DNA of 64,000 nt, taken from the NCBI GenBank assembly GCA_014653715.1, contig JACWEB010000001.1, forward strand, positions 4,525 through 68,524. Direction: 5' to 3'. The position numbers were made by a program, and so were the translations under genes. Shown here in pieces: positions 1-64,000 of this stretch (positions are counted from its first letter, which is position 1; each line of letters opens with the position of its first letter). The notes under the pieces were generated by a model. It searched no databases, was not told the DNA's origin, and was given only the letters and a program-made list of their open reading frames with translations. Source of the stretch: Pelagibacterales bacterium SAG-MED31 (GTDB taxonomy: Bacteria > Pseudomonadota > Alphaproteobacteria > HIMB59 > GCA-002718135).

Positions 1-90
1 TTTTTTACATTAGGGTTAATGCTTGGTCTTTTAGTTTTTATTGGTGAAGCAGTGCGAGATGCTTTAGATCCAAGAAAGACTTTCAATTAA
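1..90 (+). CDS. C-terminal end of an ABC peptide-type permease (DppC/YejE-like), 5' part outside the window
   Basis: Frame 1 reads FFTLGLMLGLLVFIGEAVRDALDPRKTFN*. The EAxRDALDPR tail is typical of OppC/DppC-family permeases. The stop lies 1 nt before the fused ATPase gene. Confidence 0.6.
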   Translation, partial: FFTLGLMLGLLVFIGEAVRDALDPRKTFN

Positions 91-91
91 T

Positions 92-1666
92 ATGAGTCTT
101 ATTTCAATTAAAAATTTGAAGATTAGCTTTAAACAAAATCAAAATGTTGTTAACAATGTAAATATAGAAATACCAAAAGGTAAAACTGTTGCTATCGTTG
201 GGGAGTCTGGTTCTGGAAAAACATTATCTGCTCTAAGTATTTTAAAATTATTACCTGGAAATGCTAATATAAATAGTGGAAGTATAATATTTAAAGAAAA
301 AGATTTACTTCAACTTCCATTAAATGAAATTGAAAAAATTAGAGGAAATAAAATTTCTACAATTTTTCAAGAACCTATGTCTAGTCTTAACCCTTTGCAT
401 ACAATTGATAAACAAATTAAAGAGATGATTACAATTCACAATAAAAAAAATTTGGTAGAACTTAATGCTTCTGTTTTAAACTTACTAAAAGAAGTAAATT
501 TAGAAGATTTAATGAATAGACCAAATATTTATTCTTATGAACTTTCAGGCGGACAACGTCAAAGAGTAATGATCGCAATGAGTATAGCTAACAACCCAGA
601 TTTATTAATTGCTGATGAGCCCACAACTGCATTAGATGTAACTGTACAACAACAAATATTATCACTCCTAAATAAAATTCAAAAACAAAGAAAAATGTCA
701 ATTTTATTTATTAGTCATGACCTTGGAGTAGTTAATAAAATTGCAGATTATATTTATGTTATGAAAAATGGTGAAATTATTGAGCATGGAGAAAAACTTG
801 AAATTTTTAATAACCCAAAAAATCCATACACAAAGCAGTTAGTTGGGTTTCAGAATAAAATTAGAAAAATTCAAGAAAATAAAGAAATGGAAATTCTTAA
901 AATTAAAGATTTAAAGGTATGGTATCCTATTAAAAAAGGTATTTTTAAAAAAACGGTTGATTATGTTAAGGCCATAGATACAATTAATTTTTCCTTAAAG
1001 AAAAAAGAAACTCTAGGCATTGTGGGAGAATCTGGGTCAGGAAAAACTTCACTTGTTTTAGCTATTTTAAAATTAATAAGATCATCTGGAACAATAGAAT
1101 TTGATAAATTGGATTTAAATTTATTAAAAAAAAATAAACTTAAGAATATAAGAAAAAATATTCAAATTGTTTTTCAAGATCCTTTCTCCTCATTAAGTCC
1201 TAGAATGAATGTTCAGGAAATATTGAATGAAGGAATAGATGTTCACTTTCCAGAATATTCTCTTGTAGAAAAAAAACAAATATTAAAAGATATTTTAAAA
1301 GAAACAGGAATGGATTATGAACGAGATCATAATAAATACCCTCATGAGTTCTCAGGCGGTCAAAGACAAAGAATTGCAATTGCAAGAGCACTAATCTTAA
1401 AACCCAAAATACTGATTTTGGATGAACCCACCTCTGCATTAGATATCACAATACAAAATCAAATATTAGACTTACTTCAAAACTTACAAGAAAAATATTC
1501 TCTTAGCTATATTTTTATAAGTCATGATATGAATGTTATTAGATCTGTTTCAGATAAAATATTAGTTCTAAAAACAGGAAAATTAATTGAATATAACAAT
1601 GCCGAAATTGTATTTAATAACCCAAAAGATGAATATACTAAAAATTTAATTAGCTCAGTTGTTTAA
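92..1666 (+). CDS. yejF: Fused double-ATPase subunit of a peptide/microcin-type ABC importer (YejF-like)
   Basis: 524 aa with two complete ABC cassettes. Walker A GESGSGKT appears twice and signature LSGGQRQR twice. Oligopeptide-type C-terminal motifs (NPKNPYTKQL, NPKDEYTKNL) follow each cassette. Confidence 0.85.
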   Translation: MSLISIKNLKISFKQNQNVVNNVNIEIPKGKTVAIVGESGSGKTLSALSILKLLPGNANINSGSIIFKEKDLLQLPLNEIEKIRGNKISTIFQEPMSSLNPLHTIDKQIKEMITIHNKKNLVELNASVLNLLKEVNLEDLMNRPNIYSYELSGGQRQRVMIAMSIANNPDLLIADEPTTALDVTVQQQILSLLNKIQKQRKMSILFISHDLGVVNKIADYIYVMKNGEIIEHGEKLEIFNNPKNPYTKQLVGFQNKIRKIQENKEMEILKIKDLKVWYPIKKGIFKKTVDYVKAIDTINFSLKKKETLGIVGESGSGKTSLVLAILKLIRSSGTIEFDKLDLNLLKKNKLKNIRKNIQIVFQDPFSSLSPRMNVQEILNEGIDVHFPEYSLVEKKQILKDILKETGMDYERDHNKYPHEFSGGQRQRIAIARALILKPKILILDEPTSALDITIQNQILDLLQNLQEKYSLSYIFISHDMNVIRSVSDKILVLKTGKLIEYNNAEIVFNNPKDEYTKNLISSVV

Positions 1667-1670
1667 TTTA

Positions 1671-1728
1671 TGGCAGAGAGGGAGGGATTCGAACCCTCGA
1701 TAGTGTTTCCACTATACACGCTTTCCAA
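1671..1728 (-). repeat. 58-nt direct copy of the 3' part of tRNA-Ser(GGA), from the anticodon loop to CCA; att-like relic
   Basis: TGGCAGAGAGGGAGGGATTCGAACCCTCGATAGTGTTTCCACTATACACGCTTTCCAA matches 3384-3441 of the intact gene at 56/58 positions. Identity stops at the 5' edge of the anticodon loop. No matching 5' half follows. Confidence 0.85.
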
Positions 1729-1839
1729 AGATGTCTGCATGAACTTTGCTCTGTTCTCTTTTTTTCACATAACCAAGTATAACTTTCTAATTTCTTGATT
1801 TATTTTAACATGAATGAGATTAAATGAGAGATAAAAAAA

Positions 1840-1871
1840 GAGTTGAAGAGAATCGAAAGTGAGTTGAAAAA
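1840..1871 (+). repeat. Three tandem 10-11-nt units (GAGTTGAAGA / GAATCGAAAGT / GAGTTGAAAAA) in the left arm of the distal island
   Basis: Read directly from the sequence. The same motif family recurs at 2813-2834: GAATCGAAAGT versus GAGTCGAAAGT is 10/11, and AAGTGAGTTG versus AAGTGAGTCG is 9/10. Confidence 0.6.
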
Positions 1872-1984
1872 AATGAATATGTTTGATCTTTAAAATTTTA
1901 TTAAAATAAAGTTATAACTTATATTTAATATTGTGATTTATAAAAAAAGAGTATAATTTTATTTAAAAATAACATGGAGGCTAT

Positions 1985-2272
1985 ATGGCTGAAGGATATA
2001 AAGAAGTTGTAGCTAAGAGATCAATTTTTGGTCACATTTCTCGAATTCTATTTTGGGGCTTCAATATATTAATGATTATATGGATATTTGCTGGCTTTAA
2101 TTCTGCGACAGAGGGTATGGAAAACATGACCGATGCTGAAGCAGCTGGTACCGCAATAGGGACAGGAATTGGAGTTACCTTACTTGTGATTATATGGGTT
2201 ATTGGAGATATTATTCTGGGTCTTTTTTATCTTTTTACAAGACCAACAAGACAAATGGTGAAGGACGATTAA
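1985..2272 (+). CDS. Small two-TM membrane protein, unknown function (island cargo)
   Basis: 95 aa with a strong SD (GGAGG) 5 nt upstream of the ATG. It has two hydrophobic helices (ILFWGFNILMIIWIFAGF and IGVTLLVIIWVIGDIILGLFYLF) and a charged C-terminal tail, RPTRQMVKDD. Confidence 0.6.
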   Translation: MAEGYKEVVAKRSIFGHISRILFWGFNILMIIWIFAGFNSATEGMENMTDAEAAGTAIGTGIGVTLLVIIWVIGDIILGLFYLFTRPTRQMVKDD

Positions 2273-2274
2273 AT

Positions 2275-2802
2275 ATGACCAATTTAGGCAGGAAGAAAAT
2301 CTTATTTATTTTTTTCCTGTCTATCTTTTCTTTTGTATGTAATGCAAATGAAAACCAAATAAATTTTATAAAAATAATTAATGATTTTCGTGCAGGATTT
2401 TCTTCCAATTATAATGATTTAAAAGTTAATAAAATACTTCTTGACAGAAATGAATTGCTTTGTGGTACCACCCCACCAATAATTAATAACTGGAAGGGTA
2501 AAATTAAGGAGATAACAACAAACATGCAGGGAAAAGGTATTTTATCTGTAATAATTGACAAAGGTATATTTATACAAACATGGAATAATGCATTTTCAGA
2601 TTTGTTTGATAATACTCTTATTGAAACAGACTCTAAAGTATATACTCAACTCTTAGAATTAAATAAGGGAGACTCAATTTTATTTAGTGGAGATTTTATA
2701 GAAAATTCAAGTGAATGTTTTGGAACTCAAAATTTAACTAATAAATCTAAAATTTCTAAACCAGAATTTACATTTATATTTACAAATATTTTAAAAAATT
2801 AA
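2275..2802 (+). CDS. Secreted/periplasmic protein of unknown function (island cargo)
   Basis: The in-frame ATG at 2275 gives MTNLGRKKILFIFFLSIFSFVCNANE..., a classical signal peptide. It starts 2 nt after the stop of the preceding ORF. The track's longer 2194 start overlaps that ORF and lacks a signal peptide. Confidence 0.6.
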   Translation: MTNLGRKKILFIFFLSIFSFVCNANENQINFIKIINDFRAGFSSNYNDLKVNKILLDRNELLCGTTPPIINNWKGKIKEITTNMQGKGILSVIIDKGIFIQTWNNAFSDLFDNTLIETDSKVYTQLLELNKGDSILFSGDFIENSSECFGTQNLTNKSKISKPEFTFIFTNILKN

Positions 2803-2812
2803 TTCAATAAGT

Positions 2813-2834
2813 GAGTCGTATTAGAGTCGAAAGT
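2813..2834 (+). repeat. Two tandem 11-nt units (GAGTCGTATTA / GAGTCGAAAGT) in the right arm of the distal island
   Basis: Read directly. Same orientation and motif family as 1840-1871. Ends 22 nt before the 26-nt tRNA fragment. Confidence 0.6.
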
Positions 2835-2856
2835 TATATAATTTTATTTGATAAAT

Positions 2857-2882
2857 TGGCGGAGAGAGAGGGATTCAAACCC
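2857..2882 (-). repeat. 26-nt direct copy of the extreme 3' end of tRNA-Ser(GGA) (acceptor 3' strand plus T-loop); att-like relic
   Basis: TGGCGGAGAGAGAGGGATTCAAACCC versus TGGCGGAGAGAGAGGGATTCGAACCC at 3384-3409 (25/26). Similarity ends inside the T-arm. Confidence 0.75.
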
Positions 2883-3383
2883 CAAGGGAAAGGGAGGTTC
2901 TTAGTTTATTTTTTAATAATTTTTAAAGTGGGTTAAATGACCCACTTTAAAAATATTCTATTAAAGAACTTTTAATAAGCCTTCATCATCAATCATTGCT
3001 TCAACTTGTGGGAAAGTACACATTGGCGCCCAACTCATCATGAAGCCGTGAAGTTTTTCATGACTTTCTGCATCTACGATTACATAACCATAGCCACTTG
3101 CTGCATTATGAACTCTAGCAATTTTAGTTACTCCTTCAGGAAATTCACCATCTCTTTCCTCCTGAGTCATATTTTTATAATACTCTTGTGCAGCTAATTT
3201 CTTATCATCATATAAAACGTATTTTAAGTGATATAACATTCTTAATCCTTTCAATTTAATTATGATAGATTATCCTAACACTAACCAATAGGGATGTTTA
3301 GATAAAATATCATCTCAAGTGTGACCTATAAGTGACCAAAACCATATTTATTGAAAAATCGTTAAAGAAAAACAACTAATTTA
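2883..3383. mobile_element. tRNA-proximal mini-island (about 0.5 kb) between the 26-nt fragment and the intact tRNA-Ser
   Basis: Bounded by direct tRNA 3'-end repeats. It holds a single small ORF on the minus strand, a perfect hairpin (2923-2950) and a GTGACC-N5-GTGACC repeat (3321-3337). Confidence 0.5.
2961..3239 (-). CDS. Small cytoplasmic protein, possibly DUF3303-like; function unknown
   Basis: The ATG at 3239 (MLYHLKYVLYDD...) is preceded by AAAGGA. The track's start at 3254 is a TTG inside that SD. Size (about 92 aa) and the PEG...G.G...W...P pattern recall the DUF3303 family from memory only. Confidence 0.45.
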   Translation of the reverse strand: MLYHLKYVLYDDKKLAAQEYYKNMTQEERDGEFPEGVTKIARVHNAASGYGYVIVDAESHEKLHGFMMSWAPMCTFPQVEAMIDDEGLLKVL

Positions 3384-3473
3384 TGGCGGAGAGAGAGGGA
3401 TTCGAACCCTCGATAGTGTTTCCACTATACACGCTTTCCAAGCGTGCTGATTAAACCACTCTCACATCTCTCC
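3384..3473 (-). tRNA. tRNA-Ser (anticodon GGA), class II with long variable arm, CCA encoded
   Basis: The reverse complement folds as a cloverleaf: acceptor GGAGAGA/TCTCTCC, anticodon stem CACGC/GCGTG with loop TTGGAAA, variable arm ATAGTG-GAAA-CACTAT, T arm GAGGG-TTCGAAT-CCCTC, then G-CCA. Confidence 0.95.
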
Positions 3474-3486
3474 ATAAAAAAATTTA

Positions 3487-5289
3487 TTAGTTTTCATTCA
3501 TTTTTAATGCATTCAAAAAGGCATTTTGTGGAATATCAACTTTTCCAAATTGTCTCATTCGCTTTTTTCCTTTTTTTTGCTTATCAAGAAGTTTATTTTT
3601 ACGAGTAACATCACCGCCGTACAGTTTTTGTGTTACATCTTTTCTAAATGAAGCAACTGTTTCTCTAGCTATAATTTTTCCTCCAATAGCAGCTTGAATA
3701 GCAACCTTGAATTGCTGTCTTGGTATTAAGTTTTTCAGACGTTCACATAAAGCTCTTCCCCTTGATTGGGATCTATCTTTATGAACAATTAATGATAAAG
3801 CATCAACAGGATCTCCATTAATCATTATACTAACTTTAACTAAATTATTTACTTCATAACCTACTAATTCATAATCAAAACTTGCATAACCTTTAGTTAT
3901 TGATTTTAATCGATCATAAAAATCAAATACTACTTCATTCAAAGGAAGTTTATATTCAACCATTGCTCTTGTGCCTGCATAATTAAGATTTATTTGAATT
4001 CCTCTTTTTGATGTACATAATTCTAATACAACTCCTAAATATTTATCGGGAACAATAATTGTAGCTTTTATCCAGGGTTCCTCAATTGTATCAATTTTTA
4101 CTGGGTCCGGCATATCAGTGGGATTATGCAAATCGACAACCGATCCATCATTCATATTAATTTTATAAACAACAGAAGGCGCTGTAGTAACAAGCTCAAG
4201 ATTAAACTCTAAATCAAATCTATCTCTTATAATCTCCAAATGAAGTAGTCCTAAAAAACCACATCTAAAACCATAACCAAGGGCCGGGCTAACTTCTGGC
4301 TCATAAGAAAAGCTTGAGTCATTTAAAGCAAGTTTAACCATACTGTCTCTTAAGTGCTCATAGTCATCTGAATCTACTGGAAACATTCCACAAAAAACGA
4401 CTGGTTGAGAAGGTTTAAAACCAGGCAGAGGTTCTGTTGTAGGATTTTTTTCTTCTGTAATTGTATCACCTACCTTGCAATCTGATACACTTTTAATTCC
4501 TGAATTAATAAAACCTATTTCTCCAGGACCTAAAGTATCTACCTCAGTCGGTTTTGGTGAAAAAATACCTACTCTATCAATTGTGTGTGTAGCGCCTGCA
4601 GCCATAAACCTAATTTTTTGATTTTTTTTCAACTGGCCATTAATTACTCTTACCAAAACAATCACTCCAAGATAACTGTCATACCAGCTATCAACGAGCA
4701 TACATTTTAGTGGCTCATCTGATGTTCCTTTGGGAGAAGGCAGATCCGTAACAATTTTTTCTAATAATTCTTCAACGCCTTGGCCTGTTTTAGCTGAAAC
4801 TAATGATGCATCAGATGCATCAATCCCAAGAACATCTTCAATTTGTTCCTTAATTTTTTCAGGTTCTGATGAAGGAAGGTCGGCCTTATTTAATACTGGT
4901 AAAATTTCATGATCATTATTAATTGCTTGATAGGCATTAGCAAGTGTTTGCGCTTCAACCCCCTGAGTTGAGTCAACAATTAAAAGAGAACTTTCACAAG
5001 CAGCTAGTGATCTTGATACTTCATAAGCAAAGTCTACATGTCCAGGAGTATCCATAAGATTTAAAATATATTTCTTTCCATCTTTAGAGGTATAATTAAG
5101 ACAAACTGTTTGAGCTTTAATTGTTATTCCACGCTCTCTCTCTAATTCCATTGAGTCCAGAACTTGTTCTTTCATTTCTCTACCAGATAAGCCTCCACAA
5201 AATTGAATAAGTCTGTCTGCCAACGTTGATTTTCCATGATCAATATGCGCAACTATAGAAAAATTTCTAATGCTTGAGAGATCTTTCAT
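3487..5289 (-). CDS. lepA: Elongation factor 4 (LepA)
   Basis: 600 aa. GTPase motifs [17 protein letters not shown] and NKAD, plus the LepA-specific C-terminal domain. Confidence 0.97.
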
Positions 5290-7685
5290 TATTTTCTAAG
5301 ACTTGCTTTAAAGCTAGTGATAATTAAATCTATAATTTGATTTGATATATTTTCTATCTCTTCATCACTAAATGTTTTTTCCAAAGGCTGAAGTAAAACT
5401 CTAATTGCTATACTTTTTGAATTCTCATTTATTTTTTCACCTTCATAAACATCAAAAATTGAAACTTTATTGATAATTTTTTTGTCAATTTTTTTAATTT
5501 TATTTATCAAATCTATTGCCTTAACTGATTTTGGCACTATAAAAGCATAGTCTCTCTCAACAACTTGAAATGGATTATTATCAAAAGCAGATACAGTTGA
5601 TGTTTTTTTACTTTGAAATTGTGCCAATGTTTTAGTAAATATTTCAAAAGCCACAACTGCATTTGATATATCAAGTGATTTTAATAATATTGGATTAAGT
5701 TCACCAAAATTGGCAATTATATTTTTTCCAATACGTAAAGAGGAAGACTTACCAGGGTGAAAAACTTTATTATTAATCGCTTCATAATTTAGATTATCTA
5801 CAGGTGTATTAAGTGATTTTAAAATTCTCATAAGGTCTGATTTAATAGCAAACACATCAAAGTCTTTTTTTTCTGAGTTCCAATTATTTCCAGAAATATT
5901 TCCATATGCAATACCCGTAGCAACATTAACTTGCCTATCATCGAAAGTTTCGTCAAATATAGGCCCTACCTCAAATATTTTACAACTAAATATCATTTTT
6001 GATTTATTTAAATTTATAGCAGTCAATAAATTAGGAATATTAGATGGTCGCATCACATTAAGATCAGCGCTAATAGGGTTTTTAATTTTAATAACATTAT
6101 CAGACAGCAATTTAGCAACCTTTTCATCCATAAAAGACCATGTTACCGCCTCTACATATCCTGTATTAGCAATTGATCTTTTTATTTTATAAAAAGATTT
6201 AAGTTCTGAGCTTAAAATAGCTTTCTTATCAGCATGATCACTGACATTGGTTAAAGGTATTTGATTAAAACCATATATTCGTAAAATTTCTTCAACAATA
6301 TCCGCTTCACCCTCTATATCAGGTCTAAAACTTGGAACGGTTATATTAAAAAGATTATCTCTTTCTGACACATTAAACCCTAGAGACTCTAAAATAGTTT
6401 TCTGATTATCTTTTGGAACATCAACTCCACCTAATGATTTTATTTTATCTGTATTAAAATCAAATGTATGCTGTCTATCTTCTAAAATTGGCGTTTGAAC
6501 TGGTTTGCTAGCCTCTCCACCACATAAATCTAATATCATTTTTGTTGCTGCTTGCACCCCCCACTTTATTGAAGTTGGATCAATTCCTCTCTCAAATCTA
6601 TATCTTGCATCACTTTGTAACTTTAGATGTCTTCCTGTTTTAGTAACTGAAATTGGATCAAATAAAGCTGTTTCAAGAAAAACATTCTTCGTATCCAGAC
6701 TACAACCACTATCAAGTCCTCCCATGATACCTCCAATACCATGGAGTTTTTTATTATCAGAAATGACAATCATATCTGATATGCATTCTCTATTTTCTTC
6801 ATCAAGAGTTAAACAATGTTCATTTTCTTTTGCATACCGCATTTTTAAATTACCATTGATCTTATCAGCGTCATAAACATGCAAAGGTCTTCCTAAGTCA
6901 TAAGTGATATAATTGGTGATATCAACAAGAGCAGAAATTGGTCTTAGACCAATTGCTTTCAATCGTTGCTGTAACCAAGTTGGACTTTCTTTATTTGTAA
7001 CATTTTTAAAATACCTTCCTGCTACACCAGGACAAATATATTCCTCATCACCAATAAAATCTTTTTCCCATTGAACAGGACTATCAAAAGTACCTTCAAT
7101 ATTTTTAATTAAAGTATTTTCTTTTAATTCTCCTAATCCTGCTGCTGCCAAGTCTCTAGCAACACCTCTAACAGAAAGACAATCTCCTCTATTGGGTGTA
7201 ATATTTATTTCGATAACAGGATCATCTAGATTAAATACTTCAATAAATTTTTCTCCTAATGAATATTTTGAGTCAACTTCAATTATACCATCATGCTCGT
7301 CAGATATTCCCATTTCTCGCTCTGAAACAAGCATGCCGCATGACTCTACGCCTCTAATTTTAGATTTTTTTAATTTAACTCCTGTTCCAGGAATAAAACT
7401 ATTTTCAGGTGCAAAAATACCTTTCATTCCTTCTCGAGCATTAGGTGCGCCACAAACCACCTGAAATGTTCCATCAATTGATTTTACAGTACAAACTTTG
7501 AGTCTATCTGCATCAGGATGTTTTTCAGCTTTAAGCACTTCAGCAACAGTAAAGTCATTAAAATCTTTTGATTTATCTTCAACACTTTCAATTTCAAGAC
7601 CTATATTAGTTAAGGTATCAACGATTGTATCAAGATCTTTATTCGTATCTAAGTGATCTTTTAACCAACTAAGTGTAAATTTCAT
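5289..7685 (-). CDS. pheT: Phenylalanine--tRNA ligase beta subunit
   Basis: 798 aa. N-terminal [12 protein letters not shown] and a tRNA-binding OB fold, with B3/4 and B5 regions. Follows pheS. Confidence 0.97.
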
Positions 7686-7691
7686 ACCAGC

Positions 7692-8753
7692 TTAAATTTC
7701 CGATCTTGTTTTTAAATCTAATGGAGAAAATCCATAATGATCTAACCACTTAATATTTAAGTCAAACAGACCACGCATATCTGTTATTCCATACTTCAAC
7801 ATTGAGAGCCGCTCTATTCCCATTCCAAAAGCAAAACCTTGGTAAACGGAAGAGTCTATATTACAGTTTTCCAAAACTTTTGGATTAACCATTCCGCATC
7901 CTAAAATCTCTAACCAATCATCTCCTTCACCAATTTTTAGAACGTTATTTTTTTTTGTATAAGCAACATCCATTTCAGCACTTGGTTCAGTGAAGGGAAA
8001 GTAGCTTGGTCTAAATCGGTATTTTAAATTATCAATCTCAAAAAATTCTTTTAAAAATAAAATTAGTGTTGATTTTAAATCTGCCATTGTAGCATCTTCA
8101 TTTACTACCAGTCCTTCTACTTGATGAAACATTGGCGTATGTGTAGAATCAGAGTCACTTCGGTAGGTTCTTCCAGGTACAATAATTTTTATTGGAGGTT
8201 TGGAGTTCAACATTGTCCTAACTTGAACGGGACTTGTGTGCGTTCTTAAAACACTATCTTCCCCGTTACTATTATTTATGTAAAAGGTATCTTGCATCTC
8301 ACGCGCAGGATGATGATAGGGTATATTTAATGCAGAAAAATTATTAAAATCACTCTCAATATCTGGCCCTGCTTCAACTGAATAGTTTAAATTTCCAAAA
8401 ATCTCAGTAATGCTAAAGATTGTTTGTGAGATAGGGTGAATTTTACCTATTACTTCTTCAGTATGGGGTAACGTAACATCAATACTCTCATTTTTTAGTT
8501 TTTGTTCTAGCTCTGTATTTTCAATTAAAATTTTGTGATTATTAATCGAAACTTCAATAAACGTTTTTAACTTATTTAATTCCTGCCCTTTAATTTTCTT
8601 TTGATCAATCGGCAACTTACTTAAAAACTTCATTTCAGATGGTAATAATCCTTTTTTACCAAGATACTCTAAACGTATAACCTCTAGTTCTTGTAAAGTT
8701 TTACAATTGTCGATCTTCTTTTTAATATCTACAGTATCAACTGATAAAGACAT
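7692..8753 (-). CDS. pheS: Phenylalanine--tRNA ligase alpha subunit
   Basis: 353 aa. Class II aaRS motifs FRPSYFPFTEPS and GFAFGMGIERL. Confidence 0.97.
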   Translation of the reverse strand: MSLSVDTVDIKKKIDNCKTLQELEVIRLEYLGKKGLLPSEMKFLSKLPIDQKKIKGQELNKLKTFIEVSINNHKILIENTELEQKLKNESIDVTLPHTEEVIGKIHPISQTIFSITEIFGNLNYSVEAGPDIESDFNNFSALNIPYHHPAREMQDTFYINNSNGEDSVLRTHTSPVQVRTMLNSKPPIKIIVPGRTYRSDSDSTHTPMFHQVEGLVVNEDATMADLKSTLILFLKEFFEIDNLKYRFRPSYFPFTEPSAEMDVAYTKKNNVLKIGEGDDWLEILGCGMVNPKVLENCNIDSSVYQGFAFGMGIERLSMLKYGITDMRGLFDLNIKWLDHYGFSPLDLKTRSEI

Positions 8754-8784
8754 ATGATTAGTATAAATTATTAAAAATTAAATA

Positions 8785-9138
8785 CTAGTTAGCTGATTGG
8801 GCTTTTTCCACCAAAGCTTTAAAAGCATCTGGTTGATTAACTGCCAATTCTGCTAAAATTTTTCTATCAATTTCTACAGATGATTTTTTAAGCCCTGAAA
8901 TAAACTGAGAATATGTCATACCGTGCAATCTAACACCTGCATTAATTCTCTGGATCCACAGACCTCTAAAATCACTTTTTCTTTTTCTTCTATCACGATA
9001 TGCATATTGCATTCCTCGCTCAACTGCCTGAACAGCTACTCTAAATACATTTTTTCGTCTTCCGTAGTAACCTTTGGCTCTTTTTAATACCTTCTTATGT
9101 CTTGCTCTTGCTGTAACGCCTCTTGAAACTCTTGCCAT
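8785..9138 (-). CDS. rplT: 50S ribosomal protein L20
   Basis: 117 aa, [26 protein letters not shown]... Confidence 0.98.
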
Positions 9139-9148
9139 TGTTAAACTC

Positions 9149-9349
9149 CTACTTATTATATGGTAGCATATGATCTACGAGCGCTGCATCACCTGGTGAC
9201 ATTATCGCCGATCTTTTTGTGCTACGTATAAATTTATTTGATCTCTTGCTCATGCCATGTCTTTTCCCAGCAGGCTTGAACTTAATCTTTCCGGTTCCAG
9301 TTCTAGAGAAACGTTTTTTTAAACTACTTTTTGTTTTAAGCTTGGGCAT
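9149..9349 (-). CDS. rpmI: 50S ribosomal protein L35
   Basis: 66 aa, [14 protein letters not shown]... Confidence 0.97.
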
Positions 9350-9373
9350 TCTAAACTCCTTGTTATTTTTACC

Positions 9374-9398
9374 GCTAGGCTGCCCCGCAGGCCATAGC
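9374..9398 (-). promoter_or_regulatory. GC-rich hairpin in the infC-rpmI spacer; candidate L20 autoregulatory leader of rpmI-rplT
   Basis: The mRNA sense reads GCUAUGGCCUGCGGGGCAGCCUAGC. GCUA pairs with UAGC, GG with CC and CUGC with GCAG. It lies about 20 nt upstream of the AGGAG SD of rpmI. It is not followed by a U-tract, so it is not an intrinsic terminator. It is by far the most GC-rich non-tRNA spacer segment in the window. Confidence 0.4.
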
Positions 9399-9449
9399 TA
9401 GTTTCAAAGCCTTATAGTGATATTTATTTAAGAATCAATGAGTAAGTAA

Positions 9450-9989
9450 CTATTTTGCTATCTGGGGCACCAAAATCATCATAATTTGCTTACCTTCAGA
9501 TTTTGGCGCAACTTCAACCTTTGCATATTTAACAACTTCTTGGGTTAATTTTTTTAACAAATCAAAACCTAGGTTTTGATGTTCCATTTCTCTGCCTCTG
9601 AAACGCATTGATACCTTGACTTTGTTGCCACCACTGATAAATTTAGAGAGAGCCTTAACCTTTACATTATAGTCATGTGTATCAATTCCTGGACGCATTT
9701 TAATTTCTTTAACTTCAATGGTTTTTTGTTTCTTTTTAGCCTCTTTTTTACTTTTTTGCTCTCTATACTTTAACTTACCGTAATCAATTATTTTGCATAC
9801 AGGGGGATTTGCTGCAGGTGAAACTTCAACTAAATCAAACCCTTCATCTTCTGCATGATTGAGTGCTTCTCTAATACTGATAATACCTAACTGCTTACCT
9901 GTACTTGAAATTACACGTACCTCACTAGCAGTAATCTTCTCATTGGTCCTAGGGCCAGTATTCTTTTTTGCTCTGTAATTTACTGCCAA
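9450..9989 (-). CDS. infC: Translation initiation factor IF-3 (non-AUG start)
   Basis: 179 aa with strong IF-3 N- and C-domain similarity. There is no in-frame ATG or GTG between the upstream stop (10014-10016) and conserved residues. The only start candidates are TTG (9989) or ATA (9998). Confidence 0.93.
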   Translation of the reverse strand: MAVNYRAKKNTGPRTNEKITASEVRVISSTGKQLGIISIREALNHAEDEGFDLVEVSPAANPPVCKIIDYGKLKYREQKSKKEAKKKQKTIEVKEIKMRPGIDTHDYNVKVKALSKFISGGNKVKVSMRFRGREMEHQNLGFDLLKKLTQEVVKYAKVEVAPKSEGKQIMMILVPQIAK

Positions 9990-10129
9990 AACTGTTATTT
10001 TAAGTGGATTAAGCTATTTATGAATAGCATATTAGGAATTGAATATTTTTTTCATATTTTTGTAAGATATAATGAAATTGAGATTAAATTCAAGGTCTGT
10101 TTTTAAAAAATGGTTGATTAAATAATTAA

Positions 10130-11131
10130 ATGAAAATTTGTATTGAGCGCACTGATCGAATGGGGGATATGATCTTAACGCTACCTGTTATTCAAGGGAT
10201 TAAAGAGAAAAATCCTCAGGCTATTGTTCATGTAATTGCATCGCAAAAAAATTCAAAAATATGTAACCAATTTAACTTGATTGAAAAAATATTTGAAAAA
10301 TCAAAATTGTCATCTTCATTTAACAATTTAACAAAGTCCATTAGTGCAGAAAAATATGATTATTATTTTACTTTTAGCCCTGGCTGGTTTGGATTATGTT
10401 TGGGATTTTTTTCTAAAAGTAAGTTTAAATCTTCTCTAATTCTTAAGTCAAGGTACAGCTCAAATGTACTTAGTAAATTAGGTCAAATATTTTTTAGTAA
10501 AGTATTTTATTCACTGTCATTTGTAATTAATAGATTTGAATTATTAAAAGCAAATAAAGATATCCACCAAACAAATATGATGATGGATGTGGTATCAAAA
10601 AGTGGCATTGCAATAAGCAGAAAAACTCAAACTAAATTTATCTTTAACAACGAATTTACATTAAACAAAAGTAAGCCTGTATGTATTGTTCATCTGTCTT
10701 CAAAATGGGTTAACAGCTACTATTCTGAAGAAAATTTTGATGATCTAATAAAATTATTAAATGAAAAAGATATATTAATCTACTTAACTACAGATGAAAC
10801 AACAAAAAATAAATTTAATAAAATTTTTGAGACTTTTGATGCTGTAGAAGATCCTAGCAAGATGCAAAAGAGTTCAAAAAGTATTTTAATATGTAATAAT
10901 TTTAAATTTGCAAATTGGACAAGTTTAATAAATCAAGCAGATTATGTAATTACACCAGAGAGTGGATGCACTCATATTGCTTCCTTAACAAAGTGTAAAC
11001 TTGCTGTAATTTATGATGCTAATAATTCTCCAAATAGCATCAGGCAAGAATATGCCCCTTGGAATAAAGAATACTTAGCTCTAGAGACAAATGATAAAGA
11101 TTTAAATCAAAAACTATTCAACTTTATCTAA
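10130..11131 (+). CDS. Glycosyltransferase family 9 (LPS heptosyltransferase-like)
   Basis: 333 aa. The N-terminus, RTDRMGDMILTLPVIQGIKEKNP, is typical of the GT9 RfaC/RfaF family. Confidence 0.75.
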   Translation: MKICIERTDRMGDMILTLPVIQGIKEKNPQAIVHVIASQKNSKICNQFNLIEKIFEKSKLSSSFNNLTKSISAEKYDYYFTFSPGWFGLCLGFFSKSKFKSSLILKSRYSSNVLSKLGQIFFSKVFYSLSFVINRFELLKANKDIHQTNMMMDVVSKSGIAISRKTQTKFIFNNEFTLNKSKPVCIVHLSSKWVNSYYSEENFDDLIKLLNEKDILIYLTTDETTKNKFNKIFETFDAVEDPSKMQKSSKSILICNNFKFANWTSLINQADYVITPESGCTHIASLTKCKLAVIYDANNSPNSIRQEYAPWNKEYLALETNDKDLNQKLFNFI

Positions 11132-12061
11132 CAGTTTGTTTTTTATAATAAAATCCTGAACTTCATTAACACTCAAATCTTCCATTTTATTTTTAAGAAG
11201 CATATGGTTATTTTGTTGAAAACTTAAATTTGCTTTTGTTACACTATTATCAAGAGCTAGCCATAAAATATTAACTTTACTAAGTGCAGCGATGTGACCA
11301 GGACCAGTATCATTTGAAATTATCAACTTACTTTTTGTTGCAACTGAATAAATTATCTCAGGTGGAGACTTATCAATTAAATTAATAATATTTTTGCAGC
11401 CATCAAGAATTGGTTGAAAGGACATGGCATCATGTTTGGTGCCAACTAAACAAATATAATACCCTTTTGACTCCAAGAAGGAACACAATTGTTGATATTT
11501 AATAGACGACCATTGTTTTGAACGACCAGATTTTGATACGCCAGGTATGATCAAGACAACATTTTTATGCTCAATACTTTGGTCTTCTTTATCAGATACT
11601 AACCAACTAAAATCATGATCACTTTTATTAATACCTAAAAGCTTTAACTGATTATATAAACCCTGTGTCGGGCTTTCTTTTCCTTGAACAGGAATAACAT
11701 ATCGATCATGAACAAAACTTCTAGATCCATTAATACGTGACCTAGAAAAAATTTTGGTAAAAAAATTATAAAAATTTGTTCTCTTCGAATTTTGAAGATC
11801 AATAATTAAATCATATTTGCCATTAATTATTTTACGAATAAGAGCAAAAGTTGAAAATAATCCCGCTCTATTATCAACCAAGTATTGATCAAACATTTTT
11901 GTTTTTTTAAAAAAGGGAATAAATTTTTCTTCTGTTACCAAATCAATCACAGAGTTATTAAATTTTTTCTTAATTGATAAAATTGGCTCTAGTGCAAACA
12001 CAATATCTCCGAGAGAGCCGTGTTTTATAAGTAATATTTTATTAGGACTTAGCAGACTCAT
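11114..12061 (-). CDS. Glycosyltransferase family 9 (ADP-heptose:LPS heptosyltransferase-like)
   Basis: 315 aa with ILLIKHGSLGDIVFALEPILSIKKKF and a C-terminal NDTGPGHIAA motif. Confidence 0.8.
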   Translation of the reverse strand: MSLLSPNKILLIKHGSLGDIVFALEPILSIKKKFNNSVIDLVTEEKFIPFFKKTKMFDQYLVDNRAGLFSTFALIRKIINGKYDLIIDLQNSKRTNFYNFFTKIFSRSRINGSRSFVHDRYVIPVQGKESPTQGLYNQLKLLGINKSDHDFSWLVSDKEDQSIEHKNVVLIIPGVSKSGRSKQWSSIKYQQLCSFLESKGYYICLVGTKHDAMSFQPILDGCKNIINLIDKSPPEIIYSVATKSKLIISNDTGPGHIAALSKVNILWLALDNSVTKANLSFQQNNHMLLKNKMEDLSVNEVQDFIIKNKLLDKVE

Positions 12062-13169
12062 ATAATTTCAGATATTGATTAACCATATTTATTTTTGAAA
12101 AATTGTTTTCGATAACCAGTTGCGCACCTTCTAATGCTTCTTTTTTTTGATCTTCAGATAGACTTAATAACTTCTCTATTTTTGCAGGCAAAACTTGATA
12201 ATCTTGAGGTTTAACTTTGAACATATCATTTAAATTTGCCAATTGATTTTTCACTCCACCATAATCAAAAGCCAATACAGGCGTCTTCGAGTATAATGAC
12301 TCACTTACTGTTCTTCCAAATCCTTCCGCTCGCAGTGGAAAGGAGACAGAAAGATCTGCTAAATGATATAAACATCGCATTTCATCTTGGTTGACACTTC
12401 CTAAAATTTTGAAAATTCCATCAAGATTATTATGTTTAATCTTATCTCGAACTAGTTTTGTATAGCTTTCATTTTTTATATCTCCAGCAAATAGTATCAA
12501 TATATTTTGAGTATCCATTTTTTTTATTACATCTATAAATTCTAATTGTCCTTTCCAACTAGTAATTCTTGCAGGAAATAAAATAATTTTTTTTGCAGTA
12601 TCAAATTGATTCTCCTTTATAGTATTATCTATTATCCCAGCATCAAGTGGTTGATTAAAATATTCTGTATCAATACCTCTGTTAATGACTGAGATGTTAT
12701 TTGGGGGAAGATTATATTTTTTTACAATTGTTTCTTTTACATACTCAGAGATTGCAACGAGATGATCCATTTTGGATAAACCTTTATTATAGATTTTTTT
12801 TAAATATAAGTTTCCTCCATAGACATTATGAAATGTTGCAATGGTTTTGATATTATTTTTTCCCATTAAATTAATCATCCAGGCAGGGGCTCTGGAGCGT
12901 ACATGAACTATATTTATATTATTGGTTTTAATAAATTGATTAATTTTTCTTGCTATCAAAGGATAAGAAAAAAAGTTTTTACTATCTACTGGTAATTGAT
13001 GAACATGGGTAAAATTTTTATCGAGCTCCTTGATCATTTTGCCACCAGAAGTAATAATAAAATTCTGTATTTTTTTTTCAGCTAAAAAATTAGCCACATC
13101 AACGGTACCTCTTTCCACACCACCAGAGTCTAAAGAAGGAACAATTTGAACAAGATTAAATGATGACAT
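12042..13169 (-). CDS. Glycosyltransferase family 4 (LPS core / RfaG-like)
   Basis: 375 aa. GT-B fold hallmarks: an N-terminal GGVERGT motif and a C-terminal EGFGRTVSES E-x7-E-like motif. Confidence 0.8.
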   Translation of the reverse strand: MSSFNLVQIVPSLDSGGVERGTVDVANFLAEKKIQNFIITSGGKMIKELDKNFTHVHQLPVDSKNFFSYPLIARKINQFIKTNNINIVHVRSRAPAWMINLMGKNNIKTIATFHNVYGGNLYLKKIYNKGLSKMDHLVAISEYVKETIVKKYNLPPNNISVINRGIDTEYFNQPLDAGIIDNTIKENQFDTAKKIILFPARITSWKGQLEFIDVIKKMDTQNILILFAGDIKNESYTKLVRDKIKHNNLDGIFKILGSVNQDEMRCLYHLADLSVSFPLRAEGFGRTVSESLYSKTPVLAFDYGGVKNQLANLNDMFKVKPQDYQVLPAKIEKLLSLSEDQKKEALEGAQLVIENNFSKINMVNQYLKLYESAKS

Positions 13170-13196
13170 TTTAAGTTAATATTTGTATTCTATAAT

Positions 13197-13930
13197 ATGT
13201 CTTTTTATAAGAACAAACAAAACCATAAAATTGCATATAAATCCTTAAAAGGAAGAGAGCTAGGAATCATTTTCATTCATGGCTTAAATTCGGATATGAA
13301 TGGCACTAAGGCGCTTACAGTTGAGAGATATGCAAGGAAAAATAAAATAAATTTTATCCGTTTTGACTGTAGAGGACACGGTAAATCAGATGGGAAATTT
13401 GAAGATTTTACCATCTCAGATTGGAGAAAGGACTTATTAGATATCATCGATAATGTTGCTAGAGGGCCACAAATTCTCATAGGTAGCAGTATGGGTGGTT
13501 GGTTAATGATGTTGGCAGCAAAAGCACGACCACAAAGAATAAAAGGAATGATTGGGTTAGCCGCTGCTCCAGATTTTGGAAAAAATTTATATAAAACCTT
13601 AAATAAAAAAAATAAAAAAGAAATTACTACAAAAGGTATCACTAAATATACGTCCTATGGTTTTAGTTATTATTTAACTAAAAAATTTTTTATCGAAGCG
13701 GAAAAAAATAGAGTTCTTAAAAAACCATTTCGGTTTTCAAAACCACTAGTTCTTATTCACGGTTTAAAAGATAATGTAGTCAAAGAAGATGTCTCAAGAA
13801 ATATACTAAAAAAGTTACAGGAAAAAATGTTAATATTATTTATCTTAAAGAAAGTGATCACCGATTATCAAATGAAACTGATTTAACAATGATTACACAG
13901 TCCATAGATTATATAAGAAAGACAAAATAA
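13197..13930 (+). pseudogene. Alpha/beta-fold hydrolase interrupted by a -1 frameshift at A_AAA_AAG (13808-13814)
   Basis: The zero frame (13197-13886) carries the HG oxyanion motif (IFIHGLNS), the nucleophile elbow GSSMGG and the acid in HGLKDNVV, then ends in junk (LQEKMLILFILKKVITDYQMKLI*). The -1 frame from 13814 reads VTGKNVNIIYLKESDHRLSNETDL...IRKTK* and supplies the catalytic His, with a stop at 13928-13930. Confidence 0.8.
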
Positions 13931-13967
13931 ATTTTATATTTATAGACTAAGATTTTTTTCTAATTCC

Positions 13968-14258
13968 TTAAAAGATTTGTAATACAATTATTAGAATCAT
14001 AATAATAAATAAAGACAAACTAATTGGTCTTTCCCATAAAAATGAAATAGACCCATCATTAATTAACATAGCTCTTCTTAAGTTTTTCTCAATCATTCCT
14101 CCTAAAATAAATCCTAAAATTAATGGAGACATTGGATAATTTAATGTTCTTAAAACTAATGAAAGTAAAGCTGCTACTGCCATAAAATATATATCAAATG
14201 AGTTAAAAGAAATTAAATACACACCTGTAACAGAAAAAAACAAAACTAATGGTAACAT
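13968..14258 (-). pseudogene. C-terminal fragment (last two TM helices) of a TctA-family tripartite tricarboxylate transporter subunit
   Basis: The 96-aa ORF contains NYPMSPLILGFILGGMIEKNLRRAMLINDGSISFLWERPISL, matching the conserved TctA C-terminus. Full TctA is about 500 aa, yet only about 110 nt separate this ORF from glmS. The in-frame upstream sequence is not TctA-like and hits a stop at 14337-14339. Confidence 0.6.
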
Positions 14259-14370
14259 TTCTTTAACTTCTTCTTTAGATAATTTTATAGACCCAAGTTT
14301 GTTTAAGCTTGCATCAGATACATTAAAATATAAAGATTAGAATGAAACTTTATAGAAAATTTTTAATTAA

Positions 14371-16185
14371 TTATTCTACAGTAACAGATTTTGCAAGATT
14401 ACGTGGTTGATCAATATCAGTTCCAAGGGCTGATCCTAAGTGATAAGCAATTAGTTGAATTGGTATAGAATAAAGGATGGCTGAAGTTATGCTATTGGTT
14501 TCAGGTAAAATAATAACTTCTTCACAATATTTTTTAGCTTTTTTTGCGCCTAAATTATCAGTAATTAAAATTATTTTACCCTCCCTGGCTTTTATTTCTT
14601 GAATGTTTGATAAAAGTTTGGAGAAGTTATTATTATAAGGAGCCAGGGCAATCACCGCTATATCCTTATCAATTAGAGCAAGGGGCCCATGCTTTAATTC
14701 ACCAGCAGCGTATCCTTCACAATGTTTATAGGTTATCTCTTTTAATTTTAAAGCACCTTCCAGAGCTAGAGGGTACATTGTTCCTCTTCCTATATAAAAA
14801 ATACTTTTTGTATCTTGCAAAGTTTTTGCTACAGTTTCAATTGACGAATTTTGCTCCAAAACATTTTGAATAAGTTTAGGTAAATCAAATAATGATAGAA
14901 ACATTAATCTATCTTTTTCATCATAAATATTTTTTTGTTGTTGAATATATAAGGCTAGTAAAGCCAGAACAATTAATTGGGATGTAAATGCTTTTGTTGA
15001 TGCAACACCAATTTCAGGTCCTGCGATCGTTGGAAGAATATAATCTGATTCTCTTGCAATACTACTTTTAAGCACATTTATGATTGAGATAGTATATAAT
15101 TCTTTTTGTTTAAATTTTTTCAAACATTCAAAGGTATCCATTGTTTCACCAGATTGAGACACCACAAGACCAACCTCACCTTTTTTTATGCAATCTTTTC
15201 GATAACGATATTCAGAGCCTATATCTATTGATGTATACAACTGAGCAATCTCTTCAAACCAGTATTTTGCAATCATACATGCGTGGTATGCAGTACCACA
15301 AGCAGCTAACTGTAATTGGGAAACATCATTAAAGTCTATGTCAAAGCGTGGTAGTAAAACTTTTTCATTTTTTTTATCACAATAGTTTAATACCGTATCT
15401 TCAATACTTATTGGTTGATGGTATATTTCTTTTTGCATAAAGTGTTTGAAATTACCTTTAGTATTAAAGTCAGCTTGACTCGAATGTGAATGAATTTCAC
15501 GTTCCACTTCTTCCCCCCTAGTGTTAAATATTGAAAAAGAAGAGTTATTGATTTCAACAATATCATTTTCCTCTAAAAATATTGTTTGATTAACAGACTC
15601 AGGCAACCCTAATAAATCAGAACTCAATGCTTTAGAGTTATTTGAAAACCCTAAAACAAGTGGGCTACCTTTTCGCGCTGCGTAAATTGAATTAGATCCT
15701 TTAACTAAAAATGCCAATGCAAATGTTCCTTCAATTTTATCAAATAAATTCATTAAAGCCTCAATGGGGGTATATTTAATTAATAATTTTGAATACAGCT
15801 CAGCCACCACTTCAGTATCTGTTTCAGATTCTAGATTTTTTCTATCTAACGAAAAGGAATGTATAAGTTCGTCATAATTTTCTATAATTCCATTATGCAC
15901 TAAAGCACAATTTGCTTTTACAAAGGGGTGAGCATTTAAAAGATGTGGTTTTCCATGGGTTGCCCATCGCGTATGAGCAATTGTTGTTTTTCCTTGAAAT
16001 TTATTATTTTTTAATTGATGAATTAAATTAGAGATTTTACCAATACTCTTTTGGTAATGTATATTATTATCAATGATTGATGCAATACCAGCTGAATCGT
16101 ATCCTCTATATTCCAAAGCTTGTAAGCCAGATAAGGTATCAGAGACACTATCATCTGTGCTTGTAATTCCAACAATACCGCACAT
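14371..16185 (-). CDS. glmS: Glutamine--fructose-6-phosphate aminotransferase
   Basis: 604 aa. MCGIVG Ntn-amidotransferase start, two SIS domains, and a C-terminal KSVTVE. Confidence 0.97.
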   Translation of the reverse strand: MCGIVGITSTDDSVSDTLSGLQALEYRGYDSAGIASIIDNNIHYQKSIGKISNLIHQLKNNKFQGKTTIAHTRWATHGKPHLLNAHPFVKANCALVHNGIIENYDELIHSFSLDRKNLESETDTEVVAELYSKLLIKYTPIEALMNLFDKIEGTFALAFLVKGSNSIYAARKGSPLVLGFSNNSKALSSDLLGLPESVNQTIFLEENDIVEINNSSFSIFNTRGEEVEREIHSHSSQADFNTKGNFKHFMQKEIYHQPISIEDTVLNYCDKKNEKVLLPRFDIDFNDVSQLQLAACGTAYHACMIAKYWFEEIAQLYTSIDIGSEYRYRKDCIKKGEVGLVVSQSGETMDTFECLKKFKQKELYTISIINVLKSSIARESDYILPTIAGPEIGVASTKAFTSQLIVLALLALYIQQQKNIYDEKDRLMFLSLFDLPKLIQNVLEQNSSIETVAKTLQDTKSIFYIGRGTMYPLALEGALKLKEITYKHCEGYAAGELKHGPLALIDKDIAVIALAPYNNNFSKLLSNIQEIKAREGKIILITDNLGAKKAKKYCEEVIILPETNSITSAILYSIPIQLIAYHLGSALGTDIDQPRNLAKSVTVE

Positions 16186-16206
16186 TTAATTTATTTAATA
16201 TATTAT

Positions 16207-19200
16207 TTAAGCAGTTTTAGTAGTCTCAACTAATACAGGTTGTTCGAATTTATTAATCATTTCTTTTGGAATGATTTGCCAGAATAAATATTTATTACGA
16301 TCCCAATTATCTAAAATCTCTTTTGCGTGTTGAGAATTAGTTTCTATAAAATAGTGTTGAATTTTATCATAGAGAACACCTTCCCAATACGGAGTCATTT
16401 GTTGCTGATAGAATACATCATCCAAATTAATGCGAAGAGGAAGTGTTCCTTCCTTATCATAAGCAAAAGCCATTCCGCCTGTCATTCCTGCACCGAAGTT
16501 ATTGCCAACTTCTCCTAAGATAACAACACTTCCACCTGTCATGTACTCACAACCATTATCTCCACATCCTTCAATCACCGCATTAGCTCCAGAATTTCTT
16601 ACAGCAAATCTATCTCCTACTTTACCTGCTGCGTAGAGTGTTCCTTTGGTTGCACCGTAAAGGCATGTATTACCGATAATGACATTTTTATTTGATTTGA
16701 GAGAAGAGATTTCTGGAGGAGTAATAATTAATTTACCACCCGATAAACCTTTAGCTACGTAGTCATTAGCGTCGCCTGATATTTTTAGTGTTGTTCCTTT
16801 AACACTAAAAGCTCCAAAGGACTGACCAGCAGAACCATTCAGATTAATAATAATTTGATCTTCTTCTAAAACATTCATCCCAATTTTAGTTGTAATCTCT
16901 GATGCAAGTCTTGTACCAAGAGCTCTGTCTGTATTTTTTACATTATAACTTAACTGCGTTTTTTGACGCGAAGTAAACAAAGGGGTAAGATCATCAATCA
17001 TTTTTAGATCTAAACTGTCAGCTACTTTTGTAATGTTATCTTTTTTATTATTGTACTCACCAACGGATGAGTCAATTGTTTGAATGATTGGATTTAAATC
17101 TAAATCATCTAGGTCAGCACTTCCTCTGCTAACCTGATGTAATAAATCTGCACGTCCAACAATTTCATCAAGTGTTTTAAAACCAAGTTCTGCTAAAATT
17201 TCACGAACTTCTTCAGCAATATAAGTAAAGAGATTAATCACTTTATCAGGAGTTCCAGTAAATTTTTCTCGAAGTTTTTCATCTTGGGAGCAAACACCAA
17301 CTGGACAAGTATTAGAGTGGCATTGTCTGACCATAATACATCCCATCGCAACTAGACTTGCAGTCCCGATACCGTATTCTTCTGCACCCAGCATCGCTGC
17401 AATCACAACATCCTTACCTGTTTTTAATCCACCATCTGTTCGGAGAATTACTTTATCACGAAGATTATTTAATGATAAAACTTGATGTACTTCACTTAAT
17501 CCCAACTCCCACGGAAGTCCTGCATATTTAATGCTTGTTTGAGGACTTGCACCAGTCCCGCCATTATGACCAGATATTAAAATTGCATCTGCTTTTGCTT
17601 TTGCAACGCCTGCAGCCACTGTTCCAATACCTGATTGAGCAACTAGTTTTACACAAACTTTAGCTCTTGGATTAATTTGTTTTAAATCATAAATTAATTG
17701 AGCAAGATCTTCGATGGAATAAATATCATGATGCGGCGGAGGACTAATAAGAGTCACACCCTTTGTGGAGTGTCTTAACTTTGCAATTAATTCCGTTACT
17801 TTACCACCAGGTAATTGCCCTCCTTCACCTGGCTTTGCTCCTTGAGCGACTTTAATTTCAATTTCATCGCAGTTATTAAGATACTCAGCTGTTACACCAA
17901 ATCTTCCGCTAGCAATTTGTTTTATTCTTGACGATGGATTATCTCCATTTGGCCTTAACTTAAAACGGCTTGCATCTTCACCACCCTCACCAGAATCTGA
18001 TTTTGCACCAATTCTATTCATGGCTATAGATAAAGTTTCATGTGCTTCAGGACTTAGTGCACCAAGAGATATTCCAGGAGCTACTAATCGTTTTCTAATT
18101 TCTTGGGCAGAATCAATCTCACTTATATTCAATTTTTTATTATCCGTTTTGAAACTGAGTAAATCTCTAATATTTATTGGTGACATACCATCAATCATTT
18201 CTGAATACTTTTTAAAAAACGAATAATTTTTATTACCAACTGCAGATTGAAGCATATGAATTGATTTTGCTTCAAACGCATGTTGTTCTCCACCAAATCT
18301 ATATCGATAAAAACCTCCTACGGATAATGTAGTAACTTGATCATCAAAAGCTTTTGCATGTACTGCAAGGGATCGCTTTTCAATTCCTGAAATACCAATG
18401 CCTGATATTTTTGAACTCATGGAAGGAAAAAATTGACTCATTAAATTACGACTCAATCCAATTGCTTCAAAGTTACATCCTCCTCGGTAGGAATTAATAA
18501 CAGAGATGCCCATCTTGCTCATCGTTTTAAGCAAACCATTGTTGATCGATTTAATATATCTCTCCACGCACTGCTCGTATGATAGGGATCCGAATAGTCC
18601 TTTTTTGTGACGTTCTGCTATTGCTTGCTGAGCAACATAAGCATTTATACTCGTCGCACCAACACCAATTAATACTGCAAAATAATGAACATCTAAGCAT
18701 TCTGCAGATTGAATATTTAATGAAATGTATGTTCTTAAACTTTTTCTAATAAGATGAGAGTGTACTGAACTTGTTGCCAAAATCATTGGTAGTGCAATAT
18801 TATTTTTGGATAAATTTTTATCACTTAAAATAATATGAACATATCCTTCTCTAACAGCTTCCTCAGCTTGACGATTAAGATCTAGTAATGCTTTTTCAAA
18901 ACTGTTATTTAGATCAGTTATATCCATTGTTGTATCAAGAATTTTCACAGCATCTTTCATGTACTGCCTCATGGTCTTAAATTGATTGATTGATAAAACT
19001 GGAGAATCTAATTGTAAATGATCACACTGTTTTTCATCTTCATCTAGTATGTTGCTGAGATTTCCAATTCTGGTTCGAAGAGACATCACTACTCTTTCTC
19101 GCAAAGAGTCAACAGGGGGATTAGTTACTTGACTAAAATTTTGTCTAAAGTAATGATGGAGTCCTCTGTATTTTTTTGAAAGAACTGCGAGTGGAGAATC

Positions 19201-20721
19201 ATCACCCATTGAACCTGTAGCTTCTTTTTGTTCCATAATCATCGGATGAAGTATAAGTTCCATATCTTCCATCGACCAATCAAAGGACGACATTCGCTGC
19301 CTTAAGTCATGACCATCAATTTCTCTTAGTTCTTCATCAACTGATTTAACTAGCTTATCAATATGTGTAATGTTTTTAGTCCAGTTTCCAAAAGGTTTTG
19401 TTTCAGATAAATATTTTTTAATTTCTAAGTCAGAGTAAAATTTCTTTTCTTTAAAATTAATAGCAATCATTTGTCCTGGTCCAACTCGACCTTTTTCAAC
19501 AATTTCATCCTCTGGCAATACAACCATTCCTGTCTCTGATCCTGCAATTAAATAATCCGCTGTTAATGTATAGCGTATTGGTCGAAGACCGTTCCTATCC
19601 ATCCCTGCGATTGCCCAATCATCATGCGCGCCGCAAATTGCTGCAGGACCATCCCATGCTTCCATTACAGCTGTAGCATAAGCATATAAGTTTTTAAGTT
19701 TTTGAGAAAAGTCTCTGCGATGTGACCACGCTTCAGGTATCGTTAGTATTTTTGCCATAGGTAATGACTTATTTGATTTTACGAGAAGTTCTATGGTGGA
19801 GTCTAATGCAGCAGAGTCAGATGCATCTGCATCTATGATGGGTTTGAGATCTTCAATTGAGTTACCAAAATTTTGATGTTCTAATCGTGGCTCATGAGCA
19901 GCCATCCAATTTTTATTACCTTTTAATGTATTTATTTCTCCATTATGAGCAATCACGCGGAACGGTTGGGCAAGAGACCAAGTAGGAAATGTATTTGTTG
20001 AATAGCGTTGATGATAGACTGCGTATTTTGAAACAAAATTTTTATTTTTTATATCAGGATAAAAGTTAGATAATTGTTCTGCCAAAAACATACCTTTATA
20101 GACAATAGATTGACATGAAAGTGAGCAGATATAAAAATCATTAATGTTATTTGCTCGGATTTGTTTTTCAATTCGTTTGCGAATTATAAAAAGTAGATTA
20201 TCGAATTCTTTTTCATCTTCATAATTGTCATTACCAATTAAAATTTGTTCGATTTCTGGTCTTGTTGCTTTTGCTTTATCTCCTATAATAGAAGAATCGA
20301 TTGGTACGTGACGCCATCCATGAATTTTTAACCCTTCTTTAATTATCTCTGATTCAACAATTGTACGTGATTTCTCTTGCGCAGCAAAATCAGTTCTTGG
20401 TAAAAAAATCATTCCTACTGCAAATGGTAGACCGTTATGCTCATGACCTGTGCGTTTAATTTTATCGATAAAAAAATCTTTAGGAATGCTCAGTTGAATA
20501 CCTGCTCCATCACCCGTTTTACCATCTGCATCAACAGCACCCCTATGATAGAGAACTCTTAGAGCTTGCACTCCCATCTCAACAATTGCTCGTTTAGGAC
20601 TTCCGTCTAAAGATACAATAAGCCCAACTCCACAGGATGAATGTTCATCTAGCTCATTATAAATATGATTTTCTTCAAGGATTCTTTTATTTTTATACCA
20701 TGTATCTTTGAAATTATTCAT
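16207..20721 (-). CDS. gltB: Glutamate synthase (NADPH) large subunit
   Basis: 1504 aa with an N-terminal catalytic Cys (SSCGVGLI), followed by the FMN/Fe-S central domains and the GXGXG C-terminal domain. Confidence 0.97.
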   Translation of the reverse strand: MNNFKDTWYKNKRILEENHIYNELDEHSSCGVGLIVSLDGSPKRAIVEMGVQALRVLYHRGAVDADGKTGDGAGIQLSIPKDFFIDKIKRTGHEHNGLPFAVGMIFLPRTDFAAQEKSRTIVESEIIKEGLKIHGWRHVPIDSSIIGDKAKATRPEIEQILIGNDNYEDEKEFDNLLFIIRKRIEKQIRANNINDFYICSLSCQSIVYKGMFLAEQLSNFYPDIKNKNFVSKYAVYHQRYSTNTFPTWSLAQPFRVIAHNGEINTLKGNKNWMAAHEPRLEHQNFGNSIEDLKPIIDADASDSAALDSTIELLVKSNKSLPMAKILTIPEAWSHRRDFSQKLKNLYAYATAVMEAWDGPAAICGAHDDWAIAGMDRNGLRPIRYTLTADYLIAGSETGMVVLPEDEIVEKGRVGPGQMIAINFKEKKFYSDLEIKKYLSETKPFGNWTKNITHIDKLVKSVDEELREIDGHDLRQRMSSFDWSMEDMELILHPMIMEQKEATGSMGDDSPLAVLSKKYRGLHHYFRQNFSQVTNPPVDSLRERVVMSLRTRIGNLSNILDEDEKQCDHLQLDSPVLSINQFKTMRQYMKDAVKILDTTMDITDLNNSFEKALLDLNRQAEEAVREGYVHIILSDKNLSKNNIALPMILATSSVHSHLIRKSLRTYISLNIQSAECLDVHYFAVLIGVGATSINAYVAQQAIAERHKKGLFGSLSYEQCVERYIKSINNGLLKTMSKMGISVINSYRGGCNFEAIGLSRNLMSQFFPSMSSKISGIGISGIEKRSLAVHAKAFDDQVTTLSVGGFYRYRFGGEQHAFEAKSIHMLQSAVGNKNYSFFKKYSEMIDGMSPINIRDLLSFKTDNKKLNISEIDSAQEIRKRLVAPGISLGALSPEAHETLSIAMNRIGAKSDSGEGGEDASRFKLRPNGDNPSSRIKQIASGRFGVTAEYLNNCDEIEIKVAQGAKPGEGGQLPGGKVTELIAKLRHSTKGVTLISPPPHHDIYSIEDLAQLIYDLKQINPRAKVCVKLVAQSGIGTVAAGVAKAKADAILISGHNGGTGASPQTSIKYAGLPWELGLSEVHQVLSLNNLRDKVILRTDGGLKTGKDVVIAAMLGAEEYGIGTASLVAMGCIMVRQCHSNTCPVGVCSQDEKLREKFTGTPDKVINLFTYIAEEVREILAELGFKTLDEIVGRADLLHQVSRGSADLDDLDLNPIIQTIDSSVGEYNNKKDNITKVADSLDLKMIDDLTPLFTSRQKTQLSYNVKNTDRALGTRLASEITTKIGMNVLEEDQIIINLNGSAGQSFGAFSVKGTTLKISGDANDYVAKGLSGGKLIITPPEISSLKSNKNVIIGNTCLYGATKGTLYAAGKVGDRFAVRNSGANAVIEGCGDNGCEYMTGGSVVILGEVGNNFGAGMTGGMAFAYDKEGTLPLRINLDDVFYQQQMTPYWEGVLYDKIQHYFIETNSQHAKEILDNWDRNKYLFWQIIPKEMINKFEQPVLVETTKTA

Positions 20722-22147
20722 TAAAAACTCTATCGGTTTCTTGAATATTTTTACCCAGATAATTATGAATATGATTAGCTACATCTCTTCCATCTTTAAT
20801 TCCCCATACAACTAAGCTTGCACCTCTTACAATATCACCGGCAGCAAAAACGCCATCAAGAGAAGTCATAAGGTTTTTGTAATCCACCTTTATAGTTCCC
20901 CACTTTGTTACTTTTAAATGAGGTTCATCAAACATTGTTGGTAAATCTTCAGGCTCAAAACCTAAAGCTTCAATAACTAAATCTGCTTTAAGCATCTCTT
21001 CACTATCTTTTTTTATCTCTGGTTTTCTTCGGCCACTTTCATCAGGAGATCCTAGTTCCATTTTAGCGATTTTGACTTGATCCAGTTTACCATTACCTTG
21101 GTATTTTATTGGTAATGTTAGCCAGTTAAAATCAATACCTTCTTCTATAGCGTTTTCGACCTCTCTTTGAGATCCTGGCATATTATTTTTATCTCTTCGG
21201 TAAAGACACTTCACATCTTTAGCGCCTTGTCGAACAGCTGTTCGTACACAATCCATTGCAGTGTCCCCACCACCAACAACTACAACATTTTTATTGTTAG
21301 CATTAAGCAAGCCGTTATCAAAATCTTCTATTTTATCCTTTAGCCCCACTTTGTTGCTAGTAGTAAGATAATTTAATGCAGAAATTACATTAGAAAAGTT
21401 GTTTTCATTAAGATTTATTTCTCTTGATTTGTAAACACCAGTTGCAATAACTATGGCATGATGCTCTTCCCTCAATTCAATAAAAGTTTTATCTTTGCCA
21501 ACATTAAAATTTAACTTAAATTCAATACCACTATCTTCTAATAATTTTGTTCTTCTTTGAACGATCTCTTTTTCCAATTTAAAATTAGGAATGCCATAAA
21601 TGAGAAGACCTCCTGCTCTATCATAACGATCATAGATTGTAATTTGATAACCTAGTTTTTTTAATTCTTCAGCTGCTGCAAGTCCTGCTGGCCCTGCTCC
21701 AATAATTCCGATAGTTTCTTTTCTTTGAGCACTAGGCTGAATAGTTTTTACCCACCCCTTATCCCAAGCAGTATCAGTTATATATTTTTCTATTGATCCA
21801 ATCGTCACAGTTCCATGTCCTGATTGCTCAATGACACAGTTTCCTTCACACAACCTATCTTGCGGACATATCCTTCCACAAATCTCAGGCATATTATTAG
21901 TCGAGCTTGATAATTGATAAGCTTCTTCTAACCTATTTTCTGCAGTTAACTTTAACCAGTCCGGAATATTATTATGAAGTGGACAATGTACTTGGCAAAA
22001 AGGGACTCCACACTGCGAACATCGTGATGCCTGTTCTTCAGCTTTTTGTTTTGCAAAATTAGCATAGATTTCATCAAAATTTTTAGATCTGACGTTAGAA
22101 TCAACCTTACTTGGGTTTTCTTTATCAATTGAAGTAAATTTTAACAT
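20714..22147 (-). CDS. gltD: Glutamate synthase small subunit
   Basis: 477 aa. Fe-S motif CSQCGVPFC and FAD/NAD folds GAGPAGLAAA and VVGGGDTAMDC. Overlaps gltB by 8 nt. Confidence 0.96.
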   Translation of the reverse strand: MLKFTSIDKENPSKVDSNVRSKNFDEIYANFAKQKAEEQASRCSQCGVPFCQVHCPLHNNIPDWLKLTAENRLEEAYQLSSSTNNMPEICGRICPQDRLCEGNCVIEQSGHGTVTIGSIEKYITDTAWDKGWVKTIQPSAQRKETIGIIGAGPAGLAAAEELKKLGYQITIYDRYDRAGGLLIYGIPNFKLEKEIVQRRTKLLEDSGIEFKLNFNVGKDKTFIELREEHHAIVIATGVYKSREINLNENNFSNVISALNYLTTSNKVGLKDKIEDFDNGLLNANNKNVVVVGGGDTAMDCVRTAVRQGAKDVKCLYRRDKNNMPGSQREVENAIEEGIDFNWLTLPIKYQGNGKLDQVKIAKMELGSPDESGRRKPEIKKDSEEMLKADLVIEALGFEPEDLPTMFDEPHLKVTKWGTIKVDYKNLMTSLDGVFAAGDIVRGASLVVWGIKDGRDVANHIHNYLGKNIQETDRVFNE

Positions 22148-22229
22148 TTGTACATTTCTGTTACTTTATTTTTAAAAATTAAGGGAATAAACAATATATA
22201 ATCGAAAATAAATATAAAAAACAATTAAT

Positions 22230-22248
22230 TAGTACAACTGTGGTACTA
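22230..22248 (-). other. Palindrome TAGTAC-N7-GTACTA between the SDR gene stop and the gltD start; weak terminator or operator candidate
   Basis: Read directly. On the minus strand the hairpin is followed 9 nt later by a T6 run. The stem is only 6 bp and AT-rich. Confidence 0.25.
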
Positions 22249-22268
22249 TTTGTGGAAGAATTAAGTAT

Positions 22269-23165
22269 TTATATGGATTTTTTAACTGCTGAAATTACTT
22301 TTCTAGGCAACATTTTAACATAATCAAAGCCTTTTTTATCATTATTTAAAATATTATCAGAATCAAACAGGGATAATTGTTCTAAATTTAAGGGAAAAAA
22401 TGGAGTTTTTTCTCCTATTCCAACAATTGGTTTAATGATTGGCATAGGAACTGACACAAATACTCTTTTTTTACTCATTAGTTCTGCAATTAAAGTATAA
22501 AATTCTTTGTAGGTAAAAACATCAGGGCCTCCAAGCTCAAACAATCTTTCATCTACATTTGGAAGGTCAATTAAGTTTGATAAAAACTTAACAATATCCT
22601 CTATTGAAACAGGTTGAAACTTTCTACCTCCATCTCCAAAGAGAGGGATAAAAAAAGACATTTTAAAAATTGGCAAAAGATTTGATAGAAACTGGTCTCC
22701 ATTTCCTAAAATCACACTAGGTCTAATAATAATTGAATTATTTAATTCTTTAGTAATTAACTCTTCAGTTTTTGAAATTATTTCATTGCGTAAAGTTGAT
22801 CGTTTTTCCGTTCCTAAACCTGAGAAAAAAATGAATTTTTTAATTGCAGACGATTTATTAATAATCTCAATTAATTCTGCATTAAATTTATAAATTGATT
22901 TTTCTAAATATGCCTCTTTAGACTCCCATGTAGTTTTTAAGTTAATACATATGTCGGTATTATTTAGGATAGATAAAAGTTTAGGATTTTTTAATGAGGT
23001 AAAGTGAAAAGGTACTATTTGACCAACTTCCCCTAAAAGTCTTAAATTAGCTTCATTAATTTGCCTTTGATAAGGAACAATAATTTTATAACCTTTTTTT
23101 ACTAAGGACCTTATTAAGTTTTTTCCAACATAACCTGACCCACCAAATATTATTATTGATTTCAT
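22269..23165 (-). CDS. Atypical SDR / NAD-dependent epimerase family protein (NDUFA9-like)
   Basis: 298 aa. N-terminal Rossmann motif IFGGSGYVGKNL. Alphaproteobacterial homologues are usually annotated as complex I NDUFA9-like. Confidence 0.7.
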   Translation of the reverse strand: MKSIIIFGGSGYVGKNLIRSLVKKGYKIIVPYQRQINEANLRLLGEVGQIVPFHFTSLKNPKLLSILNNTDICINLKTTWESKEAYLEKSIYKFNAELIEIINKSSAIKKFIFFSGLGTEKRSTLRNEIISKTEELITKELNNSIIIRPSVILGNGDQFLSNLLPIFKMSFFIPLFGDGGRKFQPVSIEDIVKFLSNLIDLPNVDERLFELGGPDVFTYKEFYTLIAELMSKKRVFVSVPMPIIKPIVGIGEKTPFFPLNLEQLSLFDSDNILNNDKKGFDYVKMLPRKVISAVKKSI

Positions 23166-23230
23166 GATTTTTAAAGAGATTGATGCTATAACAAGATAAT
23201 TATTTGAAATAAAGAATAAATAAATTGTAA

Positions 23231-23839
23231 ATGAAAATTAAATACTACGAAAATGATTTGCCTGAAGATTTAAATCTAGGTGATATTATTGCAATTGATA
23301 CTGAAACTATGGGATTAAATCCTGATAGAGACAAATTATGTTTAGTGCAACTATCCTCAGGTGATGGAACTTGTCATTTAGTAAAAATTTTAGATTTAAG
23401 AAGAAAACCAAAAAATCTCATAAAACTTCTTAAAAATAACAAAATTAATAAAATTTTTCATTATGCACGATTTGACATAGCAATTTTAAAACACACTTAC
23501 AAAATAGATATTAATAATATTTATTGTACAAAAATTGCGTCAAAACTTGTCAGAACCTACACTGATAAACATGGTTATAAAGACCTTTGCAGAGAGCTAT
23601 TAAATAAAACAATTTCTAAATTAGAGCAGTCATCTGATTGGGGGGGCAACCTATCAAAAGATCAAAAAAAATATGCTGCTACTGATGTACTACATCTTCA
23701 TAAAATTAAAAAAAAATTAGATATTATGTTGCTTAGAGAAAATAGAACAAAAATTGCTAAAGCTTGTTTTGAATTTATAAGTTATCGTACAGATCTCGAT
23801 TTATATGGCTGGCATGATATAGATATATTTAAACATTAA
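23231..23839 (+). CDS. DEDD-family 3'-5' exonuclease (short RNase D-like)
   Basis: 202 aa with the motifs IAIDTETMGL, FHYARFDI and YAATDVLHL (ExoI/II/III). Confidence 0.8.
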   Translation: MKIKYYENDLPEDLNLGDIIAIDTETMGLNPDRDKLCLVQLSSGDGTCHLVKILDLRRKPKNLIKLLKNNKINKIFHYARFDIAILKHTYKIDINNIYCTKIASKLVRTYTDKHGYKDLCRELLNKTISKLEQSSDWGGNLSKDQKKYAATDVLHLHKIKKKLDIMLLRENRTKIAKACFEFISYRTDLDLYGWHDIDIFKH

Positions 23840-24796
23840 ATGAATAAATCCAGTATAATTAATAGAGCAAAAAAAACTCTAAGTACGGAGATAAAAGAAT
23901 TAAAAATTTTATCAAAAACTTTTAACAATAATTTTTATAAAACTGTTATTCTTCTTAGTAAAATTAGAGGACGAGTAATAGTTACTGGGGTTGGAAAAAG
24001 TGCTCATATTGGTAATAAAATTTCAGCTACGCTAGCTTCAACTGGAACTCCATCCTATTTAATTCATGCAACAGAGGCCAGTCATGGTGATCTTGGAGGA
24101 ATTAAAAAAAATGACTGTATTTTAGCAATCTCTAATTCTGGTGAAACTTCAGAATTAAAAAATATTATTAGTTATTCAAAACGCTTTGATATTCCTATGG
24201 TGAGTATTTCAAGTAATTCAAAAAGTACATTATATAAAAATTCAACAATAGGTATAGTATATAAAAAACCAATTGAGGCATGCCCACATAATCTTGCGCC
24301 TACAAGCTCAACAACTTTACAATTGGTAATAGGTGACTGCATTGCTATGGCACTATTAGAACTTAAAGGTTTTAAAAGTAGTCAGTTCAAAAATTTTCAC
24401 CCAGGAGGTAACTTAGGAAAAGATTTGCAAAAAGTTCACGAAATTATGCATGTAGGTGCCACACTACCATTAGCCAAAGAAAGTGATAAAATGACTAAAA
24501 CATTAATAACAATGACAAAAAAAAGTTTTGGTTGTGTTGGTGTAATAAATAATAAAAAAAAATTAATTGGAATTATCACAGATGGTGACTTGAGAAGAAA
24601 TATGAATGATAATCTTTTTAATCTTAAAGCGGCTGACCTTATGACCACAAAACCTACATCTGGGGGTAAAGACATGCTTGTTGGAGAGGTTTTAAATATT
24701 ATGAATAACAAAAAAATTACTAGTTTATTTATATGTGAAAAAAGCAAACCTATAGGTATTATTCATATTCATGACTTATTAAGGTTGAGTAGTTAA
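23840..24796 (+). CDS. kdsD: Arabinose-5-phosphate isomerase (KdsD/KpsF; SIS plus tandem CBS)
   Basis: 318 aa with the SIS motif VTGVGKSAHIG and SNSGETSE, plus a C-terminal CBS pair. Confidence 0.9.
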   Translation: MNKSSIINRAKKTLSTEIKELKILSKTFNNNFYKTVILLSKIRGRVIVTGVGKSAHIGNKISATLASTGTPSYLIHATEASHGDLGGIKKNDCILAISNSGETSELKNIISYSKRFDIPMVSISSNSKSTLYKNSTIGIVYKKPIEACPHNLAPTSSTTLQLVIGDCIAMALLELKGFKSSQFKNFHPGGNLGKDLQKVHEIMHVGATLPLAKESDKMTKTLITMTKKSFGCVGVINNKKKLIGIITDGDLRRNMNDNLFNLKAADLMTTKPTSGGKDMLVGEVLNIMNNKKITSLFICEKSKPIGIIHIHDLLRLSS

Positions 24797-24797
24797 A

Positions 24798-25247
24798 TTG
24801 AATTTTCTACTCAAAATAAATAAATCAAAATTGTTCATTTTTATAATCTTTCTAATTATTTTAATTTTTATTTTTTTTACTTTCAATTTTATTAATAATG
24901 GAAAACCAATTCTAAAAGTAGTTGATATAACAGCTAATAAATCTGATATTGTTAGACCAAAATTTTCAATCAGTGGGAAAAAAAGTCAAATATTTATTAC
25001 GGCAAAAAATGGAAATTTTATTAGTGAAGAAAAAATTCTTTTAGAAAATAATGTTAAATTTAAATCTAAAGAATTTCAATTGGAATCAGATAATGTTATT
25101 TTTGATAGAAAAAATTTAATAGCGACAAGTGAAAATAAATCAAAGTTTTTATCTAAAAATACATCTATTATATCAGCAGGCTTTGATATAACAGAAAATG
25201 GTAATATAATAAATTTTAAAGGACAAACAATTCTAATTTTTAAATGA
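24798..25247 (+). CDS. lptC: LptC-like LPS export protein (TTG start)
   Basis: 149 aa with a single N-terminal TM helix followed by a beta-rich periplasmic domain. Its position between kdsD and lptA supports the call. No in-frame ATG exists. Confidence 0.65.
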   Translation: MNFLLKINKSKLFIFIIFLIILIFIFFTFNFINNGKPILKVVDITANKSDIVRPKFSISGKKSQIFITAKNGNFISEEKILLENNVKFKSKEFQLESDNVIFDRKNLIATSENKSKFLSKNTSIISAGFDITENGNIINFKGQTILIFK

Positions 25248-26017
25248 ATATTATTAAATTAATAATTTTATCAAGTATTGTAGTTTTATATTCAAATTTC
25301 GTAATATCAAGGGGTATAGGCGAAACAGAGATAACTACTGATGATGGGATAGAAGTATTTCAAAACGAAAAATATTATTTGTTAAAAAAAAATGTAAAAA
25401 TTACTTCAGATGATTTTGAAATATCTGCAGATATAATAAAGGCAAATTTTGATACTGACTTATATGATATTACTTTACTTGAGACAGAAGGTACTTCAAA
25501 TTTAAATGCAATAAAATATGGTATTACTGGAAAAGGGGATGAAATTGATATTAATATAAAATCAGAAGAAATAATTGTTCGAGGAAAGAATTCTTATTTA
25601 AATCTTCAAAAGACAAGAATGAATACAGATGGTTCGATAAAAGTTAATAATTCACTGCAGACCTTTGAATTAATTGGTGATAATTCTAATCTACAAAATG
25701 ATGATTTGAATATTTATGGTGAATACATAAGTGGATCTTTTTCGGAACTTAATGGTGAAAAACAAATAAATAAACTTAATGTTGAAGATGATAATTTATT
25801 AAATATTAACACTGCACAGCTTCAAATGTATTCACAAAAAGCTATATATGATGATCAAACAAATATTATTGAATTATTTTCAAAAGTAAAAATTGTTAAA
25901 GGTCAAGAAATCATTACTGGTGATTATGGTTATTTTGATACTGTTAAAAATTCATATAAAGTAAAATCTGACAATACTTCAAAAGTAAAGGTTACAATTA
26001 AAAAAACAAATGAATAA
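25244..26017 (+). CDS. lptA: LptA/OstA-N family periplasmic LPS transport protein
   Basis: 257 aa with a signal peptide, OstA-like repeats (VKITSDDFEISADIIKANF) and conserved synteny. Confidence 0.75.
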   Translation: MNIIKLIILSSIVVLYSNFVISRGIGETEITTDDGIEVFQNEKYYLLKKNVKITSDDFEISADIIKANFDTDLYDITLLETEGTSNLNAIKYGITGKGDEIDINIKSEEIIVRGKNSYLNLQKTRMNTDGSIKVNNSLQTFELIGDNSNLQNDDLNIYGEYISGSFSELNGEKQINKLNVEDDNLLNINTAQLQMYSQKAIYDDQTNIIELFSKVKIVKGQEIITGDYGYFDTVKNSYKVKSDNTSKVKVTIKKTNE

Positions 26018-26753
26018 ATTTCAACTTCTAGATGACGGGTTAAGAATAAACAAAATTTCTAAATCATACGGTAATAAAAAAGTTGTAAGAGATATAAGCA
26101 TCTTAATTAATAGAGGAGAGATAGTGGGCCTGCTTGGACCAAATGGGGCAGGTAAAACTACAACATTTTATATGATAGTCGGATTAGTAAAATCAGACAC
26201 AGGTTCTATATTATTAGATAAAATTGAAATTTCTAAAATGCCTATTTATTCAAGAGGACTTCAAGGAATAAGTTATTTACCCCAAGAACCATCAATTTTT
26301 AGAGGAATGAATGTTGAAGATAACTTGCTTTCAATAATTGAGATTGTAGAAAAAGATAAAAATAAACATGACATTATATTACAGAGTCTTCTCAACGAGT
26401 TTGATATTAACCATGTTAGAAAATCAAAATCAATAGTCCTCTCAGGGGGTGAAAGACGCCGATTAGAAATCGCAAGAACATTAGCATCACGACCTAAATA
26501 TCTTCTTCTTGATGAACCCTTAACTGGTATTGATCCAGTTTCAATTGAAGAAATAAAAATAATTATAAAAAAATTAAAACAGAAAAATATAGGTGTTTTG
26601 ATTACTGATCATAATGTAAGGGAGACACTTAAAATTGTAGATAGAGTATATATTGTAAACGAAGGAATGATATATTTTAGCGGAAACCCGAGTGAGGCAA
26701 TATCTGATGATAGGATAAAGAAATTTTATCTTGGTAGCGACTTTTCAATTTAA
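26010..26753 (+). CDS. lptB: LPS export ABC transporter ATPase
   Basis: 247 aa with GPNGAGKTT, LSGGERRRLEIAR and LLLDEP. Confidence 0.93.
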   Translation: MNKFQLLDDGLRINKISKSYGNKKVVRDISILINRGEIVGLLGPNGAGKTTTFYMIVGLVKSDTGSILLDKIEISKMPIYSRGLQGISYLPQEPSIFRGMNVEDNLLSIIEIVEKDKNKHDIILQSLLNEFDINHVRKSKSIVLSGGERRRLEIARTLASRPKYLLLDEPLTGIDPVSIEEIKIIIKKLKQKNIGVLITDHNVRETLKIVDRVYIVNEGMIYFSGNPSEAISDDRIKKFYLGSDFSI

Positions 26754-26755
26754 CT

Positions 26756-28054
26756 ATGTTTAGTGAACAAACAAATACTGGAATTAATGGAATCGTTACG
26801 GTCCCAGGAGATAAATCAATTTCTCACAGATCAATAATTATTCCCTCAATTTCAAGAGGGATTTGTGAAGTTTCAAACATTTTAAAATCAGATGATGTTC
26901 TTAACACCATGAATGCATTTAAAGAAATGGGAGTTGAAATAAAAGAAGAAAATAAGAAAATAATTATCAATGGAAAAGGTTTAGAATCTCTAAAAATGCC
27001 AAATAAAGAACTTTATCTTGGTAATTCTGGAACAAGCGCGAGATTGTTAACTGGTTTATTAGCTTCACAAAATTTTGATACAGTATTAACTGGAGATAAA
27101 TCCCTATCATCCAGACCAATGAAAAGAATTACCAATCCTTTATCTGAAATGGGTGCTGAAATAAAAACACATGATGGAAAATTACCATTGCATATACATG
27201 GTAAGTCTCTAAAAAATTGCCAAATTCAAATCGAAATCCCTTCAGCTCAAATAAAATCAGGATTAATACTAGCAGCATTAAATACAGAAGGAACTAGCTG
27301 CATTAATGAACACCATATAACAAGAAATCATACTGAAATAATGCTCGAAACATTTGGGGCAGATATTCAAACAAAAAAATTTGATAATTCATCTAAAATT
27401 ATCATTAATGGGAAAAAAGACCTTACTCCTAAAAATATTGATGTCCCTGCTGACTTATCTAGTAGTGCATTTTTTATAGTTGCTGCATTAATTAACAAAA
27501 ACTCAGATATAACTCTAGAAAATATTAATATTAATCCGACTAGAAATGGTTTGTTAATTGCCTTAAAAAAAATGGGTGCAAATATTAAAATTTTAAATAA
27601 AAGAACAAGAGCTGGAGAAATTGTTGCCGACATTAATGTCAAATCTTCTGAGCTTAATGGATGTGAATTGGATAAAGAAATGGCAAAATTAATGATAGAT
27701 GAATTCCCAATTCTATCTGTTGCTGCATCACAAGCAAATTCTCCAAGTCAATTTAAAGGATTGGATGAATTGAGAATAAAAGAAAGTGACAGGCTTGAAT
27801 TAATACACCTCAATCTTAATACATGTGGTTGTTACAGTGAAATAAAAGATAATAACATTTTTATTAACCCAACTAAAAATACAGAAATAATAAATCCTGA
27901 AATAAGAACAGATTATGATCATCGAATAGCAATGTCTTTTGCTATATTAGGATCAAAAATTGGAAAACTCCATATTAATGAGTCAGAGTCTATTAATACA
28001 AGTTTTCCAACTTTTAAAAATCAATTTAATAAAGCTGGTGGTAAATTATATTGA
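26756..28054 (+). CDS. aroA: 3-phosphoshikimate 1-carboxyvinyltransferase (EPSP synthase)
   Basis: 432 aa with PGDKSISHR and LGNSGTSARLL. Confidence 0.95.
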   Translation: MFSEQTNTGINGIVTVPGDKSISHRSIIIPSISRGICEVSNILKSDDVLNTMNAFKEMGVEIKEENKKIIINGKGLESLKMPNKELYLGNSGTSARLLTGLLASQNFDTVLTGDKSLSSRPMKRITNPLSEMGAEIKTHDGKLPLHIHGKSLKNCQIQIEIPSAQIKSGLILAALNTEGTSCINEHHITRNHTEIMLETFGADIQTKKFDNSSKIIINGKKDLTPKNIDVPADLSSSAFFIVAALINKNSDITLENININPTRNGLLIALKKMGANIKILNKRTRAGEIVADINVKSSELNGCELDKEMAKLMIDEFPILSVAASQANSPSQFKGLDELRIKESDRLELIHLNLNTCGCYSEIKDNNIFINPTKNTEIINPEIRTDYDHRIAMSFAILGSKIGKLHINESESINTSFPTFKNQFNKAGGKLY

Positions 28055-28689
28055 AAAAAATTATTATTACTATCGATGGACCTGCTGCATCTGGGAAAGG
28101 CCGTATTGCAAAATATGTTGCAAAAGAATATAATTTCATTCACATTGACTCAGGTCTTTTGTACAGAAAGATAGCAAAATTATTGATTGACAAAAAAACT
28201 GATTTAAAAAAAAGTAATCAAGTAAAACAAATACTAATTAAAAATAATAATTTTTCTTTAAGGGATAATAATAATTTAAGAAATGAACATATTGGGAGAG
28301 CATCATCAATTATTGCAAAAATGAATTTTGTTAGAAATCATGTCAATAAACAGCAGATATTACTTACAGAACAAAAAACTAATAAAAAAGGGTTTGTTAT
28401 AGATGGTAGAGATATTGGTTCTGTTGTTTTTAAAAATGCAGATCTGAAGCTATTTATAGATGTAAACCCTAATGTGAGAGCTAAAAGAAGACATAAACAG
28501 TTGATTGATTTGGGTGAAAAGTCTATATACGCCAAAATTTTAAAGGAAATTAAATTGAGAGATAAACAAGATATAATTAGATTAAACTCACCTTTAGTAG
28601 TTCCAAAAGGTGCGCATATTATAGATAACTCTAAATCATTTAACAAAACTTTGATTAAAATAAATCATTTGATTGGACAAATTACATAA
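28051..28689 (+). CDS. cmk: Cytidylate kinase (TTG start overlapping the aroA stop)
   Basis: 212 aa with the IDGPAASGKG P-loop. Conserved aroA-cmk-rpsA-ihfB synteny. Confidence 0.93.
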   Translation: MKKIIITIDGPAASGKGRIAKYVAKEYNFIHIDSGLLYRKIAKLLIDKKTDLKKSNQVKQILIKNNNFSLRDNNNLRNEHIGRASSIIAKMNFVRNHVNKQQILLTEQKTNKKGFVIDGRDIGSVVFKNADLKLFIDVNPNVRAKRRHKQLIDLGEKSIYAKILKEIKLRDKQDIIRLNSPLVVPKGAHIIDNSKSFNKTLIKINHLIGQIT

Positions 28690-30389
28690 TGGAAAAAACT
28701 GAACAGAAAAAAATAACTAACTCTGACTATGAAGCACTTATTAGAAAGTCTCTTGAAAATAAATCTATACGTGAAAAAATGATCGTAAATGGAAATGTTA
28801 TTTCCTTCGAAAATGATATTGTCACTATTGATGTTGGACTAAAAAGTGAAGGAAGGATTCCATTATCTGAATTTACAAGACCTGGTCAAAAACCAGAAAT
28901 TACTGTCGGTGATACATTTGAAGTTTATATTGAAAGTATCGATAATTCAAATGGAGAAACTGTGCTATCAAGAGAAAAAGCTGTTAAACAAAAAGCATGG
29001 AACACTCTGCAGGATTCATTCGAGAACAATAAAGTTGTTACTGGAACGCCTTTCAATAGAGTCAAAGGTGGTATGAGCGTAGACCTAAATGGTGTAGTTG
29101 CTTTTTTACCCGGAAGTCAGATTGATACAAGACAAATCATTAAAGATACTAAAGAACTTTTAAATAAACCTCTTGATCTTATGATTTTAAAAATGGACAA
29201 ATTTAGAGGAAATATTGTTGTATCTAGAAAGGCAATTTCTGAAGTAGAATTGAAAGAACAAAGAAAAGAACTTTTGAATTCTATTAATGAGGGTTCAATA
29301 ATTGAAGGTAAAGTAAAAAATCTAACCGATTACGGTGCATTTATTGATTTAGGTGGTTTAGATGGATTGGTTCATATTACAGATATATCTTGGACAAAAA
29401 TCAACAATCCCTCTGACATATTAACTTTAGGTCAAGATGTAAAAGTTAAAGTCTTAAAATTTGATGAAGAATTATCAAGACTAAGCCTTGGAATTAAACA
29501 GCTTCAAGAAAACCCTTGGGATAATTTAGAAGAAAATGTCTCCGTAGATAACATTGTAAATGCTAAAATTAATTCAATTAATGATACTTCATTAAATATA
29601 CTTATTAATGAAAAATATGACGGCACTGTCTCAATAAATGAACTTAGCTGGTTAAAAAAACCACCACATCCATCAAAACTATTTAATATTGGTGATTTAG
29701 TAAGTGTTAAGATAACTGATGTAGATGAAGAAAAAAGAAAATTAATATGTAGTATAAAACAAACGAAAGAAAATCCATGGTCTAAACTAACAGATCAATT
29801 TAATGTAAATGATAACTTTGAAACCGAAGTTGTTAATATCGTAGACTTTGGGATTTTTGTAAAGGTTCACGAAGAAATTGATGGCATGGTTCATGTATCA
29901 GATCTAGACTGGGATGAAAAAGAGTGCCAAAAAATTCTAGAGGGGTACAAGAAAGGTGACAAGGTTCAAGTAAAAATATTAGAAATTAATATTGAAAAAG
30001 AGAGAATTTCTTTAGGTATCAAACAACTAAACAATGATCCAATACAAAACTTTATTGAATTAAATCCTCTAAAATCTAAAGTTACTGGTAAAATTGTTGA
30101 GCTCGATGAAAAGTTCTTAAAAGTAAAATTAAATGATCAAGTTTTTGGGGTCATAAAAAAAATAAATCTTTCTCGAGATAAATTAGAGCAAAAAACTGAT
30201 AGATTTGCTGAAGGCGAACAAGTTGACTCAATTATAATTTCTATAGATCAGAAAAGTAGATCTATTAACTTATCAATAAAAGAGGTTGAAATAATTGACG
30301 AAAAAGAAGCATTATCTAAATATGGATCAAGCGACTCCGGGGCTTCTCTTGGAGATATTCTAGGCTCTGTTTTAAATAAAAAAAAATAA
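28689..30389 (+). CDS. rpsA: 30S ribosomal protein S1
   Basis: 566 aa with six S1 OB-fold repeats (GxVxxxxxxGAFIDLGG-type). Confidence 0.96.
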   Translation: MEKTEQKKITNSDYEALIRKSLENKSIREKMIVNGNVISFENDIVTIDVGLKSEGRIPLSEFTRPGQKPEITVGDTFEVYIESIDNSNGETVLSREKAVKQKAWNTLQDSFENNKVVTGTPFNRVKGGMSVDLNGVVAFLPGSQIDTRQIIKDTKELLNKPLDLMILKMDKFRGNIVVSRKAISEVELKEQRKELLNSINEGSIIEGKVKNLTDYGAFIDLGGLDGLVHITDISWTKINNPSDILTLGQDVKVKVLKFDEELSRLSLGIKQLQENPWDNLEENVSVDNIVNAKINSINDTSLNILINEKYDGTVSINELSWLKKPPHPSKLFNIGDLVSVKITDVDEEKRKLICSIKQTKENPWSKLTDQFNVNDNFETEVVNIVDFGIFVKVHEEIDGMVHVSDLDWDEKECQKILEGYKKGDKVQVKILEINIEKERISLGIKQLNNDPIQNFIELNPLKSKVTGKIVELDEKFLKVKLNDQVFGVIKKINLSRDKLEQKTDRFAEGEQVDSIIISIDQKSRSINLSIKEVEIIDEKEALSKYGSSDSGASLGDILGSVLNKKK

Positions 30390-30393
30390 TTTG

Positions 30394-30690
30394 ATGTTAA
30401 AATCTGAAATTATTGAAAAACTTCAGATAAAAAACTCTAACCTAAGCAACTATGATATCGAATTAATATTAAAAATATTTTTTAAAAAAATTACCTCGAG
30501 TTTAAATGATGGTAATGCAATCGAAATTCGTGGTTTTGGAACATTTAAAAAAAAAATAAATAAAGAGAAACAGGTTAGAAACCCTAAAAATAATCAATTA
30601 TTATTTAAAGATAAAACTTATAAGCTTCACTTTAAAATTGGAAAAACACTTCACAAAAAACTAAATAACATTAGTTCAAAGGATGACTAA
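30394..30690 (+). CDS. ihfB: Integration host factor beta subunit (HU/IHF family)
   Basis: About 98 aa. IEIRGFGTF and the RNPKN arm. Position directly after rpsA. The ATG at 30394 is preferred over the adjacent TTG at 30391. Confidence 0.85.
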   Translation: MLKSEIIEKLQIKNSNLSNYDIELILKIFFKKITSSLNDGNAIEIRGFGTFKKKINKEKQVRNPKNNQLLFKDKTYKLHFKIGKTLHKKLNNISSKDD

Positions 30691-31369
30691 CAAAGTAATA
30701 ATAGCATTAGATAATAAAAATATTAAACAAATAGTTTCTATAGTTAAAGAAACTAAATCAGAAGCATTTGGATTTAAAATTGGTAAAGAATTTTTTTATA
30801 ATTACGGAATTGAAGGATATAAAAAGATTTATAACCTCTCTCCAAAAATATTCTTAGACCTTAAATTACATGATATACCAAATACAGTTCAAAAAGCTCT
30901 AAAAGCTCTAATAAAATTAAAGCCCCTTTTTACCACAATTCATATTAGTGGTGGGGATGATATGCAAAAAGTATCATCTAATATAAAAAAAAATAAAACA
31001 AAAATTCTAGGAGTTACAATACTTACAAGCTTGAGTAGTCAACAAACTAAAAAATACTATAATGATAAAAATATTAATCAGTTAGTTAAAAAGTTTGCAC
31101 AAAATGCAAAAAATAATAAACTTGATGGTATTGTGTGCAGTCCACTTGAACTTAAAACTGTCAGAAAAGTAGTTGGAAACAAAATGATATTAGTTGTACC
31201 AGGTATAAGATTAGAAAAAAATAAAAAAAATGACCAAAAAAGAATTCTTACACCTAAAGAGGCAATAAATTTAGGAGCAAATTATTTAGTGATTGGCAGG
31301 CCGATCGTTCAGTCAACAAATCCTCTTAAAACCTTAAAAGAAATTAACAAGAGTTTACAAAGTAAGTGA
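30683..31369 (+). CDS. pyrF: Orotidine 5'-phosphate decarboxylase
   Basis: 228 aa with FLDLKLHDIPNT and VIGRPI. Confidence 0.93.
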   Translation: MTNKVIIALDNKNIKQIVSIVKETKSEAFGFKIGKEFFYNYGIEGYKKIYNLSPKIFLDLKLHDIPNTVQKALKALIKLKPLFTTIHISGGDDMQKVSSNIKKNKTKILGVTILTSLSSQQTKKYYNDKNINQLVKKFAQNAKNNKLDGIVCSPLELKTVRKVVGNKMILVVPGIRLEKNKKNDQKRILTPKEAINLGANYLVIGRPIVQSTNPLKTLKEINKSLQSK

Positions 31370-31998
31370 TTTTTAAAATTTGTGGACTAAAAAAGAGTGA
31401 GTCTTTAATTTGCTGTGAAGAAAATAATGTTGATTTTTTTGGGATGATTTTTTATGAAAAAAGTCCAAGAAACATAACTTTTGATGAATCAAAAAACCTA
31501 ACATATATATCTAAAAATTTAAAAATTAAGCCAGTAGGTGTTTTTGTAAATCATGAAATAAATGAATTAAAAAAGATTATTTCATCACTTAATTTAAAAT
31601 ATATTCAATTACATGGAGAAGAGACTCAAACTTATATAAATGAAATAAAAAAACAATTTGATTTAAAAATAATTAAAAAAATTTCTCTAAAAAATTCTGA
31701 TGATTTAGATAAAATTAAGAATTTTATTAATATTGATTATTTGTTATTTGACTATAAACCAAGTAGTAATGAGCTTCCTGGAGGCAATTCTAAATCTTTT
31801 GATTGGAGCTTATTAAAAGAACAAAAGATTGAGTTGCCTTGGTTTATTTCTGGAGGGATTAACGAAACAAACATAAAAAATATAGGAAATATACTAAATC
31901 CTAATGGAATTGATCTTTCATCAGGTGTAGAAGAGTCACCTGGTATAAAAAGTAATACTAAGATAAATAGTCTATTTAAAAAATTTTATGACAATTAA
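31366..31998 (+). CDS. trpF: Phosphoribosylanthranilate isomerase (GTG start, GTGA overlap with pyrF)
   Basis: 210 aa with KICGLK and IQLHGEE. Lies upstream of trpBA. Confidence 0.9.
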
Positions 31999-33199
31999 AA
32001 ACTCCTATAAACAACTTCCTAATGAAAAAGGTTATTTTGGATCTTTTGGTGGAAGATATGTATCTGAGACTCTAATGCCACTTATAATAGAAGTTGAAAA
32101 AGAATACATTAAAATTAAAAGTGATAAAAATTTTAAAAAAGAATTAAACCATTATATGAAAACCTATGTGGGCAGACCAAGTCCACTTTTTTTTGCTGAG
32201 AGAATTACTGAAGATCTTGGTGGACCTAAAATTTATTTTAAAAGAGATGAATTAAATCACACAGGAGCACATAAGATAAATAATTGTATGGGTCAAATCC
32301 TTCTGGCAAAAAGAATGGGTAAAAAAAGGATAATTGCAGAAACTGGAGCTGGGCAACATGGTGTAGCAACAGCAACTGTTTGTGCATTATTTGGTTTACC
32401 TTGCATAGTATATATGGGAGAAAAAGATATAAAACGACAATCACCAAATGTTTTTAGAATGAAGTTATTAGGAGCAGAGATAAGAAGCGTTAAAACTGGA
32501 TCAAAGTCATTAAAAGACGCTATGAATGAAGCTCTTCGTGATTGGGTGACAAATGTAAAAGATACTTTTTATATAATTGGCACAGCAGCTGGTCCTCACC
32601 CTTATCCGGCAATGGTAAGAGATTTTCAATCAGTTATTGGTGAAGAAGTTAGACAACAAATATTAGACGCAGAAAATAGATTACCAGACTTATTAATGGC
32701 GTGCATTGGTGGCGGTTCTAATGCTTTAGGTTTATTTCATGAATTTCTAGATGACAAACAGATAGAAATGATTGCAGTAGAAGCGGCTGGTCATGGTTTA
32801 GATTCTGGAGAACATGCTGCTAGTTTAAGTGGTGGAAAACCAGGGATTTTACATGGTAATAAAACATATCTATTGCAATCTCAAGACGGTCAAATTGATG
32901 AAGCCCATTCTATATCAGCTGGATTAGATTACCCTGGAATTGGTCCTGAACACTCTTATTTATTTGAACAAAAAAGAGTTCAATATATGTCTGCGACTGA
33001 CAAGGAAGCAATAGAAGCATTTCAATACTGTTGTAATTTAGAGGGCATTATACCCGCACTTGAGCCATCACATGCCCTTGCAGTTTTAAAAAAAATAGCA
33101 AAAAAATATAGTAAAGATAAAATTGTTGTTATGAATATGTGTGGGAGAGGTGATAAAGATATTTTTACTATAGCTGAAGAATTAAATATTAAATTGTAA
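31988..33199 (+). CDS. trpB: Tryptophan synthase beta chain
   Basis: 403 aa with [11 protein letters not shown] (PLP lysine) and GGGSNA. Confidence 0.97.
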
Positions 33200-33993
33200 T
33201 GTCAGAAAGAATAAAAAAAATCTTTGAAGCAAGGAGTAAAAAATTAGTTACCTTTACCACTGGTGGAGATCCAGATTTAAATACAAGTTTAGAAATACTT
33301 AAAACTATAATTGATAATGGGATAGATATAATTGAAATTGGAATGCCTTTTTCTGACCCAATGGCTGATGGTCCTACTATTCAAGAGTCTAGTGTTAGAT
33401 CATTAGCTAATGGTACAAAAATTAATGACATTTTTGAAATAGTTATGGCTGTAAGAAAATTTAATAATGAAATACCAATCATTCTCATGGGTTATTACAA
33501 TTCAATATTTAATTTGGGGATTGATAATTTTACTACCAAATGTGCCAAAACAGGAATTGATGGTCTTATAATTGTTGACCTACAACCAGAGGAAGACTCA
33601 GAGCTTTACACTAAATCTAAAGAAAAGAATATCGATCTTATAAGACTGATTACTCCTACAACTGATCAAAAAAGATTAAATACTATTTTAAATAATGCAT
33701 CTGGATTTTTGTACTATGTAACTGTTACCGGTATAACCGGTCAAAATTCTGCGAATATAGAAGACTTAAAAAAATCAATTAACACAATTAAAACATCAAC
33801 AAAATTACCTATTGTTGCTGGTTTTGGAATAAAAAATAGAAATGATGTGGAGCAAATTAGTCCTTTTACAGATGGGGTTGTTGTCGGCTCAAGTATTGTA
33901 AATATTATCAAAGAAAACTTAAATGATAAACATAAAATGATTAACAAAATAAAAACATTTACGAAAGATTTAAAAGAAGGAATGAACGAATGA
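33199..33993 (+). CDS. trpA: Tryptophan synthase alpha chain
   Basis: 264 aa with EIGMPFSDPMADGPTIQ. Confidence 0.96.
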   Translation: MSERIKKIFEARSKKLVTFTTGGDPDLNTSLEILKTIIDNGIDIIEIGMPFSDPMADGPTIQESSVRSLANGTKINDIFEIVMAVRKFNNEIPIILMGYYNSIFNLGIDNFTTKCAKTGIDGLIIVDLQPEEDSELYTKSKEKNIDLIRLITPTTDQKRLNTILNNASGFLYYVTVTGITGQNSANIEDLKKSINTIKTSTKLPIVAGFGIKNRNDVEQISPFTDGVVVGSSIVNIIKENLNDKHKMINKIKTFTKDLKEGMNE

Positions 33994-34832
33994 ATTGGTT
34001 AACAAACTTTGTAAAACCAAAGCTTTCAGCTCTTGTTAAGAGGAAAGATGTTCCTGAAAATCTATGGCAAAACTGCCCTTCCTGTGGAAATATGATTCAT
34101 CATAAAGATCTCAAAGAAAATTTAAGAGTATGTAATACATGTAACCATCATTTTCGTATGTCAGCAGATGATAGAATTGATTTACTTTTTTCTAAAGATA
34201 AAACTCAAGAAATTGAGTTAGATAAAATAAGTGATGATCCATTAAATTTTTCAGATAAAAAAAAATATAAAGATAGACTAAAAGAATATAGAAAAAAAAC
34301 AAAAAGAGAAGATGCATTTATTCTATTAAATACAAGAATTGGTCAATCAAATATAATTTGTGGTTTAATGAATTTTGCTTTTATGGGTGGATCAATGGGG
34401 AGAGCGGTTGGTGGTGCAATTGTAAAAGGAGCACAGACAGCATTAGAAAAAAAATGCCCCTTCATAATATTTACATCTTCAGGAGGTGCAAGAATGCAAG
34501 AAGGTATAATTAGTTTAATGCAAATGCCGAGAACAGTTGCTGCAGTAGAATTATTAAATCAAAATAACATTCCGTATATAGTTGTATTGACTGAGCCAAC
34601 TACAGGTGGTGTAACAGCATCTTTTGCCATGTTGGGAGATATAACTATTGCTGAGCAAGGCTCTACTATTGGATTTGCTGGTAAACGTGTTATACAAGAT
34701 ACGATACGAGAAGAACTCCCTATTGATTTTCAAAAAGCAGAGTATTTAAAAGAGCACGGTATGGTTGATATAGTGTGTCATCGAAAAGATCTAAAAAGCA
34801 ATCTTGAAAAAGTAATTAACCATATCACTTAA
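33990..34832 (+). CDS. accD: Acetyl-CoA carboxylase carboxyltransferase beta subunit
   Basis: 280 aa with an N-terminal zinc ribbon (CPSCGN...CNTCNHH) and SGGARMQEG. Confidence 0.96.
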   Translation: MNWLTNFVKPKLSALVKRKDVPENLWQNCPSCGNMIHHKDLKENLRVCNTCNHHFRMSADDRIDLLFSKDKTQEIELDKISDDPLNFSDKKKYKDRLKEYRKKTKREDAFILLNTRIGQSNIICGLMNFAFMGGSMGRAVGGAIVKGAQTALEKKCPFIIFTSSGGARMQEGIISLMQMPRTVAAVELLNQNNIPYIVVLTEPTTGGVTASFAMLGDITIAEQGSTIGFAGKRVIQDTIREELPIDFQKAEYLKEHGMVDIVCHRKDLKSNLEKVINHIT

Positions 34833-34837
34833 TTAAA

Positions 34838-36097
34838 GTGATTTCTAAAACTGATAAGTTATTAAAAGAGTTTATCAATCTTCATCCTAAATTTATAGAT
34901 TTATCTCTCTCTAGACTTGAATATTTATTAAAAAAACTTGGTGATCCCCATAAAAAGCTTCCTCCTACTATTCATATTGCAGGAACTAACGGAAAAGGAT
35001 CTACATTAAGCTTTATTAAAAATATTCTAAAAAATAATAATTATTCAGTTCACACTTATACATCTCCACATTTAGAAAAATTTAGTGAAAGAATAAACAT
35101 TAACAACAAACAAGTAAACGCAAGTAGATTATTAAAAAGTTTGGAATTTGTTAAAAAAATCAACCATGGCAGACCAATAACTTTTTTTGAAATAACAACG
35201 GCGGCAGCATTTCTTCTTTTTGCACGTTTTAAAGCAGATTTTTTAATTCTTGAAACAGGGTTAGGTGGAAGACTAGATGCAACTAATATAATTCCAAAAA
35301 AGTTCTTAAGCATAATTACATCAATTGGCATAGATCATGAGGAATTTCTTGGGGATACTCTAAAAAAAATTGCTACTGAAAAAATTGGAATAATAAAAAA
35401 TACTAATAACGTTATAATTGCTAAGCAAAACAAAGAGATAGAGAATTTCATTTTCAAAAAACTTAAAAAAATAAATAACATTTATTATTTTAATAAAGAT
35501 TACAAATTTAAAACAATTGATACAAAAAAATTTTTCTATCAATTTCAAAATATTAAAAAAAAATTTTCAAAACCATCATTAGAAGGAGATCATCAAATTG
35601 AAAATGCCTCAACTGCCATAACTGCTGCAATAGTCCTTAAAAAAAATAACTATAATATTAAAATTAGCTCATTAGGGAAAAGTATTTGTAATACTAAATG
35701 GCCTGGAAGAATTGAGAAGGTAAAATTTAAAAATAAAATAATTATATTTGATGGCTCTCATAATTTATCAGGCGCAGAAAAACTTAATCAATACTTAAAA
35801 GAAAATAATATTCGACCTAATATAATTTTTGGGATGTTAAATAATAAAAAAGCATTTGAATTTTTATCAATTATTAAAAAAAATATAGACATATTATACC
35901 CAATCCAAATACCTGATGAAAAAAATGCATATACACAAAAAGAAATTTATAAAGTTGCAAAAAAACTTAATTTAGAAACATTGATAATAAATAATTTTAA
36001 CACTATTAACCGATTACTAATGAATAGTTCTAATAAATATATTTTAATCACCGGATCACTTTATCTAATTGGAAAGATTAGAAAAAAATACTTATAG
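34838..36097 (+). CDS. folC: Folylpolyglutamate synthase / dihydrofolate synthase (GTG start)
   Basis: 419 aa with the HIAGTNGKGST P-loop and the Mur-ligase fold. Conserved accD-folC synteny. Confidence 0.9.
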   Translation: MISKTDKLLKEFINLHPKFIDLSLSRLEYLLKKLGDPHKKLPPTIHIAGTNGKGSTLSFIKNILKNNNYSVHTYTSPHLEKFSERININNKQVNASRLLKSLEFVKKINHGRPITFFEITTAAAFLLFARFKADFLILETGLGGRLDATNIIPKKFLSIITSIGIDHEEFLGDTLKKIATEKIGIIKNTNNVIIAKQNKEIENFIFKKLKKINNIYYFNKDYKFKTIDTKKFFYQFQNIKKKFSKPSLEGDHQIENASTAITAAIVLKKNNYNIKISSLGKSICNTKWPGRIEKVKFKNKIIIFDGSHNLSGAEKLNQYLKENNIRPNIIFGMLNNKKAFEFLSIIKKNIDILYPIQIPDEKNAYTQKEIYKVAKKLNLETLIINNFNTINRLLMNSSNKYILITGSLYLIGKIRKKYL

Positions 36098-36412
36098 ATT
36101 TGAATCTAACCAAGCTTCAAGCATATTCTTTGGTAAGCTACCTACTTTAGTGTCTACAAGATTACCATCTTTAAAAAGCATTAACGTTGGTATTCCTCTT
36201 ACTCCAAATTTTTGAGGAGTTTGTGGATTCTCATCAACATTTAATTTAAAAATCGCAATTTTGTCTTTTTTTTCATCTCCTATTTCTTCAAGAATAGGGC
36301 CAATTTGCTTACATGGACCACACCATTCAGCCCAAAAATCAACTAATATAGGAAGTGGTGAATTTTTAATCTCTTCATCAAATTTACTATCAGTTATTAT
36401 ACTTGTAGTCAT
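36092..36412 (-). CDS. trxA: Thioredoxin
   Basis: 106 aa with the WAEWCGPCK active site. Confidence 0.97.
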   Translation of the reverse strand: MTTSIITDSKFDEEIKNSPLPILVDFWAEWCGPCKQIGPILEEIGDEKKDKIAIFKLNVDENPQTPQKFGVRGIPTLMLFKDGNLVDTKVGSLPKNMLEAWLDSNL

Positions 36413-36449
36413 AAATTTAAAGTAAGCACTATAATGATATATTCAAGTA

Positions 36450-37142
36450 TCAATCATCCTTAAATTGATTAAAAGAGTTTATATCTCCTATATGCGCTAT
36501 ATTAGAACAAGAAATTTCCCCTTGAAGTTTGTCTTCAGGAATAAGTAAATCCCATAATCTGTTTAAAGAAAAAGACATATCTTCTATTAATTTAAAAACA
36601 ATCGGATTAATTATTTGTAGCCCAGTGTAATATAAATATGGGTCATTTGTTTTCCACCTTGTAAGTAAGCTATCTTCATACTTAAAGTCACCTTCTGGTT
36701 TTTTTAAACCCTCAAAATTATTATCAGTAGCAAGAAATAACTTACATGTTTCAATCTCTTGATAATTATTTATAAATTTTAATACATCTTCACTATTGTC
36801 TTCTTTCCATAAAATATCAGAATTGGTAACAATAAAATTATTACTTCCTAAAAAGCGTAAAGCATTCTTTATTCCACCACCCGTATTCAATAAGGTTGGC
36901 TCATAACTTAATATTATATTTCTATCTAAATAATGTTTCTCTATACAATGTTGAATTTTGTCATGAAGATAATGAGTATTTATTATTATTTTTTTACAAC
37001 CTAATTTTGTAAAAAAATCTATATTATGCCTTAGAAGCTCTTTGTTGTTTATTTTCAATAAAGGTTTTGGGATTGAATGAGTTAAATGATGCATTCGCTT
37101 TCCATATCCAGCAGCTAATATCATTAAATTAAAGTTAGTCAT
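36450..37142 (-). CDS. Sugar-phosphate nucleotidyltransferase (MurU-like)
   Basis: 230 aa with the N-terminal ILAAGYGKRM nucleotidyltransferase motif. It overlaps the upstream kinase-like gene by 4 nt, as in amgK-murU pairs. Confidence 0.65.
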   Translation of the reverse strand: MTNFNLMILAAGYGKRMHHLTHSIPKPLLKINNKELLRHNIDFFTKLGCKKIIINTHYLHDKIQHCIEKHYLDRNIILSYEPTLLNTGGGIKNALRFLGSNNFIVTNSDILWKEDNSEDVLKFINNYQEIETCKLFLATDNNFEGLKKPEGDFKYEDSLLTRWKTNDPYLYYTGLQIINPIVFKLIEDMSFSLNRLWDLLIPEDKLQGEISCSNIAHIGDINSFNQFKDD

Positions 37143-38062
37143 TCAGCTATTACTTTACTGTATAATTTAGATAGCCTTTGGTTTTTTAGGTTATACAAAC
37201 TTTTTTTAAGTCTTTTAATTGTTACATCGAGATATTTTGAGTAATTATTATTTTTATTTTTTTTATCTAAATTTATCCACCTTCCAATAATCCTTGATTG
37301 CCTGGCAGTATTTAAAAAATAATATTGGTTTAAAAATTCACTAAAAGAAATATTTTGATTAGTATTATTAAAAAAATACTCAATCAACTCATCATTATAT
37401 CTGTCATCAAAAAATATTCGTGGATTTTCCAACAAAGAAAACATATCCCATCCAGAAAAACCTATAAATGCATTTTGATAATCAAGAATACCACACTTTA
37501 AATGACCTTTTCTATTTTGAAGATACATTAAATTTGAAAGCTCAAAGTCTTTGTGAACAAAAGAATTCCAATTAAAATTCAAATTTTCAAACTCAGTGTG
37601 CCAAATAATAAAAAATTCTTCTACAATTGATTTACTTATATTTTTAAAAGGTAAGTAAAAATCTGCAAATTCAGCTATCTCTCTTTTAAAAGAAGAAAAA
37701 TTGTATGTGTCTAAATTATAATTAGTTATCGGCTGACTAGTGTTTTGAATTTCAATTAAGGAATTGATAGAATCTAACAACACCTCCTTAAGATTCAAAT
37801 TATTTATTATGTTATCATATCTGTTATTGCCAAAATCTTCCATCAGTATTATGTTTTTACTATCATCAATATCAAGTATTTTTGGAACAGATATATTTAT
37901 ATTTGATAAGATTTTATTAACTTCTAAAAATGAATGATAATCTTTATAATTATATGAAAGATCAACAATAACCCCTTCTTTATAAATATTTCTAAATCTA
38001 TAAATTTTTTTCTGTGAAACCCCACTCTCTATTTGATATACTTCATTCAAATTAAATTTCAT
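37139..38062 (-). CDS. APH-family phosphotransferase (AmgK-like anomeric sugar kinase)
   Basis: 307 aa. Brenner-like motif FVHKDFELSNLMY and ILDYQNA (DxD-type). Paired with the nucleotidyltransferase, downstream of tsaE. Confidence 0.6.
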   Translation of the reverse strand: MKFNLNEVYQIESGVSQKKIYRFRNIYKEGVIVDLSYNYKDYHSFLEVNKILSNINISVPKILDIDDSKNIILMEDFGNNRYDNIINNLNLKEVLLDSINSLIEIQNTSQPITNYNLDTYNFSSFKREIAEFADFYLPFKNISKSIVEEFFIIWHTEFENLNFNWNSFVHKDFELSNLMYLQNRKGHLKCGILDYQNAFIGFSGWDMFSLLENPRIFFDDRYNDELIEYFFNNTNQNISFSEFLNQYYFLNTARQSRIIGRWINLDKKNKNNNYSKYLDVTIKRLKKSLYNLKNQRLSKLYSKVIAE

Positions 38063-38063
38063 T

Positions 38064-38510
38064 TTAACTAAAGATTAAATTATGTTTCAAACTTCTGGTA
38101 TTTTCATCAAGAATATCAAAATGAATGGAAAAATAATTAAAATTTTGTAGAAAATCTAATATGATCCCTGGCCATTCTACTAATGTAATAGAGCTATTTA
38201 TTTCTTCAAATATATTTAAATGAGTTAACTCACTACTTTTTGACACTCGATAAAGATCATAGTGATAAATATCAAAATTATTTAAATCATAGGTTAATAA
38301 AATTGGAAATGATGGACTTTTAATAATGATAGGAGGTTCTTTATTTTGATTTATGTAAATTGAGTTTATTAAATATCTTGAAAAGGTCGTTTTACCAGAT
38401 CCTAAATCGCCTGATAAGCAAATAATATCTCCTTTTTTTAAATTGAGAGACACATCTTTAGAAAATTTTTTTAAGCCTTCCAAGTCTAGGTTAAGAATTT
38501 CCTCTAGCAA
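38064..38510 (-). CDS. tsaE: tRNA t6A37 biosynthesis ATPase TsaE
   Basis: 148 aa with LSGDLGSGKTTFSR and YHYDLYR. Confidence 0.9.
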   Translation of the reverse strand: MLEEILNLDLEGLKKFSKDVSLNLKKGDIICLSGDLGSGKTTFSRYLINSIYINQNKEPPIIIKSPSFPILLTYDLNNFDIYHYDLYRVSKSSELTHLNIFEEINSSITLVEWPGIILDFLQNFNYFSIHFDILDENTRSLKHNLIFS

Positions 38511-38512
38511 CT

Positions 38513-39679
38513 TTAAAGTAAATTTTTTAAAGAGTCGACTAAATCAGTTTTCTCCCAAGTAAAATGACCTTGATCAGTTGGCTCTCTTCCAAAATGTCCA
38601 TAGGCTGAAGTAGGAACATAAATAGCATTTGTAAGTTTTAAATGTTTTCTGATTCCTCTTGGACTTAAATCGAATAAATCCTGAACAGATTTTTCAATTT
38701 TTTGTTCATCAACTTTATTTGTTCCATTTGTATTTACATAAACAGATAAAGGTTTGGAAACACCTATTGCATAAGATAACTGAATCGTACATTCATCCGC
38801 AAGGTTAGCTGCAACAATATTTTTTGCTAGATATCTAGAGGCATAAGCTGCTGATCTATCGACTTTAGAGGGATCTTTTCCAGAGAATGCTCCTCCTCCA
38901 TGAGGTGCAGCGCCACCATATGTATCAACTATGATTTTTCTACCCGTTAGACCAGAGTCACCATCAGGGCCTCCTATCACAAAATTTCCAGTAGGATTTA
39001 CGTAAAACTCTTCATCTTTAAGATCTGCAAGTAATTCATTAGGTATACATTCATAAACATAAGGTTTTACAATTTGCTTAACATCTTCTGGGGATAATCC
39101 TTCTTTATGTTGCGATGAAATGACTAGAGAAGTAACTTTACTAGGTTTTCCATTTTCATAAAGCATAGTTACTTGGCTTTTTGAATCAGGCTCTAAACCA
39201 GGAGCCGATCCATCTTTTCTTGCTTGAGCAATTTTATGTAAAATTTGATGAGAATAATGAATTGGAGCAGGCATTAAGCTATCTGTATCACGGCATGCAT
39301 ATCCAAACATAATTCCTTGATCACCTGCGCCTTCTTCTTTTTCACTTCCTGAGTCAACTCCCATAGCAATATCTGCTGATTGTTCGTGAAGAAAACTATC
39401 AACATTACAGTTCTGCCAGTGAAAACCGTCTTGCTCATATCCAATGTCTTTAATGCAATCTCTTACTTGTGATATAATTTGATCTTTTGATATTGATGGG
39501 CCTCTTACTTCTCCAGCTAAAACTACTTTGTTGGTGGTTGTAAGTGTTTCACATGCGACTCGAGTTGACGGATCTCCTGATGATAAATAAGTATCAACAA
39601 CCATATCTGATATTCTGTCACATACTTTATCTGGGTGTCCTTCAGACACTGACTCACTTGTAAATAAATAAGGTCTCAT
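38513..39679 (-). CDS. metK: S-adenosylmethionine synthase
   Basis: 388 aa with SEGHPDK and [16 protein letters not shown]. Confidence 0.98.
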
Positions 39680-39687
39680 TTTTTCTC

Positions 39688-40980
39688 CTAATATCTATAC
39701 GTTTCATCTTTAAAAGGTCCAACTTTACTGACACCAATATATTCAGCTTGTTTTTCACTAAGCTCTGTTAATTTTGCTCCTACTTTTTTCAGATGTAATG
39801 CCGCAACTTTCTCATCTAGATTTTTAGGCAGAACATAAACTTTATTTTCATAGTTTTTATAATTTTTCCATAATTCAATTTGCGCAATTACTTGATTTGA
39901 AAAAGAGGCACTCATAACAAAACTTGGATGACCTGTGGCATTGCCTAAATTAACAAGACGACCTTCAGATAAAAGTAGTATTTTTTTACCATCAGGAAAC
40001 TCAATCTCTCTTACTTGAGGTTTAATTTCATCTGATTTATAATTTTTAAGTGCCTCAGTCTGAATTTCATTATCAAAATGCCCAATATTACAAACAATTG
40101 CTCTATCGTGCATCTTTCTCATATGATCAAGTGTAATAACATCTACGTTTCCTGTAGCGGTTACAAAAATGTCACCGTAAGAGCATGCATCATCCATTGT
40201 TACTACTTCATAACCTTCCATTGCAGCTTGCAAAGCATTAATTGGATCAATTTCTGTTACACAAACTCGAGCTCCTGCACCTCTTAAACTTGCAGCAGAA
40301 CCCTTACCAACATCTCCATAACCTGCAACAACAGCAACTTTACCTGCCATCATTACATCAGTTCCTCTTCTTATTCCGTCGACTAAGCTTTCTTTACATC
40401 CATATAAATTATCAAATTTAGATTTTGTGACTGAGTCGTTTACATTGATAGCAGGGACTTTAAGTAATCCATTTTTTTCCATATCTTTTAAGCGATGAAC
40501 GCCTGTTGTTGTTTCTTCTGATAAGCCTCTAATATTAGTTAATAATTCTGGATACTTTTCATGAATTATTTGCGTTGCATCTCCACCATCATCCAATATC
40601 ATATTAGGTTTCCATCCATCTGGACCAGTTAATGTTTGCTCTATGCACCACCAAAACTCCTCTTCAGACATACCTTTCCAAGCAAACACAGGTATATTTT
40701 TTGATGCTATTGCTGAAGCAGCCTGATCTTGGGTTGAAAAAATATTGCAAGAACTCCAGCGAACTGAAGCACCAAGATGAACTAAAGTTTCAATTAATAC
40801 GGCAGTTTGAATTGTCATATGAAGACAACCAACAACTCTTGCCCCATCCAAAGGTTTGCTATCACCATACTCATCTCTAAGAGCCATTAATCCTGGCATT
40901 TCTGTTTCGGCGATGGCAATTTCTTTTAAACCCCACTCAGCAAGTTCCATATCTTTAACCTTGTAATCTTGACTCATCAT
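39688..40980 (-). CDS. ahcY: Adenosylhomocysteinase
   Basis: About 430 aa from [10 protein letters not shown], with AGGA upstream of the ATG at 40980. NAD fold GYGDVGKG. The track's 41055 start would overlap the kinase gene and adds a non-conserved peptide. Confidence 0.96.
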
Positions 40981-41015
40981 TGTTCCTATTTTATAAATTT
41001 GTAATTTTAGTGCTG

Positions 41016-42710
41016 TTAAGATGAATGTCTTATAGGTAAAATAATCAAAAAACAAGCACCAGAATAGTCACTTTTATCAGATTTTTTCAATTTAAGTTTA
41101 CCATTCATATGTGTAACTATTTCTCTTGCTATAGATAAACCCAGGCCTGTATGGTTTTTTATATCTTCTTGTCTGTCAGTATAAAACCTCTCAAATATTT
41201 TTTCTGAGTCTTTAAAATTAATTCCTTTGCCTTGATCAAATATTTTAATGCTAACACTATTTTTTTCTATTTTTTTTAACTCAATAAGAATTTTTGTTTT
41301 TTTTGGCGAAAATGATATACTATTTTCAATTAGATTTACAAAGACCTGAGTTAATTTATTTTTATTTCCCAGCACTTCAATATTTTCATAACATTTATTA
41401 ATAACTAATTTTATATTTTTTGTATTATTCTTAAAAATATTTGGAATTTGATCTAAAAAGAAATTTAAATTAATCAATTGATTTTTTTCTAATTCAATTT
41501 CAACTTTTACTCGTGTAAATTTAGAAATATCAGTTATTAGTTGATTCATTCTTCTTAAATCATTAAGTATATTTTTAATTAATAAATTTTTATCTGCTTT
41601 TGCAATTGAGTCTTTTTCAATTAATTCCATAGCTGATTGAAGACTAGTGAGCGGGTTTTTTAATTCATGTGATACATCTTCACTAAATTTTTCCAATTGT
41701 TGTATCTGCAATTTTAGTCCAGCAGACATATTTTGGATCTCATCTGAAAGTACTCCAATTTCATCTTTTCTGTTTGGATAAATTATTTTATTTTCATTTA
41801 CCCGTTCTCTTTCTAGTATTGTAAGTTTTGATAATTTTTTAATTGGACTTACTAGACTTTGTGAAAAAATAAGTGACATGAAAATCATTATCATAACAAA
41901 TAAAATAAAAAAACTTAGTATGTTAAGAGAGGTGTAGCCTAGACTTTTTACTTGATTTGTTATTGGATAACTTAAAATTATAACACCATATACCTTTTTG
42001 TTAACCTGAATTGGTGCTGTAAATTGAAGATATAAGTTTCCACCTTTGTCTTCAATATAATATTCTTTTATTACCTGCTCCTTAATACTTTCAGAAACAT
42101 AAAATATCTCTGCTTTTTCTTTAGTAATTTTATCTAAAAAATCTTTTTTAATTAAATAATCATAATAGCTTGAGAATAAAATCAAATATTTTTGGCTAAG
42201 ATTATTTAAAAAATTTAAATTATTTTTATTTAATTCTTCATCTGGTAAGTATGTTTCTTCAACAATTGAAAAATCATATAAATCTAGAGTATCAACTAGT
42301 CTTATCCAATCTTCATTATAAATTTTTACATTAAAATCAGAATTTAAGTATTTGTTGCGAACAAATTCTTGAGTTATTTTTGGTTCCAATACTGGATCTG
42401 ATAACTCAAGATTATCATCATCTTTACAAGTGTTAATATTTTCAACTAAACAATTATCATTAAAAAGAGGCACTCTTATAATAGAATTTTTTTCAAGAAA
42501 AGATTGAATACTTTTTAAGTTTTGATTTGCTATTATTTTTTTTGTTTTAATTTCATCATCATTTTTAATAAGAATGTAATTAAAAAAAATCAAAAAAATC
42601 AATCCTATAAATGTTATAAAAAGATTTATAACTAAAATTTGTATTGATAGTGGTAAGTTATATAGAGCTAATCTGTTATATTTATTCACGCCATGAATAA
42701 CCTGAGCCAT
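41016..42710 (-). CDS. chvG: Sensor histidine kinase, ChvG/ExoS-like
   Basis: N-terminal TM helix, periplasmic domain, second TM helix, HAMP domain, H-box [11 protein letters not shown], and N/G boxes (HTGLGLSIA). The start is uncertain (42710 or 42743). Either choice overlaps the chvI stop. Confidence 0.85.
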
Positions 42711-43395
42711 ATCTTGTTCGAATTTGATCAAAAGACGGATCAAATGATTTAAATTTTTTTCTTAGTCTTTTTATGTGACTATCAATTGTTCTATCATCAA
42801 CATAAATGCTATCACCATACATAGCATCCATTAATTGATTTCGATCTTTTACAACACCTGGGTATTTTGCTAAAGATTTGATTAAGTTAAATTCTGCAAC
42901 TGTGAGTTCAATTATTTTATTTTTCCAGAAACATAACTGCTTTAAATCGTCAAGTTGTAGATCACCTTTTGCGAAAGTATTGTTAATCTTATTTGTATTG
43001 CTTGTTTCTGTTTTTCTGTTTTGATAGACTCTTAATACAGTTCTTATTCTTTCATTAAGTAGCTTTTGAGAAAATGGTTTTGTAATATAATCTGCAGCAC
43101 CCATTTTTAAACCAATAATTTCATCTTGCTCTTGATCTTTTGAAGTTAAAAAAATTACAGGCATTTCTTTTACTTTTTGTAATTTGCTGGATCTAACTTT
43201 TGATAATAATTCATTGCCATCCATTTTTGGCATTTTAATATCAAACAACCCTAAATCATAATTATTACTTTCAAGAGCATCTAAGGCGTCTAATCCGTTA
43301 TGAAAAACATCTACTTTAAACCCCTCAGATTCTAAAGCTAAGGCAACAGATGTTCGAATCGAATTTTCGTCATCAACAAGAGCTATTGTGGTCAT
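42682..43395 (-). CDS. chvI: OmpR-family response regulator, ChvI-like
   Basis: 237 aa. IALVDDE...FDIKMPKMDG...VIFLTSKD...GAADYITKPFS closely follows ChvI. Winged-helix C-terminal domain. Confidence 0.88.
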   Translation of the reverse strand: MTTIALVDDENSIRTSVALALESEGFKVDVFHNGLDALDALESNNYDLGLFDIKMPKMDGNELLSKVRSSKLQKVKEMPVIFLTSKDQEQDEIIGLKMGAADYITKPFSQKLLNERIRTVLRVYQNRKTETSNTNKINNTFAKGDLQLDDLKQLCFWKNKIIELTVAEFNLIKSLAKYPGVVKDRNQLMDAMYGDSIYVDDRTIDSHIKRLRKKFKSFDPSFDQIRTRYGSGYSWRE

Positions 43396-43631
43396 AAATG
43401 ATTTTACTTATATTTTATGGCAAATTTAAGTTATATTTATAAAAAAAATTTATTATAAATCTAATAAAGTGTGACTTAGGTTAATAACTTAATACATTAA
43501 TTTCAATTACTTGTTTGAATAAATTTATTTTCACTTAAATATAGAGATTGACAAGAACAAAAAATATATTAGTGTTCATGTTTTGTTCTTATTGCGATAT
43601 TGACCAAATGTTGTATTGTCAGAACACGACG

Positions 43632-43647
43632 ACACTACATATTGTGT
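43632..43647. promoter_or_regulatory. Candidate NrdR box upstream of nrdA
   Basis: ACACTACATATTGTGT matches the published NrdR-box consensus acaCwAtATaTwgtgt at about 15/16 positions. It lies 38 nt upstream of the nrdA ATG. Confidence 0.45.
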
Positions 43648-43684
43648 TTTTCGACAATAAATTTTTAAAATGGATAAATTATAA

Positions 43685-46444
43685 ATGGCAGACAACTCAC
43701 AGGTATCACAAAATAAAGCAGTAGAAAAAAGTGTAAATTTACTAAGTCTGAATGTAGTTAGAAGAGATGGCTCAATAAGTTCTTTTAAGTCAGATAAAAT
43801 ATCAGATGCAATAAAAAAAGCTTTTCTAGCTCAAACAAAAATCAGAAACAACAAAAACAAAGAAAAAGAACAAGAAGATAGTATCCATAAAACTGTAGAT
43901 GAATTAACACATAAAGTTGTTTCAGCTCTCACAAGAAGAATAGCAGATGGTGACATGATTCATATAGAGGATATTCAAGATCAAGTTGAGTTAGCGTTGA
44001 TGCGAGATGAGCACCATAAAGTTGCAAGAGCATATGTTTTGTATAGAGAACAAAGAGCTGCTTCAAGATATCATACAAAAAAATTAAAAGAGCAGGTAGG
44101 TGCAAAAGCATCTGCAATGGCCGTTACAAAAAGAAATGGGGAAAAAGAATCTATATCGCTAGATAAAATTACTAATAGAGTTTCGGTCTTATCTACTGGA
44201 TTAAATATTGATCCAATTGTAGTAGTGCAGAAAGCCGTACCCGGACTTTACAATGAAATTACATCTACAGAAATTGATACTTATCTGGCTGAAACAGCAG
44301 CCTCTCTCACTGTTGAACATCCTGACTACTCTTATTTGGCAGCAAGAATTAAAGCAAATTCACTTCATAAAGATACCCCTGGATTTATTATTGCAACAAA
44401 AAATCTTTTTGAGGATGGTCTACTTAGAGAAAATTATTATAATAAGGTTATGGCAAGTGCAGAAGAAATTGAGTCTATAATTGATTATGATAGAGATTAT
44501 AATTTTGATTATTTTGCTTTTACAACACTTACGAGAGCCTATCTCTTAAAATTTGAGAATAAAACTATCGAGCGCCCACAAGACTTATGGATGAGAGTTG
44601 CACTGACTGTTTCAGGTGATACTTTCAATTTTGATAAAATTAAAGAGACTTATGATAGTCTTTCAAATGGTTATTACACACATGCAACGCCTACTCTATT
44701 TAATAGTGGTCTCAAAATGCAGCAATTATCATCATGTTTTCTAATTGGTATGGAGGATGATTCAATTGAAGGAATATTCAACACAATTAAGGACTGTGCG
44801 CTCATCTCTAAAACCGCAGGTGGAATTGGTATGCATGCACACAATATAAGAGGAAGTGGTAGCAGAATAAAATCTACTAATGGAAAATCTAATGGCTTAA
44901 TCCCTTTCTTAAAAATATTTAATGAAACAGCGAAATCAGTTGATCAAGGTGGAGGTAAAAGAAAAGGTTCATTCGCTGTCTATCTTGAGCCTTGGCATTC
45001 AGATATAGAACAGTTTTTAGAATTAAGGAAAAATACAGGAGCTGAAGAGTTTAGAGCAAGAGATCTATTTTATGCATTATGGATTCCTGACTTATTCATG
45101 AAAAGAGTCGAAGAAGATGGAGATTGGACTTTGATGAGTGAACACGAATGCCCTGGCCTTTCTGATAATTACGGTGATAATTTTGTTAGTTTGTATGAAA
45201 AATATGAAAAAGAAATGCCAAATTTAGAAAAAATTAAGGCAAGAGAATTAATGTCAAAAATCATTGAAGCACAAATTGAAACTGGTCAACCATATATGCT
45301 TTATAAAGACTCAATAAACAATAAATCAAACCAAAAAAATATAGGTGTAATTAAATCTTCAAATTTATGTGCAGAAATAGTTGAGTATTCTGATAAATTA
45401 GAAACATCAGTATGTAATCTAGCATCTATTGCACTACCTAAATTTATTAAAAAAACTAAAAATAAAAAAAGTAAAGAATACGATTATAAAGCTCTTTATG
45501 AAACAGCAAAGTTAGCTACTAAAAACCTAGATGAGGTAATAGATATAAATTTTTATCCTACAAACAAAACCCAAACATCAAATAGTAAACATAGACCCAT
45601 AGGTCTTGGTATACAAGGTCTTGCTGATGTATTTTTTGAGTTAGAAATTCCTTATGATAGTGATGAAGCTAAAAATATTAATAAACTTATATTTGAAACG
45701 ATTTACTTCGGTGCTTTGGAGGCATCACATGAGCTTGCTAAAGAAAAAGGTGTTTATTCCACATTTGAGGGTTCTCCTTTATCTGAAGGAAAATTTCAAT
45801 TTGATCTGTGGAACATTAAACCTTCCAATATGTGGGATTGGGATACCTTAAGAAGTAAAATCAAAAAAGACGGAGTAAGAAATTCACTTACAACAGCATG
45901 TATGCCAACTGCATCTACTGGAATAATTTTGGGTAACACAGAAACATTCCAAATTCAAACTTCTAACATATATAAAAGACAAACATTGTCAGGTGAGTTC
46001 TTATTAGTTAACAGGCACTTGGTAAAAGCTTTATCAAAAAGAAATCTATGGAATAAAGAAATGAGAGATAAAATCATACTAGAAAATGGTTCAGTACAAA
46101 ACATTTCAAATTTTCCTGAAGACCTTAAAGAAACATATAAAACTGTCTGGGAAACGTCACAAAAATCAGTAATTGATATGGCGGCTGATAGAGCACCCTT
46201 TATAGACCAAACTCAATCAATGAATTTGTGGTTATCCACACCTACATTTGGCAAGGTAAACTCAATGCATATGTATTCTTGGAAAAAAGGACTTAAAACT
46301 GGAATGTATTATCTAAGAAGTAGGTCTGCTGTTGATGCAGTCAAAGTAACTGTTTCATCAGAAAAAGTAGCAAAAGAAGATTTTGTTAAATCTCAAATAG
46401 CAGAAAATAATGAACCAGAGGAATGTCTGACTTGCAGTGCATAA
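43685..46444 (+). CDS. nrdA: Ribonucleotide reductase class Ia large subunit (eukaryote/virus-like R1)
   Basis: 919 aa with an N-terminal ATP-cone, SSCFLIGMEDDS, the active-site NLCAEI and PTASTG, and a C-terminal CLTCSA redox tail. Confidence 0.96.
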   Translation: MADNSQVSQNKAVEKSVNLLSLNVVRRDGSISSFKSDKISDAIKKAFLAQTKIRNNKNKEKEQEDSIHKTVDELTHKVVSALTRRIADGDMIHIEDIQDQVELALMRDEHHKVARAYVLYREQRAASRYHTKKLKEQVGAKASAMAVTKRNGEKESISLDKITNRVSVLSTGLNIDPIVVVQKAVPGLYNEITSTEIDTYLAETAASLTVEHPDYSYLAARIKANSLHKDTPGFIIATKNLFEDGLLRENYYNKVMASAEEIESIIDYDRDYNFDYFAFTTLTRAYLLKFENKTIERPQDLWMRVALTVSGDTFNFDKIKETYDSLSNGYYTHATPTLFNSGLKMQQLSSCFLIGMEDDSIEGIFNTIKDCALISKTAGGIGMHAHNIRGSGSRIKSTNGKSNGLIPFLKIFNETAKSVDQGGGKRKGSFAVYLEPWHSDIEQFLELRKNTGAEEFRARDLFYALWIPDLFMKRVEEDGDWTLMSEHECPGLSDNYGDNFVSLYEKYEKEMPNLEKIKARELMSKIIEAQIETGQPYMLYKDSINNKSNQKNIGVIKSSNLCAEIVEYSDKLETSVCNLASIALPKFIKKTKNKKSKEYDYKALYETAKLATKNLDEVIDINFYPTNKTQTSNSKHRPIGLGIQGLADVFFELEIPYDSDEAKNINKLIFETIYFGALEASHELAKEKGVYSTFEGSPLSEGKFQFDLWNIKPSNMWDWDTLRSKIKKDGVRNSLTTACMPTASTGIILGNTETFQIQTSNIYKRQTLSGEFLLVNRHLVKALSKRNLWNKEMRDKIILENGSVQNISNFPEDLKETYKTVWETSQKSVIDMAADRAPFIDQTQSMNLWLSTPTFGKVNSMHMYSWKKGLKTGMYYLRSRSAVDAVKVTVSSEKVAKEDFVKSQIAENNEPEECLTCSA

Positions 46445-46465
46445 AGGAGTAGAGGAGTATAACAT

Positions 46466-47455
46466 ATGATATCAAAAGGCGTAAAATCAATTTTTCCAAT
46501 CAAACACCAAGATATTTGGGACAAGTATAAACTTCACATTCAAGCATTTTGGACTCCCGAAGAAGTTTCACTTCATGACGACCTAAGAGATTTAGAAACA
46601 CTTAATGAAGGCGAAAAACATTTTATTAAACATGTATTAGCTTATTTTGCTAATTCTGAAGCCATGATTAACGAAAATCTAGCAAGTAGATTTTACAAAG
46701 AAATTTTGATACCGGAAGCAAGATGTTTCATTTCCATGCAAATGCTTAATGAATCTATTCATGCTGAGATGTATGGTTTGCAAATTGAAGCCTACGTTAA
46801 GGATCAAAGAGAAAAAGATCTTCTTTTTGATGCTATCCAAAATGTCCCATGCATAAATCACAAAGCTCAGTGGGTATCAAAATGGTTAAATGGTAGTCAA
46901 AATTTATTAACTAGACTTATTGGTTTTGGATTAGTCGAAGGATTATTTTTCGCTGGTTCTTTTTGTGCAATTTATTATTTTAGAAAGAGGGGTTTACTTC
47001 CAGGTTTAGCATTATCTAATGATTGGATAGCAAGAGATGAAGGAATGCATTTTAGTTTTTCAGCACTTATGTTCAAAACTTTAAGAGATAAATTTAATAA
47101 TAACACATTAAGTGATTCTGACATATCAGACTTATCATTAATTCCTAATGATGTTCCCCAATCACAGTTTGAAGAAATTGTTAGAGAAGCAGTATCATTT
47201 GAAAAAGAATTTGTAAAAGATGCTTTGCCAGTAGACTTAATTGGGATGAATGAAGATCTAATGTGTAAATATATTGAGGCTGTTGCTGATAGAATTGCAG
47301 ATTTATTTGAATTTGAAAGAGTATTTAATACCGAAAATCCATTTGATTTTATGCGTGCGTTAGATGTTCAAAATGTAACTAACTTTTTTGAAAAAAGAGT
47401 CTCAGAATATCAAAGACCGACTGATAGAGCTCTTAGCTTTGATGATGCCTTTTAA
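46466..47455 (+). CDS. nrdB: Ribonucleotide reductase class Ia small subunit (R2)
   Basis: 329 aa. Di-iron and radical motifs: NESIHAEMY, EGLFFAGSFCAIYYF and ARDEGMH. Confidence 0.96.
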   Translation: MISKGVKSIFPIKHQDIWDKYKLHIQAFWTPEEVSLHDDLRDLETLNEGEKHFIKHVLAYFANSEAMINENLASRFYKEILIPEARCFISMQMLNESIHAEMYGLQIEAYVKDQREKDLLFDAIQNVPCINHKAQWVSKWLNGSQNLLTRLIGFGLVEGLFFAGSFCAIYYFRKRGLLPGLALSNDWIARDEGMHFSFSALMFKTLRDKFNNNTLSDSDISDLSLIPNDVPQSQFEEIVREAVSFEKEFVKDALPVDLIGMNEDLMCKYIEAVADRIADLFEFERVFNTENPFDFMRALDVQNVTNFFEKRVSEYQRPTDRALSFDDAF

Positions 47456-47695
47456 ATGAACGTTGAAATTTATTCTAAAACCAATTGCATTTTTTGTGAT
47501 AAAGCTAAGATGCGTTTAGCAAATGAAAACCCAAAGATACATATGCTTGATCAAGATTATACACGGGAGGATTTTTTGAGAAAATTTCCAAATGCTAGAA
47601 CTTTTCCACAAATAATAATAAATGGGGAAAATATAGGGGGTTATCACGAGTTAGAAAAGTGGCTCACTAGAAATTCTTTTGAGGAAGATTTCTAA
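47456..47695 (+). CDS. Glutaredoxin-like protein with a CIFC active site, translationally abutting nrdB
   Basis: 79 aa with YSKTNCIFCDKAK and TFPQIIINGENIGGYHEL (Grx fold). TAAATG junction with nrdB. Confidence 0.85.
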   Translation: MNVEIYSKTNCIFCDKAKMRLANENPKIHMLDQDYTREDFLRKFPNARTFPQIIINGENIGGYHELEKWLTRNSFEEDF

Positions 47696-50424
47696 TGAGC
47701 ATCTCCCCAATTATTTCCAAACCCATAATCTACTAAAAGAGGTACTTCAAAATTTTTGAACTCAAGATGGATATTTTCCATTATATTCTTAATTGTTTTG
47801 ATAGAAATTTCTTTATCCGATTCATCAATTTCAAAAATAAGCTCATCATGCACTTGAAGTAAAATTTTAGCATTTAAATCATTAGTATTTATTAATTTAT
47901 TTAATTTGATCATTGCTAATTTAATTAAATCTGCCGCAGTTCCTTGTATGGGCGCATTAATTGCTTGTCTTTCAGCAAAACCCCTTACAGCAAAATTTTT
48001 ATCATTTATATTTTTAATATTGCACTTTCTTCCAAATATTGTTTCAACAAACAAATTTGTTTTTGCAAATTCAATTTGATCATCCATATATTTTTTTATT
48101 TTGGGATATTTTTTAAAATAATCTTCAATATAATTTTTTGCTTCAGAGTTTGTTACTTCTAATTGCTTAGCTAAACCATAAGGACTAATTCCATATAAAA
48201 TTCCAAAATTTATTGCCTTAGCTTTTCGTCTCATTTCTTGATTAAGTTTTTCAGTATGAATATTAAAAATCTGTGATGCAGTTGAACTATGAATATCTTC
48301 ATTATTTTTGAAAGCATTAATAAAATTATTATCCCCTGAGATTTCAGCAGCTAATCTTAGCTCTATTTGTGAGTAATCAAAACTAATTAGCAATTTTTTT
48401 GACTCACAAATAAATGCTTTTCTGATTTTCCTTCCATTAGTTGTTCGTATGGGTATGTTTTGTAAATTAGGATCGTTTGAGCTTAATCTACCTGTAAGAG
48501 TATTAGCTAACCCATATGAAGTATGAACTCTAGACTTATTTTTTGTTGCTTGATATTGTAATGCATCAGTGTAGGTCGATTTCAATTTAGTCAATTCTCT
48601 CCAGTCTAAAATTAAACCGGCAATTTCATAACCCTGATCAGATAAACTAGTTAACATTGATGAATTAGTTGAAAAAGTGCCTGATTTTGTTTTTTTACCT
48701 CCCTTTATTTTTAAATCAATGAATAAGACCTCTCCTAATTGTTTTGGTGAACCAATATTAAAACTTTTTCCTACACTTTTAAAAATTTTTTTTTCTAAAA
48801 TCAAACTATCTTTTTCAAATTCAATACTAAGTTGTTTAAGATATTTTGTATCTACTTTAATTCCATTTTTTTCTATAGAAGATAAAACTTTTATTAAAGG
48901 TAAATCAATTTCAGAATAAACAAAATTAGTTTTTTCATTTTTTATTCTATGGTTTAAATAATTATAGAGTTTTAGAGTAATAAGTGCATCTTCAGCCGCA
49001 TAATCAAGCGCTTTTTGTATTTCAACATGATCAAATGTTATTTCTTTTTTTCCTGATCCTACAATTTCTTTAAATTTTATATTTGTATGATTAAAATGTA
49101 AGTAAGCCAAATCATCCATATTGTGTTTTGTAATTCCATTATCAACAGCATATGATAACAACATAGTATCAGCTATAGATTTAAGTTCTAAACCATATTT
49201 ATCTAATATTCTTAAATCATATTTTATATTATGACCTATTTTTAAAATAGATCGATCATTACATATAGGTTTTAGTAATTTAATTATTTCACTTTCCTTG
49301 ATTTGCGAACTTATTCTTTTATTGCTTTCTAAATTTTTATGATTTATTGGAATATAATAAGCCAAGTTTTCATTCAACGCAATTGAGATACCTACCAAAC
49401 TAGCTTCTTCAATATTTAACGAATTTGTTTCTGTGTCAATTGCACAATAACCATTTTTTTTTAAAAGTTTTATTAACTCTTTTAAATCGTCACTTTTATT
49501 AATTAATACATACTTTTTATTTAATTCATTTTTTTTTGAAATTTCAGGAATATTATTTTTAATAAATGAATTATTTTTTAGTCTTTCAGCAATACTTTTA
49601 AAGCCTTGTTTTGATAAAAACTTTGATAAATTATTATTTTTATTAATAGACGAATATGTATGAATTTTACTTATATCTAAAGGTAGATTTATATCATTTT
49701 TTAATTTTACTAATTCAAGACTAACTAAAATATCTTCTTTGCTTTCAAGTATAATCTTTCTTCTTTTTTCTTGAGAAATTTTGTCCGCATTTTGAATTAA
49801 ATTATAAACATCACCAAATTCTTCAATAAGTTGTAATGCTGTTTTAGGACCAATGCCTGGTGCTCCTGGAATATTATCAACTTTGTCACCTGTTAATGCC
49901 TGAATTTGAATTACTTTATCTGGTGGCAAACCAAATTTTTCAATGACTTGATCAATACCAATTTTTCTATTTTTCATTGGGTCAAGCATTGTGATATCTT
50001 TTGTAACTAGTTGCATTAAATCCTTGTCTGATGACACAATAATTGAGTTTAATTTTTGCTTTTCAGCTAATTTACAATATGTTGCAATGATATCATCAGC
50101 TTCAAAACCCTCAATTTCAATTTGAGGAATATTAAAAGCATCCACACACTCTCTTATTATTTCAAACTGAGGTATTAAATCTTCGGGGGTTTCCCCCCTA
50201 TTGGCTTTATATTCTTTAAAAATTTTATTTCTAAAGTTTTCTCTAGCCGCATCAAATACAACTATCATTTTATCATGTCTGTAGTCTTCAATTAGTTTTA
50301 CTAGCATATTAGTAAAACCAAAAACTGCATTTATAGGTGTTCCATCTACTCTATTCATGGGTGGAAGTCCGTAATAAGCCCTAAATATATAAGCAGAACC
50401 ATCAATTAAAATTAATTTTTGCAT
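47692..50424 (-). CDS. polA: DNA polymerase I
   Basis: 910 aa with a 5' nuclease domain, a 3'-5' exonuclease domain and pol motifs DYSQIELR and LQVHDELIFE. Confidence 0.97.
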   Translation of the reverse strand: MQKLILIDGSAYIFRAYYGLPPMNRVDGTPINAVFGFTNMLVKLIEDYRHDKMIVVFDAARENFRNKIFKEYKANRGETPEDLIPQFEIIRECVDAFNIPQIEIEGFEADDIIATYCKLAEKQKLNSIIVSSDKDLMQLVTKDITMLDPMKNRKIGIDQVIEKFGLPPDKVIQIQALTGDKVDNIPGAPGIGPKTALQLIEEFGDVYNLIQNADKISQEKRRKIILESKEDILVSLELVKLKNDINLPLDISKIHTYSSINKNNNLSKFLSKQGFKSIAERLKNNSFIKNNIPEISKKNELNKKYVLINKSDDLKELIKLLKKNGYCAIDTETNSLNIEEASLVGISIALNENLAYYIPINHKNLESNKRISSQIKESEIIKLLKPICNDRSILKIGHNIKYDLRILDKYGLELKSIADTMLLSYAVDNGITKHNMDDLAYLHFNHTNIKFKEIVGSGKKEITFDHVEIQKALDYAAEDALITLKLYNYLNHRIKNEKTNFVYSEIDLPLIKVLSSIEKNGIKVDTKYLKQLSIEFEKDSLILEKKIFKSVGKSFNIGSPKQLGEVLFIDLKIKGGKKTKSGTFSTNSSMLTSLSDQGYEIAGLILDWRELTKLKSTYTDALQYQATKNKSRVHTSYGLANTLTGRLSSNDPNLQNIPIRTTNGRKIRKAFICESKKLLISFDYSQIELRLAAEISGDNNFINAFKNNEDIHSSTASQIFNIHTEKLNQEMRRKAKAINFGILYGISPYGLAKQLEVTNSEAKNYIEDYFKKYPKIKKYMDDQIEFAKTNLFVETIFGRKCNIKNINDKNFAVRGFAERQAINAPIQGTAADLIKLAMIKLNKLINTNDLNAKILLQVHDELIFEIDESDKEISIKTIKNIMENIHLEFKNFEVPLLVDYGFGNNWGDAH

Positions 50425-50463
50425 TTTTTTATATTTCTGTTTTATAAAAGTTTTTAATTAATT

Positions 50464-51810
50464 ATGTTAGAATATTTTAAATTTGATTTAAAGAGAATAT
50501 CACTAATAATTTTATATTTGCTTCCAATTTCTCTTTTAACTGGGCCAGCTATACCTGATATTTCGATAACATTAATCTCTATTTTATTTTTATCCTATTC
50601 CTTTATCAATAAGGACATAAAATGGTTGAAAGAAACTTGGGTAATTGCTGGACTCGCCTTTTGGATAAGTCTTCTATTGCTTAGCTTTTTTTCGATAAAT
50701 AAATATGAATCATTTCAAAATGCTTTTATTTTCATAAGATATATTGTTTTTGCAATAGCAATATCCAATTGGCTAATAAATGATAAAAAAAGTTTAGAAT
50801 TCTTTTTAAAAATACTAACTATATCAATTATTTTTATTTTATTAGATTGTTTGTTACAATTTGTAAACTACAATTCAATAGAAGGATATGGTGAAGATAT
50901 TTTTGGTTTTACTTCCACACATTATGGAAGGTTATCAGGTCCATTTAATGATGATGTTCCAGGCTCACACATCTCTAGGTTTATATTCTTTATTATTTTA
51001 TTGTTTATAATTTCAAAAAAAAATATTTTTTTTAATAATTACAGTTTTATCATTACAATATCTTCTATTTTATTTATCATTTGGTTAAGTGGTGAAGCAA
51101 TGGCCTTAGCTACAACAGTTTTGGGTTTTGTAATATATGTAATTTTTATTAAAAGAAAAAAAAATTTAGTAATAATTGCTGCCTTGGTTGCATTTTTAAT
51201 GATTCTAGTAACTAATAAATTTCACATAAGTAATTACGATTATAAAATTATATCATCAACGCCTTACCATCACGGACTAATAATGAATAAATTTGGAAAA
51301 TGTTCAAATGTAGAAAATAAAATGTGCTCAAAATTAGTTAAAACTAACCCAGCATTTTCCAAAGTAATTAGAAACTTTGATAAATCAATTTACTTTCAAA
51401 TATATAGAGATGCGATTAATATGTGGAGTGATAATAAATTTACAGGTGTTGGCTTAAGTAACTTTGAGCAAGCTTGTAAAGAAAACAAAAAATATAGATC
51501 AAAAAAAATAAATTATGGTGCGTGTAGTGCTCATCCACATAATATTTATATTCAATTTTTAGCTGAAACTGGGCTAATTGGTTTATTATTTTTTTCCTTA
51601 TTTATATTTTCCATACTTTTTAATATTTTGAAAAATTTTAATTCAGAATTTAACAAGTTGAGTTTTATAAATTTATGTATTTTATTTTGGCCAATTATGT
51701 CAACAGGAAGTCTACTCAAGAATTGGTATGGTATTGAAGTTTTTTTAGTTATTGGTCTACTTATATCAATTACAAAAATAAACTTATTTAATTCCAACTC
51801 TAAATTTTAA
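50464..51810 (+). CDS. O-antigen ligase / Wzy_C-family polytopic membrane protein
   Basis: 448 aa with about 10-12 TM helices. Wzy_C-type periplasmic loop motif SAHPHNIYIQFLAETGLIGLLFF. Confidence 0.7.
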   Translation: MLEYFKFDLKRISLIILYLLPISLLTGPAIPDISITLISILFLSYSFINKDIKWLKETWVIAGLAFWISLLLLSFFSINKYESFQNAFIFIRYIVFAIAISNWLINDKKSLEFFLKILTISIIFILLDCLLQFVNYNSIEGYGEDIFGFTSTHYGRLSGPFNDDVPGSHISRFIFFIILLFIISKKNIFFNNYSFIITISSILFIIWLSGEAMALATTVLGFVIYVIFIKRKKNLVIIAALVAFLMILVTNKFHISNYDYKIISSTPYHHGLIMNKFGKCSNVENKMCSKLVKTNPAFSKVIRNFDKSIYFQIYRDAINMWSDNKFTGVGLSNFEQACKENKKYRSKKINYGACSAHPHNIYIQFLAETGLIGLLFFSLFIFSILFNILKNFNSEFNKLSFINLCILFWPIMSTGSLLKNWYGIEVFLVIGLLISITKINLFNSNSKF

Positions 51811-52491
51811 TATTTCTATTATTGAAGGATAATTATAATATTTATTTAAATTTTTTTTAAATTTTATATTGACCTCAGAATGATCAATAATTGAGTTGAT
51901 TATAAAATTATATGATTTTTTAGACAAGAAAATTTTCTTATATATAGAGAGTAAAGTTTCTTTATCCGATAATGAAATATATTTTTTATTTATTAATTGA
52001 CCTTTATCAATAAATTTATCAATCTTGTGAAAAGTCAAACAAGCCTCTCTTATTTTATTTTTCATTAAAAAAAAAGGTATTAAAACTCCTCTAAAAGAAG
52101 GCAGGTCTCCTGGATGAAAGTTAAAAATTGGCACTTTTATTTCTTTAATAGTATTGTCACTTATTATTTGAGGGCAGTTAATACAGATTATAATATCTAC
52201 ATTAAGTTGATTTACTAAATTTATTAAATCTTGAGAATTAATATTTTTAACTAACCTGCTTTTAAAAATAGTTTTTTTTTGCAAAATTGAATTTAAAAAT
52301 AATAAGGTTAGATTTATAAAATCTTTAAAACTTAATAATATTAAAATTTTAATTTTTTTAATAAAAGAGTTTTTTTCTTTAAAAAAGAAAACTTTTTTTA
52401 GATCAATTCTTGAGTCTAATGAAATTTTTTTTAACAAAGGAATTGTAATAAAAACATCGTTCGTTGAAAAAACTGCTATTTTAGTTTTCAT
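51784..52491 (-). CDS. Formyltransferase-family protein (sugar N-formyltransferase-like)
   Basis: 235 aa. DIIICINCPQIIS...IFNFHPGDLPSFRG...HKIDKFIDKGQLI corresponds to the Formyl_trans_N catalytic His/Asp and the SLLP-type motif. It has no Fmt C-terminal tRNA-binding domain. Confidence 0.65.
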   Translation of the reverse strand: MKTKIAVFSTNDVFITIPLLKKISLDSRIDLKKVFFFKEKNSFIKKIKILILLSFKDFINLTLLFLNSILQKKTIFKSRLVKNINSQDLINLVNQLNVDIIICINCPQIISDNTIKEIKVPIFNFHPGDLPSFRGVLIPFFLMKNKIREACLTFHKIDKFIDKGQLINKKYISLSDKETLLSIYKKIFLSKKSYNFIINSIIDHSEVNIKFKKNLNKYYNYPSIIEILKFRVGIK

Positions 52492-52591
52492 TTAATTGGT
52501 TTTTAATCTATTATTGAAAAAATTAAAATATATTAAATAAATTAAAGAAAAATTTATAAATATATTTTAATGTGGAAATAATAATGTTGTT

Positions 52592-53635
52592 ATGATTGAA
52601 ACTTTAATAGTTGGCAGTGGATTTTCAGCATTATGTTCATATTTGCTTCTAAAAGAGTCTAATTTAAAAATACTAGATTGTACTAGAATTAAAAATGAAA
52701 CAAAACTTATAAGAAGAGATAATTTAAATATTAACAAATTTTTTTCAGATAATTCTATTTCATATGGAAATTTTCACTATGAACTCAATTCAAAAACTAA
52801 AATACATGACAGATTAATTAGTGGGGGAAATACAAATATATGGGGTGGTTTTATTGATATCAAAGAAGTATCAGAAAATTATATAAAAATTTTAAAGGAG
52901 CATTCAATTACTTTTCATAATCTAGATCTAGATATTAATGGATATAAAACAAATAATTCATCAATTAGACAATTAAGAGATAAGGATAATAATATTTTAA
53001 ATTCTAAGAAATTTTTAAAAAATTGTATAAGTGGTTATTTATATTCATTTAAAGTTGAAAAAGATAAAATTGTTACGCAAATATTTAATGAAAAAGAAAA
53101 TAAATTTACTTTTCTAAATACAAAAAAAATTATCTTAGCAGTTGGATTTCCACAATTAATTGATCTTTTATTTAGATCAGGATTTCTAGATGGTCTTAAG
53201 ACACTTTCTATGAATGAATATAATCATAGATTTATTCTAAATTTTAGTAAAAAGTTAAACAATTTGAATATTGGTGATTGTGTAATTAAATATGATTTAA
53301 TAAGATCTATAAAACATTTTTTGGGTTACCAAAATTCACTAGATAAAATTAAATTTCCATTTCCAATTTATATTGATCAATTTTTTGCTAATAATAAAAA
53401 ATTTCTTGAATTAAAATTGAATTGTAGTTTAAAAAAAATTATTCAACCAGAAAATAATTTAAAATTTGGGGACTCAATTCATTATTGTAATTTATTTATA
53501 GATAATATGAATATAAATGATTATTTATTAAATATATCTAAAAATATTATTGGAATTGGCATGCCTTTTTTGGAACAAAAAAAACCAGGTCCAATTTCTA
53601 ATGATATAATGAATGATACGTATATGAAAGTTTAA
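52592..53635 (+). CDS. Hypothetical protein with an N-terminal dinucleotide-binding motif; weakly GMC-oxidoreductase-like
   Basis: 347 aa. LIVGSGFSA (GxGxxA), GGNTNIWGG and KKIILAVGFPQLIDLLFRSG resemble GMC/FAD motifs, but the protein is much shorter than GMC enzymes. Recognition is by eye only. Confidence 0.35.
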   Translation: MIETLIVGSGFSALCSYLLLKESNLKILDCTRIKNETKLIRRDNLNINKFFSDNSISYGNFHYELNSKTKIHDRLISGGNTNIWGGFIDIKEVSENYIKILKEHSITFHNLDLDINGYKTNNSSIRQLRDKDNNILNSKKFLKNCISGYLYSFKVEKDKIVTQIFNEKENKFTFLNTKKIILAVGFPQLIDLLFRSGFLDGLKTLSMNEYNHRFILNFSKKLNNLNIGDCVIKYDLIRSIKHFLGYQNSLDKIKFPFPIYIDQFFANNKKFLELKLNCSLKKIIQPENNLKFGDSIHYCNLFIDNMNINDYLLNISKNIIGIGMPFLEQKKPGPISNDIMNDTYMKV

Positions 53636-53646
53636 AAAATAAATTT

Positions 53647-54888
53647 ATGAGACCTTTAGCAAGACAAAAGATTTATAATTTTTCTCTTTTTAAAAATTTT
53701 ATTGACTTCATAACTTTTGGATTACTGAACGTAAATAAATCCAAAGAATTAAATAGGTATTTAAAAATGTTCTTTAATACTAAAAATATTATCTGCCTTA
53801 ATAGGGGAAGAATAGGGGCATATCTTGCAGTGAAAGCTTCTATTAAAAAAGATAAAAATAAAGTTATAATGTCTCCTTTTACAATATTTGATTTAGTTAA
53901 TATGGTATTATGCGCAGGAGGCATACCTGTTTTTAGTGATGTAGAAAAAAAAAGCATAACAATAAATATAGAAAATATAATTAAAGTTTATGATAATAGT
54001 GTTGCAGCAATTATTATTACCCATACGCATTTATTAAATTCTGATATTGAACAAATAAAAGATTTTGCTCAAAAAAAAAATATTATATTAATCGAAGATT
54101 GTGCAATTAGTTTTGGAACAAAAATTAACAATAAACTTGTTGGAACTATTGGGGATATTAGTTTTTTCAGCTTTGGAGTATTTAAATTTATTAGTTCATT
54201 AAATGGGGGAATGATTTTAGCAAAAGATAAGAAAATATTTAATAAAATATGTATAGCAAATGAAGATTTTAAAAAAATAGATTTAAAAATAATTATTAAA
54301 AATTATTTTAAATGTATATTTATATCATTTACTACTAATAATTTTATTTTCAAATATTTTTCAAGCACAATTATTAAGTTTGGACTTCTAAATAATATTA
54401 AATTTATAAATAATTTTAGTAAAAATGACCCAAAACCTTTTTTGCAAAAAAAACTTCCTGATAATTATAAAAAAAGAATCTCAAATTCTCAATCTTCAAG
54501 AATTTTAAAACAATTACCAAATTTTTTAGATGATTTTAAAATTAGAATTAAACATGCTCAGCTTTATTATAACAATCTTAAGGATATTGATGAAATAATA
54601 ATACCTGATTTCGAAGAGTCACAATGCAATGGATGGATAAATTACCCAATTTTTTACAAAAATAGAGATAATTTGTTAAAATATTTATTTCAAAATAATA
54701 GAGATATAGCAATTTACTTTTATAGAGATTGTAACCAGTTAGAAATTTTTAAAGAATACAAAAATTATAATCTTAAAAATATAGCTGAAGTAGTAAAAGA
54801 GATAATAATACTCCCAACTTATCCAAGATATAATGAACAACAAGTTATAATGAATATAAAATTAATAAGAAAATATTTTAAGAAATGA
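53647..54888 (+). CDS. DegT/DnrJ/EryC1/StrS-family PLP-dependent sugar aminotransferase
   Basis: 413 aa with VIMSPFTIFDLVNMVLCAGGIPVF, IIEDCAISFG, and SFFSFGVFKFISSLNGGMI (PLP-lysine region). Confidence 0.75.
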   Translation: MRPLARQKIYNFSLFKNFIDFITFGLLNVNKSKELNRYLKMFFNTKNIICLNRGRIGAYLAVKASIKKDKNKVIMSPFTIFDLVNMVLCAGGIPVFSDVEKKSITINIENIIKVYDNSVAAIIITHTHLLNSDIEQIKDFAQKKNIILIEDCAISFGTKINNKLVGTIGDISFFSFGVFKFISSLNGGMILAKDKKIFNKICIANEDFKKIDLKIIIKNYFKCIFISFTTNNFIFKYFSSTIIKFGLLNNIKFINNFSKNDPKPFLQKKLPDNYKKRISNSQSSRILKQLPNFLDDFKIRIKHAQLYYNNLKDIDEIIIPDFEESQCNGWINYPIFYKNRDNLLKYLFQNNRDIAIYFYRDCNQLEIFKEYKNYNLKNIAEVVKEIIILPTYPRYNEQQVIMNIKLIRKYFKK

Positions 54889-55808
54889 AAAAAAATTTAG
54901 CAATATTTACAGAAAATTTATCCAAAATTTATAATAAAAAAAATAATAAGGTTAAAGCTTTGGAAAATTTTTCAATAAATATACCTAATGGTTGTATTTA
55001 TGGATTACTTGGTCCGAATGGTGCAGGTAAATCAACATTTATTAATATTATTGCTGGTTTAGTTAAAAAGAATTCTGGAAGAGTAAACATCACAGGAATC
55101 GACCTAGATAAAAATCCAATTGAGATTAGGAAGAAAATTGGCGTAGTTCCACAGGAGTTGAATATCGATCCCTTTTTTACTCCTTATGAACTCTTGGAGC
55201 TACAAGCAGGCTTATATGGGGTAAAAAAACAAGATAGAAAAACAATTCAAATTTTAAAAAATATGCAATTAATTGATAAAAAAAATGCCTATGCTAGGAA
55301 TTTATCAGGCGGAATGAGAAGGAGGTTGTTAATTGCTAAAGCCCTTGTTCATAATCCAGATATTATTTTTTTGGATGAACCAACAGCAGGAGTAGATGTT
55401 GAGCTAAGAATGAATTTATGGGAATATATAAAAAGTTTATGTAAGCAAGGCAAAACTATATGTCTTACTACTCACTATTTAGAAGAAGCTGAAAAGTTAT
55501 GTGATTATATTACAATAATAGATAATGGGAAAAAAATAATAGAAGATAAAAAAGATAACTTATTAAATCTTTTTACTAAAAGAATAGTAGAGTTTGAGAT
55601 TGAATGTAAAATAGTTAATTTTCCAATTAATTTAAAAAAATATTTAAAAAATCAAAATCATAACAAATTAACATTAGAATACGATAAGAAAGAAATAAAT
55701 CTAAGTGAAATTATTAAAATATTGAACGACTATAAAATTTTATTTTCTGAATTAAAAACTTTTGATGAAGATTTAGAGAGTATTTTTTTGAAAATAACCT
55801 CTGATTAA
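54885..55808 (+). CDS. ABC-2-type transporter ATP-binding protein (no adjacent permease)
   Basis: 307 aa with GPNGAGKST, LSGGMRRRLLIAKAL and IFLDEPTAGVD. ATGA overlap with the aminotransferase gene. Confidence 0.85.
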   Translation: MKKNLAIFTENLSKIYNKKNNKVKALENFSINIPNGCIYGLLGPNGAGKSTFINIIAGLVKKNSGRVNITGIDLDKNPIEIRKKIGVVPQELNIDPFFTPYELLELQAGLYGVKKQDRKTIQILKNMQLIDKKNAYARNLSGGMRRRLLIAKALVHNPDIIFLDEPTAGVDVELRMNLWEYIKSLCKQGKTICLTTHYLEEAEKLCDYITIIDNGKKIIEDKKDNLLNLFTKRIVEFEIECKIVNFPINLKKYLKNQNHNKLTLEYDKKEINLSEIIKILNDYKILFSELKTFDEDLESIFLKITSD

Positions 55809-56839
55809 ACAAAGAAGTTCAAAAATTTATTACTTCTTTTATTGGTATTTCTAAAAAATTTTTTTGTAAGCCATAAGCTAAAAAAATAAAATAATAATAT
55901 GGGATATATTCTCCCGTTTCCACTACTAAACAAGCTTCCTAAATATATAAAAAAGAAAACTATAGAAAGTGCAAACAATTTTCTATGCATTGCATTAACT
56001 AAACCTACAAAAGCAAAAACTATTGTTATCATTATCTTGCCAATACCCAAACCAAAAAAACTACCTATAAATGTCATAAAAATAAGAGAATATAACATTG
56101 ATATTTGCGTATAAATATCATTTAGAAAAAATCTTGTTTTAATCAAAAAATAGTAACTTAGAATTCCATCAATTATTGTAATTTTTTTTCCTTCTTCGAT
56201 TGAGCGCTCAACATAGCTTATTCCAGTTTCATAAATATTAACTTTTTTCGATGAAATTTGAGAACTTATATCAATTTCATGACCAAAACCATTCAATGAT
56301 AAATTTAAAGACTTTAATAAATTATTTTCTATTATTTTTGTTCCACTATGTAGGTCTGATATGGATTGGTTAAATAATACATTAAATATCCAAGTGTTAA
56401 TTCTTACTGCTATATCATTAAAGAAATGTCTTCTAAGCTGCAACTTTCCACCAATATATCGAGAACCAAAAAGAGCTTTTATTTCTTTATTTTCATTTTT
56501 ATTTACAATGTAAAATAGTTCCAATGCATCACTTGGATCATATTCAAGATCTGAGTCAATAAATATAGTATAATCTCCTTCAATTTTTTCTATACCTTTT
56601 CTAACTGCATAGCCTTTTCCATAATTTTTTTTTAAGAGAATTAACTCAAAATTCTTTTTATTAAAAGTTTTACTCAGGTTATCAGATAACCATTTAGCAG
56701 TACCATCTTTTGAGCCATCATCAACAAATATATATTTTACTTTTAAATCTTTAAAGGATTCGTAAATTTTATTAACAAACTTGCCTATTATTTTGATCTC
56801 ATTATAAACTGGTATGATTATTGAAAAAGAAGATCTCAT
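55805..56839 (-). CDS. GT2 polyprenyl-phosphate glycosyltransferase (ArnC/GtrB/DPM1-like) with a C-terminal multi-TM extension
   Basis: 344 aa with SIIIPVYNE, VDDGSKDGT and DSDLEYDP (DxD), then about 4 TM helices. Confidence 0.75.
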   Translation of the reverse strand: MRSSFSIIIPVYNEIKIIGKFVNKIYESFKDLKVKYIFVDDGSKDGTAKWLSDNLSKTFNKKNFELILLKKNYGKGYAVRKGIEKIEGDYTIFIDSDLEYDPSDALELFYIVNKNENKEIKALFGSRYIGGKLQLRRHFFNDIAVRINTWIFNVLFNQSISDLHSGTKIIENNLLKSLNLSLNGFGHEIDISSQISSKKVNIYETGISYVERSIEEGKKITIIDGILSYYFLIKTRFFLNDIYTQISMLYSLIFMTFIGSFFGLGIGKIMITIVFAFVGLVNAMHRKLFALSIVFFFIYLGSLFSSGNGRIYPILLFYFFSLWLTKKFFRNTNKRSNKFLNFFV

Positions 56840-57366
56840 TATTCTCTAGGAGCATGCTTGTTAAGTATTCTTTGCAATGTTCTTCTATGCATTCTTAGTC
56901 TTCTAGCTGTTTCCGAAACATTTCTATTACACTGAACAAATACTCTTTGAATATGTTCCCATCTAATTCTATCGGCTGTCATAGGGTTTTCTGGAGGAGG
57001 GGGTAGAACTTCCTTGGAATTAGTCAGGGCGTCATATATTTGATCTACTTCTGCAGGTTTTGGAAGATAATCTATTGCTCCTGATTTTATTGCTGCAACG
57101 GCAGTAGCAATATTACCATATCCAGTAAGTAACAAAGATCTGGTTGATGGACTTTTATTTTGTATTTTTTTAATAAGCTCTAAACCTGATCCATCAGATA
57201 GTCTCATATCAACAATAGCATAGTCATAATTTTTAGACATAATAATTTCAGATGCCATAGAAAAAGACTCAGCTGACACAACTTCAAACCCTTTTTTCTC
57301 CATAGATCTAGACAACCTTTCCCTAAAAGGCAAATCATCATCTACAACTAATAATGTTTTATTCAT
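56839..57366 (-). CDS. regA: Redox response regulator RegA/PrrA/ActR
   Basis: 175 aa with a receiver domain and the highly conserved Fis-type HTH NVSETARRLRMHRRTLQRIL. Confidence 0.92.
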   Translation of the reverse strand: MNKTLLVVDDDLPFRERLSRSMEKKGFEVVSAESFSMASEIIMSKNYDYAIVDMRLSDGSGLELIKKIQNKSPSTRSLLLTGYGNIATAVAAIKSGAIDYLPKPAEVDQIYDALTNSKEVLPPPPENPMTADRIRWEHIQRVFVQCNRNVSETARRLRMHRRTLQRILNKHAPRE

Positions 57367-58589
57367 TTTTTTAAAATAGATCCTTTTAAAAAAATTTCAA
57401 CAACTGCATTACCACTTGAAGAATTATAGAAATATATTCTCCCACCTACATTTTCTATTAAATTTTTGGCTATAAATATACCTAAACCCATTCCTTTTTT
57501 AGTTTTAGTAATATATGGTTCTCCCAGCTTATCAAGGATCTCTCTTGAAAAACCATTACCATCATCTGTAATCTTTACTGATAATTCATTTGACTCTAAA
57601 ATAATGTTAACTAAAACTTTATTTATTGAATGTTGTATTGCATTTTGAATAATATTACTAAAAGCATAATTAATTTCATCTTTGTATAAAATAGTTAAAT
57701 CTCTATTAGTTTTTTCAAAATTAATATGAAGTGCTTTAGTTGTATTAAATTTTTCAAAACTTAACTTCAACAAATCTTCAATTTTAATCTTTTCAAAAAA
57801 ATTATCTTTTAATAAATATGGATTTTTTGAAAGACTTAATAATATATCACTACATCTTTTTGCTTGTGATTTAAGTAATGTAACATCTTTTAGTAAGTTT
57901 TTATTTTGTATTAATACTTCTTCTTTCAATAAATCGTTTAGTATTAAAAAAATTGTATTTAATGGTGTGCTTAATTCATGAACTGCTGCAGCACTTAAAG
58001 ATCCAATTTCAGTTATTTTTCTTTGGTTATTTAATTGAAGTTTTATCTCTGATAGAGCTTTAGATATTTTTCTAGAAGAGCTAGCAAACAGATAAGCATA
58101 AACGGCAATAAATATTATTGTTACAATCAATGATATTAATAAGCCATTATTATATAATTTTGGGATAATAAAATCGTTTTTCCAATTTAAAGAAATAAAA
58201 AAATATTTGATTATTATTACAAGAAAAATCGAATACGCAGATAAAAAAACAGTCCATAATGATTTTAAATATGTTGCAGAAATAATAACTGGAGCCAAAA
58301 CTAATATAGAGAAAGGATTAAGTATACCGCCATTAAGAAATAACAAAATTCCAAGTTGAGTTGTGTCAAATAATAGGAAAAAAAATACTTTTTTATCAGA
58401 GATTTTATCTTTTTTTTGAAAAAAAAAAGCTCCAAGATTTATAAGAACTGAAAATAAAATAACTAATATACACTCAACTAATAATAATTTAATTTCTAGT
58501 ATTGTATGAACAAAAAATATTGCAGTAAATTGTCCAAATATAGCTATCCATCGAATTTTAATTAAATTTGTAAGTAATATAGTATTCAC
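57363..58589 (-). CDS. regB: Redox sensor histidine kinase RegB/PrrB/ActS
   Basis: 408 aa with six N-terminal TM helices, the H-box SAAAVHELSTPL, a conserved Cys-containing redox box (AKRCSDIL) and the G-box GMGLGIFIA. Confidence 0.88.
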   Translation of the reverse strand: MNTILLTNLIKIRWIAIFGQFTAIFFVHTILEIKLLLVECILVILFSVLINLGAFFFQKKDKISDKKVFFFLLFDTTQLGILLFLNGGILNPFSILVLAPVIISATYLKSLWTVFLSAYSIFLVIIIKYFFISLNWKNDFIIPKLYNNGLLISLIVTIIFIAVYAYLFASSSRKISKALSEIKLQLNNQRKITEIGSLSAAAVHELSTPLNTIFLILNDLLKEEVLIQNKNLLKDVTLLKSQAKRCSDILLSLSKNPYLLKDNFFEKIKIEDLLKLSFEKFNTTKALHINFEKTNRDLTILYKDEINYAFSNIIQNAIQHSINKVLVNIILESNELSVKITDDGNGFSREILDKLGEPYITKTKKGMGLGIFIAKNLIENVGGRIYFYNSSSGNAVVEIFLKGSILKK

Positions 58590-58601
58590 TAAGTAAAATA
58601 T

Positions 58602-62149
<3,548 letters not shown>

Positions 62150-62152
62150 GAA

Positions 62153-63268
62153 TTAAACTCTCATTGGCATTAAAACATATATTAAATCAGGATTAGATTT
62201 TTCTTTCGCAATTATGGGAGATGAATTGTCCATAAAAGAAATTTGTATTTCATTTTCTTTTAGATTATCTAGTATATCCATAATATATTTTGCATTAAAA
62301 CCAATCTCAATTTCCTTACCTTCATAATGAGCTTCAATATCTTCTGTCGCACTACTGTTATCAATATTAAAGGTACTCAAATTTACCAAGTTTTTTAATA
62401 GTTTAAATTTTATTACTGGAGATTTTTCATTTACAATTGTACTTACCCTATCAACTGCAGAAAGAAGATTTAATCTATTAACGTGTAATATTTCATTATT
62501 ATTTTTAGGAATAACTCTTTTGTAGTCTGGGAAAGTACCATCTATAAGTTTGGATATAAAAACTAATTTTCCTATATAAAAAATAATTTTATTTGAGCTA
62601 ATTTCAATTTGCAGATCTTCAGAATTTTCTGATAAAAGTTTATATAATTCATTTATCGTTTTTTTTGGGATGATAACTCCATTAACATCATCTGATTTTG
62701 AAGAATTTGAGATAGAAAATTTAGCTAATCTATGTCCATCTGTTCCAACAAAAGTTAACATACTTTTTCCATTTTCATTATTAATGCTAAAATATAAACC
62801 ATTTAGAAAATATCTTGTTTCTTCATTTGATATCGCAAATTTAGTTTTATCTATCAAATTAAAAATATTTTCAGCTTTTGTTATTAATTTATTACCTTCA
62901 ATTTTGGATTCAATTAATGGAAACTCTTCTTTTGGTAAACAGGCTAAAGAAAATTTTGAAACTCCAGATCTTAAAGTTAATATTTTACCATCATTAGAAA
63001 TAATTTCTATTTTACTATTATCATTTAGTTTCTTTATTATATCGTATATGAGCTGAGCGTTAATTGTTGTCGCTCCTTCTTCAATTACTTCACAATTTAT
63101 ATTTTCTTTTATTGAAATATCCATGTCAGTCGAAGACATGATTAGCTCATTATTTTTAGCTTCAATAAGGATATTTGATAATATAGGCAGTACATTTCTT
63201 TTATCTACAATACTTTGTAAATGGCTAAGTGATTTAAAAATAGTTTTTTTTTCAATTAAAAACTTCAT
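62153..63268 (-). CDS. dnaN: DNA polymerase III beta sliding clamp
   Basis: 371 aa. MKFLIEKKTIFKSL... and the C-terminal LMPMRV. dnaA-dnaN-recF-gyrB synteny. Confidence 0.96.
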   Translation of the reverse strand: MKFLIEKKTIFKSLSHLQSIVDKRNVLPILSNILIEAKNNELIMSSTDMDISIKENINCEVIEEGATTINAQLIYDIIKKLNDNSKIEIISNDGKILTLRSGVSKFSLACLPKEEFPLIESKIEGNKLITKAENIFNLIDKTKFAISNEETRYFLNGLYFSINNENGKSMLTFVGTDGHRLAKFSISNSSKSDDVNGVIIPKKTINELYKLLSENSEDLQIEISSNKIIFYIGKLVFISKLIDGTFPDYKRVIPKNNNEILHVNRLNLLSAVDRVSTIVNEKSPVIKFKLLKNLVNLSTFNIDNSSATEDIEAHYEGKEIEIGFNAKYIMDILDNLKENEIQISFMDNSSPIIAKEKSNPDLIYVLMPMRV

Positions 63269-63292
63269 TTAATAAATATAAATAAATTTATA

Positions 63293-64000
63293 TTAAGAGT
63301 CTATAAGTCTTTTAAGAAGTTCTATATCCTCGTTGAAACTAATATCTTGAAGTTTTAATTCTTCTATTTTTTTTACCGCATGCATAACTGTTGTGTGATC
63401 TCTGCCACCAAATTTTCTACCAATTTCTGGCAAAGATCTTGAAGTAATAGACTTTGCTAAATACATTGCAATTTGTCTTGGTCTGGCAACTGAACGAGAT
63501 CTTCTTGGAGAATGCATGTCTGTAATTCTAATGTTATAATGTTCAGCAACTTTTTTTTGTATTTCTTCAATTGTAATTTTTTTATTTGAGGATTTAAGTA
63601 AATCTTGCAGAACTACTTGAGCAGTCTCTATTGTTATTTCTGTACCAACTAGCGTTGCATGAGCAACCAACCTATTAAGTGCTCCTTCCATTTCTCTAAC
63701 ATTTGAAATTATTCTATGCGAAAGAAACTCTAGTACTTTTGGAGGTATTTCAACTCCCCTTTTTTGAGCCTTCTCAATTAATATACCTAATCTTAATTCA
63801 TATGTTGTAGGATGAATATCAGCAACTAATCCACAACCTAGTCTTGATTTTAATCTATCTTGAACTCCATCTAAATCAGATGGAGACTTATCTGCAGAAA
63901 TAACAATCTGTTTGTTTTGTTCTATCAGAGCATTAAATGTATGAAAAAACTCTTCTTGAGTATTATCTTTTCCACTTATAAATTGAACATCATCTATCAT
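63293..64000 (-). CDS. dnaA: Chromosomal replication initiator DnaA (C-terminal about 235 aa; N-terminus outside the window)
   Basis: Walker B IDDVQF, sensor regions and the domain IV DNA-binding helix [11 protein letters not shown]. Confidence 0.97.

Follow-up and report, generated by a model that had tools for sequence, protein, structure and literature searches.

Layout of the locus

Between a yejF-like gene and lepA the 3' end of one tRNA-Ser(GGA) gene occurs three times, and the question raised by this arrangement is how the two short cassettes enclosed by the copies came to lie there and whether they are still able to move. The gene concerned is the sole tRNA gene which ARAGORN recognises in the window, i.e. 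in the whole 64-kb stretch of DNA analysed here, and an Rfam search revealed nothing but tRNA above threshold. The locus is delimited by the following elements:

92-1666, + strand: yejF-like double ABC ATPase gene (Pfam ABC_tran twice plus oligo_HPY), the conserved distal flank
1671-1728, - strand: 58-nt copy of tRNA positions 33-90, 56/58 identical
1664-1728, - strand: the 58-nt copy together with the 7-nt shared trailer TAATTTA (1664-1670), putative distal att relic of the presumably older cassette
2857-2882, - strand: 26-nt copy of tRNA positions 65-90, 25/26 identical, putative distal att relic of the DUF3303 cassette
3384-3473, - strand: intact tRNA-Ser(GGA) gene (ARAGORN; Rfam, 54.9 bits), the probable attachment site
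3487-5289, - strand: lepA, the proximal flank

The cassettes span 1729-3383 and lie directly 3' of the tRNA gene, whose 5' side is unoccupied in the window since lepA ends 13 nt from it. The yejF-like ATPase, lepA and the open reading frames in between (ORF A, ORF B and the DUF3303 ORF) are present where the original prediction had placed them.

Boundaries of the partial tRNA copies

A repeat search recovered both partial copies in the orientation of the intact gene, exactly as had been predicted, and the 26-mer with at most three mismatches occurs at exactly three sites while 0.00 are expected from 100 dinucleotide shuffles. The identity of the 58-nt copy extends by a further 7 nt (TAATTTA, including the yejF stop codon), which results in a 65-nt repeat with 63/65 identical positions (97%). 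Within the tRNA, the start of the 58-nt copy coincides with the 5' edge of the anticodon loop, while that of the 26-nt copy falls into the 5' strand of the T stem. The cassettes are hence bounded by direct repeats of the tRNA 3' segment, with att copies on both sides and without an integrase.

That the two fragments are decayed tandem duplicates of the tRNA gene, one alternative by which the original prediction itself was to be refuted, can practically be dismissed. A near-full second copy does exist in a few of the metagenome contigs described below (positions 3-85 in L260, 5-90 in L238). In the window, however, the DNA 5' of each copy is no more similar to the missing tRNA 5' part than are shuffled sequences and random genomic controls (p about 0.55 and 0.24), so that residual 5' halves were not detected. 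The copy boundaries are sharp, identity falling abruptly from 96-97% to background; moreover, unrelated genes lie between the copies, and precise empty sites exist.

Contents of the cassettes

The region between the yejF-proximal copy and the intact tRNA gene comprises:

1729-1984: non-coding spacer of the presumably older cassette, without homolog in related ORF A/B contigs
1985-2272, + strand: ORF A, 95 aa, small membrane protein, cargo of the presumably older cassette
2275-2802, + strand: ORF B, 175 aa, signal-peptide-like N-terminus, cargo of the same cassette
2813-2831, - strand: relic of a tandem 11-nt repeat, TTCGACTC-TAA-TACGACTC, 26 nt after the 26-nt tRNA copy (zero-based offset 25)
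2919-2954: terminator-like 16-bp hairpin between the DUF3303 gene and the 26-nt copy
2961-3239, - strand: DUF3303 protein, 92 aa (PF11746, E 1.9e-10), sole cargo of the tRNA-proximal cassette
3268-3383, - strand: conserved leader of 116 nt, adjoining the tRNA 3' end and containing TAAATTA
about 3272-3280, - strand: TGnTAGGAT box, extended -10-like, inside the leader
3321-3339, - strand: tandem 11-nt repeat, GGTCAC-TTATA-GGTCAC, inside the leader after the intact tRNA

ORF A matches phrog_6586, a family of unknown function, with an E-value of 3.5e-16. Its homologs are widespread, most of them carry an N-terminal zinc ribbon, and in other islands ORF A travels paired with ORF B, for which a Pfam search gave no family match. 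The partner copy of ORF B has 76% identity in L334 and 59% in L340. The pair is also found in an island of 5.3 kb, which has 46-nt tRNA-Leu(CAA) repeats on its flanks and is accompanied by a matching tandem motif. Among the related ORF A/B contigs, L333 is devoid of the 58-nt copy and L334 of the tandem-repeat relic. BLASTN homology of the window to L333-L338 begins only at position 1970, and a search of the 1729-1984 spacer for an integrase remnant found none. Exact matches to the ORF A, ORF B, YejF and LepA proteins do not occur in the genome collection searched.

The unit consisting of leader, DUF3303 gene and 26-nt copy recurs in metagenome contigs with 94-99% nucleotide identity. It is found after a full tRNA as well as after copies of 70-72 nt, and it has three downstream neighbours besides the one in the window. 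The 26-nt copy itself follows DUF3303 in five contigs (L082, L084, L086, L087, L088) with three downstream neighbours, none of which is that of the window. Among the contigs examined, DUF3303 was detected at tRNA-Ser(GGA) only.

The locus in related metagenome contigs

A metagenome scan yielded 120 contigs with tRNA-Ser(GGA), to which ten DUF3303 contigs were added and from which those with a G+C content of at least 36% were dropped. The resulting set holds 82 full tRNAs and 46 partial 3' copies. The latter form discrete groups according to the tRNA position at which they start, namely 17-23 (n=19), 27-34 (n=17) and 57-65 (n=8), with one copy each starting at positions 5 and 13. Two to three tRNA copies are present in 17 contigs (e.g. 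L235, L248, L280, L289, L300), spaced by about 11 kb in L289 and L300.

Empty sites are rare: two of the 42 full tRNAs followed by enough downstream sequence abut yejF. These two contigs, L218 and L271, are the closest relatives of the window; the YejF adjoining the tRNA in them is 93-94% identical to that of the window, and their full tRNA ends 5 nt from yejF. The junction, TAAATTA...CAACTGAGC, is identical to that at the 58-nt copy of the window, and both the placement of this copy relative to yejF and the sequence downstream of it agree with the junction at which the full tRNA meets yejF in L218, L271 and L238. The 58-nt copy had been predicted to be the original end of the tRNA gene, and the matching junction of these contigs bears this out.

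Most other contigs contain differing cargo, often in arrays of two to three partial tRNA copies. Among the cargo are glycosyltransferases and hydrolases, the remainder being small proteins that are membrane-bound or secreted; a search of the tRNA-adjacent ORFs for integrase motifs found none, these ORFs encoding enzymes of surface or carbohydrate type. Some relatives have extra genes between lepA and the tRNA. In this sample the 3' side of tRNA-Ser(GGA) carries dozens of alternative cargos and, in some lineages, the 5' side has an accretion zone too. Judging from these contigs, tRNA-Ser(GGA) is a hotspot of insertion in genomes of SAR11 type. The original proposal to look for empty sites and alternative cargos has therefore been answered for both and, together with the sharp repeats, they sustain its reading of the repeats as an integration footprint.

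A separate contig search anchored on LepA gave, among the matches listed, almost exclusively distant Alphaproteobacteria; L001, the closest LepA locus among them (87% identity), has no tRNA after lepA.

Leader and tandem 11-nt repeat

The leader follows 24 of 113 tRNA copies, full or partial, ahead of differing cargo genes, and leaders of different cargos are only about 80% identical. Its TGnTAGGAT box may be regarded as a candidate promoter from its resemblance to an extended -10 element; a consensus promoter scan called no promoter at this box.

A tandem repeat with a period of 11 nt accompanies 27 of 108 tRNA copies, where 0.5 would be expected, and mostly starts 42-47 nt past the 3' end; the control periods 9, 10, 12 and 13 gave zero to one repeat each. 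The same motif is located immediately upstream of the integrase start codon in five contigs (L291, L331, L344, L345, L346), and the repeat at 2813-2831 shares its architecture both with the repeat after the intact tRNA and with those upstream of the integrase genes. Within a locus the repeat units are near-identical, and between loci the core differs, even in integrase-less cassettes; this comparison is biased and used qualitatively only, as the loci were chosen for having the repeat. We read the tandem repeats as putative arm-type binding sites of an integrase.

Integrase genes in related contigs

Neither an integrase nor a remnant of one is present anywhere in the 64-kb window, both cassettes included, so that the predicted lack of an integrase in the two islands extends to the entire stretch. 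Elsewhere, a family of ORFs with Arm-DNA-binding and Int_N domains, belonging to Phage_integrase/Int_N, adjoins tRNA-Ser(GGA) fragments (L291, L331, L332, L346). P0212 of L346 is of full length, with 351 aa, a Phage_integrase match (E 5.5e-22), an HTLRH motif and a C-terminal tyrosine. This sole full-length integrase beside the tRNA borders on a 5' fragment that stops at position 45, a geometry which is unlike that of the 3' copies in the window; in L331 and L291, too, the integrase junction lies against a 5' tRNA fragment. Decayed remnants follow the full tRNA plus leader in L291, a copy of positions 29-90 in L268 and, in L247, a copy of positions 1-45 which opens a 12-kb island. None of the 68 close homologs found for the integrase N-terminus exceeds 161 aa. 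A complete element comprising integrase, cargo and both att ends at tRNA-Ser(GGA) was found in no single contig. The integrase-like matches of L294, L304 and L320 were excluded since these high-G+C contigs derive from another organism.

Search for phage counterparts

The original prediction regarded the site as a record of past lysogeny. Heavily eroded prophages left by pelagiphages at tRNA-Ser(GGA) are, however, a very improbable origin of the cassettes. Temperate pelagiphages do integrate into tRNA genes (bioRxiv 10.1101/410191), and the match of ORF A to a PHROG family would also fit, yet the cassettes contain no structural, replication or lysis genes, tblastn against phage records returned nothing for ORF A and one weak match for ORF B, and the cargo families at the hotspot named above speak against phage origin. 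Moreover, the pelagiphage sites given in bioRxiv 10.1101/410191 are tRNA-Cys, tRNA-Leu and tRNA-Arg.

Among 50,697 phage records no matching attP was found, merely generic tRNA-Ser hits, and SAR11-specific 43-45-mers had zero hits in IMG/VR. The 26-mer is common to many unrelated tRNA-Ser genes. Its 120 matches in viral contigs were rejected, each being a different tRNA-Ser gene or the attP site of an unrelated host; those in low-G+C viral contigs are full tRNA-Ser genes with another anticodon and other variable arms. Nothing in the phage collection closely resembles the integrase (best hits 28-33% identical), and the viral contigs of IMG/VR contain neither its junction nor a close relative of P0212. 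Taken together, a SAR11-specific part of tRNA-Ser, the junction of the integrase and close kin of this enzyme are all absent from the phage records and from the IMG/VR contigs.

Origin of the cassettes

The cassettes are best read as integrase-deleted relics because the window contains no integrase, an integrase family is present beside the tRNA elsewhere, and both cassettes have the 11-bp repeat in common with it. In our view it is probable that lepA/tRNA-Ser(GGA)/yejF is the attachment site of small tyrosine-integrase elements and that both cassettes derive from such elements by deletion of the integrase gene. Several findings count against this reading: the window holds no integrase or remnant, no single contig shows a complete element, the full-length integrase of L346 has the differing geometry described above, the close homologs of the integrase N-terminus are all short, L333 and L334 lack the 58-nt copy and the repeat relic, respectively, and homologous recombination via tRNA and leader would lead to the same products. 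Nor do the cassettes stand out clearly in their base composition: across 1650-3450 the G+C content ranges from 0.22 to 0.36 versus 0.287 for the window, with no clear step.

According to this reading, the circular element would carry the tRNA from a given position to its CCA terminus and some 7 nt beyond, and behind this block an arm with two tandem 11-bp repeats followed by the integrase gene. Recombination with the chromosomal tRNA would restore a complete tRNA composed of the 5' part of the host and the 3' part of the element, place the element 3' of the gene and displace the original tRNA 3' end to the far side as a partial copy, the length of which would correspond to the homology block of the element. 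The first to insert would have been the ORF A/ORF B element, with a block of positions 33-90 and 7 nt more, which left the 58-nt copy against yejF; the DUF3303 element (block 65-90) would have followed and left the 26-nt copy. Both would then have lost their integrase gene, so that cargo and att relics remain as passengers immobile on their own. The order of the two insertions and the loss of the integrase by deletion are what we infer from this arrangement. The two repeat lengths had been attributed to two different integrase types. This is unsupported since the end of the identity block marks the reach of the element's tRNA homology, not the strand crossover, and the tandem 11-bp repeat shared by both cassettes is the one that precedes one integrase family in related contigs.

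It is possible, though not what we expect, that the cassettes, each composed of a partial tRNA, a leader with repeats and cargo, are still mobile by means of an integrase acting in trans, in which case the site would work somewhat like an integron platform. The near-perfect att copies (25/26 and 63/65), repeat units which remain near-identical within integrase-less loci while the core varies, suggesting ongoing constraint, the occurrence of the DUF3303 unit at differing array positions and the existence of intact integrases of the Arm-DNA-binding/Int_N family all agree with such mobility. The array positions, however, would result just as well if an old cassette close to fixation were displaced outward by more recent insertions, and the repeat identity suffers from the bias stated above. 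In addition, about 130 contigs contain no circular junction or tandem cassette duplicate, DUF3303 was found nowhere but at tRNA-Ser(GGA), and the window lacks an integrase. We consider it rather doubtful that, beyond this locus, SAR11 maintains an integron-like platform at tRNA-Ser(GGA), tRNA-Leu(CAA) and a tRNA-Gln-like site, with integrase-less cassettes exchanged in trans population-wide. On such a platform, cassettes of one or a few genes would each comprise a partial tRNA, a promoter-bearing leader and a pair of tandem 11-bp sites, and the variable core of these sites would co-evolve with the arm-binding domain of a dedicated tyrosine-integrase family.

Insertion independent of any integrase appears unlikely. 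Circles or imported DNA with a partial tRNA and leader would in this case be inserted by RecA-dependent recombination, and recombination in the flanking core genes would shuffle the arrays; homologous recombination via tRNA and leader would indeed give the same end products. The common block of up to 72 nt of tRNA plus the 116-nt leader, the high paralogy of the cargo families across lineages and the report in PMC11796062 of SAR11 islands without canonical mobile elements are in favour of this route. On the other hand, a block of 26 nt, as in the DUF3303 cassette, gives homologous recombination very little to act on, and the leaders of different cargos have only the identity given above. The discrete 5' boundaries as well as the integrase genes and remnants beside tRNA fragments point to a site-specific origin instead.

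Comparison with known systems

The CIMEs (cis-mobilisable elements) of Streptococcus thermophilus derive from integrative elements; they are att-flanked and integrase-less, accrete in tandem with related elements at one site, and their mobilisation in trans has been demonstrated. With att sites on both sides and no integrase, the cassettes of the window are CIME-like in arrangement.

In Prochlorococcus, tycheposons are elements with a tyrosine recombinase that integrate at island tRNAs; nothing but a partial tRNA copy lies between neighbouring ones, more recent arrivals displace the older ones inward, and their remnants comprise fragmented integrases and stray partial tRNAs (bioRxiv 10.1101/2020.12.28.424599). 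Both systems reside in streamlined marine genomes, but the hosts differ, and the window holds cargo only. A replication module of tycheposon type (helicase or primase) is absent from the window; the related contigs end within or just after the integrase gene.

Of the SAR11 flexible islands treated in PMC11796062 (Microbiome 2025), seven are linked to tRNAs, four of them with a partial repeat of the respective tRNA of more than 90% identity. That study interprets the partial repeats as gene-cassette insertion and records no canonical mobile elements and only one integrase. The clade and the partial-tRNA signature are as in the window, whereas arrays, leader, tandem repeat and integrase family are unmentioned in the passages searched. 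Tyrosine-recombinase mobile regions and VEIME phage satellites represent small integrase-bearing elements that are on record from Pelagibacter genomes, often beside tRNAs, and have been found in vesicles and virus-like particles (PMC11876622, PMC9618062). For the integrase family considered here, IMG/VR contains neither the junction nor a close relative. In the light of PMC11796062, PMC11876622 and PMC9618062, the original premise of a SAR11 clade without mobile DNA can no longer be upheld. Temperate pelagiphages of HTVC019P type possess tyrosine integrases which target SAR11 tRNA genes, some of them with an attP that corresponds to the tRNA 5' part (bioRxiv 10.1101/410191). The integrase junctions of L346, L331 and L291, which adjoin a 5' tRNA fragment, are pelagiphage-like in this respect; a difference lies in the targets, which are those listed above and do not include tRNA-Ser.

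The kind of feature is thus already known from the partial tRNA repeats of SAR11, the arrays of tycheposons and the recombinase elements near Pelagibacter tRNAs. It represents no new principle because the same logic has been published for Prochlorococcus and noted for SAR11. The locus illustrates concretely, at the level of sequence, by what route genes may still enter and leave a streamlined genome in which mobile-element genes are almost absent: small elements would land at a tRNA, the integrase would be deleted, and cargo and att scars would be all that stays. Such a hotspot helps to explain part of the SAR11 flexible genome. A lead worth pursuing is the integrase family together with the co-varying tandem repeat that persists in integrase-less cassettes.

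Public assemblies contain the identical DUF3303 protein in 77 blocks, which bear the annotation Pelagibacterales SAG-MED31. From the SAG-MED prefix, i.e. by name alone, we take this source to be a Mediterranean SAG of the PMC11796062 type.

Copies of the tRNA-Ser(GGA) 3' end

A repeat search confirmed the original prediction that the 3' end of tRNA-Ser(GGA) occurs three times in the same orientation, the relevant features being:

3384-3473, minus strand: intact tRNA-Ser(GGA), the sole tRNA gene in the window (Rfam tRNA, 54.9 bits)
2857-2882, same orientation as the tRNA: 26-nt copy of tRNA positions 65-90 (25/26)
1671-1728, same orientation as the tRNA: 58-nt copy of tRNA positions 33-90 (56/58)
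1664-1670: shared extension TAATTTA, adding 7 bases to the 58-nt copy (65-nt repeat, 97%)

With up to three mismatches allowed, the 26-mer matches nothing in the window except the tRNA and the two copies (0.00 expected). Both copies have abrupt boundaries: compared with the missing tRNA 5' part, the DNA 5' of them scores no higher than shuffled sequence or random genomic stretches do (p about 0.55 and 0.24). Since similarity to the tRNA 5' part is absent at both, decayed duplicate tRNA genes are ruled out as their source.

The region is flanked by genes for a yejF-like ABC ATPase and lepA. Three proteins are encoded between the tRNA copies: ORF A (95 aa), a small membrane protein matching phrog_6586, a family of unassigned function; ORF B (175 aa), which is without a family match and whose N-terminus we read as a predicted signal peptide; and a DUF3303 protein (92 aa) identical to one annotated Pelagibacterales SAG-MED31. 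The G+C content of the window is 28.7%. Proteins on marine metagenome contigs reach 98% identity to its LepA and 94% to its YejF, and we treat it as a SAR11-type genome. In the interval from the DUF3303 stop codon to the 26-nt copy there is a 16-bp A/T-flanked hairpin (2919-2954), terminator-like on both strands. Outside SAR11, in bacteria such as Vibrio, Chromohalobacter and Agarivorans, most ORF A homologs (among P0089-P0180) have a length of 109 aa and possess an N-terminal zinc-ribbon domain which the SAR11-type versions lack.

Population comparison at the tRNA

Scanning metagenomes for a pattern specific to the tRNA-Ser of the window yielded at least 120 contigs; those with a G+C content below 36% plus ten DUF3303 contigs constitute the comparison set (contigs and loci are given L-numbers). 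Among the matches listed, this set contains 82 full tRNAs and 46 partial 3' copies. The latter start at discrete positions, with 19 copies, among the matches listed, starting at positions 17-23, 17 at positions 27-34, 8 at positions 57-65 (a class which is under-sampled, the search pattern needing about 56 nt) and one each at positions 5 and 13. Two or three copies are present in 17 contigs among the matches listed (e.g. L235, L248, L280, L289, L300), spaced by 0.5-11 kb of unrelated genes.

Among the matches listed, 42 full tRNAs are followed by 1.2 kb or more of sequence, and two of these (L218 and L271) abut yejF. Other contigs carry different cargo; as originally envisaged, empty sites and alternative cargos both exist. 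The YejF proteins of these two contigs are, among the matches listed, closest to that of the window (93-94%). Their tRNA ends 5 nt from yejF, and the junction sequence is that which follows the 58-nt copy in the window. This match identifies the 58-nt copy, as had been predicted, as the original tRNA end, and the 1.65 kb that separate it from the tRNA are inserted DNA relative to close relatives. The repeats had rightly been taken as an integration footprint, the data fitting classical accretion at a tRNA.

On the 5' side of the tRNA, which is empty in the window, L218 (LepA 98% identical) contains five genes between lepA and the tRNA (583-5889) that are absent from the window. From the protein sequences we read them as encoding a Wzy-like membrane protein, an oxidoreductase, an epimerase, a C-methyltransferase and a GT2 glycosyltransferase, a putative glycosylation block. 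Extra genes at this place are also found in L284, L287, L233, L240 and L249. Since relatives can carry such genes, both sides of tRNA-Ser(GGA) are variable.

Portability of the cassettes

The identical DUF3303 protein is encountered in 77 blocks of public assemblies with differing neighbours. A unit consisting of the leader (window 3268-3383, minus strand, directly after the tRNA 3' end), the DUF3303 gene and the 26-nt copy recurs at 94-99% nucleotide identity, placed directly after a full tRNA or after 70-72-nt copies and upstream of three downstream neighbours, each unlike that of the window. The ORF A/B pair is found in L333-L338 with about 80% identity at the nucleotide level, and in L334 alone it precedes the same 26-nt copy. 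At 59-78% protein identity it is also present in L340, within a 5.3-kb island at tRNA-Leu(CAA) flanked by 46-nt repeats of the tRNA 5' part, and in L339 among resolvase, HNH, RepB-like and DruA genes. Given this recurrence in differing contexts, both cassettes are portable cargo units. In L340 (9096-14506) and L339 (7372-12294) the ORF A/B pair is part of a nine-gene block of about 5 kb.

An integrase family at tRNA-Ser(GGA)

As predicted, neither an integrase nor a remnant thereof is found in the whole 64-kb window. A jackhmmer search seeded with four Pfam-verified integrases revealed an N-terminal integrase ORF in L291 adjoining a copy of tRNA positions 1-45. Its N-terminus has 68 close homologs (P0001-P0068), all of at most 161 aa, several of which show Int_N or SAM-like domains together with weak matches to arm-DNA-binding domains. 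Most are located on short contigs, whose ends have probably truncated them, and some terminate at a stop codon; their shortness could stem from breaks in the assemblies or from pseudogenes being widespread.

A recurrent layout comprises a tRNA-Ser fragment (positions 1-45 or 1-52), about 110 nt, a tandem repeat, a ribosome-binding site and int; it is present in L331 (downstream of lepA), L332 and L346. The L346 integrase is of full length (351 aa, Phage_integrase E 5.5e-22) with an HTLRH motif and a C-terminal tyrosine. A 328-aa relative directly after another tRNA-Ser 3' end (L345) and a partial one after a tRNA-Gln-like 5' fragment (L344) place the family at other tRNAs as well. Decayed int remnants follow the full tRNA plus leader in L291, a copy of positions 29-90 in L268, and, in L247, a copy of positions 1-45 opening a 12-kb island which ends in a full tRNA. 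These sequences indicate that integrase-bearing elements do use tRNA-Ser(GGA) and that their integrases decay. Contig ends tend to fall within int or shortly behind it, L331 ending in an inverted-repeat assembly artefact (10440-10562).

Leader and period-11 tandem repeat

Whatever the cargo, the next 116 nt resemble the leader of the window in 24 of 113 full or partial tRNA copies among the matches listed. The leader starts with TAAATTA, the trailer of the empty sites. At its end there is a conserved TGnTAGGAT box, from which the cargo start codon is a few to 30 nt away. We read this box as a putative extended -10 promoter; a consensus promoter scan made no call at it. In many cassettes (e.g. 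L245, L248, L299, L088 584-) the cargo ATG follows about 8-10 nt after the box, which would imply leaderless or nearly leaderless mRNAs. The cargo start frequently reads ATGAAAAAA, like that of signal-peptide proteins.

Of 108 tRNA copies among the matches listed, 27 carry a tandem direct repeat with a period of 11 (0.5 expected), and in most of these 27 it starts 42-47 nt after the tRNA end. The excess is confined to this period (9, 10, 12 and 13: 0-1). Judged qualitatively, from loci selected for having the repeat, its core differs between loci (GGTCAC, GGTTGC, GGTCTC, CGACAAC, CGACTC and others) and is nearly identical in both units of one locus. Repeats were located at:

Window 3321-3339, minus strand: after the intact tRNA
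Window 2813-2831, minus strand: after the 26-nt copy
L346 116-138, L331 9966-9988, L291 4405-4427, L344 3357-3380, L345 about 101-125: directly upstream of the int start codon
L340 9189-9228 and 14369-14408: adjoining the tRNA-Leu repeat

Phage integrases have arm-type sites, and by analogy we take the period-11 repeats to be putative integrase arm sites. If so, both cassettes of the window would descend from one element family.

Origin of the cassettes and published parallels

We consider it likely that the cassettes are what remains, after deletion of the integrase, of small integrative elements that had entered an insertion hotspot of SAR11. An incoming element would supply the 3' part of the tRNA and land 3' of the gene. 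The previous 3' end would thereby be pushed outward and persist as a copy just as long as the homology block of the element. The ORF A/B element (block 33-90 plus 7 nt) would have arrived first and the DUF3303 element (block 65-90) second, int then being lost from both. The cassettes may still be mobile through an integrase provided in trans, or may move by homologous recombination alone. The two different integrase types originally proposed find no support, as block length does not equal crossover position and the same putative arm relic is present in both cassettes. Nor is a record of past lysogeny supported: the cassettes contain no phage genes, neither an attP nor a close integrase relative was found in the phage collection or IMG/VR, and the pelagiphage attachment sites reported in bioRxiv 10.1101/410191 lie at other tRNAs, namely tRNA-Cys, tRNA-Leu and tRNA-Arg.

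A 2025 study on SAR11 islands describes islands that are linked to a tRNA and contain partial repeats of it; canonical mobile elements were absent and one integrase was present (PMC11796062). Prochlorococcus tycheposons form the same kind of arrays with remnants as seen at the tRNA of the window (bioRxiv 10.1101/2020.12.28.424599), and tyrosine-recombinase elements, including phage satellites, are known near tRNAs of Pelagibacter (PMC11876622, PMC9618062). Given these parallels, the tRNA-Ser(GGA) cassettes are a well-resolved case of an already known type of feature. In the portions compared, the published accounts mention neither the integrase family nor accretion on both sides of this tRNA nor the co-varying tandem repeat, all of which may be published elsewhere.

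In the interval from the tRNA to yejF, different lineages repeatedly contain members of families of large paralogous proteins (40-80% mutual identity), in agreement with literature reports of paralog-rich SAR11 islands. One of about 605 aa occurs in L227, L282 and L310, another of about 660 aa in L211, L223, L284, L297, L309 and L333, the L333 member comprising TPR and methyltransferase domains.
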